Source of the DNA: an uncultured Candidatus Rokubacteria bacterium
Lineage (GTDB): Bacteria > Methylomirabilota > Methylomirabilia > Rokubacteriales > DASRDR01
DNA length: 64,000 nt
Assembly: GCA_963708025.1 (NCBI GenBank)
Contig: CAVPSB010000013.1
Location: 608,001-672,000 of the forward strand
Reading direction: 5' to 3'
Position numbers and translations under genes: made by a program. Positions 1 through 64,000 of this stretch are shown in pieces (positions within the stretch are counted from its first letter, which is position 1; the number at the start of each line of letters is the position of its first letter). Below the pieces are notes generated by a model. It worked only from the letters and a program-made list of their open reading frames with translations, searched no databases and was not told the DNA's origin.

Positions 1-796
1 ACACCTCGGGAACGTCGGCCCCGTAGCTCATGAGCCCGCCCGCCTCCGCAAACTGTCGCCATGGGGCGATGGCGGGCAGCCGCACCTTCGCCGCCAGCTC
101 CGGGCTGTGGCTGAAGAAGAACGGCGAGCCGGGAACCGCGAGGGCGTCAGCCTTCCCTCGGGTCACGGCGGCGACGGCGCCGTCCAGCTCGGTCGAGCCC
201 CGGACCTCGACGACCTGAACCTGCACGCCCAGCGAGCGCGCGGCACGCTCGGTGGCGGCGAGCATGGCCCCGGCGCTGGGGTCGGTCCGATTGACCAGCA
301 CGGCCATCCGCGTCAGGCCCGGGATCGTCTCCTTCAGCAGGGTGATGCGCTTGGCGTCGAGCTCCACGTTCATGGTCGACAGCCCCGTCAGGTTGCCGCC
401 GGGGCGCCCGAGGCTGGCGACGAGCCCCACCGCCACGGGATCCTCGGTGGTGGTGAAGACGATCGGGATCGTCTTCGTCGCGTTCTTCGCGGCCGGGACC
501 GCGAGCGCGGTCGCCACGATCACGTCGACCTTGAGCCGGACCAGCTCGGCGGCGAGGGCGGGCAGGCGCTCGACCACGCCACCCGTCGAGGGGCGCTCGA
601 TGACGAGGTTCTGTCCCTCGATCCAACCGAGGTCGCGGAGTCCTTGCCGGAAACCCTCGATGTTGGGGTTCCCCATCGCGTGCGTGAGGATTCCGATTCG
701 CGCGACCCGCGCCGGCGGCTGCGCATCGACACCGATGGACACGCCGAGAACCAACAGGGCGAGCGCCAGGGCCGATCCAGCGGAGCGGCGCTTCAC
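1..796 (-). CDS. ABC transporter substrate-binding protein (ABC_sub_bind family), 3' end runs off the window
   Basis: Manual translation from GTG 796: VKRRSAGSALALALLVLG...RIGIL...FRQGLRDLGWIEGQNLVIE...LAAELVRLKVDVIVA...TKTIPIVF...DPVAVGLVASLGRPGGNLTG...GGLMSYG; purine-rich RBS upstream; absent from the ORF track because it has no stop in the window. Confidence 0.9.
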   Translation of the reverse strand, partial: MKRRSAGSALALALLVLGVSIGVDAQPPARVARIGILTHAMGNPNIEGFRQGLRDLGWIEGQNLVIERPSTGGVVERLPALAAELVRLKVDVIVATALAVPAAKNATKTIPIVFTTTEDPVAVGLVASLGRPGGNLTGLSTMNVELDAKRITLLKETIPGLTRMAVLVNRTDPSAGAMLAATERAARSLGVQVQVVEVRGSTELDGAVAAVTRGKADALAVPGSPFFFSHSPELAAKVRLPAIAPWRQFAEAGGLMSYGADVPEV

Positions 797-812
797 CGAC
801 CCCCCTTTTCCC

Positions 813-1784
813 TCATCCCTTCATGGCCTGGTCGAACAGATCACGACGCAGGGTCCGATCCCAATCGGGCATCGCCTTGATCCGTCCGCCCTTGAGCAGG
901 CTCTCGGCCTCGGCGATCGTGTAGGCGCGGAACTCCGGGCCCATCTCCACCTTGACCTCGAAGCGGCCGAGGGCCTTCCGCACGACCGACGGGGTGACGG
1001 TGTAGCCGCGCTCCTTGAGGACCTCGGTCATGATGTCGCCGGCCCGCTGCGGCTCCTCCTGGAAGATGCGCGCGGTGGCGATCCAGACCCGGAGGAACTG
1101 CACGGTGGCGTCGCGGCGCTTGTCGGCGACGCCGGGGCCCGCCGCCAGGACGACCGGGATGGGGTCGTACGTCTCGAAGCTCAGGAGCGACCGGGCCAGG
1201 CCCTGCTCCTCCGCGACCGAGATGAAGGGCTCGGTGCTGACGCTGGCCTCCACCTGCTTGGCGATGAGCGCGCTCACCTTGTCGGGCTCGAGCGTGTTGA
1301 CCGGCTCGTAGCTCCCCGGGGCGAGCCCGAACTTCGGCGCCACCCGGGAAACGAAGACCGCGTCCGTGCTGCTCCCGATCCCGGTGGCGACCTTCTTGCC
1401 CCGGAGGTCGCCGACGCTCTTGTACGGCGAGTCGGGGCGGACCAGCACGTGGACGGTCTTGCCGGCGTTGCCGGCGAGGGCGATCGCGACGAGGTCGCCC
1501 TTCTCCGCCCCGAGGACGAACGTGGGGACGGCGAACGTCCCGAAGTCGATCCGCCCCGCCACCATCGCGTCCCGCGTCTGCCGCCCCACCGGCGCCTGGA
1601 TCCCCTCCACCGCCAGGCCCATCTTCTCGAACAGCCCCGACTTCAGCGCGACCACCGACAGGCTCCCCCAGATGTTCACCTGGTAGCCCAGCCGCACGGG
1701 CTCGGCCCCGCGCGCCGCGCGCCCGCCGAGGAGAAGACCCGCCGTCGCCCCACCCAGCCCGGCCACGAACGTCCGTCGATCCAT
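813..1784 (-). CDS. NitT/TauT (SsuA-like) ABC substrate-binding protein with Tat-like signal
   Basis: MDRRTFVAG signal; DLRGKKVATGIGSS motif; GGAGG RBS before ATG 1784. Confidence 0.85.
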   Translation of the reverse strand: MDRRTFVAGLGGATAGLLLGGRAARGAEPVRLGYQVNIWGSLSVVALKSGLFEKMGLAVEGIQAPVGRQTRDAMVAGRIDFGTFAVPTFVLGAEKGDLVAIALAGNAGKTVHVLVRPDSPYKSVGDLRGKKVATGIGSSTDAVFVSRVAPKFGLAPGSYEPVNTLEPDKVSALIAKQVEASVSTEPFISVAEEQGLARSLLSFETYDPIPVVLAAGPGVADKRRDATVQFLRVWIATARIFQEEPQRAGDIMTEVLKERGYTVTPSVVRKALGRFEVKVEMGPEFRAYTIAEAESLLKGGRIKAMPDWDRTLRRDLFDQAMKG

Positions 1785-1794
1785 GGCTTCCCTC

Positions 1795-2487
1795 CTAGAG
1801 CCCGAGATAGCGGGCCTTGATCTCCTCGTTCGCCCAGAGCGCCTGGGGGGCGCAGGAATGCACGATCCGGCCACGCGAGAGGACGTGGACGTGGTCGGTC
1901 ACGCGGAGCGCCAGGGGGATGTTCTGCTCGACCAGCAGGATCGACAGGCCGCGCGCCTTGAGGTCGGCGATTACGCGCCCGACCTCGCGCACCAGGAGCG
2001 GCGCCAGACCCTCGGTCGGCTCGTCCATGAGCAGGAGGTCGGGGTTGCCCATGAGGGCGCGGCCGATCGCCAGCATCTGCTGCTCGCCGCCGGAGAGCTT
2101 GCCGGCCCGACTCTCGGCCCGCTCGGCGAGCCGCGGGAAGAGGTCCATCACGGTCGGGACGGTCCACGGGCCGCCGTTCCCCCGGGCCGCCACCGCCAGG
2201 TTCTCGCCCACGGTGAGCGAGGGAAAGACCCGCCGGCCCTGGGGGACGAGGCCCATTCCCAGCCCGACCGCGCGGTGGGACGCCCAGCCGGTGATGTCCT
2301 GGCCCTTGAAGCGCACCCGGCCGGCCCGGGGCGGCGTGAACCCGATGATGGAGCGGATCAGCGTGGTCTTCCCCATGCCGTTCCGGCCGAGGATGCCGAC
2401 CACCTGGCTCCGGTCCACCCGCAGGGAGACCCCCTGGAGGACGTAGCTCTCGCCGTAGTAGGTGTGGATGTCCTCGATCTCGAGCAG
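1795..2487 (-). CDS. Branched-chain amino acid ABC ATP-binding protein (LivF-like)
   Basis: Walker A GRNGMGKT, LSGGEQQ, LLLMDEP; the frame extends upstream of the tracked GTG as LLEIEDIHTYYGESYVLQGVSL; apparent CTG start. Confidence 0.85.
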   Translation of the reverse strand: MLEIEDIHTYYGESYVLQGVSLRVDRSQVVGILGRNGMGKTTLIRSIIGFTPPRAGRVRFKGQDITGWASHRAVGLGMGLVPQGRRVFPSLTVGENLAVAARGNGGPWTVPTVMDLFPRLAERAESRAGKLSGGEQQMLAIGRALMGNPDLLLMDEPTEGLAPLLVREVGRVIADLKARGLSILLVEQNIPLALRVTDHVHVLSRGRIVHSCAPQALWANEEIKARYLGL

Positions 2488-2510
2488 GCAGGCCCCCCTT
2501 CGCCAGGGGC

Positions 2511-2539
2511 AGAATAGAACACGGCCGGGCCGCCCGCAA
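2511..2539 (-). promoter_or_regulatory. sigma70-type promoter TTGCGG-17-TATTCT
   Basis: Hexamers with 17-nt spacer upstream of the LivF-like gene; near-identical architecture at 13887-13915. Confidence 0.6.
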
Positions 2540-2582
2540 CGGCGGGGCCCGGCTCCGCTCCCAACCCGCTATCGAGGGCCGA

Positions 2583-2786
2583 TTACCGCCGGTCTTCGCG
2601 GAGGGCTTCGAGGGCGGGCGTGAACTTGACCTTGCCGCGGAGGGAGCGAAGCCGATCGTAGGCCTCGCTCGCCGCCACCAGCTCCAGTCCGTGTCGGATG
2701 GTGGCCGTCACGCCTTCGCCGGTGCGCTCACGCGCCCGCCGCAGGAGGTCCGCGTCGATGCGAACGGTCAGCTTCCGCGTGGCCAC
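2583..2786 (-). CDS. Small RHH/VapB-like antitoxin, no adjacent toxin
   Basis: 67 aa; RKLTVRIDADLLRRARE ribbon-helix-helix-like N-terminus; LRSLRGKVKF C-terminus typical of VapB-type antitoxins. Confidence 0.65.
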   Translation of the reverse strand: MATRKLTVRIDADLLRRARERTGEGVTATIRHGLELVAASEAYDRLRSLRGKVKFTPALEALREDRR

Positions 2787-2902
2787 GCTCGAACCGTACC
2801 AGCATCAATGCCGCGACACAATCCGGGCGCGACCACCGCATCCGGCGAGCCGACGACGTGCGCCTGGCACGTCCGGCGGGTTGGCGGGCGGACGACCTGC
2901 CC

Positions 2903-3820
2903 CTACGCCAGGTAGTCGAAGAGCCGGGCACCGAGCCGGTCGCGCAGCCCGGCGACCGCGGGCGCCACCGCGTCGGCGAAGGCGGCCCGCTCGGCCCCGG
3001 TCAGCCGGACCACCGCGACGCCATCCGGCTCCAGCTTCGCCAGCACCTCGCCGTCCTCCGCCGCCGCCAGCGCACGCTGGGCGGTCCCGGCCTCCCGGGC
3101 GGCCGCCTCGACCGCCCGCCGGACCTCCCCCGGCCAGGCGTGGTAGGTCGCGGCGTGGCAGAGGAGACCGGCCACCGCGAAGAAGTGGCTCGAGAGCGTG
3201 ACGTGGCGATGGTGGCGGTAGATCTCGAAGTTGTAGACATTGGTCAGCGAGTTGTCCTGGGCGTCGATCGTGCCCGCGCGCACGGCGGCGAGCAGGTCCT
3301 TGACGTCGAGCGCCACCGGCTCGAACCCGAGGTGCCTGAAGACGGCCTGGTGCAGCTCGCTCGGCATCGTGCGCATGCGGAGCCCGCGACAGTCGGCCGG
3401 CGCCCGGATGGGCCGCACGCGGTTGGTGAGGTGCCGGAACCCGTTGTCCCAGTACCCGAGCAGCCGGTAGCCGGTCGAGGCCTCCAGCCGGTCGGCGAGG
3501 AAGGACCCCAGCGCGCCGTCGAGGAGCGCGTAGGCCCGCTCCCGGCGGTCGAAGACGAACGGGAGGTCGAGCAGCGCGAGCTCCGGCACCCGGGCCGCCA
3601 GGTAACTCGTCGAGAAGTAGCACATCGTGAGCTGGCCGCCCTCGACCAGGGCGAGCAGGTCCGTCGCCGGCCGGCCCGCGGCGACGATGTCGCCGTCGAG
3701 ATCGAACCGGACCGCGTCGCCGAGCCGCGCCGCCAGCGCCCGGCCCAGCACCGCGGCCGCCTGGCTGTGGACCGAGGCCGGCGGCTGATATCCCCCGAAT
3801 CGGACGTGCAGCGGCGGCAT
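2903..3820 (-). CDS. TRAP transporter substrate-binding protein (DctP family), no clear signal peptide
   Basis: LDLPFVF, YWDNGFRHLTN, GLRMRT, IDAQDN motifs; ATG at 3820 after GAGGGGG. Confidence 0.85.
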   Translation of the reverse strand: MPPLHVRFGGYQPPASVHSQAAAVLGRALAARLGDAVRFDLDGDIVAAGRPATDLLALVEGGQLTMCYFSTSYLAARVPELALLDLPFVFDRRERAYALLDGALGSFLADRLEASTGYRLLGYWDNGFRHLTNRVRPIRAPADCRGLRMRTMPSELHQAVFRHLGFEPVALDVKDLLAAVRAGTIDAQDNSLTNVYNFEIYRHHRHVTLSSHFFAVAGLLCHAATYHAWPGEVRRAVEAAAREAGTAQRALAAAEDGEVLAKLEPDGVAVVRLTGAERAAFADAVAPAVAGLRDRLGARLFDYLA

Positions 3821-3846
3821 GCCCCCCTCTCCCGATCGGCGACCGC

Positions 3847-5019
3847 TCAGACGCCGAACAGCCGCCGGGAGGCGATCCGGGCCCCTTCGCCCAGCGCGGC
3901 CAGCTTGCCCCAGGCGACGTCTTCCGCGACCCGACTGTTGCCGGCGGAGGTCTCCAGGCCGCAGTCGGTGCCGGCCAGCACCCGGCGAGAATCCCCGATG
4001 ACGGCCGCCACCCGCTCGAGGCGGTCGGCGATGACCTCGGGGTGCTCCACGACGTTGGTGAGGGTGTCGATGACCCCCGCCACCAGGACCTGGTCCTCGT
4101 CGAGCGGCAGGCGCTCGAAGCAGCGGAACTCGTGGGCGTGGCGGGCGTTGCCGAAGGGGAGCACGAAGCCGCCGACGTTCGCCCGCCGCACGATCGGCAA
4201 CACGTCGGCGAGGGGCACGTCCTGGTCGTGCGGCCCTTCGTAATTGCCCCAGCAGAGATGCAAGCGCACCCGGTCGCGTGGCACGTTCTCGAGCGCCCGG
4301 TTGATCGCCTCGACCACCATCTCGACGAATCCCAGGAACTCGGACAGCGGGCGATGACGGTAGGCGATGTGCCGCTCCATCGCCAGATCCGGGCAGTCGA
4401 GCTGCAACACGAAGCCGTGCCGGACGATCGCCTCGTACTCGATCTGCAGCGCGGCGCCCAGCGCGGCCAGATAGGATTCCAGGCTGTCGTAGTGCTCGTT
4501 GTGGATGATCGTCGCGACGATCCCGGGCGAAGGCGCGGTGACGAACGCCTCGACGAACCGGCCTTCGCTGCCGGCCAGCGCGGCCACGAAGTCGGCGCAC
4601 TCGGCGTCCACCAGCGAGGCGTCGAGGTAGCGGACCTCGCCGATCGCCTTCGGGAGGTAGTCGCGGTTGCTGACGGAGAATCGCTGGGCGGCCTGCTCCA
4701 GCTGCGCGCGCTTGAATGCCGGATAGCGGTCGAGATCCGCCGGCACCAGACGCTCTCCCGAGCCGCCCAGGCCGCCGAGACGACGGCGCAGGTACAGCAC
4801 GAACGACTCGCGCTGCTGCTCGCCGTTGTTGACGACGTCGATGCCGGCCTCGATCTGCCGGGGCACGATCCCGCGCACCGCCTCCCGGCCGGCGGCCTCC
4901 AGCTCGGCCGGGTCGACCGGCTGGCCCCGCACGCGAAGGGCGTAGAGCCGGGTCAGCTCGGCGGGCCGGGGCAGGCTGCCGGCATGCGTCGTGAGAATGC
5001 GAGTCTCGCTGCGCTTCAC
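3847..5019 (-). CDS. Cobalamin-independent methionine synthase II (MetE C-terminal-like) family protein
   Basis: TTHAGSLPRP, LQLDCPDL, RLHLCWGNYEGPH, GTDCG motifs. Confidence 0.9.
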   Translation of the reverse strand: MKRSETRILTTHAGSLPRPAELTRLYALRVRGQPVDPAELEAAGREAVRGIVPRQIEAGIDVVNNGEQQRESFVLYLRRRLGGLGGSGERLVPADLDRYPAFKRAQLEQAAQRFSVSNRDYLPKAIGEVRYLDASLVDAECADFVAALAGSEGRFVEAFVTAPSPGIVATIIHNEHYDSLESYLAALGAALQIEYEAIVRHGFVLQLDCPDLAMERHIAYRHRPLSEFLGFVEMVVEAINRALENVPRDRVRLHLCWGNYEGPHDQDVPLADVLPIVRRANVGGFVLPFGNARHAHEFRCFERLPLDEDQVLVAGVIDTLTNVVEHPEVIADRLERVAAVIGDSRRVLAGTDCGLETSAGNSRVAEDVAWGKLAALGEGARIASRRLFGV

Positions 5020-5056
5020 GTCGGCCTCCCCTGAGTCGCGTCTATCGCGGCCGGCG

Positions 5057-6340
5057 TCAGTAGCCCACCAGGCGGGGCAGCCACTGCGAGAGCGCGGGCA
5101 CGAAGATGACCGCCAGCGTCACCAGCAGGATGCAGCCCGCGTACGGGATCATCTCGATGGTCGCCTCCGAGAGGCTGCAGCCCGCGATCGGGGCGACCAT
5201 GAAGACGGCCAGCGCGACCGGCGGCGTGAGGATGGCGAACTGCGCCGACATGAGGATGACCAGCGCCAGGTGATGGGGCTCGACCCCGAACAGCGGGGCC
5301 AGCGGCGCCGCCACCGGGACGAGCATGATCATGATCGGGACGCCCTCGAGGGGAAAGCCGAGCAGGATGATGATCGCCATCACCGCCAGCAGGAACGTCT
5401 CGGGCGAGCGGATGAACGGCTGGAGCATGGGGCCGAGCTGCTGGGGGATCATGTTGATGATCAGTAGCCACGACAGCACCTGCGACGCGGCCACCATGAG
5501 GAACACCATGCCGCTCAGCTTCGCGCTGTCGAGCAGCGCCCGGGTGATGTCCCGCCAGCCCAGCCGCAGCCCGCCGAACGAGCCGAACACGAGCGCGTAG
5601 GCCACGGCGACCGCGCCGGCCTCGGTCGGCGTGAAGAAGCCACTCACGATCCCGCCGATGACGATGACGGCCGTCCCCAGGCCGAGGAAGGCCGGCGGGA
5701 ACGTCCGGACGACTGCGCGCATCGACCAGGACCGCTCGCTCACCGGGAAGTTCCGCCGCTTCGCCATCAAGGCCACGGTCGCCATCTGGGTGAGCCCGAT
5801 CAGGACTCCCGGGATCGCCCCCGACAGGAAGAGCCGCCCGATCGAGAGCTTCCCGCCGTAGAGGTAGGCGATGATGAGCATGCCCACGCTCGGGGGGATG
5901 ATGGCACCCATCACGCAGGACCCGGCGGTGATCGCCGCCGCGACGCCGCGCGGGTAGCCTTCCTTCACCAGGCCCGGAATGAGCGCCTTCCCGATGGCGG
6001 CGCAGTCCGCCAGGGAGACGCCGCTGATCCCGCCGAACGCCATGGCGGCGGCGATGGTCACGTGAGCCAGCCCGCCCCGCAGGGGGCCCACCAGGGCCTT
6101 CACGAAGTCGATCAGCCGGGCGAGCATCCCGGAGCGCCCCATGAGGTCGCCGGCCAGGATGAAAAACGGGATGGCGAGCAGCGTGAACGAGTCCATGGCC
6201 CCGAACATGATCGTCGGCAGGACGTTCAGGTTCGCCTGGCCGGAGATCACGATGTGGGCCGCTCCCGCGAAGCCGAGGGCGAAGGCGATGGGGACGCCGA
6301 TGGTGATCGCCAGGAAGAAGACCAGGAAGGTGATGGACAC
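5057..6340 (-). CDS. dctM: TRAP transporter large permease
   Basis: LLAIPFFILAG, IIPPS, FTPTEA, LTPPV motifs; hydrophobic, 427 aa. Confidence 0.92.
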   Translation of the reverse strand: MSITFLVFFLAITIGVPIAFALGFAGAAHIVISGQANLNVLPTIMFGAMDSFTLLAIPFFILAGDLMGRSGMLARLIDFVKALVGPLRGGLAHVTIAAAMAFGGISGVSLADCAAIGKALIPGLVKEGYPRGVAAAITAGSCVMGAIIPPSVGMLIIAYLYGGKLSIGRLFLSGAIPGVLIGLTQMATVALMAKRRNFPVSERSWSMRAVVRTFPPAFLGLGTAVIVIGGIVSGFFTPTEAGAVAVAYALVFGSFGGLRLGWRDITRALLDSAKLSGMVFLMVAASQVLSWLLIINMIPQQLGPMLQPFIRSPETFLLAVMAIIILLGFPLEGVPIMIMLVPVAAPLAPLFGVEPHHLALVILMSAQFAILTPPVALAVFMVAPIAGCSLSEATIEMIPYAGCILLVTLAVIFVPALSQWLPRLVGY

Positions 6341-6355
6341 GATCGACCGCCGGGG

Positions 6356-6820
6356 CTACCCGGACTTCCCGCGCGCCGTGAGCCGAAGGATGGTGGACCT
6401 CAGGGTGAGGACGAACATGAGCGCGCCGCCGATCGGCAGCGCGGCGTAGAACCACACCATCGAGACGCCCAGCGTGACCGTGCTCTGCTCCCGCACCGAC
6501 GGCATCATCATCAGCGACGCGACGACGAGCAGGGCCAGGAAGCACAGGACCACGAGCTCGGAGACGAGGTAGACGGCGCGGGCCGCGAGCGGCGGCAGCG
6601 CGTCCGTCAGGAAGGTGAGCCGGAGGTGCCCGTCCTCGTACACCAGCAGGGTGGCGGTGAGCATCGCGGTCCAGACCATCAGGTAGCGGCTCAGCTCGTT
6701 GGTGATGATCAGCGAGGTGCCGGCCAGGTTCCGGAGGGCGATCTCCACGATCACCAGCAGCGTGATCGTGCCCATGAGGGCGGTGACCACGTATTCGAGC
6801 GCCCGGATCAGGATCCGCAC
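6356..6820 (-). CDS. dctQ: TRAP transporter small permease
   Basis: 154 aa, four TM segments, NELSRYLMVW and GHL motifs; adjacent to dctM. Confidence 0.88.
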   Translation of the reverse strand: MRILIRALEYVVTALMGTITLLVIVEIALRNLAGTSLIITNELSRYLMVWTAMLTATLLVYEDGHLRLTFLTDALPPLAARAVYLVSELVVLCFLALLVVASLMMMPSVREQSTVTLGVSMVWFYAALPIGGALMFVLTLRSTILRLTARGKSG

Positions 6821-6962
6821 GTCTCACCCCCCTGGAGCACGCTTCACCGCGATCCGAACCTCGGTGGGACGCGCGCCGCGGGTGGCCGGGGCGCCCGCCG
6901 CGCGTGGGCGGGATGGCAGCCCCGGCGACCGCCCTCGGGCGGCCGCCGGGCCAGCCGGTCGG

Positions 6963-7962
6963 TCAGTTCGAGGCCTTCACGATCTCGTTGACGATGGCGC
7001 GCCCATCGTCGCCGAGCTCTCCGTAGGCTTCCCGATAGACGGACTGCGCGGTCGAGCGGAAGTGCGCCAGGGTCTCCCCGGGAACCTGGTTGATCTTCAT
7101 CACCTCGCCGAGCTTCCCCATGATGTCCCGGTTGTAGTCGTCGGCGGTCTTCCGCTCGAAGACGGTCGCCGCGGCAGCGGCCTTCATGATCGCGTCCTGG
7201 ACGTCCTTGGGCAGCTTGGCCAGGGTCGCCCCGCTCATCACGAACATGGTCGGATCGTTCGAGTGCCCGGTCAGGGAGTAGAACTTCTGGAATTCGAAGA
7301 CCCGGTAGGGGTACATGACCGCCGGCGGGTTTTCCTGGCCGTCGATGACCCCCCCTTGGAGAGCCGGCATGACCTCGGCCCAGTCCATGGGGGTCGGGAT
7401 CGCGCCGAGCTTCCGGAAGAAGGCGACGTGCACCGGCGAGGGCAGCGTGCGCAGCTTGAGACCCCGGATGTCCTCGGGCTTGACGATCGGCCGGCGGCTG
7501 TTCGAGACGTGCCGGAAGCCGTTCTCCCACCAGCCGAGGATCCGGAGGCCTTGACGGCCCACCAGCTCCTGCAGCCGCTTCCCGACGTCGCCGTCGAGGA
7601 GGCGGAACATGGTGTCGGCGTCCTTCCACATGTAGGGGAAGGAGACCGAGACCAGGACCGGCGCGTAGCGGCTCACGTGGGTCGAGCCGGCGATGACGAA
7701 GTTGACGCTGCCGACCTTGGCCATCTCGAGCGCTTCACGGTTCGACCCGAGCGAGTTGCTGCGGAAGACGGTCACCTTGACCCGGCCGTCGGTCAGGCGG
7801 GCCGTCTCGTCCGCGAAGCGATGCGCGGCCCGGTCGAAGACGTCCCCTTCGGGGGCGTAGCTGGCGAACCGGAGGTTGAACTGCGCTTGCGCGAGCGCCA
7901 CCCCCATGCTCGCGTGCAGCACGAGCGCCGCGACCCCAATGACCCGTAGCGTGCTTGCGCAT
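6963..7962 (-). CDS. dctP: TRAP substrate-binding protein; frameshift just after the ATG
   Basis: WWENGFRHVSN, GLKLRT, IDGQENP; AGGAGG-ATG at 7962 is out of frame with the signal peptide by one base. Confidence 0.85.
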
Positions 7963-8053
7963 GTGGTCCTCCTGTTCGGGAACGGTCGCCAATCCAGGGT
8001 CCAGCCCGATCGCCGGGTGCCGCCTCGTGCCAGCCGTATCGCCGCCGGGGCCG

Positions 8054-8083
8054 ATTGTATGGCCCGGCAAATTCCCCCGTCAA
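8054..8083 (-). promoter_or_regulatory. sigma70-type promoter TTGACG-18-TACAAT
   Basis: Near-consensus hexamers upstream of dctP. Confidence 0.65.
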
Positions 8084-8101
8084 TCCCACCGCCGCCGTCG
8101 A

Positions 8102-9307
8102 CTACGGTGTCGAGAAGCCCGTCCCCCGGATGTAGTTCCAGACCTTGATCCGGTTGGCGATCGCCGGGCCGCCCGAGCTGAGCAGCGTGAGGGCGTCGCG
8201 ATGGTACTTCTCCACCGGATGTCCCCGCATGATCCCGTAGCCGCCGAACAGCTCCATCGCCTTCTGGGTGACCCGCACCGCCATGTCGGTGGCGAACACC
8301 TTGCACATGGTGGTGACGGTGGGGTCGGCGCCCTTCTCGTAGCGGGCGACCCAGCCGGCCCGATGGATCATCGAGCGGGCGGCCTCGACCTGGATCCTCA
8401 TCTCGGCCAGCTCGACCCCCACCGCCTGCTGCTCGAGAAGCGGCCGGCCGCCCTGGACCCGCGTCCGGGCGTGCTCCGTGGCCGCCTCCAGGGCGGCCCG
8501 GGCCAGGCCCACCGCCGCCGCGCCCTCGACGTAGGCGTGGCTCTCCCGCGTGATGAAGCCGATCGTGGCCGAGGCCCGGTTGATCTCCCCCACCGTGTTG
8601 GCGGTGGGCACCCGGACATCCCGGAACACGACCGCCGAGTTGTTCACGAAGCGCTGGCCGATCTTGTCGTGGATCGTCTCCACCGAGACGCCCGGCGCAT
8701 CGAGCGGGACCAGGATGCAGGTGGTCCCCTCCAGGAGGCCCCTGGTCGGGTCGGTGCGGCAGTAGACGAACATCACGCGGGCCTCGGCGCCGTGGGTGAC
8801 GAACTGCTTGCGCGCGTTGATCCGCCAGGAGTCGCCCTCCATCACGGCGCTGGCCCGCAGGCCGCAGTCGGGGTGGTGGTACGGGATCAGGTTGTCCGAG
8901 CCGTACAGGTCCTCGGTGATCCCGCCGGCGAGGACGTGCTCGGGATCCCGGAGGAACGGCTGGTAGAAGCGCGCCCGCTGCGCCTCGTCGAGGGCCTCTG
9001 CCAAAAGCCGGCTGTACAGCCAGGTCTGGGAGAAGAGGATGGCGATCCCCAGGTCGCCCCGGGCCAGCTCCTCGCCCGCCAGGCACAGGGCCACCGGGTC
9101 GGCGCCGCCGCCGCCGTCGGCCTCGGGGACCGCCAGCGTCCGCAGGCCGACCCGCGAGCCCTCCCGGACGAGGTGCCAGGGGTACCGCTGCCGGGGATCC
9201 GTCACCGTGTATTCCGCGGTCTTGTCGAGTGCGTCGACGAACCGCTCCCGGAAGTCCCGGGCCATCTCCTGGATCGCGCGCTGCCGCGCGGTCAGTCCGA
9301 ACTCCAT
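8102..9307 (-). CDS. Acyl-CoA dehydrogenase family protein
   Basis: GITEDLYGSD, WRINARKQFVT, FGGYGIMRGHPVEKYHRDA. Confidence 0.92.
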   Translation of the reverse strand: MEFGLTARQRAIQEMARDFRERFVDALDKTAEYTVTDPRQRYPWHLVREGSRVGLRTLAVPEADGGGGADPVALCLAGEELARGDLGIAILFSQTWLYSRLLAEALDEAQRARFYQPFLRDPEHVLAGGITEDLYGSDNLIPYHHPDCGLRASAVMEGDSWRINARKQFVTHGAEARVMFVYCRTDPTRGLLEGTTCILVPLDAPGVSVETIHDKIGQRFVNNSAVVFRDVRVPTANTVGEINRASATIGFITRESHAYVEGAAAVGLARAALEAATEHARTRVQGGRPLLEQQAVGVELAEMRIQVEAARSMIHRAGWVARYEKGADPTVTTMCKVFATDMAVRVTQKAMELFGGYGIMRGHPVEKYHRDALTLLSSGGPAIANRIKVWNYIRGTGFSTP

Positions 9308-9361
9308 GGCGTCCCCTCGTTCGCGCCCGGATGGCACCGGGCTGGACCGGGTCGGTGGTCG

Positions 9362-9470
9362 GCTAGTGCCGTTCCAACTTGCTCCAGCTAGTGCTTTCGA
9401 GGGATGCGACAAGTCCGTGCTTCAAGAATCGCTTGCCCATTTTGGCTCATGCAGTTGGAACGGCACTAGC
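9362..9470. mobile_element. MITE-like element with 18-bp perfect terminal inverted repeats
   Basis: GCTAGTGCCGTTCCAACT (9362-9379) and AGTTGGAACGGCACTAGC (9453-9470); interior is AT-richer and non-coding. Confidence 0.7.
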
Positions 9471-10254
9471 GGTCGAAGACCTGTCGGGCGATGACGGCGC
9501 CGCGTCGGGCCAGGGAGTCGCCGGCGTAGAAGCTCAGGTGGAAGAAGAGCTCCTTGATGCTCGCTTCGGTGAGCCCGAGGCGGCGCGCCGCGCGGACGTA
9601 GCTGCCGATCGCCCGGTCGGTGCCGACGACCGTCAGCGCGGTCAGGGTGCACAGGCACCGGCTCTGCACGTCCAGCCCCGGTCGGGTCCAGATGGAGCCC
9701 CACAGGTACTCGAGCAGGTATCTCTCCCAGTCCCGGTTGACCTCGTCCCCCGCCGCGAAGTCGCCGTCGGGGGCGTCGCCCATCACCTGACGCCGCGTGG
9801 CCACTCCGCGGCGATACAGCGCCTCCGGGTCCTCGCCGGGGTCGTAGACCCGGTAGGGATGCACCGGGATCCCCCGCTCCTTGAACACGACGTAAGCGAT
9901 CTCGAGCGCCGTGTTGGCGATCGGCGCGCCGACGTAGAAGATCAGCTGGAGCAGCGCCTCGACGATCTGGGCCGCGGTGAACCCGACGTCCAGCCCGCTG
10001 TGGATGTGCCCCTTCAGGTTGTCGTCCCGGCGCAACACGGTGATGACGGAGATCGTCGCCAGGCTGCGCTGCTCGATGGAGAGCCCCGGCCGCGCCCACA
10101 AGCTGCCGAAGCAGGCCTCGCGGACGATGCGCCACTGGTCCGGCGAGATGTCCACCATGGTGACGTTCGGGACGGGGACGCCGTCGGCATCCACCCGCCC
10201 GAGTCGCGCGAGGACGGGCTGGCTCGCCCGGAACCGCTCTTCGAGAGTCGCCAT
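9466..10254 (-). CDS. Carboxymuconolactone decarboxylase (CMD/AhpD-like) family protein, two tandem domains
   Basis: FGSLWARPGLSIEQRSL and WGSIWTRPGLDVQSRCL repeats; FYVGAP and FYAG. Confidence 0.88.
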   Translation of the reverse strand: MATLEERFRASQPVLARLGRVDADGVPVPNVTMVDISPDQWRIVREACFGSLWARPGLSIEQRSLATISVITVLRRDDNLKGHIHSGLDVGFTAAQIVEALLQLIFYVGAPIANTALEIAYVVFKERGIPVHPYRVYDPGEDPEALYRRGVATRRQVMGDAPDGDFAAGDEVNRDWERYLLEYLWGSIWTRPGLDVQSRCLCTLTALTVVGTDRAIGSYVRAARRLGLTEASIKELFFHLSFYAGDSLARRGAVIARQVFDR

Positions 10255-10294
10255 GGTGTCTCCTGGATCCGGAAAGTGCGGGGTGTCCCGGCGG

Positions 10295-11299
10295 TCAATC
10301 CTCGTACGAGAGCAGGATTCCCATCGTCTCCTCCGGGTGAGAGTCCAGGAGGGCGTACGCCTCCGGAGCGCGCGAGAACGGCAGCACGTGGGTCACCGGG
10401 GTGACGAGGGCTTCGTCGGCCAGCAAGCGGAAGACGGTCTGCATGCGACGCTCCAGGGTCCACCGGGGCTGGAGGCCGGCGCCGATGTGGCGGACCTGCG
10501 AGCTCGTGATGTGCTGCCGCCGGAAGTGGAACTCCGGCGCCAGCACCAGGGGCACGCTCTTCGCCCCGAAGAACGAGACGACGGCGATGGTGCCCTCCTG
10601 TCCAGTCGTCTGGACGGCCTGCTGGAGCGCCGCCGGCGCGCCGCTCGCCTCGATGCTGACGTCCGCCCCCCGCCCCTGCGTCAGCTCCTCGATCGCGGCG
10701 GGCGCCTCCGCCGGCGCGACGGCGGCGTCCGCCCCCCAGTCGAGCGCGATCCGGCGCCGCCGCTCGATCGGGTCCACGACCAGGAGGGCGCCCGCCGTGC
10801 GCCGGGCGAGCTGCGCGCAGAAGCTGCCCACCACCCCCTGTCCGTACACGACGACCGCGTCGCCGATGCGAACCGGCACGTCGAGCATGCAGGTCACGGC
10901 GACGTCGAGCAGGTTGGCGAACGCGGCGCGCTTCGGCGGGAGGTCGGGCGGCAGCCGGTAGAGGAGGAAGGGCTTGTTCCGGATCGTGAAGACTTCCTGG
11001 TGCGGGTGACGCGCGAAGACGCGCTGCCCGGGCTCGTAGCCGGACTGCGCGCCCGCGCGCTCGACCACGCCCACGATCTGGTAGGAGTACTTGACCGGAA
11101 ACCGGAGGCTGCCCGCGAACGTCTCCAGGCCCAGGTTCCCGTCGGGGCCGACCTCCCCGCGGTACACCCGCATCTCCGTCCCGGCGCTGATGAGCGACGT
11201 GATCCCTCGGACGAGCACCTGATCGTCAGCCGGGTCGGCGACGGGCTCCTCGCGAAGCTCCGCCCGACGGGGAGCGGCGAACCACAGGGCCCGCGTCAC
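10295..11299 (-). CDS. MDR/zinc-binding alcohol dehydrogenase-like oxidoreductase
   Basis: SLISAGTE, GQGVVG Rossmann motif, GADVSIEASG; GTG start at 11299. Confidence 0.85.
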   Translation of the reverse strand: MTRALWFAAPRRAELREEPVADPADDQVLVRGITSLISAGTEMRVYRGEVGPDGNLGLETFAGSLRFPVKYSYQIVGVVERAGAQSGYEPGQRVFARHPHQEVFTIRNKPFLLYRLPPDLPPKRAAFANLLDVAVTCMLDVPVRIGDAVVVYGQGVVGSFCAQLARRTAGALLVVDPIERRRRIALDWGADAAVAPAEAPAAIEELTQGRGADVSIEASGAPAALQQAVQTTGQEGTIAVVSFFGAKSVPLVLAPEFHFRRQHITSSQVRHIGAGLQPRWTLERRMQTVFRLLADEALVTPVTHVLPFSRAPEAYALLDSHPEETMGILLSYED

Positions 11300-11629
11300 G
11301 CCATCGCGCCTCGACACTCGCCTAGGCCTCCACTTTCCTGGTTCGCCGTGAGGAGGGATCGCGGAGCGTTGCCCTGCCGGAGACGCCGAGCCGGCCGGCG
11401 GTACGCCCCCAGGACGCGCCAACGATACCCTAGATCGTGCCCCGCGCGCATGACCACGGGTCGGTCCGCGGCGCCAGAGCCATGCCGGGTCGAGCCTGGT
11501 CGCCCCGCCCGAAGGTGAGCAGGTCAACTGTGGAGCCGTGAGCCTGACGTTAACGAGTGCCCCACACGCAACTCGCCCACTACATGGCCGGCCTGCCGTC
11601 GACCTCCACGCCCCCGTGAGGGTGCCGAC

Positions 11630-12086
11630 TCAGCCTCCGTACTCCATGATGTAGAGCCCGGCGTTGTAGTCGGTGCAGTACACGATGCCGCTCGCGTCGA
11701 CGAAGACGTCGGCGGACTGGATCACGCGGGGCCGGTTGGGCCGGTGATCCACGAGACGGGCCGGGGCCGGGGGGACCAGGGCCGCCACCTCCACCGGACG
11801 GTGCGGGTCGCGGATGTCGAACACCCGCACGCCGGCGTTCTGGTAGGTGGCGAAGATCAGCTCCGAGCTGACCAGGCTGCCCGGCCGGTTCTCGTGGATG
11901 TTGTGCGGGCCGAAGTGGCCTCCCCGGGCGACGTAGTCGGCCTCGGCCGGCGTCGGCAGGGTCGCGATGCTGATCGGGTTGATGGACCATGACCTGCACG
12001 CCGTCCGGCCGGCCGCCCTGATCGGACCAGCCGAGGAGCCGCATGTTGCGGGCGTGGTCCGGTGCCGGAAGGCTCTCGGTCGTCAT
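11630..12086 (-). pseudogene. LVIVD-repeat family protein with large internal deletion and frameshift
   Basis: N-terminus ARNMRLLGWSDQGGRPDGVQVMVH joins out of frame at ~11980 to C-terminus NPISIATLP...FGPHNIHENRPG...ATYQNAGVRVFDI...DYNAGLYIMEY. Confidence 0.7.
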
Positions 12087-12104
12087 CGAAAAAACAGCAT
12101 GGCA

Positions 12105-12458
12105 TCAGTCCTCCGGGGGGACGTCGATCATCAGGGTCACGAGGGGCTCCTCGCCCACGGGAACGACGTCGTGAAAGACGCCCGGTCGGATGTACAGCGT
12201 ATCGCCGGCCTGGAGCAGGAACGGCGGGTCCCCGTCCAGGAAGATCTGCGCCCGGCCGGCCACGATGTAGGCGACGTGCTCGCATCGCTCGTGCTTGTGG
12301 CCTCCTCCGGAGGGCACCCCCACCGGCGTGCTCGTCAGCTTCACGCGCACGTTTGGGGTGAGATCCTCACCGACCAGCACCTTCACGGCGACCGGCACGT
12401 CGCCCGGATGCTTGCCGTCGGATCCCCCACCAGGACGGACCAGCCGATAGCGCTCCAT
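12105..12458 (-). CDS. Cupin domain protein
   Basis: HKHERCEHVAYIVAG and LQAGDTLYIRPGVFH cupin motifs. Confidence 0.85.
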   Translation of the reverse strand: MERYRLVRPGGGSDGKHPGDVPVAVKVLVGEDLTPNVRVKLTSTPVGVPSGGGHKHERCEHVAYIVAGRAQIFLDGDPPFLLQAGDTLYIRPGVFHDVVPVGEEPLVTLMIDVPPED

Positions 12459-12538
12459 CGGGCGCCTCCTTCCCGGTTGGCCGGGTCACGCGGACCGCCA
12501 CCGCGGTCCGCGGTCGGGTTGTCGTCACATGACGGCCG

Positions 12539-13785
12539 TCATCCGGTCCGCCCCAGGCCATCCACGAGGAAATGCGGCATGGCGATGTAGCGCAGCATCG
12601 CGTGCGGATCCTGCAGCAGCTTCCACGTCGCCCGGTCGTCGTCGGTCTCGAGGTTCACCCCCAGATGCGTGCCGAGCTTGCGCCCGTGCCGCATGACGCG
12701 CTCGCCGATCGGCTGCCGCACGGTCTCGAAGCGCGCGAGCCCCGCCTCGACGTCGACGCCGGGCGGTGCCAGCGCGTCCGCGAGCGCCCGCGCGTCCTCG
12801 GCCGCCTTCGAGACGCCGTACCCCATGTGGGGCCGTCCGACCGACGCGGCATCGCCGATCAGGGCGACGCGGCCGAAGACCATCCGGGGCGAGGCGTGGT
12901 CGTAGATCGGCGTGAAGAACGGGCGCTCGATCCGGCGCAGCACGTCGAGGAACGGGGGGGCCATCACCGCCTCCGCGTCGCGCCGCATGGCGGCGATGAC
13001 CTCCTCGCGGATGAGCGGCGGGGCGATCGAGAACGCGTGGTGCCGGCCCTCGGCGTCGGTGCACATCTCCCGGAGTCCCTCGTCGTCGATGACCCGATAC
13101 CAGATGAAGTTGTAGCGCCGGAGGCCGGGCCGCGTCTCGTTGTCGAGCCCGGCGATGGGGTAGCCGAGAACCTGCTGGCGCGCGGGCAGGTAGAAGGTGA
13201 AGTACGGAAAGATCGACCGGCGCGTCTCGGCGGCCAGCGAGGCCTCGGCGGGCGCGCCCCGCCACACCACGTACCCCGCGTAGATCGGCTGGACCTCGGG
13301 CGCCAGCTGACCCCGGACGCTCGAGCGGAACCCGTCGGCGCCGACCAGGAGGTCGGCCCGCTCGGAGCGGCCCTCCGCGAACCGCACCGTGACGCCGGCG
13401 GCGTCCTGCTCGACCCGCTCGAACGTGTGCCCCAGATGGTAGTGCGCGTCGGGCACCAGACCGCGCAGCATGCGCTGGAGCCGGTCCCAGGAGGTCAGGA
13501 TCTGGCGCAGGGACCGCTCCCCGATGACGCGCCCGGTGGCGTCGATCAGGATGCGCTTCTCGACCTCGACGCCCAGGTCGCGGGTCCCGGCGCCGCTCAG
13601 CTCGAGGGCGTCCAGCAGCTCCGGGTGGGCGGTGATGCCGGCCCCCCGGCCCACCAGCTCGACGCCGGAGCGCTCGAAGACGTCGGCGTCCCAGCCGGCC
13701 CGGCGCAGGAAGGCGGCGGTGAACAGGCCGGACATCGACCCGCCGATCACGATGGCGCGTCGCCCGACCCGCCGGATGCTGCCAT
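12539..13785 (-). CDS. FAD-dependent monooxygenase (resembles 2,6-dihydroxypyridine hydroxylase family); start uncertain
   Basis: IVIGGSMSG, LVGADGFRSSVR, YAGYVVWRG, VALIGDAA motifs; nearest ATG (13785) is one base out of frame. Confidence 0.85.
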
Positions 13786-13845
13786 CAAGCGCGCTCAGTT
13801 CGGGACCTCCCGCCCCGACCCCCTCACCCAGGGGGGAGCGGGGCC
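13781..13845. repeat. Dispersed repeat copy related to 63040-63180
   Basis: GCTCAGTTCGGGACCTCCCGCCC (13793-13815) matches the reverse complement of 63145-63167 at 22/23. Confidence 0.65.
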
Positions 13846-13886
13846 GGAGGACTCGATTCCGCAGGGCGGCCTCGGTTACGCCGGGC

Positions 13887-13915
13887 AGGATAGAACAGGG
13901 GCGAGCGGCCCGCAA
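13887..13915 (-). promoter_or_regulatory. sigma70-type promoter TTGCGG-17-TATCCT
   Basis: Twin of the 2511-2539 promoter; upstream of the monooxygenase. Confidence 0.6.
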
Positions 13916-13970
13916 CGGCGCCGGATCCTGGCCGGGAGCCTGCTACCAGGAGGCCTGCCATCAGGAGGCC

Positions 13971-13999
13971 TTGACGACCCCGCGGCGCGCGTCTAGCCT
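13971..13999 (+). promoter_or_regulatory. sigma70-type promoter TTGACG-17-TAGCCT, probably leaderless
   Basis: -10 ends 6 nt before ATG 14006; no SD. Confidence 0.55.
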
Positions 14000-14005
14000 C
14001 CTGAC

Positions 14006-15163
14006 ATGACGACCGCCCCCGGCGAGCAGCCCGTCCCGGCGCGCAGGGCCTTCGGCCGCGACGACCGCGCGGCCCTGCTCTCCCAGGCGGCGTCGCTGCT
14101 GCTCATCGGGGCCGACCTCCGCGGCACCGCCGGCGTGTTACGGGCGCGAGCCGCCGGATGGACGGGGAAGCGCCGGGTCGATCTCGCCCCGGCGCGCGAC
14201 CTCGCCGCGCTGGGCGTCCCCCGGATCGCCGGTCCCCGCCGCCGTGTCCGCCTCGAGGAGCTCCAGAGCGCGCTCGCGAAGCGGTACGGGCCGGCGACGG
14301 CAGCCGCCGTTCAGGCCCGGACACCGGGGGTGGCCTCGGATGTCCTCGCGGACCTGGCCCGACGGTTCATGCGGCGTCCGACGGTGATGAGCGCGGGGCA
14401 GCTCCTCGATGCGTGCCTCGCCCACCCGAACGAGCTGCCGCGGGTGGCTGCGGCCGCCGCCCACGTCCATCTCTCGGCGACACCGGAGCGCGCCCTCGAC
14501 GTGCTCGGCGAGGGCGTCGGAAGCACCGATCCGCTCGTCAGGGACATGGCGGCGACGGCGCTTGCCGACTTCGCCCCGGACGACCCTCGCCTGCGTCCGC
14601 TCCTCGAGCGCCGGCCGGCGTCGTACCCGGGACAGCCGGCGCACACGACGCTTCTGGTCCACGGCACGTGGGCACTCGGCAGCACGTGGTGGCAGCCTGG
14701 CGGCGACTTTCACAGCTACGTCCTGGCCGAGGTCCGCCCCGACCTGTACGCCGCTGCCGACCGCTTCGAGTGGTCCGGCGGCTGGAGCGATTGGGCCCGC
14801 GCCGACGGCGCGGCCAGGCTCCGGACCTGGGTGAGCGACCACCAGCTCGCGGGCCTCGATCTCTTCACTCACAGCCACGGCGGCAGCGTGGCCATGCTGG
14901 CCAGCCAGGCCGGGCTCCAGGTCGGCGAGCTGGTGATGCTGAGCTGCCCCGTGCATCCCGGCAAGTACTTCCCCGACTTCAGCCGGGTGCGTCGGGCGGT
15001 CTCGGTCCGCGTCCACCTCGACTTGGTGATCCTCGTGGACGGAGGCGGCCAGCGCTTCCAGGACTCCCGGATCGAGGAGAACGTGCTCGACCTCTGGTTC
15101 GACCACTTCGCCACGCACGACCCGGCCGTGTGGAAGGCGCACGACGTCCCGGACATGATCTGA
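14006..15163 (+). CDS. Hypothetical protein: helical/HEAT-like N-terminal part plus alpha/beta-hydrolase-like C-terminal domain
   Basis: DPLVRDMAATALA HEAT-like unit; LLVHGTW and FTHSHGGSVA nucleophile-elbow-like motif. Confidence 0.7.
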   Translation: MTTAPGEQPVPARRAFGRDDRAALLSQAASLLLIGADLRGTAGVLRARAAGWTGKRRVDLAPARDLAALGVPRIAGPRRRVRLEELQSALAKRYGPATAAAVQARTPGVASDVLADLARRFMRRPTVMSAGQLLDACLAHPNELPRVAAAAAHVHLSATPERALDVLGEGVGSTDPLVRDMAATALADFAPDDPRLRPLLERRPASYPGQPAHTTLLVHGTWALGSTWWQPGGDFHSYVLAEVRPDLYAAADRFEWSGGWSDWARADGAARLRTWVSDHQLAGLDLFTHSHGGSVAMLASQAGLQVGELVMLSCPVHPGKYFPDFSRVRRAVSVRVHLDLVILVDGGGQRFQDSRIEENVLDLWFDHFATHDPAVWKAHDVPDMI

Positions 15164-15185
15164 TCTATCCGGGGCAAGCTCGGCC

Positions 15186-15542
15186 ATGCGACTCGACGCC
15201 GTCGCCCGCGTGTGGCTTCAGAGCCTGGTGTGGCGGGCGACGGGATGGCGCCCGGCCGGGCGCGCGGTCGTCCGCGCCCTGGAGAGCCCGGATCCGAACG
15301 TCCGGACGATCGCCGGAATGCTCCTCGTCCGAGCCGGACCGAGGGCGGAGCCGCTCCTTCTCGAAGCGGTCGCGGCGCGCCGGAGCCTCCCGCTCGTCAC
15401 CCAGATCCTCGCCGACATCGGCGACCCCCGCCTCGAGCCGACGCTGGTCGCGCTGAGCCGGGACCACGACCCGGAGGTGGCGCGCGTGGCCCGCGAGGCG
15501 TTGCGCGTCCTGGCGGCGCGGCCCCGGCCCCCATCCTCCTGA
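15186..15542 (+). CDS. HEAT-repeat (PBS lyase-like) protein
   Basis: LESPDPNVRTIAGMLL, LADIGDPR, DHDPEVARVAREAL. Confidence 0.75.
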   Translation: MRLDAVARVWLQSLVWRATGWRPAGRAVVRALESPDPNVRTIAGMLLVRAGPRAEPLLLEAVAARRSLPLVTQILADIGDPRLEPTLVALSRDHDPEVARVAREALRVLAARPRPPSS

Positions 15543-15559
15543 AGCCCCAGCCGGCTCCT

Positions 15560-15589
15560 CGCGGCCACGGCCTTGCGGCCGTGGCCGCG
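15560..15589 (+). terminator. 13-bp GC hairpin (terminator or REP-like)
   Basis: CGCGGCCACGGCC-TTGC-GGCCGTGGCCGCG after the HEAT gene; no U tract. Confidence 0.45.
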
Positions 15590-15639
15590 TCGAAGCGTGT
15601 CGCGCGACCGCTGTGCACGAGCGAGGATCGGTCCCGGGA

Positions 15640-15669
15640 TTGACACGGTCGAGAGGCCGGACGTACTTT
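15640..15669 (+). promoter_or_regulatory. sigma70-type promoter TTGACA-18-TACTTT
   Basis: Consensus -35; upstream of LLM gene. Confidence 0.6.
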
Positions 15670-15711
15670 GAAGCCTGCAAACGCCCGGCACGGGGTCACG
15701 GGGGAGAGCCG

Positions 15712-16959
15712 ATGAAGATCAGCGCGTTCCACTTGATGCCGCACCGCGAGCTGCCGCCGGACTTCGAGCAGCGGTACCCCTCCGTCTGGGTGACCCCGCC
15801 GTGGTGGGAGCTGGCGGACGCGCGCCGGGTGGGGCAGTACTACAACTGGACGCTGGACGAGCTGCTGCACGCCGCCCGGTCCGGCTTCGACGGCGTCTGC
15901 ACCAACGAGCACCACCAGAACGCCTACGGCTTCATGCCCAGCCCCAACCTCATGGGGAGCGTGCTGGCCCGGCTCACTCGCGGCATGGACGTGGCCATCG
16001 TGCAGATGGGCTCCACCCTCCCCACGTCGAACCCACCCATCCGCGTCGCTGAGGAGTACGCCATGCTGGACTGCATCAGCGGCGGCCGGCTGGTGGCCGG
16101 CTTGCCGCTGGGCAGTCCGATGGACGTCAACCTCTGCTACGGCATCACGCCCATCGAGCAGCGGGAGCGCTATCGCGAGGCCTTCGCGCTGACGCTGAAG
16201 GCCTGGCAGGCCCGCGAGATCTTCGCCTGGAACGGGCGCTACACCCAGCTCGCCAACGTGAACCTGTGGCCGCGCCCCATCCAGGAGCCCCACCCGCCGG
16301 TGTGGGTCCCCGGCTCGGGGAGCATCAGCACCTTCGACTTCGCCGTCGAGAACGACGTCTGCTACTGCTTCCTCAGCTACTCGGGGGCCCGGTCGGCCAA
16401 GACCATGATGGACGGGTACTGGGAGGTGGCGGCCGCGAAAGGGCGCGATCTCAACCCCTACCGCGCCGGGTTCCTCCAGCTCGTGGCCGTCTCCGAGACG
16501 GACGCCCGCGCCGAGGAGGAGTACGCCCGGCACGTCGAGTACTTCTATCACAAGTGCCTCCACGTGCCGGCCCCGTGGTTCTCCCCGCCGGGGAACCAGG
16601 ACTACAAGAGCCTGGTGGCCAGCATGCACAACCCGGTGCGCCGGCCGGTGAACCCGAAGGAGCTCCGGTACCGGGACTTCGTGGAGAAGGGCTACGTCAT
16701 CGCCGGCAGCCCGGCCACCGTGCGCGACCGGCTGCGGGACGAGGTCATCGGCGGCCTCCGGGTGGGGAACCTGATGCTGCTCGTGCAGATCGGCTCGATG
16801 CCCCACGAGCTGACCCTGAAGAACATCACGCTCCTGGCCCGGGAGGTCCTGCCGCACCTGCGGGGGATCTGGGACGACGAGGGCTGGGTGAACCACTGGT
16901 GGCCCCGGGCGCTGCGCGAGGCACCGGCGCCGCCCGTGGAGTCCCACGCCCGCCTGTGA
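15712..16959 (+). CDS. LLM class flavin-dependent oxidoreductase
   Basis: GFDGVCTNEHHQ, PIRVAEEYAMLDCISGGRL, PRPIQEPHPPVW. Confidence 0.92.
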   Translation: MKISAFHLMPHRELPPDFEQRYPSVWVTPPWWELADARRVGQYYNWTLDELLHAARSGFDGVCTNEHHQNAYGFMPSPNLMGSVLARLTRGMDVAIVQMGSTLPTSNPPIRVAEEYAMLDCISGGRLVAGLPLGSPMDVNLCYGITPIEQRERYREAFALTLKAWQAREIFAWNGRYTQLANVNLWPRPIQEPHPPVWVPGSGSISTFDFAVENDVCYCFLSYSGARSAKTMMDGYWEVAAAKGRDLNPYRAGFLQLVAVSETDARAEEEYARHVEYFYHKCLHVPAPWFSPPGNQDYKSLVASMHNPVRRPVNPKELRYRDFVEKGYVIAGSPATVRDRLRDEVIGGLRVGNLMLLVQIGSMPHELTLKNITLLAREVLPHLRGIWDDEGWVNHWWPRALREAPAPPVESHARL

Positions 16960-17777
16960 GCCCCGAGACCGCGATCGCCCCCGCGGAGCAGACAGTCGCC
17001 GTCTGGCAGGACCGGATCCGCATGCGGGTCCTGTCCAGGGGCCGCGGGCCGGCCCTGGTCTTCTTCCACGGCCCCTGGGGCCTGACCTGGGATCCGTTCC
17101 TGGACGAGCTGGCCCGGTCCTTCACCGTCTACGCCCCGGAGCATCCCGGCACCAGCCCCGGACGGCCCGACGACATCTACCAGCTCGACGGCCTGTGGGA
17201 CCTGGTCCTCTGCTACGACGAGCTGCTGAGCGGGCTCGGGCTCGACCGGGCGGCCTTCGTCGGCCACTCCTTCGGCGGCATGGTGGCCTGCGAGGTCGCG
17301 GCCGCCTACCCGGGGCGTGTCGGTCGCCTGGCGCTCGTGGCCCCGCTCGGCTTCTGGCGGGACGACGCGCCCGTCGCGAACTGGATGCTCATGACGCCGG
17401 GGGAGCTGCCGGGTCACGTCTTCCACGATCCCGAGGGCGAGGGCGCGCAGCGGATGTTCGCGCCCGCGGCGGACTCGGCGGACGCGGAGGCCCGGGTCAT
17501 GACCCGCGTCCGGCTGACGTGGGCCATGGGCGCCACCGGGAAGTTCCTCTGGCCCCTCCCCGACAAGGGCCTGAAGAAGCGCCTCCACCGCCTGAAGGCG
17601 CCCACGCTGCTCGTCTGGGGCAAGGCGGACCGCCTGGTCCCGCCGGCCTACGCCGACGAGTTCACCCGGCGCATCCCGGGGGCCCGGGTCGAGATCGTCG
17701 ACCAGGCCGGACACGCGCCCCACCAGGAGCACCCCGAGCCCGTCGCGCGGCTGGTCCGCGACTTCCTGGGCGCGTAG
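16956..17777 (+). CDS. Alpha/beta fold hydrolase
   Basis: GHSFGG, PTLLVWGKADRLVP, AGHAPH; GTGA overlap with the LLM stop. Confidence 0.9.
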   Translation: MSPETAIAPAEQTVAVWQDRIRMRVLSRGRGPALVFFHGPWGLTWDPFLDELARSFTVYAPEHPGTSPGRPDDIYQLDGLWDLVLCYDELLSGLGLDRAAFVGHSFGGMVACEVAAAYPGRVGRLALVAPLGFWRDDAPVANWMLMTPGELPGHVFHDPEGEGAQRMFAPAADSADAEARVMTRVRLTWAMGATGKFLWPLPDKGLKKRLHRLKAPTLLVWGKADRLVPPAYADEFTRRIPGARVEIVDQAGHAPHQEHPEPVARLVRDFLGA

Positions 17778-17785
17778 GGACGGCG

Positions 17786-18448
17786 ATGGGCAGCGGCCGG
17801 CTCATCGACGTGAGCCACACGGTCGAGCACGGCGCGGTCACCTACCCGGGCCTGCCGGCCCCGGTGATCTCCGACCACCTGAGCCGGGAGGCCTCGCGGG
17901 CGCACTACGCGCCCGGCACCGAGTTCCTGATCGGCAAGATCGAGCTGGTGGGGAACACCGGCACCTACTTGGACAGCCCCTTTCACCGCTACGCCGACGG
18001 GAAGGACCTGGCCGCGCTCCCGCTGGAGTCGCTGGCGAACCTCGACTGCGTCGTGGCGCGGCCGCCGTCCGGCGGCGAGCCCGCCATCGATCGCCTCCCG
18101 CTCACGGAAGCCGACGTCCGGGGCCGCGCCGTCCTGGTCCAGACCGGCTGGGACCGCCACTGGGGGACCGAGCGGTACTTCTCCGGCCACCCCCACCTCA
18201 CCGGGCGGCTGGCCGAGTGGCTCGTCCGCGCCGGCGCCGCCCTGGTGGGGATCGACTCGCTCAACATCGACGGCACCGCCACGAACGAGCGGCCGGTCCA
18301 CTCCACCCTGCTGCGCCACGACGTCCCCATCGTCGAGCACCTCCGGGGTCTCGATGCCGTGCCCGAGCGCGGGGGCCGGTTCTTCGCCGTCCCGGCCAAG
18401 GTGAAAGCCTTCACCACGTTCCCGGTCCGGGCGTTCGTGCTGGCGTAG
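17786..18448 (+). CDS. Cyclase (kynurenine formamidase-like) family protein
   Basis: LIDVSH, NTGTYLDSPFH, LVGIDSLNID, PIVEHL, FPVRAF. Confidence 0.88.
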   Translation: MGSGRLIDVSHTVEHGAVTYPGLPAPVISDHLSREASRAHYAPGTEFLIGKIELVGNTGTYLDSPFHRYADGKDLAALPLESLANLDCVVARPPSGGEPAIDRLPLTEADVRGRAVLVQTGWDRHWGTERYFSGHPHLTGRLAEWLVRAGAALVGIDSLNIDGTATNERPVHSTLLRHDVPIVEHLRGLDAVPERGGRFFAVPAKVKAFTTFPVRAFVLA

Positions 18449-18467
18449 GCGTTCCGAGGACGCCGCC

Positions 18468-19256
18468 GTGAGCGAGTGTGTCGCCGTCGCGGCGATCGTC
18501 CTTCTGGTGGCCGGCTTCCTGTGGGGACTCGAGACCCGCGTCCTGCCCAGCGAGCTGAGGCCGTCTTCCGTCAACTACGGCAAGGACCACCGGCTCGAGC
18601 TGCGGCTCTACGGGATGAAGATCGGCGATTTCCGGCGCGCGCCCTTCAGCGGCAGCGGGGGCCGCGACGCCCTCGGCGTGCGAATCGAGCGGGTCGCCCC
18701 CACCGTCCGAGATCCCCGGGACGTCATCGAGATCGGGCGCCTGGGGTTCCTGATCCCGCTCGTCCCCTACCGGACCGCGCTCATCCTCGCGGTTCTCGTG
18801 ATTGGCGTGGCCCTGGTCAGCCCCCTCAGGGAGACGCTCGCCCGGATCGTGACGCCGGTGCTCCTGACCGTGTACGGCCTGCTCCTGCTGGCGGTGGGAC
18901 TCTACGGAGCGCTCTTCGGCCCCCGGCCCGCCCTCCGCCACGTCGAGAACGCGTCCATGGGCGGCATCGTCCTCCTGCCCCTCTACTTCGCCTGCTGGCT
19001 CACGTTCGTGACCGCCGTCCTGGCCGGCGTCCTCGTCCTCACGCGCCGGAGGTGGGCCCCGATCGTGGCCGTCTGCGCCCAGGCGGCGCTCGTCGTGAGC
19101 GTGCCGGGCCTCCTCCTGGCGGCGATCGAGGACCGGGTGGGCTACCGGGTCGAGGACCTGGGCTGGGCGCTGTACGGCGTGACCTCGCTCGCACTCCTCG
19201 CACTCGCGATCTGGTTCCTCAGGCGTCCCCGGGTGCGGGCGTACTTCGGGGCGTAG
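18468..19256 (+). CDS. Hypothetical membrane protein
   Basis: Several hydrophobic segments; ends WFLRRPRVRAYFGA; start uncertain. Confidence 0.6.
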   Translation: MSECVAVAAIVLLVAGFLWGLETRVLPSELRPSSVNYGKDHRLELRLYGMKIGDFRRAPFSGSGGRDALGVRIERVAPTVRDPRDVIEIGRLGFLIPLVPYRTALILAVLVIGVALVSPLRETLARIVTPVLLTVYGLLLLAVGLYGALFGPRPALRHVENASMGGIVLLPLYFACWLTFVTAVLAGVLVLTRRRWAPIVAVCAQAALVVSVPGLLLAAIEDRVGYRVEDLGWALYGVTSLALLALAIWFLRRPRVRAYFGA

Positions 19257-19268
19257 GGGCGAGCTTCC

Positions 19269-19586
19269 CTACTGGAGTGTGATCCGCCGCACCCAGTAGT
19301 AGCGGGCGATCCGGCGCACGTCGTCGGGCCGCACGCGGTTGAGGAGCACGGTCGGGCCGCGCACCCCGCTCACGACCCCGTAGCCCTGGAAGAGGCGGAC
19401 GTGGAAGTCCTCGGGGGCGAAGCCCAGCGTCACCGCCACGTTGACCAGCGGCTCCCGGTCGAGCGCGGCGCCAAGCCGCGCGTCGAGGCGTCCGGGCGCG
19501 CTGGCCGCGACGTACGTCTGCCAGGCGACGCCCAGCGCCGCCACCACGAGCAGGAACCGGACGGTGCGGTGGCGGAGCAGCCTCAC
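19269..19586 (-). CDS. Small hypothetical protein with N-terminal TM segment, last gene of the ABC operon
   Basis: GTG overlaps the permease stop; VRLLRHRTVRFLLVVAALGVAW...NVAVTLGFAPEDFHVRLFQGYG...ARYYWVRRI. Confidence 0.7.
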   Translation of the reverse strand: MRLLRHRTVRFLLVVAALGVAWQTYVAASAPGRLDARLGAALDREPLVNVAVTLGFAPEDFHVRLFQGYGVVSGVRGPTVLLNRVRPDDVRRIARYYWVRRITLQ

Positions 19587-20353
19587 GAGGTCACCAAGCC
19601 CCAGCGCTCGATCGTCCACCGCTCCAGGGGCTGGAGCAGCAGCCGGTCGGTCAGAAGCCACAGGAGGCCGATGGTGATGATCCCGACCAGGATGGCGTCC
19701 GTCTGGTGGAAGTTGTGGGCGTTGAAGATCAGGAAGCCGAGGCCGGTCGAGGTGGCGATCATCTCGGCGGCGATGAGGGCGCGCCAGCCGAAGCCGATGC
19801 TCATCCGGATGCCGGTGACGATGCTGGGCATGGCGCCGGGGATCAGCACCTGCCAGATGAGGTGGCGGCGCGACCCGCCCAGCGTGCGCACGGCCTGCTC
19901 GAAGATGCGGGGCACCGCCCGCACGCCGACCAGCGTGTTGAAGAAGACCAGGAAGAAGATCGTGTTGAACAGGATGAAGGTGACGCTGCCCCAGCCGAGC
20001 CCGAACCAGGTGATGGCGAGCGGCAGCCAGGCGATGCCCGACAGCGCGTTGAAGAAGCCTGCGATGGGCTCCAGCACGGGTGCCAGCCGGCGGTTCAGCC
20101 CCACCAGGACGCCGGCCCCGACGGCCACCGGCACGCTGACGACGATCGCGACGAGCAGCCGGCCCAGGCTGGCCCCGATGTTCACCCACAGCGAGCCGTC
20201 CGCCGCCATCTCCCAGCCGACGCGCGCCACCTCGCCGGGCCCCGGCAGGAAGATGGCCGGCAGCACGCCGGCCCGGCTCACGGCCGCCCAGGCGGCGAGC
20301 AGCACGGCGAAGGGCACGGCACCCCGGGCCGTCACCGCCAGTCGGCTCCTCAT
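19583..20353 (-). CDS. NitT/TauT ABC permease
   Basis: IAWLPL, QAVRTLGG, FGWRALIAAEM. Confidence 0.9.
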   Translation of the reverse strand: MRSRLAVTARGAVPFAVLLAAWAAVSRAGVLPAIFLPGPGEVARVGWEMAADGSLWVNIGASLGRLLVAIVVSVPVAVGAGVLVGLNRRLAPVLEPIAGFFNALSGIAWLPLAITWFGLGWGSVTFILFNTIFFLVFFNTLVGVRAVPRIFEQAVRTLGGSRRHLIWQVLIPGAMPSIVTGIRMSIGFGWRALIAAEMIATSTGLGFLIFNAHNFHQTDAILVGIITIGLLWLLTDRLLLQPLERWTIERWGLVTS

Positions 20354-21117
20354 CGCTGCACCAGGCCCCAGCGGCCGATGGTCCCCTCCTCCAGCGGGCG
20401 CAGGACGAAGTAGTCCAGCACGAGCCACAGGAGCCCGATCACCGCCATCCCGAGCATGATCCGGGCGGTGAGGTGGAACGATTGGGCGGTGAAGATCATG
20501 GACCCGAGGCCGTGGGCGCCGACCAGCATCTCCGCCGCGATCAGGGCGCGCCAGCCGTAGGCCAGGCCGAGGCGCAGGCCGGTGGCGATGCTCGGCAGCG
20601 CCCCGGGCAGCATCACGTCGCGCACGATGCGCCAGCGGGAGGCCCCGAGCGTCCGCAGGCCGTCGCCGTAGATCCGAGGCACGCTGCGCACCCCCAGCAG
20701 GGCGTTGAAGATCACCGGGAAGAGGACGGTGTAGTTCACGGCCACCAGGATCGTCCGCTCGCCGAAGCCGAACCAGACCAGCATCAGCGGGAGCCAGGCG
20801 ATACCCGACACCGACTGGAAGAAGTTCAGGATGGGATAGGCGAAGTCGGCCACCCGCCGGCTCACGCCGAGGACCAGGCCGAGCGGGACGCCCACCAGGG
20901 CGGCGACGAGGGCGGCCGTCACGATCCGGCGCAGGCTCTCGGCCACGTAGAAGGGGAGCATCCCCTTGGTCAGGAGCTCGCCGGCCGCCCCCAGCACCGC
21001 GGTCGGGGGCGGCAGGACGTACGGCGGCACCGGCAGCGTCGCCGCCACCAGGCTCCAGGCGGCGAAGAAGCCGGCCAGCAGGAGCCCCCACGTGACCGCA
21101 GCTTCCGCTCGAGTCAC
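20350..21117 (-). CDS. NitT/TauT ABC permease
   Basis: IAWLPL, RTLGAS, YGWRALIAAEM. Confidence 0.9.
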   Translation of the reverse strand: MTRAEAAVTWGLLLAGFFAAWSLVAATLPVPPYVLPPPTAVLGAAGELLTKGMLPFYVAESLRRIVTAALVAALVGVPLGLVLGVSRRVADFAYPILNFFQSVSGIAWLPLMLVWFGFGERTILVAVNYTVLFPVIFNALLGVRSVPRIYGDGLRTLGASRWRIVRDVMLPGALPSIATGLRLGLAYGWRALIAAEMLVGAHGLGSMIFTAQSFHLTARIMLGMAVIGLLWLVLDYFVLRPLEEGTIGRWGLVQR

Positions 21118-21268
21118 GTCAGCGCGCCTCCTCCCCTGACCTCAGCATGCCTCCCCGCGCGGACTCGTTCGGGCTGGGCTTCAAGGGTATCGAGGAAACG
21201 GTTCTGGTGCTCGCTCGCCGCTCGGCCGAGGACGAACACGAGTGCGGGCTCAGGCTGGCAGGTCGGCG

Positions 21269-21529
21269 CTACTTCTTCGGACGACGGGCAGGGATGCCAG
21301 TGAGCATGCCTTGCGCGCTCAGATCCTCGTCGATGTCCGGCCAATGCACGCCCTGGCCATCGCCGACGATCTCGTAGCGCAGACGCTGCTCCGGGGTCGC
21401 CTCTGAGAGCCTCCATGACCAGGCGAGTGGCACGCTGACGGTTCGGCCGTCGACCAGTTCGAACGTTACGAGGTCGTCCGTTACCGAGACGGCCTTCACG
21501 CGAGGCTCGATGCCAGCCGCAGTGTTCAT
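21269..21529 (-). CDS. DUF2442 family protein (putative antitoxin)
   Basis: ELVDGRTVSVPLAWSWRLSEATPEQ...GVHWPDIDEDLS, typical DUF2442; lower GC than neighbours. Confidence 0.85.
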   Translation of the reverse strand: MNTAAGIEPRVKAVSVTDDLVTFELVDGRTVSVPLAWSWRLSEATPEQRLRYEIVGDGQGVHWPDIDEDLSAQGMLTGIPARRPKK

Positions 21530-21604
21530 GCCATGCCTTGATGATTCCCCGAGGGTACCACGGCACCCAGGAACGTGGCTGCAGCCTGGAGGCGGTATCG
21601 GCTC

Positions 21605-22396
21605 TCAGGTCGGCGCTTCGCCACTTACCTCGGCGCGGACGAGCGTGAGGACGCGCTCCCGGGTCGCGTCGAAGGCCGGATCGCCCGCGACACGCTTCCA
21701 GGTGCGCTCCGCCCGCGGGACCGGCACCGGCACCAGCGCCTTCACGCGACCGGGCCGGCGGGAGAGCACGCAGCAGCGATCGCCGAGGAAGACCGCCTCC
21801 TCGACGTTGTGGGTCACGAAGAGGATCGTCTTCCCGGTGGCCCGGGCGATGGCGTTCAGCTCCTCCTGGAGCGTCATCCGCGTCTGGGCGTCGACCGCCG
21901 CGAACGGCTCGTCCATCAGCATCACCTGCGGGTCGGCGGCCAGCGTCCGCGCCACCGCCACGCGCTGCTTCATGCCGCCCGACAGCTCGTGGGGATACTT
22001 CTTCTCGAAGCCGGTCAGGCCGACCAGCTCCACGAAGTGGCGCACCCTCGCCGCGCGCTCGGCCTTCGGCATGCCCCGGATCTCGAGCCCGTGGGCGATG
22101 TTCCGCTCCGTGGTCCGCCAGGGCAGGATGGCCAGCTCCTGGAACACGACGCCGCGGTCCGGGCCGGGCCCGGCCACCGGCCGGCCGTCCAGCAAGACCT
22201 CGCCCCGGCTGGGCTGAACGAGCCCGGCCAGGATGCCCAGCAGCGTGCTCTTGCCGCACCCGCTGGGACCAACGACGGTCAGGAACTCGCCCTCGGGCAC
22301 CTCCAGGTCCACGCCGTCCAGCGCCACCACGCATTCCCGGGTGAAGCGGTTGACGTACTCGTGGTAGAGCCCCCGGACCGCGATCTTGGCCCCCAT
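21605..22396 (-). CDS. NitT/TauT ABC ATP-binding protein
   Basis: GPSGCGKST, LSGGMKQR, LMDEPF, FVTHNVEEA. Confidence 0.93.
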   Translation of the reverse strand: MGAKIAVRGLYHEYVNRFTRECVVALDGVDLEVPEGEFLTVVGPSGCGKSTLLGILAGLVQPSRGEVLLDGRPVAGPGPDRGVVFQELAILPWRTTERNIAHGLEIRGMPKAERAARVRHFVELVGLTGFEKKYPHELSGGMKQRVAVARTLAADPQVMLMDEPFAAVDAQTRMTLQEELNAIARATGKTILFVTHNVEEAVFLGDRCCVLSRRPGRVKALVPVPVPRAERTWKRVAGDPAFDATRERVLTLVRAEVSGEAPT

Positions 22397-22419
22397 CGGC
22401 GGCGGTCCGCCCCGCCGGG

Positions 22420-23433
22420 TCAGGAGGCGGGCTTCAGGTCGGCGAAGAACTGGGGGTGGCTCTTCATCACCTTCTCGATGAAGCGGAGCTCGAGCCCCTT
22501 CGCCGACGGCACCGGCGCCCGGAGCTTTTTCTGCTCCAGCAGGATCTGGACGTTCTCGTCCCACGCCGCGACGGTGTGGGACGTGATCCTGGCATCGAAG
22601 ACCATCTGGGCCAGCGCCTTCTTCGCGACGGCGACTTCCAGGCCCGGGATCCAGCGGGTCGAGATCTCGGCGGCCTCGTCGGGGTTCTTCCGCGTGTACC
22701 AGGTCGCCTCGGCCGTCCCGAGGACGTAGCGCTCCACGAGGTCCGGGCTCTTCTCGATCACCTCGTCCCGCACCGCCATGTTGATGTAGTAGCCGATGTA
22801 GCCGCCGCCGCGACTCAGCAGCACCGCGTCCGGGACCTTGGCCTCGATCTGGGAGCCGAACGGCTCCCAGCAGGCGACCGCCTCGACGCTGCCGCCCTGG
22901 AGCGCCGACAGGATGTTCCCGGGCGGCACGTTGAGCACCTGCAGCTTCTCGCGCGGCACGCCCTTCTTCTTCAGCACCACGCCCAGGTACTCGTCGGCGG
23001 TCCCGCCGACCGGCGTGCCGAGCTTCCGCCCCGCCAGGTCCTCGATCTTCGTGATGCCGGTGCCCTTGCGCGTCCAGATCGTGACCGACTGGTCCCAGTA
23101 CCGGCCGCTGCGGTCCCCCATCATCCCCACCACGCCGCGGGCGGCCATGCCCGCCTGGACGGCCAGCGGGAAGTTCGAGTAGGCGGAGCCGATGATCTCG
23201 ACCTCGCCGGCCTGGAGGGCCTTGGCCATCTCCTGGCCCGTGCCGAGCACCTTGAGCTTCAGGTCGATGCCGTGCTTGAGGAAGATGCCCTTCTCCACGC
23301 CGACGAAGCTCGGGACGTGGTTCATGTTGTTGCCCACCGCCGCCGTCAGCACCGCTGGCTGCTGGGCCGCGGCCGACCCGAGGAGGGCAGCGACCACGAT
23401 CCCGACGATCACGCTCGACAGCTTCCTCATCAT
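22420..23433 (-). CDS. NitT/TauT ABC substrate-binding protein
   Basis: Signal peptide; DLAGRKLG, CWEPF; paralog of 45741-46844. Confidence 0.88.
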   Translation of the reverse strand: MMRKLSSVIVGIVVAALLGSAAAQQPAVLTAAVGNNMNHVPSFVGVEKGIFLKHGIDLKLKVLGTGQEMAKALQAGEVEIIGSAYSNFPLAVQAGMAARGVVGMMGDRSGRYWDQSVTIWTRKGTGITKIEDLAGRKLGTPVGGTADEYLGVVLKKKGVPREKLQVLNVPPGNILSALQGGSVEAVACWEPFGSQIEAKVPDAVLLSRGGGYIGYYINMAVRDEVIEKSPDLVERYVLGTAEATWYTRKNPDEAAEISTRWIPGLEVAVAKKALAQMVFDARITSHTVAAWDENVQILLEQKKLRAPVPSAKGLELRFIEKVMKSHPQFFADLKPAS

Positions 23434-23453
23434 CGTGTCCCCTTTCCGAGCAT

Positions 23454-23600
23454 TCACTGGATGACCTCGTCCGCCCGCGCCAGGAGCGATTGTGGGATCG
23501 TGAGGCCGAGCGCCTTCGCGGTCTTCAAATTCACCACCAGCTCGAACTTCGTAGGCTGCTCGACGGGGAGCTCGCTGGGCTGGGCGCCCTTGAGGATCGG
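23454..23600 (-). pseudogene. Isolated C-terminal fragment of an ABC_sub_bind protein
   Basis: Reads [47 protein letters not shown] with no upstream part. Confidence 0.8.
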
Positions 23601-23638
23601 TCGATCTGAGCGGCCAGACGCGGGACGTCATCACTCCG

Positions 23639-26020
23639 TCACGGGCTCGCCTTGCGCACCTCGCAGAGATAGGAGCGCAGGGGCACGGTGCCGCTGATCG
23701 GATCGGCCACGTCGGTGTCGATCAGCGCGTTGTAGTTCGCGCTGCCGGGGCCGTCGACGGCGTAGCCGGGCAGCCCCAGCGGCTCGCACGCCTGCCACCA
23801 GCCGAACTGGGCGCACACCACGTCATGGGCCAGGCTGCCGTTGAAGCGAGCGCGCCCTCGCATGGTGGCCCGGGGCGTCTCGACGAGCACCCAGTCGTCG
23901 GCGGCGATGCCCCGGGGTCCCGCCGCGGCCGGATGCAGCTCGACGAGGGGATCGGGGCTGTGCCGGCGGAGCCGGGGGAGGCTCCGGTGCTGGCTGTGGC
24001 AGAACTGGACGACCTTGGCCGAGGTCAGGACCAGCGGGTAGCGGGCGGCGAGATCGGGCCGGCTGACCGGGCTCGCCGCCGGCTCGACGTAGCGCGGCAG
24101 CGCCGCCTGGCCATGGTCCAGGAAGCGCTGGGCGTAGATCTCGACGCGCCGGCTCGGCGTCGCGAACCCCGTCCGGCCGCCGCCGGCGGTCGGCTCCGCG
24201 TACTTCCGGTAGCGGGTCTCGAGGGGCACCCGCACGCCCCCCGGATTCGCCCGCAGCTCCTCGAGCGTGACCCCTGAGGGCGCCAGCACCCAGCGGTGGC
24301 CGGCATCCGGGTCCCCGCCGAAGAACTGCTCGGCCAGCCCCAGGCGCCGGGCCAGCTCGCAGACGATCCAGGTGTCCGAGCGGGACTCGCCCCGGGGCGC
24401 GACGACCGGCGCGCGGAGCTGGATGTGCGCCTCCCCGTCCAGGGTCGGGCCGAACCCGGCCCGCAGCCCTTCGCGCTCCCAGGCCGAGGCGACCGGGAGC
24501 ACCACGTCGGCCAGCGCCGCGGTCGGCGTCATGAACAGGTCGGCGTAGACCAGGAACTCCAGCCGCGACAGCGCCGCACGTCCCAGCTCGGCGTCGGGCT
24601 GGGAGAGGAGCGGGTTCGCGCCGAAGCCGACCAGCCCCCGCACCGGGTACGGCTGGCCGGACAGGATCGCCCGGTAGACGTCGCGGGCCGTCACCCAGCC
24701 GTGGCGCCCCGGGCCCAGCGGGCGCTCGGCGAACCCGAGGGTCTTCGCCCACGCCGACTCGGGGACGAGCCCGCGGCCACCCAGGTCGTTGACGGCGGGG
24801 CGGCTCGGCCGGACGTTCCCGCCCGGCGCGTCGAGGCTGCCGGTCAGCGCGTAAAGCAGCGAGATCGCCCGGACCGTCTGGCGTGGCGTTGGTGTGCTGC
24901 TCGAGCCCCGTCCAGTGGAAGTACGCCACCGGGCGGCGCTCCCAGAGCAGGCGCGCCGTCTCGACGACCTGCCGGGCGGGCACCCCGGTGACCTGCTCGA
25001 CGCGCGCCGGCGGGTACTCCCGGCAGAGCGCGGCGTAGCGCTCGAAGGCCGGGCGGCAGGCGACGGGTCCCGCCGGCGTCGCGCAGGTCGCCGATCCGAG
25101 CAGCAGGGGCTCGTCGACGGGCGCCGCGAACCGGGCGGTCCCCGGATCGTACCCGACCGGCCGGGCGCCGGCGCCGTCCCAGGCCACGTAGGGCGCGGCC
25201 GCGCCGGGCGCCGCGAGGTCGGCCGCGGTGAGGAAGCGGTCGGTGTCGTCACGCACGAGGAACGGGCCCGTGCTCCAGTCGCGGATGAAGTCCCGATCGT
25301 ACCAGCCCTCGGCGATCATCACGCCGGCCAGGCCGAGCGCCAGCGCGCCGTCGGTGCCGGGCCGCACGCGGAGCCACTGGTCCGCCCGGCCGGCCAGCCC
25401 CGCCCGGCGAGGATCGACGACGATCAGCGCCGCGCCACGGGCCTCGGCGTCGGCGGCGGCCGTGGCCTGGGCCAGGAAGGAGGTCGAGGGGTTGTGTCCC
25501 CAGAGGAGCAGGCATCTCCGTGCGGGCGAAGTCCGGGGACGCCGATGTCGGCGCCGAAGGTGTACGCGGTCGCGTAGTCGCGATGCCAGGCGCACAGCTC
25601 CTCGCCCCAGATCGTGTTCGGGCTGCCGAAGAGCCGGATGAGCCGGTCGATCCAGGGGAAGGCGTCCGACACCGCGGTGCCGGCCGGCGTGGTCACCGCG
25701 AAGGCGACGGCCTCGGGACCCTCCCGGGCGACCGCCTCCCGCATCCGGGCCGCGGTCCAGTCGAGCGCCTCGTCCCAGGTGATCCGCACCCAGCCGGGGT
25801 CCGGATCCCCCTTGGGGCGCGTGCGCCGCAGCGGGTGGAGGAGCCGGTCGGCCGCGTGGACCAGGTCGGGCGCGGCCCGCCCCTTGACGCACAGGCTCTG
25901 GCCGGTCGGGTGGCGGGGATCGGGCTCGACCGCGACCAGCCGGCCGTCGTCGACGACGGAGATGCAGCCGCAGCGCGACCGGCACAGCGCGCAGAACCCC
26001 GGGATGCGCTCAGTCGTCAT
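23639..26020 (-). CDS. Molybdopterin (bis-MGD) oxidoreductase with N-terminal 4Fe-4S motif; frameshifts near 25530 and 24885
   Basis: CALCRSRC...C, LCVKG, DQWLRVRPGTDGALAL, ADVVLPVA, C-terminal HSQHR domain spread over three frames. Confidence 0.85.
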
Positions 26021-26083
26021 GGGCAGATCCCCCGGTGGCCTCGGTGAAGTGGCCGGATGATACCACGCCCGTGCGTGCAGCCG

Positions 26084-28236
26084 TCAGGCGCGGCGAAGCG
26101 CCTCGGGACGGATCGGAAGCTGGCGCACCCGCCGGCCGGTGGCCGCGAAGATGGCGTTGCCGACCGCGGGGGCGACCGGCGCCACCCCGGACTCCCCGAC
26201 GCCCCCCGGGGGCTCGGGGCTCGGCACGATGTGGACCTCGATCACCGGCACCTCGTGCATGCGGAGCAGCGGGTAGTCGTGGAAGTTCGACTGCTGGACG
26301 CGCCCTCGCTCGATCGTGATGGCGCCCTTGAGCACCGCGCTCAGGCCGAAGACGATCCCGCCTTCCATCTGGGCCGTCACCGTGTCGGGGTTCACCACGA
26401 TGCCGCAGTCGATCGCGCAGACCACGCGCTCGACGCGCACGCTCCCGTCCTTCGCGACCGCCACCTCGGCCACCTGGGCCAGGTACGAGCCGAACGACCC
26501 CCCGTGGAGCGCGATGCCGCGGCCCCGGCCCGCGCCGAGCGGCGTGCCCCAGCCGGCCCGGGCCGCGGCCAGATCGAGCACGCCCCGGTATCGGGGCTGG
26601 CCGACGAGCAGCTCGCGGCGCAGCTCGACCGGGTCGCGCCCGGAGGCCGCCGCGACCTCGTCGAGGAAGCACTCCGTCATGAAGGGGTTGTAGGACTCGC
26701 CGACCGAGCGCCAGTACCCGACGGGGACGCCGGTCTCCTTCCGCGTGTACTGCACCTCCAGGTTCGGGATCGCGTAGGGCAGGCTGGTCGCGCCCATCAG
26801 GGAGGTGACGTCGATCCCCTTCTCGAGCTGCTCCGGGGCGAGGCGGCCGAGGATCGACGGCCCCACGACGTGCTGGGTCCACGCCACCGGCCGCCGCTCG
26901 CGGTCGAGCCCGGCTCGCAGCACGCCGAGGGTCGCCGCGCGGTAGAGATCGTGACGGATGTCGTCCTCCCGGGTCCACACGACCTGGACCGGTGCGCCGG
27001 TCGCCTTGGCGACGTGTGCCGCCTCCTCGACGAAGTCCACCTCCGAGCGGCGGCCGAACCCGCCGCCGAGGAAGGTCGTGTGGACGCGGACGGCGGCGGG
27101 CGGCAGCCCGGTGATCGTGGCCACGACGTCGCGCGTCGCCTCCTGGTGCTGCGTGGGCGCCCACACGTCGCAGCCATCGGCGCGGACGTGGACCGTGCAG
27201 GTCTGGGGCTCCATGGTCGCGTGGGCCAGGAACGGGACCTCGTAGGTGGCCTCGAGCCGGCGGGCCGCGCCCGCCAGCGCCCGGGCCGGATCGCCCTCCC
27301 GCCGGGCGACGGCGCCCGGCCGGGCGGCCGCGGCGCGCAGGGCGCGGGTGATGGCGGCGCTGGAGACGGTCCGGTTCGGGCCCTCGCTCCACTTGACCAC
27401 GAGCGCCTCGCGCCCGAGCTTGGCCGGCCAGAAGGCGTCGGCGACGACGGCCACGCCCGAGGGGACCTGGACGACGACCCGGACCCCCTTGACCGCTTTC
27501 GCCCGGCTCGCGTCCAGGCTCGCCAGGGTGCCGCCGAAGACCGGGCAGCGGGCCACCGTCGCGAACAGCAGCCCGGGCAGGCGGACGTCGAGACCGAAGA
27601 CGGCGCTCCCGTCGACCTTGGCCGGGATGTCGAGCCGTGGCACCGGTCGCCCGATCAGCCGGAACTCGCCCGGGCTCCTTGAGCCGTGGGTTCTGCGGGA
27701 ACGGGCAGCGTCGCCGCCTTCTCGGCCAGCTCGCCATAGGACAGGCGGCGGCCGGTCGCCCGGTGCCACACGACCCCCTGCTCGGCGCGGCAGCTCTCCG
27801 GCGGTACGCCCCACTCCCGGGCCGCGGCCGCCACCAGCATCTCCCGGGCGGCGGCGCCCGCCTGGCGGAGCGGAAGCCAGGAGCCGCGCACGCTCGTGTC
27901 GCCGGTCGTGGCCTGGACCCCTTCGATCGCGTCCCGGTAGGCGGGATCGACGGGCGCCGACTGGATCCGGACCGTGGACCACTCGGCTTCCAGCTCGTCC
28001 GCCACCAGCACCGCCATCGAGGTCAGGGAGCCCTGCCCCATCTCCGACTTCGCCACGACGATCGTGACGGCGCCCTGGGCGTCGATCCGCACCCAGGCGT
28101 TGGGGGCGAACACGGCGTCCGTCTCGGCGCCGCCCGCCGGGCGGCCGAGCGGCAGCTCCACGCCGACCACCAGCCCGGCGCCGAGGGCGAGGCCGCCCTC
28201 GAGGAGCGCCCGGCGGCTCAGCCGGCGGCCGCTCAT
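26084..28236 (-). CDS. Xanthine dehydrogenase family Mo-cofactor subunit (IorB-like), frameshift near 27690
   Basis: Tat-like [50 protein letters not shown]. Confidence 0.88.
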
Positions 28237-28701
28237 CGGCTGGCTCCGCGCGCCATCGCCGCCGCCCGGTGGATGGCCCGGCGGATCCGCACGTAGGTCC
28301 CACAGCGGCAGAGGTTCCCGGACATCACGGCGTCGATGTCGGCATCGCTCGGGTCCGGCTTGGCGGCCAGGAGCGCGGCCGCCGACATGATCTGCCCCGG
28401 CTGGCAGTAGCCGCACTGGGGCACCTCCTCGGCGATCCACGCCTTCTGGAGGGGATGGCTCCGGCTCTCGGACAGGCCTTCGATGGTCGTCACGGCCTTG
28501 CCGGCGGCGAGCGAGACCGGGGTCACGCAGGACCGGACCGGCTGCCCGTCGAGGTGGACGGTGCACGACGCCGCACAGGGCCATCCCGCAGCCGAACTTC
28601 GTCCCGGTCAGGCCGAGGGCATCGCGCAGCACCCAGAGCAGCGGCGTGGCGCCGTCGACGTCGACCGTCCGGCTCTGGCCGTTCACGACGAGCTGCAGCA
28701 T
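28233..28701 (-). CDS. 2Fe-2S small subunit (IorA-like), frameshift near 28567
   Basis: [14 protein letters not shown] then [11 protein letters not shown]...NLCRCGTY in another frame. Confidence 0.88.
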
Positions 28702-28816
28702 GGCTCCTCCCTCTCACGCGCATCCGGGCGCGGCGATCCAGTCTATCAAGAATGCGCCTGTCCTCCGGTCCCCCCTTCGATTACCATCGTCCCGAATGGC
28801 GGGGGAGGGACAGCGG

Positions 28817-29413
28817 ATGCATCGGTGGCGCCGGTACGGGATCGTCGTCGGCATCGTGGTGGGTGCGAGCGCTCCCGCGGCCGGGGTCTCCGCCCAGACG
28901 CCGCGCGAAGCGGCCCTCGCCGCCTTTTCCCACCTCCATCGGGTCGCCACGCACCCCCGGTGCACGAACTGCCACTCCCCGTCCGACCGACCGCTGAACG
29001 GCGATCGGACGCGCGGGAGCCGGCCCCACGACATGAACATCTCGCGCGGGATCCAGGCGCTCGGCACGCCGTGCGCCACCTGCCATCAGGAGCGCAACCT
29101 GCCGGGACGGAACATGCCCCCGGGCGCGCCCCACTGGACCATGCCCGAGGACGCCGACAAGGCCATCACGCGAGCGACGTCGCCCCGCGAGCTCTGCGCG
29201 ACGTGGAAGGATGCGCGGAAGAATCGCTTCGAGAGCGGAGACCGCCGGGGCCAGCCGCGAGCCGATCCGGACCTCTTCGTCCACGTGACGACGGATCCGC
29301 TGGTCCGGTGGGCCTGGGAGCCCGGGGACGGTCGGGAGCGCGCGCCCGGGACCCACGCGCAGTTCGTTCAGCGATTCGCCGTCTGGATCAAGGGCGGCGC
29401 TCCGTGCCCGTGA
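28817..29413 (+). CDS. Exported diheme c-type cytochrome associated with the Ior-type oxidoreductase
   Basis: Signal peptide; HPRCTNCH and CATCHQ; PPGAPHW; divergent from iorA/B. Confidence 0.8.
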   Translation: MHRWRRYGIVVGIVVGASAPAAGVSAQTPREAALAAFSHLHRVATHPRCTNCHSPSDRPLNGDRTRGSRPHDMNISRGIQALGTPCATCHQERNLPGRNMPPGAPHWTMPEDADKAITRATSPRELCATWKDARKNRFESGDRRGQPRADPDLFVHVTTDPLVRWAWEPGDGRERAPGTHAQFVQRFAVWIKGGAPCP

Positions 29414-29458
29414 CCGGCCGCCGCCGGCGGCGATCGCGGCGAGCTCGACCTCGGCCGA

Positions 29459-30446
29459 TCAGCGCCGGAGCGCCGCGATCAGCGGGGCGAAGCTGCTCGA
29501 TCCCGCGCGCGCCCGGCGGATCGACGACGTTGACCGTGACGTGCCCGGCGCCGGCCGCCTCGAGCGACCGCAGGTGGGCCAGGATCTCGTCCGGGGTGCC
29601 GTGCCGGGCGGGGAACCGCGCGGCGTCCAGGGCGTACTCGGCGACGCCGTTCCGCGGGGGCCCGACCTGCCAGGCCGGATCCACGGGGTCCCCGGTCGCC
29701 AGCGCGACCCGGGTTCCCGCCGAGCGCGCGATCGATTTCGGGTCCCGGCCCACCTCGGCGCAGGCGGCGTCCAGCGCCGCGTACCGCTGGGCGAGGGCGT
29801 CGGCGGTGAACTGGTAGTCGGTGTCGTAGGTGTCGGCGTACCGGGCGGCCAGCCGCAGCATCCGGGGTCCCTGGGCGCCGATCATGATGGGCGGGCCAGC
29901 CGGCCGCGGTCCCCGGGGCTGGAGCTCGCAGTCCCGCGCCTGGTAGTACTTCCCCTGGAAGTCCACGCGACCCTCCCGGAGCAGCGGCACGATGATCCGG
30001 AGCGCTTCCTCGAAGCGGCTGACCCGGTCGGCGAACGGGAAGCCGTATGCCTCGTACTCCGGCTGGTGCCAGCCGGCGCCGAGCCCGAGGATCAGACGGC
30101 CGTCGCTGATCTCGTCGAGCGTGGACGCCATCTTCGCGAGCAGCGCCGGGTTCCGGAAGCTGGCGCAGGCCATCAGCGGCCCGAGGTGAATGCGGCTGGT
30201 GGCCTCGGCCGCCGCGCTCAGGATCGACCACGCCTCCCAGATCCCCCGCGTCTTCCCGGCGGGCAGGTCCATGGCCGGCACGTTGCCCGGCGGCGACCGG
30301 CGGAAGAGCAGGTGGTCCGGGACCATCAGCGTGTCGAAGCCGACCGCCTCGGCCAGCTTCACGAGCTCGCGAAGCTCGCGCCAGCGGGGCGGTCGGTTCC
30401 CGCCCAGCGCGCCCGACCCCACCGGCAGCATCATCCCGAGCTTCAT
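29459..30446 (-). CDS. LLM class flavin-dependent oxidoreductase; frameshift close to the 3' end
   Basis: AEAVGFDTLMVPDH, RNPALLAKMASTLDEISDGRLILGLGAGW; natural end FAPLIAALRR* at 29459 is one base out of frame. Confidence 0.88.
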
Positions 30447-30471
30447 ATCTGGGTCCTTTCCCGATAGCCGG

Positions 30472-31158
30472 TCACGGCAGGCGAAGGACGCGGCGGCCCA
30501 CGTTGTAGAGGAAGCTCGACAGCCGACCCGGAAAGGCGGCCGCGTACCGGGCCCCGGCGACGTCGGCCGGGCCATCGTCCAGCGCGGCCCGCAGGTCGTC
30601 CCACTCGTCGATCACGAACCACCGGGGATCCCGTGACGCCGCCACCGGGTGCGGCGGCCCGCGCCGGCACACGCGGCCGGCCCGGAAGCCCGGCCGGCTC
30701 CGGAGGCGCGGCCCCTCGCGGCTCTCGTACCACTCGAGCAACGCGCCGTCGTCCCCCTCGGGCAGGTCGAAGCGCGCCGTGGTGAGACAGGGCGCCTCGA
30801 CGCCCCCCGTCCGGTCGCCCCGGCTCCAGTCGCCGATCGACCCGGGGACCCCGACCGTCGCCAGCTGGTCGTAGGCCGTGTTCGACCGGCTGGTCAGCAG
30901 CGCGATGAGGGCCGGTCCCTCGGTGTCCTTCGCCGCCACGTCGCGGTACGCCTGGGTCCTGAACAGATCGTGGCCGGGGATCTCGTAGAGGTTGCACACG
31001 AGCGGCGAGCCCACCTCGGACTGGTATACCTGGGCGCTGTAGAAGCCGGCCCGGAGGAGGTCGGGCGCGTGGCGGCGGATGTACCAGTCGTCCACCCGCG
31101 CCCGGTGCTCGGGCGGTACATCCGACCGCGCCGTGTAGATCGTCGGCAAGGTTCCCAT
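30472..31158 (-). CDS. Hypothetical protein, two dimeric alpha/beta-barrel (EthD-like) domains
   Basis: DDWYIRRHAPDLL...GF and LEWYESRE...PGF duplicated pattern. Confidence 0.6.
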   Translation of the reverse strand: MGTLPTIYTARSDVPPEHRARVDDWYIRRHAPDLLRAGFYSAQVYQSEVGSPLVCNLYEIPGHDLFRTQAYRDVAAKDTEGPALIALLTSRSNTAYDQLATVGVPGSIGDWSRGDRTGGVEAPCLTTARFDLPEGDDGALLEWYESREGPRLRSRPGFRAGRVCRRGPPHPVAASRDPRWFVIDEWDDLRAALDDGPADVAGARYAAAFPGRLSSFLYNVGRRVLRLP

Positions 31159-31163
31159 CGCTC

Positions 31164-31991
31164 TCAGCCTCCGTGACTCACGCTAGGATCCAGGCGATCG
31201 CGCAGGGCGTCGCCGACGAAGTTGAACGCCACCACGGCGAGGAAGATGCCCGCCGCCGGGACCGCCACCACCTGGGGCGCCGCCCGGAGGTAGGCGCGCC
31301 CGGCGCCCAGCATGGCGCCCAGCTCCGGCGACGGCGGCTGGGCCCCCAGCCCCAGGAAGCTCAGGCTCGCGCCCATCAGCATGTTCTGCGCGCAGAAGAC
31401 GGCCGACTGAACCGTCAGTGCCGGGACGCAGCTCGGGAACACGTGACGGAGGAGGATCCCGCGCTCGGCGCGCCCGAGGGCCCGGGCCGCCTCCACGAAC
31501 TCGCGGCTCTTGGTGGCCAGGACCACGGAGCGCACCAGGCGGATGTACTGGGGCACGGTCCACACCGCGATGGCGATCATCGCGTTCACGAGGCTCGGTC
31601 CCAGCACCGCCACCAGCACGATGGTCAGCAGGAAGTAGGGGAACGCGAGCAACAGGTCGGTTGCCCGCATGATCACCGTCTCCAGCAGCCCGCCGTAGTA
31701 GCCGGCCACCAGGCCGAGCCCGACGCCGACGGCGGCGCCGGCGGCCACGGTCACCAGGCCCACCGCCAGCGTGAGCCGGAGCCCGTGCAGGAGCCGGCTC
31801 AGCAGGTCCCGGCCGATCCAGTCGGTCCCCAGCGGGTATTCCCCGCCGGGCGCCTGCAGCCGGAGCCGCAGGTCGGACTTGATCGGGTCGTGCGGCGCCA
31901 GCCAGGGGGCGCCCCCGCCGCCCGCCAGCAGGAGGACGAACAATAAGATCCCGATCACCGGGCGGGGGCCGCCGAGCCGGCGGACTCTCAC
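31164..31991 (-). CDS. Peptide/nickel ABC permease (DppC-like)
   Basis: PLGTDWIGRDLLSRL, EFVEAARALG, LSFLGLGAQPPSPE. Confidence 0.9.
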   Translation of the reverse strand: MRVRRLGGPRPVIGILLFVLLLAGGGGAPWLAPHDPIKSDLRLRLQAPGGEYPLGTDWIGRDLLSRLLHGLRLTLAVGLVTVAAGAAVGVGLGLVAGYYGGLLETVIMRATDLLLAFPYFLLTIVLVAVLGPSLVNAMIAIAVWTVPQYIRLVRSVVLATKSREFVEAARALGRAERGILLRHVFPSCVPALTVQSAVFCAQNMLMGASLSFLGLGAQPPSPELGAMLGAGRAYLRAAPQVVAVPAAGIFLAVVAFNFVGDALRDRLDPSVSHGG

Positions 31992-32917
31992 TGGAGGCGG
32001 ATCCGCGGGTCGATGAGCACGTAGCTGACGTCGACGAGGAGGTTCACCAGGATGAACCCGCTCGCCGTCACCAGCACGCAGCCCTGGACCAGCGGGGTGT
32101 CGCGGGCGGAGATCGCCGAGACGACGAGCTGCCCCACCCCCGGATAGGCGAACACGGTCTCCGTGATGACCGAGCCGCCGATGAGGAGGCCCACCTGGAG
32201 GCCGACCACCGTCACGACGGGGACCAGGGCGTTCCGGAGCGCGTGCCGGCCGACCACGATCGCCTCGCGGAGCCCCTTGGCCCGCGCGGTCCGCACGTAG
32301 TCCTGCCGCAGCACCTCGAGCATGCAGGCCCGCACCATCCGGACGTTGTAGGCCACCAGGAAGCTGGCCAGCGTGACGGCGGGCAGCACGAGGTGGCGCC
32401 ACGAGCCGGCGCCCGAGGTCGGGAACCAGCGGAGCCGGAAGGCGAACGCGTAGATCAGCAGCAGGCCGGTGACGAAGATCGGCACCGAGATCCCCACCAG
32501 GGTCGTGGTCAGGACCGCCTCGTCCAGCACCGACCGGCGCCGCACCGCCGCCACGATCCCGCCGGCCAGGCCGACGGCGATCGAGAGGCACAGGGCGGCG
32601 GCGGCGAGCCGCAGCGTGTACGACAGGGCGTCGAGCACCTGCGGCATGACGGGGCGGCGGTCCACCCAGGAGTCGCCCAGGTCACCCCGGAGCACCCCGG
32701 CCAGGAACCGGCCGTACTGGACCGGCAGCGGCAGGTCGAGGCCGAACTCGTGACGCAGCGCCTTGACCTGCTCGGCGGACGGCGCGTTCGCCGCCAGCAT
32801 CGCCGTGACGTCGCCGGGGGCGAGGTACATCATGCCGAAGACGACGAACGTCACCCCGAAGAGCAGCAGGACCATCGCCAGGAGCCGCCTGACGACGTAC
32901 CCGCCCAGCCCGCTCAC
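31988..32917 (-). CDS. Peptide/nickel ABC permease (DppB-like)
   Basis: QDYVRTARAKGL, RHALRNAL, IDPRIR. Confidence 0.92.
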   Translation of the reverse strand: MSGLGGYVVRRLLAMVLLLFGVTFVVFGMMYLAPGDVTAMLAANAPSAEQVKALRHEFGLDLPLPVQYGRFLAGVLRGDLGDSWVDRRPVMPQVLDALSYTLRLAAAALCLSIAVGLAGGIVAAVRRRSVLDEAVLTTTLVGISVPIFVTGLLLIYAFAFRLRWFPTSGAGSWRHLVLPAVTLASFLVAYNVRMVRACMLEVLRQDYVRTARAKGLREAIVVGRHALRNALVPVVTVVGLQVGLLIGGSVITETVFAYPGVGQLVVSAISARDTPLVQGCVLVTASGFILVNLLVDVSYVLIDPRIRLQ

Positions 32918-32955
32918 GCGACCGCTTCCACCGTCCTATCCGGCGAGTGGGCCGC

Positions 32956-34557
32956 CTACTTCTTCGGAGCGAGCCAGACTCGCGTATACGCCTGGGTGTA
33001 CCACTCGTCGGGGTGCAGGACCATGCCGTTGACGTAGGTGTGCATGCTGGTGTTCCGGAAGGACGCGTAGAGGGGCACGCCGAGGGCCTGGTCCCGGTAG
33101 ATCTGCCCGAGCTTGCAGTAGAGCTCCCGGCGCTTGTCCTTGTTCATCTCCCGCTGGGCGGTCAGGATGACCTGGTCCAGCTCGGGGCTGGTGAACCGCG
33201 GGGTGTTCTGGCCGGCCGGGGGGATGTTCGCGCCCAGGAAGAACACCGCCTTCAGGTCCGCGTCGGCGGTGGCCACCCCGTAGCCGTGGAAGATCAGGTT
33301 GTAGTCGCCTTCCGCGCTCTGCAGGACCTTCATGTAGGCCGGGAACTCGAACAGCCGGAGCGCCAGGTCCACGCCGACCGCGCGGAGCTGGGCCTGGATG
33401 GCCTCGGCCACCTCGCCGTTGCGCGGGTCCCGCTGGGGGTTGTTGACGAGGGTCAGCGCGAGCGGCCGGCCATCCTTCTCGAGGATGCCGTCCTTGCCGG
33501 GGCGGTACCCTAGCTCCGCCAGCCCCGCCTTGGCCTTGGCCTGGTCGTAGACCGGGAAGCCGACGTCGCAGGCGCCGAACACGGAGGGATTGAAGAGGCC
33601 GGTCGCGACCTGGCCGATGTCCGGGGTGACGACCTCTTCCACGATGCTCTTCACGTTGATCGCCTGCCCCAGCGCCCGCCGGAGCCGGATGTCGTCCGTC
33701 GGCGGCTTGCGGGCGTTGAAGTGGACGTTGACGTCCCGGTAGGTCGGGACCTTGGCCACGCGGAGCTTCGGGTTGGCCTTGAGCGTCTGGATCGCGCTCG
33801 GCGGGGTCTCGAAGAGCACGTCCGCCTCCCCGCTCTCCAGGGCCAGGACCCGGGTCCCCTCCTCCGGGATCACCTTGAAGATCAGGGTGTCGACGTACGG
33901 CGCCCCGCCCCAGTAGTCGGGGTTCCGGGCGAGCTTGATGTGCTGGCCGCGGACCCACTCGACGTACTTGAAGGGGCCGGTCCCCGAGGGGTGCAGCCCG
34001 TAGTCCTTGCCCCACTTCTTGACCTCGGCCGAGTCGGGGATGAGGGTCGCCAGCGACTGGGCCAGGGTGTCCACCAGCGCCGCGTTCGGGGTCTGGGTCT
34101 CCAGCACCAGCGTGTAGCGATCCACGACCTTGATGGGGATCTTGAGCATCTTGATGACGGCGGCGTCCCGGGCGAGGTCGGCGGGGTTGAGCTGGCGCTC
34201 GTAGGTGAACTTCACGTCCTCGGCGGTCAGCTCGTTCCCGCTGTGGAACTTGACGCCCTTCCGCAGCGTCACCTCCAGGCGCGTGGGGTCGAGGAAGCGC
34301 CAGGACTGGGCCAGGTGCCCGTGGAGCACGCCCTTCTCGTCCTTCCGGAAGAGCGGCTCGTAGACGTTCGCGAAGATGCGCACGGAGAAGCCCACCGCGG
34401 CGTGGGGGTCGAAGGTCTGCATGTCCGAGGGGGTGATGACCGTCAGGGTCCCGCCGCGGCGCGGCTGATCCTGGGCCTGCCCCACGGCCAGGACGAGGAG
34501 CACCCCCGCGAAGATTGCCGCCGAACCAGCCACGAGCCGTCTCCCACGCCGTCTCAT
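32956..34557 (-). CDS. Peptide/nickel ABC substrate-binding protein (SBP family 5)
   Basis: LRKGVKFHSG, GTGPFK, RNPDYWG. Confidence 0.92.
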   Translation of the reverse strand: MRRRGRRLVAGSAAIFAGVLLVLAVGQAQDQPRRGGTLTVITPSDMQTFDPHAAVGFSVRIFANVYEPLFRKDEKGVLHGHLAQSWRFLDPTRLEVTLRKGVKFHSGNELTAEDVKFTYERQLNPADLARDAAVIKMLKIPIKVVDRYTLVLETQTPNAALVDTLAQSLATLIPDSAEVKKWGKDYGLHPSGTGPFKYVEWVRGQHIKLARNPDYWGGAPYVDTLIFKVIPEEGTRVLALESGEADVLFETPPSAIQTLKANPKLRVAKVPTYRDVNVHFNARKPPTDDIRLRRALGQAINVKSIVEEVVTPDIGQVATGLFNPSVFGACDVGFPVYDQAKAKAGLAELGYRPGKDGILEKDGRPLALTLVNNPQRDPRNGEVAEAIQAQLRAVGVDLALRLFEFPAYMKVLQSAEGDYNLIFHGYGVATADADLKAVFFLGANIPPAGQNTPRFTSPELDQVILTAQREMNKDKRRELYCKLGQIYRDQALGVPLYASFRNTSMHTYVNGMVLHPDEWYTQAYTRVWLAPKK

Positions 34558-34682
34558 CCCTCACCTCCGGGGTGCTCGGTCCCTCTCATCGCACGGGTTG
34601 CACGCGAATCCTGTTACTCGGCTCTAGCATCGCGGACGAAGGCGTGTCAAGGGTGGCCCGGACGGAGTACCATGGCCGCGCG

Positions 34683-36260
34683 ATGCTCGACGTCGTGATC
34701 CGGGGTGGCAGCGTGGTCGACGGGAGCGGCGGGTCCGCCCGCCGCGCCGACGTCGCCATCGTGGCCGACCGGATCGAGGCCGTCGAACCGCTGCCGCGGG
34801 CGGAGGCGGCGCAGGTGATCGACGCGACGGGCCACGTCGTCGCGCCCGGATTCGTCGACATGCACTCGCACGCCGACTTCGTCCTCCCCGGCCTCCCGAC
34901 CGCCGACAGCAAGGTGCACCAGGGCTTCACGCTGGAGGTCGTCGGCAACTGCGGGGCGAGCCCGGCCCCGCTGACGCCGGCCCGGCGCCAGGACGTCATC
35001 GACACCGCCCTCACCGTCCCACCCCTCCGCTGGGACTGGACCACCTTCCGCAGCTACCTCGACGGCCTGAGCCGGGAGGGCCTCTCGATCAACGTCGCGC
35101 CCCTGGTGGGACACGGGACGGTCCGGATCCTGGCGATGGGGGCGAGCGACGCCCGTCCCACCGCCGACCAGCTCCGGGCCATGCAGGCGGAGGTGCGGCG
35201 GGCGATGGCGGAAGGCGCCCTGGGGCTGTCCACGGGGTTGATCTACGCCCCCGGCCTGTTCGCGGACACCGACGAGATCGTCGACCTGGCGCGGGTCGCC
35301 GCCGAGGCCGGCGGCATCTACGCCAGCCACATCCGGGGCGAGAGCGACACGCTCCTGCCGGCCATCGCCGAGGCGATCGAGGTCGGGCGCCGGGCGGGGC
35401 TGCCGGTGCAGATCAGCCATCTCAAGGCCGCGGGGCAGGCGAACTGGACGAAGATGGGCCAGGCGATCGAGCTGATCGAGGCCGCGCGCGCCGACGGCCT
35501 CGACGTGACGGCCGACATGTACCCCTACCCGGCCGGCAGCACCGGCCTGACCGCCCTCCTGCCGGCGTGGGTCCACGTGGGCGGCCGCAAGCCGCTCCTC
35601 GCCCGGCTCGCCGATCCCGCCGACCGCGCGCGCATCCGGGCGGCGCTCGACGCCGGCGGCCTCGCCCGCGACGCCGGCTGGGACGGCATCGTGATCGCGG
35701 GCTGCCCGGCCCGGCGAGGCTACGAGGGCCGGACCATCGCCGACATCGCCGCCGAGCTGGGCGTGCCGGCCGGCGAGGCGGCGATCGAGATCCTGCGGCA
35801 GTCGGGGGGCGACGCCGACATGGTCCTCTTCATGATGAGCGAGGACAACGTCGCGCGGGGTCTCGCGCTGCCCTGGGTCATGATCGGCTCCGACGGCGAG
35901 GGGCGGGCCGCGCGGGGCCCCTACGCCGCCGGCAAGCCGCACCCGCGGAACTACGGCACCTGCCCGCGCTTCCTCGGCCACTACGTCCGGGACCAGCGGC
36001 TGGTGCCGCTGGAGGAGGCGGTCCGCCGGATGACCAGCCTGCCCGCCGCGAAGCTGGGGCTGAAGGACCGGGGCCGGCTCGCCCGCGGCGCCTTCGCCGA
36101 CGTCGTGGTCTTCGATCCCGCGACGATCGCCGACACCGCGACCTTCGCGGACCCCCACCGCTACCCGCGCGGCATCGCCTGGGTGCTGGTCAACGGCCGG
36201 CCGGTGATCGCCGCCGGCGACCACACCGGAGCCCGGCCCGGGCGCGTGCTCGCGCGCTGA
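34683..36260 (+). CDS. N-acyl-D-amino-acid deacylase (D-aminoacylase)
   Basis: APGFVDMHSH, GNCG, GLSTGLIY, YASHIR, QISHLK, PHPRNYG. Confidence 0.92.
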   Translation: MLDVVIRGGSVVDGSGGSARRADVAIVADRIEAVEPLPRAEAAQVIDATGHVVAPGFVDMHSHADFVLPGLPTADSKVHQGFTLEVVGNCGASPAPLTPARRQDVIDTALTVPPLRWDWTTFRSYLDGLSREGLSINVAPLVGHGTVRILAMGASDARPTADQLRAMQAEVRRAMAEGALGLSTGLIYAPGLFADTDEIVDLARVAAEAGGIYASHIRGESDTLLPAIAEAIEVGRRAGLPVQISHLKAAGQANWTKMGQAIELIEAARADGLDVTADMYPYPAGSTGLTALLPAWVHVGGRKPLLARLADPADRARIRAALDAGGLARDAGWDGIVIAGCPARRGYEGRTIADIAAELGVPAGEAAIEILRQSGGDADMVLFMMSEDNVARGLALPWVMIGSDGEGRAARGPYAAGKPHPRNYGTCPRFLGHYVRDQRLVPLEEAVRRMTSLPAAKLGLKDRGRLARGAFADVVVFDPATIADTATFADPHRYPRGIAWVLVNGRPVIAAGDHTGARPGRVLAR

Positions 36261-36567
36261 GATGAACGTGAAGGGGGCTGCGCCGCCCTCCCGGACCTGC
36301 AGTCGGACCACGCTGACGGTAGACCCGCTGCCGTCGTCGGTCGAGGTGGTCGCCACCCCATAGCGGGCGCTGCTCCGCAGGGCTTCACGACGGCCTCGGG
36401 GGCAACCTCGGGGCTGTTCGTGCGTCTAGGCCCATCGTACACAACGAGAGCCGCGCCCTCAGGCGAGTGCCCGGCGTGGTATCGTCGGGCGCATGCTGTC
36501 GGTGAGTCGCCTGTGGCCATGATCCCGGGGTCGAGGCGCGCTACGGGCCCGTAGCCTCGCTACGATG

Positions 36568-36596
36568 TTGACCCGTCCCCCATCCCGGCGTAGCAT
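36568..36596 (+). promoter_or_regulatory. sigma70-type promoter TTGACC-17-TAGCAT
   Basis: Hexamers upstream of the SBP gene, followed by GGGAGG RBS. Confidence 0.6.
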
Positions 36597-36618
36597 CCCG
36601 GCCATCGGGAGGTGGCGC

Positions 36619-37620
36619 ATGAGGCGCTCGGCTGTCGCCCTCCTCACCCTCTACTGCCTTGCCACGCCGTTGTCAGCGTACAGTCAGCAGCCGGCAAAGC
36701 GGCCGTATCGGGTCGGCGTGCTCGTGTTGGGCTTCACGGTCCTGACCCCGGTCGTGCAGGGGCTCAAGGCCGGGCTGAAGGCAGAGGGCCTCGAAGAGGG
36801 ACGGGAGGTTGTCTATGACGTGCAGATCATGCGGGGCGAGCCTCAATCCCTCTCTGAGGGGGTGAAGAGACTCATTGGGGGAGGAGCGGCTGTCATCCTC
36901 GCGCTCGGTGAGGAGGCGACCAGGGCTGCAATGAACGCGAGCCATCACATACCGATTGTCTTCGTCGGTGTCGGCGATCCGGTGGCCGCCCGGATCGTGA
37001 CAAGCATCGCGCATCCGGGCGGCAACGTGACGGGTATCTCGGGCTTGACGACGGAGTTGGCACCTAAGCGACTGGAGATGTTCAAGGCGCTGGTCCCGAC
37101 GCTTCGCCGTGTCTGGGCCGTGTACCACGCGGACGATGCGATGAGCGATACGGCAGCCCGGAGGGCGCAGGAGGTGGGGCCGTCCCTAGGACTTTCGGTC
37201 ACGGTGCGTCCGGTGCGGACGCCCTCGGAACTCATCGAGACGCTCAAGGCGATTCCGGCGGGAGACGGGCTCTTCGCACCGTTCAACCCTTATTTCGACG
37301 TGCCCGGTTTGATGTTAGTTGCATCGTTGTCGGCTCGGCTTCCCGTGATCTACCCTTCGGCCTACTGGGTGCGCGCCATTACGCCGGGTTCTCCTGAGAG
37401 AGGCCTCGGGGGCCTGGCGTCCTACGGCTCGGATTATGAAGGGGAGGGTGTTCAGGCGGCACGACTCGTGGCGAAGATCTTACGCGGCGCCAAGGCGCAG
37501 GATGTGCCTGTAGAGGCGACGACAAAGATTCAGTTCGTCATCAATCTGAAGACGGCCAAGGCCCTCGACTTGACGATCCCGCCCTCCGTGCTGGCGCGGG
37601 CGGATGAAGTGATACAGTGA
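36619..37620 (+). CDS. ABC transporter substrate-binding protein (ABC_sub_bind family)
   Basis: [50 protein letters not shown]; visibly lower GC3 than neighbours. Confidence 0.9.
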   Translation: MRRSAVALLTLYCLATPLSAYSQQPAKRPYRVGVLVLGFTVLTPVVQGLKAGLKAEGLEEGREVVYDVQIMRGEPQSLSEGVKRLIGGGAAVILALGEEATRAAMNASHHIPIVFVGVGDPVAARIVTSIAHPGGNVTGISGLTTELAPKRLEMFKALVPTLRRVWAVYHADDAMSDTAARRAQEVGPSLGLSVTVRPVRTPSELIETLKAIPAGDGLFAPFNPYFDVPGLMLVASLSARLPVIYPSAYWVRAITPGSPERGLGGLASYGSDYEGEGVQAARLVAKILRGAKAQDVPVEATTKIQFVINLKTAKALDLTIPPSVLARADEVIQ

Positions 37621-37782
37621 CCCCCGGCGACCTCGCCCACCGCCGCCGCATCCTCTTCACGATGCTCACGGCGCTCAGCTTCCGCTACCCACGCGGTCGA
37701 GGCTTGGCTACGCTGCTATCCGGTCGATCGCAGACGACGCAACCCCGTGACCTGGCGAGTCGGACAGGAAGGAAGGAGCATC

Positions 37783-39387
37783 ATGAGCATCCGTGATCGC
37801 GTCCCCGGGTACCGTGCCTGGCTGGTCGTCGCCGCCTTCCTGGGCCTGGGGGTGACGGCGAGCCGCGTCGCCGCCCAGCCGGTGGCGGGCGGCGACTTCA
37901 CCTTCGGGTACTCCTCGAGCTTCGTCGACATCCTCGACCCCCACGTGACCTCCCAGTCGGTCAGCCACTTCATCATGATGAACATCTTCGACCCGCTGGT
38001 CTACCTGCGGACCAGCGGCGAGTTCGCGCCGGGCCTGGCCGAGTCCTGGTCCTCCAGCGCCGACGGCCTCGTCTGGACCTTCAAGCTGAAGCGCGGCGTC
38101 ACCTTCCACGACGGGAGCCCGTTCAACGGCGAGGCCGTGAAGTTCAGCTTCGACCGGATGGTCGATCCGGAGACCAAGTCCCGCCAGGCCGGGGTCGCCC
38201 TGCGCGGCTTCTACGACCGCACCGAGGTGGTGGACGCCGCCACCGTGCGGATCGTCCTCAAGAAGCCCAAGGCGTCCTTCCTCACCGTCATCAGCCAGGC
38301 CTTCTTCGCCCCCGTGTCGCCGAAGGCGGTCAAGGAGCTCGGCACCGAGTTCGGGCGCAAGCCGGTGGGCACCGGGCCCTTCAAGTTCGTGGAGTGGGTG
38401 CAGAACCAGCACGTGAAGCTCGTGCGGAACCCCGACTACACCTGGGGCCCGCCGTTCCTCCACAAGGGCTCGGCCTACCTCGCCACCCTCACCTTCCGCC
38501 AGATCCCGGACCCCGGCGCGCGGCTGGCCGCGCTCGAGTCGGGCCAGGTGGACGCGGTGGACGTGCCGCCGACCCACCAGCTCGAGCGGCTCCGCGCCGA
38601 CCCCCGCTTCCAGGTCAAGAGCGCGCCCCAGCCCGGCATGCCGTGGGGCTGGCCGATGAACAACAAGCGGGGCCCCACCGACGAGCTGGTGGTCCGCCAG
38701 GCGATGATCTACGCGGTCAACCGGGCGGCCCTGGTGAAGAACGTCCACCAGGGCGCCTACAAGCCGGCCTTCGGCCCCCTCACGCCCGTGACCTTCGGCT
38801 ACAACCCGGCGGTCGAGAAGATGTACCCCCACGATCCCCGCAAGGCGGAGGCGCTCCTGGAGGAGGCCGGCTGGAAGAAGGGCCCGGACGGCATCCGGAC
38901 CAAGGACGGCAAGCCCCTGGTGATCGAGCACTACGTCTTCTACTCGACCGCCGAGGCGGAGTTCGTCCAGGCCGAGTGGAAGCAGGTCGGCATCAAGTCG
39001 AACATCAGCCTCCAGGAAGTCGGCACGGTCAACCAGGTGGCCACCGAGGGGGTCAAGAACAACCTGGCCCCGCTCCCCTTCGCCTCGCTCGACCCCGAGC
39101 TGATGACCACGCTCTTCCACTCCCGGAACCAGGGGAAGGGCTTCAACTGGACCTTCCACAGCATCAAGGAGATCGACGACCTCCTGGACCGCGGCGAGGT
39201 GGAGCTGGACGTGAAGAAGCGGGCGGAGATCTACGGGCGGTTCCAGGTGCTGGCCATGGAGAACGCCCTGTTCCTGCCGGCGTTCGTCCGGGAGACCATC
39301 CACGTCTACAAGGCCCCGGTGCAAGGCGTCCAGTTCAACCGCCGGGGCTACGACGCCTACTTCGTCGAGATGTGGTGGAAGAAATAG
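37783..39387 (+). CDS. Peptide/nickel ABC substrate-binding protein (SBP family 5)
   Basis: LKRGVTFHDG, GTGPFKF, RNPDY; GGAG RBS. Confidence 0.92.
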   Translation: MSIRDRVPGYRAWLVVAAFLGLGVTASRVAAQPVAGGDFTFGYSSSFVDILDPHVTSQSVSHFIMMNIFDPLVYLRTSGEFAPGLAESWSSSADGLVWTFKLKRGVTFHDGSPFNGEAVKFSFDRMVDPETKSRQAGVALRGFYDRTEVVDAATVRIVLKKPKASFLTVISQAFFAPVSPKAVKELGTEFGRKPVGTGPFKFVEWVQNQHVKLVRNPDYTWGPPFLHKGSAYLATLTFRQIPDPGARLAALESGQVDAVDVPPTHQLERLRADPRFQVKSAPQPGMPWGWPMNNKRGPTDELVVRQAMIYAVNRAALVKNVHQGAYKPAFGPLTPVTFGYNPAVEKMYPHDPRKAEALLEEAGWKKGPDGIRTKDGKPLVIEHYVFYSTAEAEFVQAEWKQVGIKSNISLQEVGTVNQVATEGVKNNLAPLPFASLDPELMTTLFHSRNQGKGFNWTFHSIKEIDDLLDRGEVELDVKKRAEIYGRFQVLAMENALFLPAFVRETIHVYKAPVQGVQFNRRGYDAYFVEMWWKK

Positions 39388-39430
39388 GAGCCGGATCGAC
39401 GCGGGCGCCTGACCGGTAGACGGGCGGTCC

Positions 39431-40360
39431 GTGGGCCGCTATCTGGTCCGCCGTCTGGCCGGGATGCTGTTCGTGCTGCTCGGGGTCGCCGCCGTCGTGT
39501 TCACCCTGATGAACACGCTGCCCGGCGATCCGGCGACGATGCTCGTGTCGCACTTCGGGGCGTCGGCCCGCGACATCGAGATCCTCCGGGAGCAGCTCGG
39601 CCTGAACGACCCGTTCCTCGTCCGGTTCGGCCGCTTCATCGGGGGCGCGGTCCAGGGCGACCTGGGAAAGTCGTTCCAGCAGAACCGCCCCGTGACCCGG
39701 ATCCTGCTGGAGAACACGGCGCCCACCGTGCGGCTGGCCCTCCTGGCGGTGGCGCTGGCGACGGTCCTCGGGGTGCTCGTCGGCGTGGCGGCGGCGGTGC
39801 GCCGGGGGAGCTGGGCCGACTTCCTCACCATGCTGGTGTCCCTGCTCGGCATCTCGATGCCCGGCTTCTGGCTGGGCCTGATGCTGATGCTGCTCTTCGC
39901 CGTCCAGCTCCGGTGGCTGCCGGCCCTCGGGGACCAGAGCTGGCGCGGCATCGTGCTGCCCGCCCTCACGCTCGCCCTGCCGGCCTCGGCCATGATCGCC
40001 CGGCTGACCCGGTCCAGCATGCTGGAGGTGCTGCGCGAGGACTACCTCCGCTCGGCCCGGGCCAAGGGCCTGCCCGAGCGCACGGTGATCTTCCGCCACG
40101 CGCTGCGCAACGCCCTCATCACGGTCATCACCTTCGTGGGCCTGCAGTTCGGCCTGCTCCTGGGCGGGAGCGTCGTGGTGGAGTCGCTCTTCTCCCGTCA
40201 AGGGCTGGGGCAGGTCGTCGTGGCCGCCGTGTTCGCCCGGGACATCCCCATCGTCCAGGGCTGGTGCCTGCTGGTGGCGGCGACCTACAGCGTGGTGAAC
40301 CTCGCCGTGGACCTCTCCTACGCCCTCGTCAACCCGCGTATCCGCTACGACACGCCGTAG
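39431..40360 (+). CDS. Peptide/nickel ABC permease (DppB-like)
   Basis: DYLRSARAKGL, RHALRNAL, NPRIR. Confidence 0.92.
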   Translation: MGRYLVRRLAGMLFVLLGVAAVVFTLMNTLPGDPATMLVSHFGASARDIEILREQLGLNDPFLVRFGRFIGGAVQGDLGKSFQQNRPVTRILLENTAPTVRLALLAVALATVLGVLVGVAAAVRRGSWADFLTMLVSLLGISMPGFWLGLMLMLLFAVQLRWLPALGDQSWRGIVLPALTLALPASAMIARLTRSSMLEVLREDYLRSARAKGLPERTVIFRHALRNALITVITFVGLQFGLLLGGSVVVESLFSRQGLGQVVVAAVFARDIPIVQGWCLLVAATYSVVNLAVDLSYALVNPRIRYDTP

Positions 40361-40361
40361 C

Positions 40362-41204
40362 ATGGCGGCCGCGGTCCCGGAGCTGCGCCGCTTCCTCGCG
40401 CACAGGGGCGCCGTGGCCGGCGGCGTCCTCCTCCTGGTGATCGGGCTGGGCGCGGCGCTGGCGCCCCGCCTCGCGCCCTACGACCCCATCGCCCAGGACC
40501 AGCGCGCCTCGCTCCAGGCGCCGGGGCGGCCGCACCCCCTGGGCACCGACGTGTTCGGCCGGGACATCCTGAGCCGCGTGATCTGGGGTGGGCGGGCGTC
40601 GCTGCGGGTGGGCCTGCTGGCGGTGGCGGTCGGCGCCGGCCTGGGCACCCTCCTCGGTCTCGTGGCCGGCTACTACGAGGGCTGGGCGGGGTCGATCGTG
40701 CTCCGGCTGACGGACGTCCTCCTCGCCCTGCCGGGCATCCTGCTGGCCCTGACGATCGTCGCCGCCACCGGCCCGAGCCTGGAGAACGTCATCGTGGCCG
40801 TGGGCATCTCGTCCGCGCCCGCGTACATCCGCGTGGTGAACGGCTCGGTGCTCGACGTGAAGACGCGCGCGTTCATCGAGGCGGTGCGGGCGTCCGGCGC
40901 CGTGGACCTGCGCGTGATCGCGCGCCACCTGCTGCCCAACATCCTGGCGCCGGTGATCGTCCTCACCACGGTCGGACTCGGCAATGCCCTGCTCGTCGCG
41001 GCCACCCTGAGCTTTCTCGGCCTGGGGGCCCAGCCGCCCAGCCCGGAGTGGGGGGCCATGCTCAGCCAGGGGCGCGAGTTCATCTTCGGCTACTGGTGGA
41101 TCGCCACCTTTCCCGGCCTGGCCATCCTGCTGGCGGTGATCGGCGCCAACCTGCTCGGCGAGGGCATGCGGGACCTGCTGGACCCGCGGCTGCGTGTCAG
41201 TTAG
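40362..41204 (+). CDS. Peptide/nickel ABC permease (DppC-like)
   Basis: HPLGTDVFGRD, LSFLGLGAQPPSPEWG, LDPR. Confidence 0.92.
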   Translation: MAAAVPELRRFLAHRGAVAGGVLLLVIGLGAALAPRLAPYDPIAQDQRASLQAPGRPHPLGTDVFGRDILSRVIWGGRASLRVGLLAVAVGAGLGTLLGLVAGYYEGWAGSIVLRLTDVLLALPGILLALTIVAATGPSLENVIVAVGISSAPAYIRVVNGSVLDVKTRAFIEAVRASGAVDLRVIARHLLPNILAPVIVLTTVGLGNALLVAATLSFLGLGAQPPSPEWGAMLSQGREFIFGYWWIATFPGLAILLAVIGANLLGEGMRDLLDPRLRVS

Positions 41205-41557
41205 CGAGCCTCGTCTCGGTCCACGAGGGCGAGGATCTTGCCGACTGTTTCCTGGAGCACGTCGGCCGGCAGATTGCCGATGCGCCTCGCCTTCCGCACG
41301 CGCCAGTCAAGGCTCTTGATCTGATCTGAGAGTATCGCCCCCTCGACACCAAGCCCCTGCGGGAGCAGCACCTCGAAGGGATATCCCTTCACTTGGGAGG
41401 TGACGGGACAGCAGAGGGCCAGCCCCACCCGGCGGTTGTACACGCTCGGGGAGATGACCACGGCGGGGCGATGGCCCGCCTGCTCGTGGCCCGCTTGCGG
41501 GCTGAACTGAAGCCAGATCAGGTCCCCGCGCGCCGGCACGTAGGCGGCCACTACCAA
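41201..41557 (-). CDS. mazF: MazF/PemK endoribonuclease toxin
   Basis: GDLIWLQFSPQAGHEQAGHRPAVVISP, CPVTSQVKGYPFEV, DQIKSLDW. Confidence 0.93.
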   Translation of the reverse strand: MVVAAYVPARGDLIWLQFSPQAGHEQAGHRPAVVISPSVYNRRVGLALCCPVTSQVKGYPFEVLLPQGLGVEGAILSDQIKSLDWRVRKARRIGNLPADVLQETVGKILALVDRDEAR

Positions 41558-41793
41558 GCCTCGCGGCCGACCGCTCTACCGGTCGAAACCTCACCGTGTA
41601 GGTTCCGCCGGCTCACTTTCCGGAGAAGCACGTTCAGGGAATACCTGCGAACTCGAAGGGGGCGGACCAAGAGCTGCCCGTTCTCAACCGACAGATCTAC
41701 GGTAGCCCCCTCGCCCACCTGAGCCTCGGCGGCAAACGAGCGCGGAATTCGCAATCCGAGGCTGTTACCCCACTTCTGAATCTTCGTCTGCAT
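41551..41793 (-). CDS. mazE: MazE (AbrB-type) antitoxin
   Basis: IQKWGNSLGLRIP...HGEVSTGRAVGREAW; overlaps mazF. Confidence 0.92.
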   Translation of the reverse strand: MQTKIQKWGNSLGLRIPRSFAAEAQVGEGATVDLSVENGQLLVRPLRVRRYSLNVLLRKVSRRNLHGEVSTGRAVGREAW

Positions 41794-41807
41794 GAGACCT
41801 CCTGCCG

Positions 41808-41845
41808 GATATACAATGAATACACAGGGCGAGGCCGGCGGTCAA
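41808..41845 (-). promoter_or_regulatory. mazEF promoter TTGACC-17-TATTCA with AT-rich operator-like tract
   Basis: -35 at 41840-41845, -10 at 41817-41822; imperfect palindrome GTGTATTCATTGTATATC overlaps the -10. Confidence 0.6.
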
Positions 41846-41934
41846 GTCCTCGGTCCTGCGGGGCCGGACCACCCGGGCGAGCCCCGGGAGATCCTGCTCC
41901 AGCACCTGGCGGTCGCTAGCAGGTTCCCCCGGCT

Positions 41935-42978
41935 TCAGAGCCCGGCGACGTCCACCGCCCGGCCCTCGGCGGCGCTCCGGGCTACGGCCTCGGTGAACTC
42001 CATGTAGCGCACGCCGTCCTCGAACGTCGTGCGCGCGACCTTCTCCCGGCCGCGGATGGCGTTGACGAACTCCTCCTCCACCCGCCACCCGATCCGGCGC
42101 TCGGCGGGGATCGCGATCTCGCGCAGCTCGCGCTCGCCCCGCCGCCCGCCCGACAGGCGGCCCCGGTCGGCCTCGAGCCGCAGCGTGCCCTCGCTCCCGA
42201 AGATCCACACCTCGCTCGGCGGGGCCAGCGCCGTGACCGCGCTGAACCGGAGATGGGCGACGGCGCCGCTCTCGAGCGTGGCGAGGACGTCAACGTGGTC
42301 CGGCACGCTGACGTCGTGCCAGGCGCCGGCGGCGTCCCGGCGGCGCGGCACGCTGACCTTCGTCATCGCCATCACCCGGCGGGCCGGGCCCAGCCAGCGC
42401 ATCATCGCCTCGTACCAGATCCCCATGTTGAGGACGTTGAGCCCGCTGAGCGCGATGTCCTGCCGCCAGTGGAGCGCGGCCTCCCGGTCCACGAAGCTCC
42501 CCTGGGCCGCGTTGAGCTCGACCGCCAGCACCTCCCCCGGGTAGCCCTCGGCGACGAGCGCCTGGAGCGTCCCGTCAACCTCGAGCGTGTGGGGCGCGGG
42601 CACGAGCTGGGCGACGAGGTGCGGCGCCCGCCGGGCGGCGTCCAGCATCTGCCGCGCCTCGGCAGCGTTCATCGCCATGCGCGCCTCGCAGAGGACGTGC
42701 TTGCCGTGCTGGAGCGCGGCCTCGGTGACCTCGCGGTGCAGGTACGGCCAGGTGCCGATGCACACGGCGTCAACGTCGGGGGCGGCCACGACCTCCCGCC
42801 AGTCGTCGTGGACGCGCGGGATCCCGAACTCGCGCGCGACGCGCTCACCCGACTCCCGCGTCCGGTTGGCGACCGCCGCCAGCTCCACGCCGGGCTGGGC
42901 CCGGAGCTTCGGGATGTGGTGAAGGCGGGTGTTCTTGCCGGCGCCCACGAAGCCCACGCGGATCGTCCGGATCTCCAT
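41935..42978 (-). CDS. Gfo/Idh/MocA family oxidoreductase
   Basis: VGFVGAG, VDAVCIGTWPYLH, GKHVLCEARMA; TGCTATGAT 8 nt upstream of the ATG. Confidence 0.9.
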   Translation of the reverse strand: MEIRTIRVGFVGAGKNTRLHHIPKLRAQPGVELAAVANRTRESGERVAREFGIPRVHDDWREVVAAPDVDAVCIGTWPYLHREVTEAALQHGKHVLCEARMAMNAAEARQMLDAARRAPHLVAQLVPAPHTLEVDGTLQALVAEGYPGEVLAVELNAAQGSFVDREAALHWRQDIALSGLNVLNMGIWYEAMMRWLGPARRVMAMTKVSVPRRRDAAGAWHDVSVPDHVDVLATLESGAVAHLRFSAVTALAPPSEVWIFGSEGTLRLEADRGRLSGGRRGERELREIAIPAERRIGWRVEEEFVNAIRGREKVARTTFEDGVRYMEFTEAVARSAAEGRAVDVAGL

Positions 42979-43037
42979 GGATCGAGATCATAGCACCGCG
43001 AGCCGGGGGTCACCGGCGCGCCACCCGGGCGCCGGCC

Positions 43038-44333
43038 TCAGGCGCGGCGAAGCCGCGCGAGAGCGCTCCGCACGAGGGCCTTCAGCGGATGGGCCCGCTC
43101 CCGAGGGACGGGCGGTCGACGCGCCAGGGCCTCCTCCAGGCCGGCGATGACCTCCAGGCGCTCGTCGGCGTGACGGGCCAGGTCGGCCCACAGCACGAGC
43201 TCCGCCTGGACGTCACCCAGCGGCACCGCCGGGGATGACCACGCGCTCGACCCGTCGAGGCTCAGACCGCTGGCCCGTAGCTGCTCGCCCCACCCGCTGC
43301 GCATCCGCGCGAGCGAGAAGGCTGCCGCCCGGGCCCGGCCGGCCCGAGCCAGCTCCGCCCGCCTCGACGGCAACTCGTCGAGGATCGTCCGGGCCCATGT
43401 CGGCGCCGAATCGGCTGCCGGCAGGAGGGCAGCGTCGGCGACCAGCTCGCGAAGGACCTCGAGGTCCGAGCAGACGACCGGGCAGCCGGCCGCCATCGCC
43501 TCCAGGACCGGCAGCCCGAAGCCCTCGAACGAAGAGGGGAACACGAGCGCCTCGGCGCGCTCGTACAGGGCGCGGAGCGCGTCGTCGGCGACATAGCCCA
43601 GGTGCACGACCCGGCCCCGATGGCGCTCGGCACACCCCTCGGTGGCCGGTGACCCCCAGTGCCAGCCGGTCAACACCAGGGTCAGGTCCGGGCTCGAGCG
43701 CCAGACTTCCTCCATGACCGCGAGCAGGAAGGCGTGCCGCTTGTGCGCCCAGTCCCGGGCCGGGTAGAGGAGGAAGCGGCCTTCGACAGGAGGCGCCGCC
43801 GCCGACGCCGGGAGTGGGTCGACCCCGGGCGCGACCACGGCGACCGCTTCGGGATCGAGCGGGAGATGGTGAAGGAGGCGCCGCTTCGAGTACTCCGAGA
43901 TCGTGACCACGCGGGTGACACCCGTGAGCGACTGGTAGAGGGTGCGGCGGCGCCGCGTCTCCGCCGCCGGCAAGGCATCCGGCCAGTCGAGCGCGTAGGC
44001 GTCGGGCATCGAGACGACGTGCGGCGTCGATCGAAAGGCGTCCACCCGGTCAAGGGGGCCCGGGCCGAAGAGGGGGCTGACGATGACGTCGGGCCGGAGC
44101 GCCTGCAGCACCGGCCCCGGGTCGCCGAGGCAGGGCAGCACCGTCGCCGTCTCGTCCCCCGCCCAGGCGCCGAAGCTCGACGCGAACCGCCGCCCGACGG
44201 CGACGACCACGGTCAGCTCACCGCGCCGGGCGTGGTCGAGCAGGAGCCGGGTCACCTCGAGCGCGATCCGGCTGGCCCCGCCATTGCGGGGCGGGTCGAG
44301 CTCGATCAGGTTGACGAGGCAAGTCTGAGGCAC
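43038..44333 (-). CDS. Glycosyltransferase family 4 (GT-B)
   Basis: FPSSFEGFGLPVLEAMAAGCPVV, HK motif. Confidence 0.88.
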   Translation of the reverse strand: MPQTCLVNLIELDPPRNGGASRIALEVTRLLLDHARRGELTVVVAVGRRFASSFGAWAGDETATVLPCLGDPGPVLQALRPDVIVSPLFGPGPLDRVDAFRSTPHVVSMPDAYALDWPDALPAAETRRRRTLYQSLTGVTRVVTISEYSKRRLLHHLPLDPEAVAVVAPGVDPLPASAAAPPVEGRFLLYPARDWAHKRHAFLLAVMEEVWRSSPDLTLVLTGWHWGSPATEGCAERHRGRVVHLGYVADDALRALYERAEALVFPSSFEGFGLPVLEAMAAGCPVVCSDLEVLRELVADAALLPAADSAPTWARTILDELPSRRAELARAGRARAAAFSLARMRSGWGEQLRASGLSLDGSSAWSSPAVPLGDVQAELVLWADLARHADERLEVIAGLEEALARRPPVPRERAHPLKALVRSALARLRRA

Positions 44334-44400
44334 GGGCGGGCGACCCGGGTCAACCGCAGCTCATGACCGCGGGGGCGGCGGCCAGGCCGCCCGGATCATT

Positions 44401-45717
44401 TCACCGGCGCGATCGGCCGCCACCGCCGGCCGTCACGGCAATCGCCCGGCCGATGGTGTCGGGCCGCCGGCGGCCGCGCCGCGTCCAGCGGACGATGCCG
44501 GTGATCCCGTCGACCGCGACCTCGGCGCCGTCGGGGATGCGCCGGGTCGCCCCGGGCACGCCCAGCACGGCCGGGATGCCGCGCTCCCGGGCCAGCGCCG
44601 CGAGGTGCGACGTGCTGCCGCCGCGCTCCGCCACCACCCCGACCACGCGCGGCAGCACCGCCGCCAGGGCCGGTCCCGCAACGCCGGTGACCAGGACGTC
44701 GCCGAGCCCGACCCGATCCAGGTCCCGCTCGCTCCGCACCACGCAGGCCCGACCCGCCGCCCGGCCGAGCCCCGACGGGTGCCCGGTCAACCCCGGGTGC
44801 CGGCGCCAGAGGGCGCCGTCGGGGAGCGGGAGCGGCTCGACCCGCAGCGGCCGCGCCTGCAGCAGGCAGAGGCCCTCGTCGCCGAGTGCCCACTCGACCT
44901 CGACCGGGAGACCGAGGAGCGATTCCGCCGCGCGCACCAGGCGCCCCAGCTCCTCCGCCTGGGCCGGCTCGAGGCACGGCGCCTCGACCAGGGCGGTCGC
45001 GACCGATCGGACCCGCGGTCCGGCATCGCCCGCGCACGCCAGGAGCTGATCCTTGACGCCCGGCTCGACCCTCACCAGCGACCCGTCCCCGGCGAGGTGG
45101 AAGCGATCGGGCACGACCTCCCCGTGGGCGACGGTCGCGCCGAGCCCCCACGCCCCGGTGAGCAGCATGCCGCCCTCCGGCGTCCGGCTCAACGCACCCC
45201 CCGCGGCACGGGCCGGGACCAGGCGCTGGACCAGGACGGCCATCGCCGTGCCGGCCGGGTCGAGGCCCCGCTCGCCGAGGTAGCGGAGCACCCGGGTGGA
45301 CCAGAGCGACGCCCAGCACGCGCGGACCGCCGTCTCGAGGTCCTGCTGGCCAGCGATGCCGAGGAACGTCTCGAACTGCCCGGCGGCCGAGGCCCGGGGT
45401 GAGTCTTCCAGCAGCGCCGACGAGCGCACCGCCACCGGCCCGGGGGGCGGGGGCAGCTCGAGCGGAGCTCGCATGAGCCCCAGGCGCACCGCAAGCGCGA
45501 GCCGCCGCGCCGCCGGCTCGTCCGCGGTCGCGACGCGCGCGGCCGCGTCGGCCACCCCGGCCGCGGCGAGCGCGGCGCGGTAGACCTCCGCCGGCAGGAC
45601 CACGCCGTCCGGCACCGGCAGGCCGGCCCGGCGGAGCTGGCCCAGCGCGGCCGCCTTCGGGCCGACCCGCTCAGCCTCGGCGTCGGCGGCGTCGAGCGGC
45701 AGGCCCCATCCGGTCAC
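44401..45717 (-). CDS. PEP-utilising enzyme: PPDK/PEPS ATP-grasp domain plus His-swivel domain only
   Basis: VGPKAAALG, VAVRSSALLED...SAAGQFETFL, VEVEWA, LLQARP, GGSTSHLAALARERGIPAVLGV. Confidence 0.85.
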   Translation of the reverse strand: MTGWGLPLDAADAEAERVGPKAAALGQLRRAGLPVPDGVVLPAEVYRAALAAAGVADAAARVATADEPAARRLALAVRLGLMRAPLELPPPPGPVAVRSSALLEDSPRASAAGQFETFLGIAGQQDLETAVRACWASLWSTRVLRYLGERGLDPAGTAMAVLVQRLVPARAAGGALSRTPEGGMLLTGAWGLGATVAHGEVVPDRFHLAGDGSLVRVEPGVKDQLLACAGDAGPRVRSVATALVEAPCLEPAQAEELGRLVRAAESLLGLPVEVEWALGDEGLCLLQARPLRVEPLPLPDGALWRRHPGLTGHPSGLGRAAGRACVVRSERDLDRVGLGDVLVTGVAGPALAAVLPRVVGVVAERGGSTSHLAALARERGIPAVLGVPGATRRIPDGAEVAVDGITGIVRWTRRGRRRPDTIGRAIAVTAGGGGRSRR

Positions 45718-45740
45718 CGGATGCTCCTCGTCGCCCCGCG

Positions 45741-46844
45741 TCAGCGGGCGTCGGCGGGGAGCGGCGCCAGGTCGTTGAAGTACTGCGGATAGGCGCGCTG
45801 GACCTCCTCCAGGAACGACGGGTTGAACTGCTCCGGGATGGGCAGGCGCGCCGGCGCACTGGTGAGGGTGAGCCGCAGGATATCGTCCTGCGCCTCCTCG
45901 AACGCCCGCATGCTGTACCGGGAGATCCGCGGGTCGTAGCGGATGTGCGCGATGGCCTTCTTGGCGACGGTCAGGTCCACGTTGGGCACCCACCGGGAGA
46001 AGATCTCCACCGCCTCTTCCCGGTGCTGCCGGGTGTACTGGGACGCCGCGGCCAGCCCGGCGATGAAGCTCTTGACCACCTGCGGGCTCTCCTGGAGCGT
46101 CGGCTCGTGCGCGGTGGCCACCATAATGTAGGCGAGGTGTCCGCCGCCCCGCAGGACCACGTAGGACTCCGGGACGCGCTCCAGCACCATCGTGTTGAAC
46201 GGCTCCCACGAGACGATGGCGTCCACCTCGCCGTCGGCCAGCGCCGGGACCAGGGCGGGCGGGGCCATGATGTTCTCGATCGTCACCTCGTCGTAGCGGA
46301 TGCCCCGCCGGCTCAGGGCCATCTTGAAGAACTCGTCCGAGGTCTGCTCGCGGGCGAGCCCCACCCGCTTGCCCCGGAGATCCTCGAGCATGCCCGGCCT
46401 AATGCCGGACGCCTTGCGGGCGACGATGGCCAGGGGCTCATCGAAGCTCCGCGTGGTCGCGTCGTTCATGATGATGGCGATCACCTTCAGGGGATCGCCC
46501 CGGTGACGCGCCTTGATGAACGTCGTCACGCTCATGTCCCCGATCTGGACCTCGCGCTTCTGCATCGCGGCGACCATGTCGGACCCGGTGCTGACGACCT
46601 TGAGTCGCACGTCCACGCCGTGCGTCTTGAAGAACCCCTTGTCCACGCCCACGAACATCGGCAGGTGCCCGAAGTTGTTACCGATGACGACGTCCAGCGT
46701 TGGCAGCGTTGGCAGCGTTGGCAGCGTCGGCATCCCTTGCGCCGCGCCCGGGCCCGCCGGCAGCAGGACCAGCCCGAGCGCCAGCCCGATCACGACCAGG
46801 CTCACGCCGCTCGCGCGACCCGATCCCGGCCACTGGGTTCGCAT
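45741..46844 (-). CDS. NitT/TauT ABC substrate-binding protein
   Basis: Signal peptide; DLRGKRVG, SWEPF; paralog of 22420-23433. Confidence 0.88.
   Translation of the reverse strand: MRTQWPGSGRASGVSLVVIGLALGLVLLPAGPGAAQGMPTLPTLPTLPTLDVVIGNNFGHLPMFVGVDKGFFKTHGVDVRLKVVSTGSDMVAAMQKREVQIGDMSVTTFIKARHRGDPLKVIAIIMNDATTRSFDEPLAIVARKASGIRPGMLEDLRGKRVGLAREQTSDEFFKMALSRRGIRYDEVTIENIMAPPALVPALADGEVDAIVSWEPFNTMVLERVPESYVVLRGGGHLAYIMVATAHEPTLQESPQVVKSFIAGLAAASQYTRQHREEAVEIFSRWVPNVDLTVAKKAIAHIRYDPRISRYSMRAFEEAQDDILRLTLTSAPARLPIPEQFNPSFLEEVQRAYPQYFNDLAPLPADAR
46695..46730. repeat. In-frame 9-bp tandem repeat (four copies) encoding (PTL)4
   Basis: CAGCGTTGG x3 plus CAGCGTCGG. Confidence 0.9.
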
Positions 46845-46883
46845 CGTCCTTTCCTCCTCGTCAGTCCCAATCGGCGACCACGG

Positions 46884-48119
46884 CTACCCCACGTAGGTGA
46901 TCTGCTCGACCGGGAAGTTGGAGATGATCTCGATCCCCTTGTCGTTGACGATGAGCATCTCCTCGATCCGCACGCCGAACTCGAACTTCTTGCCGTGCTG
47001 GGTCTCGAGCGCGAAGACCATGCCCGGCTGGATCTTCAGCGGGTGGTCGAGCGACCAGATGCGCGAGATCACCGGCTGGTCGTACTGGGCGAGACCCAGG
47101 CCGTGGCCCCAGAGGTTCGCGGCCGCCTGGTCCTCCTCCTTGTAGCCCCAGGCCTCCTTGGCCGACGGCCACTTGAGCGCGATGTCCCGGGTGGTGGCGC
47201 CCGGCTTCACCGCCTTGATCGAGTCGTAGAGCCACTTGAGCGCCATCGCGTAGTAGTCCTTCATCGCCTGGGTCGGCGGCTTGCCCACGCAGTAGGTGCG
47301 GTAGTAGCACGACTTGTAGCCGTTCCAGGTGAGCGCGGCCAGGTCCATGAAGACGATCTCGCCCGGCTGGATGATGCGATCCGAGAAGTTGCGCCAGTTG
47401 GGCCAGGTGTTGGGGCCGGAGGAGACGATGACGTCTTCCACGTCCTCCATGCCCGGGACCGAGTAGAGGTACTCCATGATGTGGGCCGTCACCTGGTTCT
47501 CGGTCACGCCCGGCCTGAGGAAGCGCATGGTCTCCCAGTGGGCGGCGTCCCCGATGGCGCCCACGATGCGGAGGCACTCCTGCTCGTCCTCGTTCTTGAT
47601 GGCGCGGGCCTCCATCATCGGCGTCATGCCGTCGGCCCACTTGATCTTGGTGTCGCCGAACGCCTGCAGCATGTTGATGTCGATGAAGTCCACGCCCAGG
47701 GTCTTGCCGGCCACGTCGAACCGCTTCATCTCCTTGATGACGGCGGCCGTGAACTTCTTGACCTGCTGCTTGGAGGCGGGGCCGGCCGCGCCCTTGATCC
47801 AGGCGTAGGACCAGCGGATGTTCTCCTCGGGGATCCAGGGGGCGTGGCGCTGGATCTGGAAGCCGATGTCCCCCTGCTCGAAGAGGACCGGCTGCCCCTC
47901 GCCGCACAGGAGCGCGTAGCGCAGGCCCGGCTTCAGGCGGTTCCAGCCGGGGGTCAGCGTGCTGGTGACGTAGCGGACGTTCTCGTCGTACATGAGCAGC
48001 AGCGCGCCGAGCCCGTGCGCCTTCATCCGCTCCCGGGCGCGCTCGAGCCGGTACTTGCGCAGCCGGTCCCAGTTGACGCGCTGCTGCCAGTCGACCCCGA
48101 CCGTTCCGAAGTTGGCCAT
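46884..48119 (-). CDS. M24 (Xaa-Pro peptidase/creatinase-like) family protein
   Basis: ARAIKNEDE, GHGLGL, GMVFALET, GVRIEEM. Confidence 0.9.
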   Translation of the reverse strand: MANFGTVGVDWQQRVNWDRLRKYRLERARERMKAHGLGALLLMYDENVRYVTSTLTPGWNRLKPGLRYALLCGEGQPVLFEQGDIGFQIQRHAPWIPEENIRWSYAWIKGAAGPASKQQVKKFTAAVIKEMKRFDVAGKTLGVDFIDINMLQAFGDTKIKWADGMTPMMEARAIKNEDEQECLRIVGAIGDAAHWETMRFLRPGVTENQVTAHIMEYLYSVPGMEDVEDVIVSSGPNTWPNWRNFSDRIIQPGEIVFMDLAALTWNGYKSCYYRTYCVGKPPTQAMKDYYAMALKWLYDSIKAVKPGATTRDIALKWPSAKEAWGYKEEDQAAANLWGHGLGLAQYDQPVISRIWSLDHPLKIQPGMVFALETQHGKKFEFGVRIEEMLIVNDKGIEIISNFPVEQITYVG

Positions 48120-48222
48120 TCCGTTCCTCCTGTGTGGCGCCTTGGTCCGCTACGTCGTCACGAAGTCTTCAGCCTCACGCACAGCTCGGGTATCCTCACT
48201 CATGGTAAGGAGGTGGGCCTCC

Positions 48223-48468
48223 ATGCCGAGCACGACCGTGACCAGCAAGGGTCGGGTCACCATCCCGAAGCGAATCCGGCAGTTCCTCCGGATCAAGCCC
48301 GGAGACCGGATCGATTTCGGCATCGACGCCAACGGCACGGTCGTCGTCCGGTCCGCCGGCACGGACGTCCAGACGCTGAAGGGCCTCCTGAGCCGTCCGG
48401 GGCGGCGCCCCGTCAGCCTCGAGACCATGGAGGCCGCCATCGCCCGGCACTTCCGCCGGCGCCGATGA
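48223..48468 (+). CDS. AbrB/MazE/SpoVT family antitoxin
   Basis: MPSTTVTSKGRVTIPKRIRQFLRIKPGDRIDF; AAGGAGG RBS. Confidence 0.85.
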   Translation: MPSTTVTSKGRVTIPKRIRQFLRIKPGDRIDFGIDANGTVVVRSAGTDVQTLKGLLSRPGRRPVSLETMEAAIARHFRRRR

Positions 48469-48530
48469 CAGGCCTCGAAACCGACGTCCTCGTCCGCTAC
48501 CCCACCCAGGATGACCGAGCCGTCTCACGG
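48465..48530 (+). pseudogene. Truncated, degenerate VapC (PIN) toxin N-terminus
   Basis: ATGA overlap with the antitoxin; MTGLETDVLVRYPTQDD resembles the MIGLDTNVLVRYLTQDD PIN start, then similarity stops. Confidence 0.7.
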
Positions 48531-48737
48531 ATCCGTGAGCTCGAAGCCGTCGCGGTCGCTCAGCTCGTGCTGGGCGCCCAGGATCTCCTCCCGCAGGTTG
48601 CGCTCGACCCGGTCGAGCCGCTCCGCGAGGGCCGTCACGCCCTCGGTGGCGAGCTGGACCTGCGCGGTCATCCGCTCGGCGACGACATCGAAGTGCCGGC
48701 GGTTCTCCTCCAGGTAGGCTCTCAGCTCGGGATCCAT
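48525..48737 (-). CDS. Small coiled-coil hypothetical protein, possibly truncated
   Basis: MDPELRAYLEENRRHFDVVAE...QLATEGV; GGAG RBS. Confidence 0.55.
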   Translation of the reverse strand: MDPELRAYLEENRRHFDVVAERMTAQVQLATEGVTALAERLDRVERNLREEILGAQHELSDRDGFELTDP

Positions 48738-48777
48738 CGGCTCTCCGCGCGGCTCCCCCGGACAGGCGCACGCCGTC

Positions 48778-49827
48778 TCACTGGTCGACGAACTCGAAGG
48801 CGTCGTGGGAATCCGAGTGGAGGTGCATGCCGGGGATCCCGGCCGACTGCACGTCGCCGCTCACCAGGTGGAGCCGGTTGCCGATGACGGCGCCGGCCAG
48901 TCCGTGGCGCGGGACCGGCATCCGAAGCAGGGCGGCCCAGGCGTTGGTGGCGGGATCGTAGCCCTCCACGGCCCGGAAGGCGGCCATGAACCGGTCGTCC
49001 TGGCCCTCGCCCCCCGCCACGTAGATCCGCCCGCGGTACACGCCCCAGGCCACCGCGCTCCGCGGCGTGGGCATCCGGGCCTTGATCGCGCCCCACTGGT
49101 CGGTGGCGGGGTCGTACTCCTCGACGACGTCGGTGTTGCTCGCGACGCTGATGAAGGCGGCGCCGAGCCGCCCGCCGAGGACGTAGATCTTCCCGCCGAC
49201 GACGCCGACCGCCGCGTGGTTCCGCGCGGTGGGCATCGGCGAGCGCGCCCGCCAGCTGTCGGTGGCGGGATCGTACTCCTCCACGGTGCCCAGGGCGCGA
49301 TGAGGCCGCGCCGGATGGACGGCGGGCTCCGCCGAGCCCGGGTGGGTGGAGGCGCCGCCGATGACGTAGATCTTGCCCCCGACCGCCGCCGCCACCGGCG
49401 AGCCCCGCCGGGTGGGCATGGGCGCCAGCAGCCTCCAGCTGTCCGCCGCCGGGTCGTACTCCCAGGCGTTGCCGATGGGGACCCAGGCCGGCGCGCCCGC
49501 CGCGGGCGGGACGAAGCCGCCGAACGCGTAGATCTTCCCGCCCAGCTCGGTGACGGCGACGTGGTGCGTCGCCAGGGGCATCGGGTTCTTGCGCGTCCAC
49601 GCGTTGGTGCCGGGGCTGTACTCGAAGACGAGGCCGCGCGGGATCCAGCCCGGGGCGAGGCCGCCGAACACGTAGAGCCTGCCCCCCGCGGCCACGCCGT
49701 ACAGCTCCTCGGCGGGCTCCGGGAAGGGCGCCAGCTTGACCCACTTGCCCGGCGCTTGAGCGCCCGCGGGCAGGAGCCCGAGGCCCAGCGTGGTCGCCAC
49801 CGCCAGCACGAGCGCGAGCCGTCTCAT
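48778..49827 (-). CDS. Secreted Kelch-repeat beta-propeller protein
   Basis: Signal peptide; repeated GKIYVIGG...EEYDPATDSW...PMPT units. Confidence 0.9.
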   Translation of the reverse strand: MRRLALVLAVATTLGLGLLPAGAQAPGKWVKLAPFPEPAEELYGVAAGGRLYVFGGLAPGWIPRGLVFEYSPGTNAWTRKNPMPLATHHVAVTELGGKIYAFGGFVPPAAGAPAWVPIGNAWEYDPAADSWRLLAPMPTRRGSPVAAAVGGKIYVIGGASTHPGSAEPAVHPARPHRALGTVEEYDPATDSWRARSPMPTARNHAAVGVVGGKIYVLGGRLGAAFISVASNTDVVEEYDPATDQWGAIKARMPTPRSAVAWGVYRGRIYVAGGEGQDDRFMAAFRAVEGYDPATNAWAALLRMPVPRHGLAGAVIGNRLHLVSGDVQSAGIPGMHLHSDSHDAFEFVDQ

Positions 49828-49921
49828 CGCCACTCCTCCCTTCCCCGCGTCCGGGAATCTACCACACAACCCCTTGGTCGGGCCGGGCCCTCGCGCATCC
49901 TCGGCGATCGCTCCACGCGCG

Positions 49922-51433
49922 TCAGCCGGGCGCCGGTCCGACGGCCTGCCCGAACCGCCGGCCGAGGACCCGCCGCAGACCGGGCGAGGCCAGCATCGCG
50001 AGCGCCAGGACGAGCAGGGTGGCCGAGATCGGGCGCTCGAAGAAGACGAGCAAGTCGCCCCGCGAGGCGATGAGCGAGCGTCGCAGCGCGGCCTCGAGCT
50101 GGGGGCCGAGGATCATGGCCAGCACCAGCGGCGCCGGCTCGAAGTCCAGCCGGCGCACCAGGTAGCCGAGGCCCCCGAAGACCACGGTGGTCCCGAGGTC
50201 GAAGACGCTGTTGTTCACGCTGTAGGCGCCCACCAGGACGAACACTAGGATCAGGGGCGCCAGGATCCCGTACGGCACCTGCAGGAGCCTCACCCAGATC
50301 CAGATCAGCGGGAGGTTCAGGGCCAGGAGCACCACGTTGCCCAGGTACATGGAGGCGATGAGGCCCCAGAAGATGTCCGGGTGCTCGCTGACCAGCAGCG
50401 GGCCGGGCCGCACGCCGTGGATCAGGAGCGCGGCGAAGATCATGGCCATTGAGGCGTTGCCGGGGACCCCCAGGGTCAGGAGCGGGATGAACGAGCCGGT
50501 GGCCGCCCCGTTGTTGGCGGACTCCGGCCCCGCCACGCCTTCGACGGCGCCCTGGCCGAAGCGCTCGGGATAGCGACTCCACCGCTTCTCGACGGCGTAC
50601 GAGAGGAACGACGAGATGATGGCGCCGCCTCCCGGCAGCACGCCCACGAGGAACCCCAGCAGCGACCCCCGCGCGACAGCCGGCGCGGCCTGACGCCACT
50701 CCTCGCGGCTGGGCAGGAGGCTCCCGATCCGCGTCTTCAGGACGTTGACCTTGATCGCCTGCTCCGCGTTGGCCAGCACCTCGCCGATCCCGAAGAGGCC
50801 CATCGCCGCCAGGATGAACGGCAGCCCCTCGCCGAGCTGGAAGACCCCATAGGTGAACCGGGGGCTGCCCATGATCGGGTCCAGGCCCACGGTCCCGAGC
50901 AGGAGTCCGAGGGCGGCCATCATGAGGCCCTTGGTCATGGACGCGCCCGACAGGTAGCCGACCATCACCAGGCCGAGCACCAGGAGCGCCGCGTACTCCG
51001 GGGGACCGAACCGGAGCGCGAACGCGGCCAGCGGCGGCGCCAGGCACATGAGCCCGACCAGGCCCAGCGTCCCGGCGATGAAGGAGCCGAAGGCCGCGAC
51101 GGCCAGCGCCGCCCCGGCCCGGCCGCGCCGCGCCATCTGGTAGCCGTCGAGGCAGGTGACGACGGAGGCGGCCTCCCCCGGGATGTTCAGCAGGATGGAG
51201 GTCGTGGAGCCGCCATACATGGCGCCGTAGAAGATGCCGGCCAGCATGATGACCGCCGAGGTGGCCGGGATGCCGTAGGTGACCGGCAGCAGGAGCGCGA
51301 TGGTCGCCGGCGGCCCCAGGCCGGGCAAGACCCCGATGGCGGTCCCGATCAGCGAGCCGAGGACGCAGTAGAGCAGGTTCGCCGGCGTCAGCGCCACGGC
51401 GAAGCCGGCAGCGAGGTTGCTTAGGATCTCCAC
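49922..51433 (-). CDS. tctA: Tripartite tricarboxylate transporter large permease
   Basis: GVLPGLG, YGGSTTSILLNIPG, DGYQMA, PESANN. Confidence 0.93.
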   Translation of the reverse strand: MEILSNLAAGFAVALTPANLLYCVLGSLIGTAIGVLPGLGPPATIALLLPVTYGIPATSAVIMLAGIFYGAMYGGSTTSILLNIPGEAASVVTCLDGYQMARRGRAGAALAVAAFGSFIAGTLGLVGLMCLAPPLAAFALRFGPPEYAALLVLGLVMVGYLSGASMTKGLMMAALGLLLGTVGLDPIMGSPRFTYGVFQLGEGLPFILAAMGLFGIGEVLANAEQAIKVNVLKTRIGSLLPSREEWRQAAPAVARGSLLGFLVGVLPGGGAIISSFLSYAVEKRWSRYPERFGQGAVEGVAGPESANNGAATGSFIPLLTLGVPGNASMAMIFAALLIHGVRPGPLLVSEHPDIFWGLIASMYLGNVVLLALNLPLIWIWVRLLQVPYGILAPLILVFVLVGAYSVNNSVFDLGTTVVFGGLGYLVRRLDFEPAPLVLAMILGPQLEAALRRSLIASRGDLLVFFERPISATLLVLALAMLASPGLRRVLGRRFGQAVGPAPG

Positions 51434-51606
51434 TAGATTCCCTGAATCATCGAAATCATGGCAGTGCCATCACGTTCTTGAGGCGGGGCCGAGGAGCGAG
51501 CAGCGCTAGGACGCAGGGAGTCGCCCACCGCAGGCGTATGCCGCATACGCCGAGGATGGGCGACGACCGAGGACGACGCGATGCGACGCTCATCGGCGCC
51601 GCCCTC
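51434..51606. repeat. Long imperfect palindrome (REP/MITE-like) between tctB and tctA
   Basis: Nested arms GGCGTATGC/GCATACGCC, GTCGCCCA/TGGGCGAC, GAGGCGGGGCCGA/TCGGCGCCGCCCTC. Confidence 0.65.
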
Positions 51607-51608
51607 TC

Positions 51609-52052
51609 TCAGCGGAGCAGTGGTCCCGGCGGCAGGGGGACCTTCAGCCACAGCGCGAAGACGAGGTACGAGCCGGCCGCGGCGGTCACGGCCACGCCGA
51701 GGGCCACCGCCCAGCGGTGCGGCTCCACGACCCGCAGCATGAACAGCGCGAGCAGGAACGTCGAGAGGGGATACCCGAGCGGCTCCAGCACGAGGACGTA
51801 GGCCGCCAGGACGGCCAGGAGGGCCACCACCTTCAGCCCCCGCCCCCGCGCCGGCCCCGTCGCGGGGCGCGCCCGCAGGGCCTGGGCGAGGAGACCGAGG
51901 GCCAGGCCTCCCAGCGTCAGGCTCGTCCACCACGGGACGAACCCCGGGCCGGGATTCCGCGCCGTCCCGAACGGCAGCCGGCTGGCCTCTGACAGCGCGA
52001 TGGCGGCGAACGCGAGGCCGGCGATCGCCGCCACCGCGTCGGGCTTGCGCAC
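51609..52052 (-). CDS. tctB: Tripartite tricarboxylate transporter small permease
   Basis: PGPGFVP, EPLGY, FALWLKVPLP. Confidence 0.88.
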   Translation of the reverse strand: MRKPDAVAAIAGLAFAAIALSEASRLPFGTARNPGPGFVPWWTSLTLGGLALGLLAQALRARPATGPARGRGLKVVALLAVLAAYVLVLEPLGYPLSTFLLALFMLRVVEPHRWAVALGVAVTAAAGSYLVFALWLKVPLPPGPLLR

Positions 52053-52060
52053 CGGCCGCG

Positions 52061-53024
52061 CTACTTCGGGACGCCGGCGGCGACCTTGGCGAACTCCTCC
52101 GACTCCTGGCGCCAGGCCGTCTCGAACTCCTTGCCCCCGAGGAACTGGATGTCGTCGCCGAGCTGCTTCACGAGCGCCTGGAACGACTTGTCCTCGGTGA
52201 TCCGCTTGAACGCCGCCTCCAGCTTGTCCACGATCGGCTGGGGCGTCCCCTTCGGCGCCAGCACGGAGCGCCACATCGTGAAGGTCATGTTGACGCCTTC
52301 CTCACGGACCGTCGGGACGTTGGGCAGCGCCGCCAGCCGGCTCGAGTCGGTGACCGCCAGGGCCCGGAGCTTGCCGGCGCCGAGCTGGGGCATGAGCTGG
52401 GCCGCGAACGAGAAGGTCCCGTCGGCGTGTCCACCGAGGACTGCCAGCATGGAGGGGCCACCCCCGTCGAAGGGGATGTTGTTGTACTCGATCCCCCCGG
52501 CCCGCGCGATCAGCCGCATCGGGAAGTCCGCCGCGCCCCACGGCCCGGTGTTGGCGAAGCTGAGCTTCCCCGGGTTCTGCTTGGCGAACGCGATGACCTC
52601 GCGGAGGCTCTTCCAGGGCGCGTCCGCCCGGACCGCGAAGATCGTCGGGCTGTAGTTGATGCGGGCGACCGGCGTGAACTGGTCGGGGCCGGTGGGGGCC
52701 TTCTGGACCAGGGCGAAGATCGTGTTCGGCCCCGTCCCGCCCAGCAGCAGGGTGTGGCCGTCGGGCTTGGCCCGGCTCACGTACTGGGAGCCGACCGCGC
52801 CGCCGCCCCCCGGCTTGAGCACCACCACGAGCGGCTGCCCGAGGTAGGGCTGGGCGACGCTCACGATCGCCCGGGCCGTCAGGTCGTGTGACCCCCCGGG
52901 GCCGAACGGGATCACGAGCTCGATGGGCTTGCTCGGAAACTCCTGGGCCCGGGCCGCGAGCCCCGGGGCGAGGAGTCCGGCGAGCCACGGCCAGGACGAG
53001 CAGGGATCGCAGGGAGCTGCGCAT
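52061..53024 (-). CDS. tctC: Tripartite tricarboxylate transporter binding protein; frameshift in the signal region
   Basis: PSKPIELVIPFGPGGSHD, KPGGGGAVG, KPDGHTLL, PNVPT, APKGTP. Confidence 0.88.
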
Positions 53025-53167
53025 GATGGGCCTCCTCGGGTTGACTCGGCGCGCCATTCGGTCGTCGGGCGAGGGTCCGGGTGCCGGTACCGTACTATCG
53101 GCCCCCGGAAAACTCAACGGGGCGGGAGGAGAGAGCGGAGGGAGGCTCCGACTGCGTCCCTTCCTTC

Positions 53168-53198
53168 CCTGCCCTCTCCCCGGTGGGGAGAGGGCAGG
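53168..53198. repeat. 14-bp perfect hairpin of the CCCTCTCCC/GGGAGAGGG REP type; may act as terminator
   Basis: CCTGCCCTCTCCCC-GGT-GGGGAGAGGGCAGG downstream of the haloperoxidase-like gene. Confidence 0.6.
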
Positions 53199-53224
53199 AG
53201 GAATCGGGGTCAGATGGCGAAGGC

Positions 53225-54613
53225 TTAGAGCGGGCACTGGCCGAAGTGGGTCGGCCCGTGCTTGAGCAGCAGCTTGTTGGCCAGGACCTCGTCGGCGACG
53301 GCGCGCCCGGCCGCCAGCCCGGCTTGGTTTCCGCTGAGATTGAAGTGGATCCCGCCGACCACCCGCGAGATCCCGGCCTCTTCCGCGGCCGCCGAGAAGC
53401 TGGGATACGTCCGCTGGGCAAAGGGCACACCTGAGGCTGGGATCGAAGCCAGTTTGACCTCGACCGCGTCATTGCAGAAGACGCCGGCCAAGGACCCGGG
53501 CGGCAGCGGCGCTGAAGGAGCTGTGACCGGACCAGTGCTCCGGCGAGGTGCCGATGCCAGCAGGGAGTGCGCGTCCAGCCCAATCCGGGTCAGCAATGGT
53601 GTTGTCATTGCCGTCGGTGTCGGCCTCCCGGATGGCAGTGAACGGCCGCCAGAAGCGTAAGTGAACTTCGTCTGGTAGGTCGGGGCCACGGTGTCGGCCA
53701 TGGCCATGCTCACCAGCGCGAACAGCCGCGCGGTGTCCGCCAGGTGGAGGTCCGCCTCCGTCGGACACCGCGGTCGTGACCTGGAGCCACGCCCCCGGCC
53801 GGCTGGTTCGTGTCTCCGCCCAGGCCCAGAAATTGAACGTCGCGAGCTTGGCCGCGTCGGGGATGGCGGCGTTGCCCAGCAGCTTCTCCTCGGCGAACGT
53901 AGCGGCGTAGTCGAGGCTCGCGAGCGGCGGCGGCCCCGAGCTGACGTAGGCGACTCGGTTGAATACTCCACTATCCGGGCGAGGTTCAGACGAGCGGATT
54001 CGCGATGGCGAAGGGCGCCAGGTAGCGGGGCTGAACACCCGACCGGCTCGTCCGGAAGATCCCCGTCGGGTCTGGCCGACGAGCCAGCCGGCTGCGTCTC
54101 GCGCGCCGCTGATCCCGTCATCCACGCGCGCCATGAGCACCTCGAGCCCGACGTGCTCACCCCAGTCTTCCCGGCCGTGACCCGCGGCCCGGAGCCGAGC
54201 GCCAGGTCGGGGCGAGCTGGGCTCGTCGTCGAACTCAGGACGAGGTTCGGCTGGGGTCGGGAGGGAACAGGCCGCACAGGACGGTGTGGGCCGCCGCGGC
54301 GGCCGCCGCGACCGGATGACCGAGCGCCGGGGCCCCGGTCGGCGGCACCAGCGCGTGCTGGCGGTCGATCAGGGTGAGCTTCGAGCACGATGCCGTTGAC
54401 CGCGTCGTACATGGCCACGTTGACCATGGCGTACGTCCGGGCGGCCTTCGCGTCGCTCAGGTTCTTGGTACGAGCCGTCCGAACGCGCACCTGATTCCAG
54501 GTGCGGATGACGTCGCCCGACTGGAAGAAGGTGGCCGCCCCGTCGGGGACGCCGACGGCCAGCGTCAGCAGCAGCGCGGTGAGAGTAAAGAGCCATCTCG
54601 CCGTACGGTTCAC
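53225..54613 (-). pseudogene. Secreted vanadium-dependent haloperoxidase/PAP2-like gene with multiple frameshifts
   Basis: Signal peptide; AMVNVAMYDAVNGI, ARLFALVSMAMAD, KFTY/RFWRP, SPEHWSGHS, AAEEAGISRVVGGIHF across several frames. Confidence 0.8.
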
Positions 54614-54899
54614 GAACGCCCTCCCTTTCTGAAGCCTTCGGGTTGAACCTCGAACCCGACCGCACTCTTCGCGTGTCGTTTTTCGGGAGTGCATTTCTCA
54701 TTCCTGAGATGCCGGCGACGTCTCGGGCCGTCTCAGTGTTTACACTGACGCCGCCAAAGCCCCCGGGACCGCACGGCTTTTGTCCGTACGAGAACTCCAC
54801 GGCGTCCGGGCGACGACACTCGACTTCCGCGGCCCGGGCGTTTGATCGCTGCCGAATTTTGTTGTACAACCGGGACAACCTGGCACAAGGAGGGGACCC

Positions 54900-56015
54900 A
54901 TGCCATCGGGACGAACGGCCGCGCAGATCGGGTTGGCCATCGTGGGGGGAGGCCGGATCGGCCTCATCCGGGGGGAGATCGCGGCCCGGCATCCGAGCGT
55001 CGGGTGGATCGGCCTCGCCGAATCCCGGGCCGACCGGGCCAAGGAGGTCGCCGAGCGGATCGGCGCCGATTTCGTGACGACCGACCACCGCGAGCTGCTG
55101 GCGCGGCCCGAGGTGACGGCGGCCGTCATCGCCACCGACGAGCACCTCCACGTCGATCCCGTCCTCGCCGCGGCGGAGCGAGGGCTGCCCCTCCTCATCG
55201 AGAAGCCGCTCGCCACCACCCTCCGGGAGTCGGCCCGCGTGCTGGAGGCGATCCGGGCCTCCGGCGTCGACGCCGTCGTGGGCTACACCCAGCGGTTCCG
55301 CCGCCGCTTCCTGGCCGCCAAGGAGAAGCTGCGGACCGGCCAGCTCGGCGACGTGACCCTGGTCACCTCGCGGGCCTTCATGAACCGGCTGGTGGCGCTC
55401 GACAACTACCGGCGGACCGACCGGCCCGAGACGATCTCGCCCATGGTCATCTCGGGCACGCACGCGCTCGACCTGGTGATGTGGCTCCTCGACGGCAAGA
55501 CCCCGGCCGAGGTCTACGCCCGCTCCGTGGACCGCGTGCTCGGGCCGTCGGTGCGGGGCATCGACGCCACCGCCGGCCTGATCACCATGACCGACGGGAC
55601 CCTCTATCACCTCAACATCTCCTGGGCGCTGCCCACCGTGTGGCCGGGCTCGGTGTACAGCCTGGAGATCGGGATCGTCGGGACGGACGGGGTCCTCACG
55701 ATCGACGACACCCACCGCGACGTGATTCTGGCCACCACCCGACCCCAGGCCGCAGGATACACCCCGGAGTCCACTCGCCACGTTGACTTCCTCACCAGCT
55801 ACCCGCCCGGCAACGTGGCGCTGGGCGAGCTGTGGGGGCCGATGCGGGAGGAGACCCAGGCCTGGCTCGGGCGCGTGGCCCTGGGCCACGCGACGCCGCA
55901 CGCGACGGCCGCCGAGGCCCACGACCGCCTGATGCTGACCAAGGCAATGGACCTCTCGGCCCGGCTGAGGCGCCCGATCCCGCTCCCGATCACGCCCGAC
56001 GACGAGACGCGCTGA
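54900..56015 (+). CDS. Gfo/Idh/MocA family oxidoreductase
   Basis: LAIVGGGRIG, LIEKPLA, VGYTQRF, GTHALDL. Confidence 0.92.
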   Translation: MPSGRTAAQIGLAIVGGGRIGLIRGEIAARHPSVGWIGLAESRADRAKEVAERIGADFVTTDHRELLARPEVTAAVIATDEHLHVDPVLAAAERGLPLLIEKPLATTLRESARVLEAIRASGVDAVVGYTQRFRRRFLAAKEKLRTGQLGDVTLVTSRAFMNRLVALDNYRRTDRPETISPMVISGTHALDLVMWLLDGKTPAEVYARSVDRVLGPSVRGIDATAGLITMTDGTLYHLNISWALPTVWPGSVYSLEIGIVGTDGVLTIDDTHRDVILATTRPQAAGYTPESTRHVDFLTSYPPGNVALGELWGPMREETQAWLGRVALGHATPHATAAEAHDRLMLTKAMDLSARLRRPIPLPITPDDETR

Positions 56016-56038
56016 GCGGCTGCGCGGGGAGGGCCGCC

Positions 56039-56548
56039 ATGACGAGCGATCCTACGCGGCGCGGCCTGGACCCCACGATCACCAAGCGCGAGGTCGTCTT
56101 CACCGTGACCGTGGAGGGGGTGACCCCGTTCCTGAAGGTCGCCACCGCCTGCCGCAACGGCGAGGACTCTTACACCTTCGTGTCCGACGAGGGCCCCCTC
56201 CTCGGGGGCCTCGGGTCGGCGCCGCCGCCCCTGGCCTACTTCAGCGCCGCCATCGCCTTCTGACTCATGACCCAGGTGTCCCGGTACGGGCACATGCTGA
56301 AGATGCGGGTGGACCGGATGCGCATGCACGTCACCGCCCGGTACCGGGTCGACGGCTCGGTGCTGAACGACACCATCCAGGCCCGGATGGTCGGCGTCGA
56401 GACCCGGCTCGAGCTCGACTCCCCGGAGCCGGTTGACCGGGTCGCCCGCCTCGTCCGTAACGCCGAGCGGGGCTGCTTCGTCATGCAGGGGCTCCTCGAG
56501 CCGGTCCCGATCGCGGGCACCACGCTCCTGAACGGCCAGCCGCTGTGA
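56039..56548 (+). CDS. OsmC-like protein with in-frame UGA (probable selenocysteine at codon 75)
   Basis: SDEGPLLGGLGSAPPPLAYFSAAIAF-TGA-LMTQV...NAERGCFV; frame continues across TGA 56261-56263; GGAGG RBS before ATG 56039. Confidence 0.85.
56273..56299 (+). promoter_or_regulatory. Candidate bacterial SECIS hairpin
   Basis: CAG-GTG(T)CCC-GGTAC-GGGCAC-ATG-CTG; upper stem starts 12 nt after UGA, bulged U, G-containing loop. Confidence 0.7.
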
Positions 56549-56992
56549 ACGCCCGGCTGCGGGCCCTTCTCCTCGCGACACTGGCCCTGAGCCTCCTCCC
56601 CGTGCCGATCGCCGGCGCGCAGCCGGCGAAGGTGCCCCGCGTCGGGCTCCTGGGGGTCGGTTCGGCCGAGGCGTCGCCGCTCTTCGAGGCCTTCCGGCAG
56701 AACCTCCGCGAGCTGGGCTACGTCGAAGGTCAGAGCATCGCCTTCGACGATCGCACCAAGGTCGAGCAGTACAGCCGCCTTGCCGACGTCGCCGCCGAGC
56801 TGGTCCGGCTCAAGGTTGACCTGATCATGGCGTACGGGACGACCGCGACCCACGCGACCAGGAAGGCGACGCGGACGATTCCGATCGTCATGGTCGACGG
56901 GGCCGACCCGGTCTCAACCTCAAGACCGCCAAGGCGCTCGGGCTGACGGTCCCGCCGTCGCTGCAGTTCCGCGCGGACCAGCTCATCGAGTG
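56545..56992 (+). pseudogene. ABC_sub_bind protein with large internal deletion
   Basis: N-terminus to TIPIVMVDGADPV joined out of frame (~56912) to [26 protein letters not shown]. Confidence 0.8.
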
Positions 56993-57009
56993 AGACAGGA
57001 GGCTCGACC

Positions 57010-58050
57010 GTGGCCATGCGACGCATCGGGGTGGGAGTGATCGGCACCGGGTGGATCGGCGAGATCCGCGCCCGGGTCTGCGCGGAGCACCCGCTGGTGG
57101 AGAGCCTGCACCTGGCCGAGATCGACCCGGCCCGGCTCGAGCGGGTCGCGCGGGCCACCGGCGCCCGGTCGGCGACGCAGGACTACCACGAGCTCCTCGC
57201 CCGGAAGGACGTGGACGCGGTCTTCGTCTCCACCACCCCCGAGACGACCCACTACCCCATCACCCGCGACTGCCTGCTGGCGCGGAAGCACACCTTCCTC
57301 GAGAAGCCGATGGGGCTCGAGCTGAAGGAAGCCGACGAGATGATGGCCCTGGCCCGCGAGGGCGACGTGAAGCTCACGATCGGCTACACCCAGCGCTTCA
57401 ACCCCAAGTACGCCTACGTGAAGCAGTGCGTCGCCGACGGCACCCTCGGCCGGCCGGTCACCGCGCTGGTCAGCCGCAACGTCTCCCGCAGCATCGGGAA
57501 CAAGATCGGCGGGCGCATCCGGCTGTCGCCGGCGGTCATGGAGGCGACGCACGACCTCGACTTCATCCTGTGGTGCCTGGAGGGGCTCCGGCCGACCCGC
57601 GTCTACGCCCAGTCCGTGTACCGGATCATGGAGCAGGCCCACGGCGTGCCCGACTGCACGTGGATCGTGGTCACCATGGAGGACGGCACCGTCTTCACCA
57701 TCGGCGCCGGCTGGGCGCTGCCCCCCGGCTATCCCCACTTCTCGTCGGCGACGATCGAGTTCGTCGCCACCGAGGGCGCGCTCCTCATCGACGACAGCCA
57801 CCGCGACATCGTGCTGAACACGATGCAGAAGGGCATGGTGCTCCCCCTGTCCACGATGCCCGGGGAGCAGGTGGCCCACGTCTACCAGGGCCCGATGCAG
57901 GCCGAGACGATCCACTTCCTGGAGGTGGTGGCCCTGGGCCGCCCCGTCCTGGTGACGCCCGAGCAGGCCCGGCAGGTCATGGAGGTGACGCTGGCCGCCG
58001 ACCTCTCGGCCGAGCGGAACCAGCCGATCCCCCTGCCCCTCCCGGCCTGA
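57010..58050 (+). CDS. Gfo/Idh/MocA family oxidoreductase, paralog of 54900-56015
   Basis: VGVIGTGWIG, FLEKPM, IGYTQRF, ATHDLD, IDDSHRDIVL. Confidence 0.92.
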   Translation: MAMRRIGVGVIGTGWIGEIRARVCAEHPLVESLHLAEIDPARLERVARATGARSATQDYHELLARKDVDAVFVSTTPETTHYPITRDCLLARKHTFLEKPMGLELKEADEMMALAREGDVKLTIGYTQRFNPKYAYVKQCVADGTLGRPVTALVSRNVSRSIGNKIGGRIRLSPAVMEATHDLDFILWCLEGLRPTRVYAQSVYRIMEQAHGVPDCTWIVVTMEDGTVFTIGAGWALPPGYPHFSSATIEFVATEGALLIDDSHRDIVLNTMQKGMVLPLSTMPGEQVAHVYQGPMQAETIHFLEVVALGRPVLVTPEQARQVMEVTLAADLSAERNQPIPLPLPA

Positions 58051-58268
58051 GACCCTCGGGGAGTCTCGGAAGACCCCGATGCCCCCCACGAGCCGGACCG
58101 TAGCGCAGTGCGTTCCCGAGCGGCAAGATCGCCGCGACCGCCGGGCGCCCGGCCGGCCTTGCCGCCGGCGAGCCCTTTGGCCTACCATCCTGCCCGACCG
58201 CCGATGAGCACCTGGCCCTGACGCGGAGTCGAGACCCGGTGAGACCCCAATAGACCAAGGAGGCTGAC

Positions 58269-59133
58269 ATGAAGCTCGTCCGCTATGGCCGGCCCGGTCG
58301 TGAGCAGCCCGGTCTCCTCGACGCCGACGGCCGGATCCGCGATCTCAGCCGGGCGATCGAGGACGTCACGCCGGACGCCCTCACGCCGGCCGCCGTCAAG
58401 CGCCTGCGCGCGGCTGAACCCGGCCAGGCTGCCCGTCGTCCGCGGCCGTCCCCGCCTGGGGTGCCCGGTGGCTCGCATCGGCAAGCTGGTGTGCATCGGG
58501 CTGAACTACACGGATCACGCCCGGGAGGTCAACCTCCCGCTGCCGGCGGAGCCGCTCTTCTTCATCAAGGCGCCGAGCGCCGTCTGCGGCCCTGACGACC
58601 CCATCGTCGCCCCCCGCGGCGCGACCAAGCTCGACTACGAGGTGGAGCTGGGGGTGGTCATCGGCCGCGACGCCCGCTATCTCGACGAGAAGGAGGCGAT
58701 GAGCCACGTCGCCGGGTACTGCGTCGTCAACGACGTCTCGGAGCGCGCGTTCCAGATGGAGCGGGGCGGCACGACGACCAAGGGGAAGAGCGCCGACAGC
58801 TTCGGGCCGGTCGGCCCGTGGCTGGTGACCGCGGACGAGGTCCGCGATCCCCAGGCCCTCCGCCTCTGGACGACCGTGAACGGCGAGACGCGGCAGGACG
58901 GCAACACGGCGAACATGCTCTTCACGGTCCCCTTCCTCGTCGCGTACGTGACGCAGTTCATGTCGCTCCGGGCCGGCGACGTCATCTCCACCGGCACGCC
59001 GGCCGGTGTGGGCCACGGGCACAAGCCGCCGCGCTACCTCCAGCGAGGCGACGTCGTGGAGCTGGGCATCACCGGGCTCGGCGCCCAGCGCCACGAGGTG
59101 GTCGCCGGGGAAGCGGGGCCGAAGCGGCGCTAG
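58269..59133 (+). CDS. Fumarylacetoacetate hydrolase family protein; frameshift near 58415
   Basis: MKLVRYGRPGREQPG then CIGLNYTDH, DYEVELG, NDVSER, GDVISTGTPAGVG in the next frame. Confidence 0.9.
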
Positions 59134-59394
59134 CTCATGGATGGCGATCCCGGCGCGAGCCTGGCCCTCGCCCGGGGCGCCACCCGGGGGGATTCTCGTC
59201 CTGGCACCGTGATGGTACTCTGCGACGAAGCCCTGACCCCCGCGGAGGCCTGCCGGCTCCGCCGGGGCCCCGGGAAGAGGGCGGTCCCGGGATCCGTGCC
59301 GATGGACAGCACAGGGACACCTGGCTCACGGGAGGCCTGGCACCGCCCCGCCGCCGACCGCGAGCCGCATTCCCACAGCCAAGGAGGAGCCATC

Positions 59395-59883
59395 ATGACG
59401 CTGCGGTCCACCCTGACGGTCTCGTGTGCCCTGTTGCTCGGACTCACCGCATCGGGCGCCCTGGCGCAGATGCCCAACCCCTATGGCGCCCCGATCGGCC
59501 TGGAGAGCGCGAAGAAGGCCGCCGCCGGCGCGGTCGCGGAAGCCCGCAAGAACAACTGGACCATGGCGGTGGCCATCACCGACGGCGGCGGCGACCTGAT
59601 CTACTTGGAGAAGATGGACGGCACCCAGACCGGCAGCATCAGCGTGGCGATCGGCAAGGCCCGCTCGGCGGCCATGTTCAAGCGACCGAGCAAGGTCTTC
59701 CAGGACGCGGTGGCCGGGGGCGGCGCCGGGCTCCGCATCCTCGGCCTGGAAGGCGCGGTGCCGGTCGAGGGCGGCCTCCCGCTGGTCATGGACGGCAAGA
59801 TCGTCGGCGCCATCGGCCTGTCGGGCGGCACCAGCGATCAGGACGGGGTGGCCGCCAAGGCCGGTGCCGACGCCGTCAAGTAG
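59395..59883 (+). CDS. GlcG/HbpS-like heme-binding protein with signal peptide
   Basis: AVAITDGGG, AIGKARSA, GGLPL, IVGAIGLSGG, QD. Confidence 0.88.
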   Translation: MTLRSTLTVSCALLLGLTASGALAQMPNPYGAPIGLESAKKAAAGAVAEARKNNWTMAVAITDGGGDLIYLEKMDGTQTGSISVAIGKARSAAMFKRPSKVFQDAVAGGGAGLRILGLEGAVPVEGGLPLVMDGKIVGAIGLSGGTSDQDGVAAKAGADAVK

Positions 59884-59906
59884 GCCAGGCCGACTGCGGG
59901 GAACGA

Positions 59907-59936
59907 CCTCGAGTGCCGTGAGAGCGGCACTCGAGG
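59907..59936 (+). terminator. 12-bp hairpin after the GlcG-like gene
   Basis: CCTCGAGTGCCG-TGAGAG-CGGCACTCGAGG; no U tract. Confidence 0.45.
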
Positions 59937-60014
59937 GTCGCCGGGAGGACCGGGAGACCGGCGATGACCCCACGGCTCCAGCCCGCACGTCGGACGGGCC
60001 GTAGGGAGGCACGC

Positions 60015-60710
60015 ATGCCGAAGCTCACGCTGTTCCTGGAGCGCAAGCAGCTGCAGGTTTACGACCTCGACCGGGACGTGATCCGGATCGGACGGTCGGC
60101 GGGCCTGGAGATCGTGATCGACAACGTCTCGGTCTCTCGCCGGCAGGCCGAGATCTGGCAGGATGGCGGGGCGTGGAAGGTGGCCGATCTCGGGTCCGAG
60201 AACGGCACCCTGCTGAACGGCCAGCGGCTCGCCGAGCCCCAGCCGCTGCGGCCGGGGGACGAGATCTCGTTCGGGAAGTACTCCCTCTTCTTCGAGCGCA
60301 CGTTCACCGAGCCGAGCCCGAGGGGCGTGCCGGTCCCGCCCGCGAGTCCCGAGGAGGATCGCACGTTCCAGTTGCGGGCCGAGGACCTCGTGCGCCTCCA
60401 GCAGGCGGCGGCGCTCAAGCGGCGGGCCCAGCTCCAGTGGAAGGTGAAAGACCAGCGGGGCACGTACTACGTCGAAGGCGGTGGGGCGATCGTGGGCCGG
60501 TCGGCCCTGTGCGATCTCCGGGTACCGGCCGGAGGGCCGCCCCAGCACCTCGTGGTCCTGCGCGGCCCGAGCGGCTTCGAGATTCGAAACCTGTCGCGAT
60601 GGTACCGGATGCGCGTCAACGGGGAGCCGACGTCACGGGCCGCGCTCAAGAGCGGCGACACGATCGAAGTGGGGATGCTCCGGCTGACCTTCCTGGACGA
60701 GGTCCGCTAA
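60015..60710 (+). CDS. Tandem FHA domain protein
   Basis: IRIGRS...VSRRQA...DLGSENGTLLNG...GDEI; second degenerate FHA IVGRS...VNG...GDTI. Confidence 0.85.
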   Translation: MPKLTLFLERKQLQVYDLDRDVIRIGRSAGLEIVIDNVSVSRRQAEIWQDGGAWKVADLGSENGTLLNGQRLAEPQPLRPGDEISFGKYSLFFERTFTEPSPRGVPVPPASPEEDRTFQLRAEDLVRLQQAAALKRRAQLQWKVKDQRGTYYVEGGGAIVGRSALCDLRVPAGGPPQHLVVLRGPSGFEIRNLSRWYRMRVNGEPTSRAALKSGDTIEVGMLRLTFLDEVR

Positions 60711-60726
60711 GCCCTTCGGGGGGGTC

Positions 60727-61167
60727 TCAGCCGGTGTCGGCGGCGAGCCCGGCGGCCGCGATGCCGGCCAGCGCACAGGCTTCGTCCTGATCCGAGGTGT
60801 CGCCGGAGATCCCGACGGCGCCGATCACCAGTCCGCCGGCGTCGCGGATCAGCACGCCGCCCGCGGCCGGCACCACCCGTCCCCCGGACATGGCGTTGAG
60901 CGCGGCGAAGAACGCCTGCTGCTGACCCGGCTCGGCGACCCGGCGGGCCAGCGCCCGGGAGCCCACGCCCATCCCGAGCGCGCCCCAGGCCTTGCCCGTG
61001 GCGATCTGGGGGCGAACGATCCCCGCCCCGTCCTCCCGGGCGAACGCCTTCAGGTGCCCGCCGTCGTCGAGGACGGCCACCGCCAGCGGGGCGCAGCCCA
61101 GCTCCCGCGCCTTCCGGAGCGCCGCCTCCACCACGGTCGTCGCCTGCTCCAGCGTGATTCCCGCCAC
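60727..61167 (-). CDS. GlcG/HbpS-like heme-binding protein (cytoplasmic)
   Basis: AVAVLDDGG, IATGKA, GGVLI, IGAVGISGD, DE. Confidence 0.88.
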   Translation of the reverse strand: MAGITLEQATTVVEAALRKARELGCAPLAVAVLDDGGHLKAFAREDGAGIVRPQIATGKAWGALGMGVGSRALARRVAEPGQQQAFFAALNAMSGGRVVPAAGGVLIRDAGGLVIGAVGISGDTSDQDEACALAGIAAAGLAADTG

Positions 61168-61269
61168 GTCACCCTCCGCGCGAGCCACCGCTCTCGCGTC
61201 GCGGAACAGTAGCACTCCGCTTCCTTCCCGGTCAATCGCCGGCGTCAGTCCGGCGGCGGCAAGGCCGTG

Positions 61270-62260
61270 CTAGAGGCCGGCCCGGCTCTTTCCCTTCACC
61301 GCCCGGTTGACCACGTTGACCGGCCACTCCCCCGTCAGCACGCGGCGCACCTCGTTGGGCGCCCCCGCCTGCAACCCCACCAGCGCCTGCTCGCTGTACC
61401 AGGCCGCGTGGGGCGTGATGGTGACGTTCTCCCGGCCGCGCAGCGGGTGGGGGTCGGGGAGGGGCTCGGGGTCCGTCGTGTCGAGCGCACACCCCGCGAT
61501 CCGGCCGGCATCGAGCGCCCGGACGAGCGCCGCGGTGTCGAACGATGGGACCGCGGGAGCAGTTGATGAGAAAGGCGGTCGGCTTCATCTGGGAGAGGGC
61601 CGCGTCGTTCATCATCCCTCGCGTCTCGGGGGCGAGCGGCGGATGAAGGGAGACGAAGTCCGACGCCCGCAGCATCTCGAGGAACTCCTTCTTCTCGCCC
61701 GGCGCCTGGAACTGCCCCGCCGAGACGAACGGATCGTAGTACAGGACGCGCATCCCGAACCCGGCCGCCCGCACCGCCACCGCCCGGGCGATGTTCCCGA
61801 AGCCCACCAGCCCGAGCGTGCGTCCCGCCACACGGAACATGGGCTTGGCCGGCGGGACCTCCCAGCGGCCCTTTCGCACGAGCCGGTCATAGAACGCGAC
61901 CTTGCGCGCGCATGCGAGGAGGAGACTCATCGTGTGCTCGGCGACCTCCTCGATGCAGTAGGTCGGATTGTTGGTGACGATGATGCCGGCCTCGGTCGCC
62001 GCCACGAGGTCGATGGTGTCCACGCCGATCCCGTACCGGGCGATGATCCGGCACCGGGGCATCCGGGCCATCGCCGCGGCGGTGATGGGCCCGGCGTAGG
62101 TGTTGAGCAGGGCGTCGCAGTCCTCCGCCTCGGGGAGGAACTCCTCGGCCGTCCGGGTCTGGAGCGGCACGAGGGTGGCGAGGCCGTCGAGGATGTTCTT
62201 CTCGACGGCCAGCGACTCCCAGACGTAGTCGGTCAGGACCACTTTCGCGTTGCCCGCCAT
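61270..62260 (-). CDS. D-isomer-specific 2-hydroxyacid dehydrogenase (CtBP-like); frameshift near 61542
   Basis: RYGIGVD, GLVGFGNI, INCSRG; C-terminus ALDTTDPEP...ITPHAAWYS in another frame. Confidence 0.88.
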
Positions 62261-62373
62261 GTGCACGCCTCCGTCGGGCTCTCGCCACCGCCCGTGGACC
62301 GTCCCAGGAGAGGATGGCTCGGGGGCCACCCCGGTTTTTGGCCGGCGCCCCGCCGACCGGTATGATACGACGC

Positions 62374-63030
62374 ATGGAGCCGATCGCCGCCGTCAGGCCG
62401 GCGCGCCTGGTCAAGAGCTTCGCCCGGTCGGCGCTGGTCTCCGTCCCCGCCCAGGCCCTGCTCTGGTCGGCGATCCTCGCCCTGGCCGCGTCGCTCTACG
62501 CGCGCTCGGTCAGCGGGGGGAGCGTCTGGTCAACCGTGGCCGGCTGGTCGCTGGTCGGACTCTACGTGACGATCGGACTCGTGGGCGGGGCCCTGGCCGG
62601 GTTCGTCACCGCCGCCGCCGGGGCTCTCACGGCCTTCGAAGCCGATCTGCGCCTCTGGCTGCCCCAGCTCCCGAGCAGCCGCTTCGAGGAGACGCTCCCC
62701 ACCCTGCCGGTCCACGAGCTGCGGAGCCGCTACGAGCAGGTCATCGAGCGCGTGGTCCCGACGACGGTCCGCCGCATTCGCCTGCCGGGATTCGTTCATC
62801 GGTACTTTCGCGCCAGGCTCCGCTATGCGCTGTTCGAGGACTTCCTCACCGACTGCGAGCGGCGCGGCGCCGGAACCGTCGGCTTCGTCGAGGTCCGGGA
62901 CTGGCTGCTCTCCCGCGGCCTCACCCTCGCCACCGCCCCCGTCCACGCCCAGCTCCGGATGTGGCGCCTGATCCTGCGTGGCGCGCTCGTCCTCGTGGCC
63001 GCCGTCCCGCTCGTCCTCTGGCTCTTCTGA
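62374..63030 (+). CDS. Hypothetical membrane protein
   Basis: Two N-terminal and one C-terminal TM segments; TATGAT 7 nt upstream of the ATG. Confidence 0.7.
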   Translation: MEPIAAVRPARLVKSFARSALVSVPAQALLWSAILALAASLYARSVSGGSVWSTVAGWSLVGLYVTIGLVGGALAGFVTAAAGALTAFEADLRLWLPQLPSSRFEETLPTLPVHELRSRYEQVIERVVPTTVRRIRLPGFVHRYFRARLRYALFEDFLTDCERRGAGTVGFVEVRDWLLSRGLTLATAPVHAQLRMWRLILRGALVLVAAVPLVLWLF

Positions 63031-63039
63031 GAGCGTGTG

Positions 63040-63180
63040 AAGTAATGGGGTCATCCGACTCCCCCCTTCCCCCAGCCAAAGGCCGAAGGCCGTCCGACAG
63101 TGGGGGAGGGGGGCCAAAGGCCGAAGGCCGTCGAAGGATCGGGTGGGCGGGAGGTCCCGAATTGAGCTCCATCGACGGCT
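63040..63180. repeat. Composite intergenic repeat element between convergent genes
   Basis: 20-bp direct repeat GCCAAAGGCCGAAGGCCGTC (63075-63094, 63113-63132); end related to 13781-13815. Confidence 0.7.
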
Positions 63181-64000
63181 AGGGCTGGAGCAGCGCGGCC
63201 CGGCCGACCAGGGCGTTCTCGCGGAGGAGCCGGTGGGCCTCTTCGGCGCCCTCGAGCGGGAACTCGCGCGTCACGATCGCCCGGATCCGCCGCTGGCGGA
63301 GCAGCTCCAGGGTCTGGGCGATCTCGGCCAGCGAGACGTAGCGCGAGCCGTGGATCTCGAGCGCCCGCTCGAGCATCCACCGGGGATCGACCTGGAAGGT
63401 CGGGTCCGCCCCGAACACCTCGGTCGGGCGGTGGCCGATGATGACCAGCCGGCCGCTGCGGGCCAGGGCGCGGACGCCCGCCTCGAGCGTCTCCCGGGAG
63501 GCGACCGTGTCGATGACGGCGTCCACCCCCCGGCCATCGGTGAGGGCGAGCACCTGGCTCGCCAGGTCCCCGCGCCGGCCGTCGATCAGCGCGTCCGCCC
63601 CTACTGCCCGGGCCATCTCGAGCTTCGGGTCGGTGAGGTCGGCGGCCAGGACCCACCCGCCGCAGAGCCGGGCCATCTGGACCGCGTGGATCCCCACCCC
63701 GCCGCCCGCCCCCACGATCAGGACCCGGTCGCCCGGCCCGATCCGGGCCTCCTCGCGGCAGGCGTGCAGCGGCGTGCAGATCGCGTCGGCGCCGATGGCC
63801 GCCTCGAGGTCCGAGACCCCCGGCGGGATGGGGCACAGGTTCACGGCCGGGATCGCCATGTACTCGGCGTAGCCGCCGTCGCACGCCATCCCGACGTTGC
63901 CGCGGAAGGCCGGGCAGAGCGTCTCCCGGCCGCTGCGACAGTAGGGGCAGACCTTGCAGGTGAGGTAGAAGTGGCAGGTCACCCGGTCGCCGGCCTTGAC
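63179..64000 (-). CDS. Zinc-binding alcohol dehydrogenase (5' end outside the window)
   Basis: CKVCPYC...C structural Zn motif, GAGGGVG. Confidence 0.9.
   Translation of the reverse strand, partial: VKAGDRVTCHFYLTCKVCPYCRSGRETLCPAFRGNVGMACDGGYAEYMAIPAVNLCPIPPGVSDLEAAIGADAICTPLHACREEARIGPGDRVLIVGAGGGVGIHAVQMARLCGGWVLAADLTDPKLEMARAVGADALIDGRRGDLASQVLALTDGRGVDAVIDTVASRETLEAGVRALARSGRLVIIGHRPTEVFGADPTFQVDPRWMLERALEIHGSRYVSLAEIAQTLELLRQRRIRAIVTREFPLEGAEEAHRLLRENALVGRAALLQP

Follow-up and report, generated by a model that had tools for sequence, protein, structure and literature searches.

An OsmC-like gene of an uncultured Candidatus Rokubacteria bacterium with an in-frame UGA that is very probably decoded as selenocysteine

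Two open reading frames (ORFs) on the forward strand of a contig from an uncultured Candidatus Rokubacteria bacterium (GenBank assembly GCA_963708025.1, contig CAVPSB010000013.1) are parted by a single TGA, which raises the question of whether they are the halves of a broken gene, two unrelated small ORFs, or one gene in which UGA is translated. We refer to the whole stretch of DNA that was analysed, 64,000 nucleotides long (positions 608,001 to 672,000 of the contig), as the window, and give positions within it unless a contig or locus is named. The mechanical ORF list holds the same-frame pair 55832..56263 and 56267..56548, one on either side of the TGA, and an initial annotation of this DNA proposed that the pair encodes one hidden OsmC-like selenoprotein of 169 amino acids. 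The ORF list and the translation agree with that account of the frames: codon 75 is an in-frame TGA (56261-56263) that shares its frame with the ATG at 56039 and with a terminal TGA (56546-56548), and translating it as U yields a product of 169 residues containing DEG, LGGLGSAPPPLAYFSAAIAF-U-LMT (AIAF-U-LMT) and C146 within AERGCFV, so that the motifs quoted in the initial annotation, AIAF-U and the second Cys in AERGCFV, are present as described.

The boundaries of this gene differ somewhat from those of the listed ORFs. The GTG with which ORF 55832..56263 opens is a mechanical start lying upstream of the real one, which is likely the ATG at 56039; orthologs support this choice, as the Met aligned with it is their own start (for example in L041 and L034). 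They also end at about the same place as the terminal TGA, four of them with TAG. A GC hairpin follows the terminal TGA at only 3 nt, which is not the spacing of a SECIS element. The features of the locus are collected in Table 1.

Table 1. Features of the OsmC-like locus, in window positions.
Feature	Position	Strand	Basis
Shine-Dalgarno-like GGGGAGGG run of putative function, ending 5 nt before the ATG	56026..56033	+	Sequence inspection
Single CDS for an OsmC-like selenoprotein (predicted), 169 codons including Sec75, then TGA stop	56039..56548	+	ORFs, Pfam, NCBIfam, AF2/Foldseek
In-frame UGA, codon 75, very probably read as Sec; opens U-L-M-T (UxxT)	56261..56263	+	Conserved TGA column
SECIS-type hairpin: GUG / bulged U / CCC, loop GGUAC, GGG / CAC; codons V80-H85	56276..56293	+	Covariation, synonymous constraint
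TGC codon for Cys146 (AERGCFV), candidate resolving cysteine	56474..56476	+	Alignments
Terminal TGA, the true stop; overlaps GTG 56545 of the next ORF	56546..56548	+	ORF list, stop usage

Profile and structure searches place the read-through product among OsmC-like proteins. The Pfam OsmC model (PF02566) matches residues 58-158 at 45.7 bits (cut-off 27.5), and the NCBIfam model NF041052, named "OsmC-related (seleno)protein", scores 158.3 bits for the whole protein and 149.5 bits in the genome scan (cut-off 95); the NCBIfam models for OsmC proper (TIGR03562) and Ohr (TIGR03561) gave no match at E <= 0.1. An AF2 model built from a 22-row alignment (mean pLDDT 84.4, pTM 0.75) returned 64 matches at E <= 0.001 in a Foldseek search of the PDB, the top matches listed all being OsmC/Ohr folds and the best of them 2onf_A (E 2.7e-9, TM 0.63/0.75). 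By sequence profile, the nearest solved relative is PDB 3cje (E 5.6e-18, residues 13-157 aligned). Within the family the candidate redox residues stand in well-conserved surroundings: the residues U75-L-M-T78 form a UxxT motif whose T78 is invariant among 13 orthologs, and C146, equally invariant in these, aligns with the GCF of 3cje and with the second Cys of L029, a two-Cys paralog whose cysteines align with U75 and C146 and which belongs to the OsmC superfamily while scoring below every NCBIfam subfamily cut-off. The 13 orthologs share 36 invariant columns, distributed on both sides of codon 75.

The initial annotation had suggested aligning homologs in search of Cys or TGA at codon 75, and these are what the alignments contain. 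When 61 genomes of the same family and order were searched with the NF041052 HMM, over-cut-off matches occurred in 13 genomes and each (13/13) held exactly one TGA; once these orthologs were extracted and aligned, the TGA occupied one shared column in all 13. In a phylum-wide sample of 201 genomes, 41 matches exceeded the cut-off, spread over 39 genomes; one of these matches came from the unpublished genome G119, and exactly one TGA was again present in every match (41/41). A pattern scan taking one genome per species added 80 loci from MAGs labelled Rokuibacteriota/Methylomirabilota, Binatia, Deltaproteobacteria, Tectomicrobia, Chloroflexota/Dehalococcoidia, Pseudomonadales, Verrucomicrobiia and Planctomycetaceae; 79/80 have TGA at the aligned position, a count skewed toward Sec forms since the hairpin also encodes one of the two patterns used for the scan (QV[SA]RYGHM), and 1/80 has TGC (Cys). 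This single Cys form, L121, is a full NF041052 member (172.1 bits). More distant paralogs carry Cys aligned with U75 in nine of nine cases, and since Cys stands there in these paralogs too, the codon-75 column is the sole invariant column of the 22-row alignment.

Protein databases present the family largely in pieces. Among the 120 best matches, 114 are C-terminal fragments of ~95 aa with 53-55% query coverage, named "hypothetical" or "OsmC-like". Four of the few full-length proteins, known as protein entries only, have S (P0002), L (P0003), W (P0011) or C (P0004) at position 75, and two further full-length entries, P0020 and P0109, are without the region. Each of S, L, W and C lies a single-base change away from TGA, and the four entries represent clusters of one or two sequences; we take them to be either errors or rare variants for which we have no explanation.

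Contigs assembled from four public runs, which are not raw reads and derive mostly from relatives (90-99% alike), show no alternative letter over 56261-56263; among the contig pieces listed, only X2 record 11 (56221-56411) extends at least 31 letters to both sides of the TGA. The RNA-library contig X18 (56023-56271) fails to bridge the UGA by the tool's criterion and so does not demonstrate expression. In two soil/bog metagenome runs the summed contig depth rises to a sharp peak over 56251-56304 (268-286 in X1 and 633-756 in X3, as against tens elsewhere), and the position of this peak on the TGA and hairpin fits the presence of many organisms with identical bases there.

Whether the organism could insert selenocysteine was another point that the initial annotation had raised, and the genome holds all four of the genes it named. 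The window lies on contig C13 of its assembly (G000; 8.17 Mb, 49 contigs, rated 8.18% contaminated). On contig C32 we found tRNA-Sec (selC; 76.2 bits, cut-off 47), which ARAGORN likewise calls tRNA-SeC with anticodon TCA, adjoined by both selA (597.8 bits) and selB (371.9 bits, model positions 2-581), and on contig C7 selD (398.4 bits); selA, selB, selC and selD all exceed their curated cut-offs. The three contigs are compositionally alike (GC 0.709-0.721, tetranucleotide r 0.997-0.998). Otherwise TGA serves as the commonest stop of the window: of the 111 stop-to-stop frames with 300 codons or more it ends 77, this gene and three of its neighbours included, which excludes a reassigned genetic code.

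The selD gene lies at C7:91381-92304 (locus L019, TGA at 1531), and a single in-frame TGA falls within its motif GAG-U-ACK, which makes SelD probably a selenoprotein as well. Counted from the U of UGA, the apical GG occupies positions 24-25 in the selD hairpin, as placed by a single fold, and positions 23-24 in the OsmC-like hairpin, which fits one SelB reading both elements. A second selD-like match (C23:88505-89419, L020; 270.3 bits) has no stop, lies inside an open frame of 833 aa and may be a fusion. In a Dehalococcoidia MAG, a selA gene (L119:484-1989, minus strand; PF03841, 427.7 bits) is found ~1 kb from the OsmC-like selenoprotein gene.

The stem-loop that the initial annotation described, starting 12 nt past the TGA with a bulged U and a GGUAC loop, is seen as it was stated. 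It consists of 3 bp, the bulged U, 3 bp and the loop, and evaluates to -6.3 kcal/mol, the MFE of the 18-mer being -7.5. Its stability is unexceptional: a 66-nt stretch had z = +1.26 relative to dinucleotide shuffles, 182 of 200 of which fold at least equally well, and of 5000 synonymous versions of the 33-nt core, 6.3% match the native sequence in folding. By folding energy, then, the hairpin does not exceed chance in this 71% GC genome, whereas by conservation it does. An Rfam scan of 55900-56700 at E <= 10 returned nothing at the hairpin and only a chance sRNA match, Xoo5, at 17.4 bits (cut-off 50). RNAalifold found no consensus pairs in an ungapped alignment of 45 sequences, probably because loop lengths vary (4 or 5 nt).

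Covariation was accordingly counted on two hand-written structures over the 45-row alignment and compared with 500 shuffles. For the structure of the initial annotation, 82.2% of cells are paired as against 69.0% in shuffled alignments, and the covariation score is 0.262 as against 0.092, values that no shuffle reached in either case (0/500); both sides of the pair change in four of the six pairs (3/500 shuffles). A second register, in which a 3' base is bulged, performs about equally (83.8% paired, covariation 0.254 vs 0.167 shuffled), and a slide of +2 attains a covariation of 0.276, yet with only 65.2% of cells paired; as these score similarly, the lower stem has no single clear register. 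A test that needs no assumed structure points the same way: in 42 Rokubacteria-like genes, codons 80-85 have a mean synonymous entropy of 0.232, compared with 0.955 for 106 other conserved codons, and form the lowest of 77 six-codon windows, the strongest synonymous constraint in the gene. The TCCCGGTACGGG bases are invariant across the 13 close orthologs, while neighbouring synonymous sites vary. The proposal of a SECIS-like hairpin 3' of the UGA is thus upheld by its conservation and covariation rather than by its energy.

Comparison across clades bears on what is being conserved. The 80 loci contain 44 distinct TGA-form sequences, of which 43 fold a hairpin at one position (MFE -7.0 to -14.3 kcal/mol); the exception, L080, is without it (-3.1), and the Cys form L121 has no hairpin structure at all (MFE 0.0). 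The stem takes the form GUGUCCC/GGGCAC where V-S-R-Y-G-H is encoded, AUUUCCC/GGGGAAAU for I-S-R-Y-G-E, CGCUC/GAGCG with a GGUC loop for I-A-R-S-S-E, and UGAGC/GCUCA for I-E-R-Y-A-Q; in other words, it is kept across clades despite differences in the encoded peptides (SRYGH, SRYGE, ARSSE, ERYAQ).

These results can be set against two other accounts of the TGA. It might stem from faulty sequencing or assembly, or from a nonsense mutation of recent date; the locus would then amount to a damaged OsmC-like gene or to a pair of small ORFs that have nothing to do with each other. The initial annotation mentions other defects in the window, a remark found in that annotation alone, and gene callers do split the locus, with 114 of the 120 best matches covering 53-55% of the query. 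An error or a young mutation is nevertheless hard to reconcile with a TGA at this codon in 13/13, 41/41 and 79/80 independent assemblies, with strong protein conservation on both sides of it (the 36 invariant columns of the 13 orthologs), and with contigs of four runs that carry no other letter there; the comparative data effectively refute it, and we give it next to no credence. The UGA might instead be read through without Sec, either under a reassigned code or with Trp, Gly or Cys inserted through near-cognate decoding. The W of P0011 and the C of P0004 would be in keeping with this, either of which may stem from a TGG/TGC variant or from the use of a different code in translation. Such decoding seems very improbable where TGA is the stop of 77 of the window's 111 long frames and where the genome holds a complete selABCD set; moreover, Cys is the sole sense codon met in DNA at the site, and simple read-through needs no hairpin under RNA-level selection. 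Decoding as selenocysteine, which the initial annotation had put forward, is favoured by the TGA/Cys column, the Sec machinery, the covariation of the hairpin and its synonymous constraint together, and on these comparisons of sequence 56039-56548 is very probably one gene whose UGA at 56261-56263 specifies Sec.

The genomic neighbourhood offers limited guidance as to function. In the window, its neighbours are two oxidoreductases of the Gfo/Idh/MocA type and part of an ABC substrate-binding protein (133 aa), none of them conserved beside the gene; when a conserved operon partner was sought in 92 loci, these recurred at 2, 10 and 2 of the 92, respectively, and a downstream fumarylacetoacetase-like ORF recurred at none (0/92). 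The 133-aa ORF (56545-56946, plus strand) begins with a GTG that overlaps the OsmC-like stop (GTGA), and its TrpX-like match (28.8 bits) covers the N-terminal third only; as the N-terminal third alone is matched and the next gene starts from 57010, it looks like a truncated remnant. The Gfo/Idh/MocA gene comes within ~70 bases after the OsmC-like gene in the closest relative, L050, and within ~110 bases after it in L049. Elsewhere in the window, 53225-54694 and neighbouring frames hold long overlapping ORFs on both strands, with low-complexity Arg- and Pro-rich translations. At 18 of the 92 loci (within L091-L115), all from the Binatia/deltaproteobacterial clade, the OsmC-like gene is followed on its own strand, at a distance of no more than a few hundred bases, by a gene for a thioredoxin-TPR fusion, whose product is a plausible reductant in that clade; no such gene was found beside the OsmC-like gene of the window.

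Some relatives carry, at loci L129-L133 (G049, G043, G008, G053 and G030), a second and different OsmC-like gene with one in-frame TGA, which scores 50-60 bits to NF041052. It contains the motif LG-x-U-TSMT and a later C-P-V-H, and a GC-rich hairpin lies ~15 nt past its TGA. The genome scan found no second OsmC-like TGA copy in the window's own genome.

If the UGA is recoded during translation, the hairpin at 56276-56293, with its G-rich apical loop GGUAC, would serve as a bacterial SECIS and recruit SelB carrying Sec-tRNA(Sec), the latter presumably produced by SelA and SelD on the selC tRNA that this genome encodes. Sec75, in its UxxT motif, would then take the place of the peroxidatic cysteine, close to where the long central helix begins, and Cys146 (GCF) that of the second cysteine. 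Sec75 could attack a hydroperoxide and be converted to a selenenic acid, which Cys146 would resolve into a selenenylsulfide, and a thioredoxin-like or other dithiol donor might re-reduce the latter. By analogy with its relatives, thiol-dependent hydroperoxide reduction is the chemistry that we consider the most likely option, if by no means a secure one; we know of no NF041052 member with a measured activity.

The protein may alternatively be a true selenoprotein whose Sec/Cys pair does other redox work, for instance in thiol-disulfide or selenenylsulfide exchange with one particular partner, or in the handling of reactive sulfur or selenium species. We regard this as a real contender, if a less probable one: neither the OsmC-proper nor the Ohr NCBIfam model matches, the neighbours vary by clade and include no conserved peroxide-stress gene, and a thioredoxin-TPR gene downstream in 18/92 loci would fit any role in thiol exchange. 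Hydroperoxide reduction is favoured over such roles by the placing of the redox pair at the positions of the two OsmC-superfamily cysteines, by a fold that matches the OsmC and Ohr peroxidases, and by the UxxT motif, which is also that of glutathione peroxidase. The motif is given for glutathione peroxidase in PMC1088965 as well. A more specific proposal, which we offer tentatively, takes together the near-obligate use of Sec by the NF041052 lineage in the genomes searched (41/41, 79/80), a SECIS within the coding sequence that seems to dictate the conserved S-R-Y-G, and the nearby thioredoxin-TPR gene of one clade, and holds that these proteins may form an uncharacterised thioredoxin-coupled seleno-peroxidase for which Cys is a poor substitute for Sec.

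The main value of this locus lies in annotation. Standard gene callers cut the gene at the UGA, and because genes are split in this way, the selenoproteomes of soil and groundwater phyla, for example Rokubacteria-type relatives, are under-counted. The locus also adds a well-supported case of a hairpin selected as RNA and as coding sequence together, and points to a family with a strong preference for Sec over Cys. The window gene itself raises no new question. It is an ordinary member of an already known selenoprotein family, with nothing essential to set it apart, and its novelty is low given that OsmC-like selenoproteins with UxxT were reported in 2005 and that an NCBIfam model is named for the family. 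A literature search for selenoproteins of Rokubacteria gave nothing related.

Set beside known systems, both the RNA element and the protein have clear counterparts. In the fdhF-type SECIS of E. coli, the hairpin begins ~11-12 nt past the UGA, has a bulged U in its 5' strand and a loop beginning with GGU; the window's hairpin has the spacing, the bulged U and the GGU loop start in common with it, and some relatives even have a GGUC loop, whereas the loop in the window has five bases (GGUAC) and the lower stem varies between clades. As for the protein, PDB 3cje (the OsmC-like Jann_2040 of Jannaschia sp. CCS1) aligns its Cys-x-x-T with U-x-x-T and its GCF with GCF, but differs in having Cys for Sec, in its ~27% identity, and in being without the hairpin-encoded SRYG peptide. 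The OsmC/Ohr two-cysteine peroxiredoxins (TIGR03562 and TIGR03561; e.g., PDB 1nye and 1n2f) share the fold and have redox residues at equivalent alignment positions, whereas identity to the solved OsmC/Ohr structures is only 12-19% and the AF2 model has an extra N-terminal beta-hairpin region of ~45 residues.

The closest counterpart is the OsmC-like selenoprotein family with a UxxT motif that a 2005 survey of the Sargasso Sea metagenome described (Zhang, Fomenko and Gladyshev; PMC1088965), and which a table of a 2026 review also includes (PMC13188914). The initial annotation was therefore right to recall earlier reports of OsmC-like selenoproteins, as that survey and the name of the NF041052 model attest. 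Judged by its sequence motif, NF041052 is probably the family of the 2005 survey, with which it has in common both UxxT and, as the survey describes it, a SECIS of bacterial type whose small apical loop contains G (PMC1088965). The balance of forms is where the two sets of data part: in the survey's counts for the Sargasso data, Cys forms of the OsmC-like family outnumber Sec forms by 10 to 3 (PMC1088965), whereas the NF041052 subfamily, in the genomes searched here, almost always has Sec.
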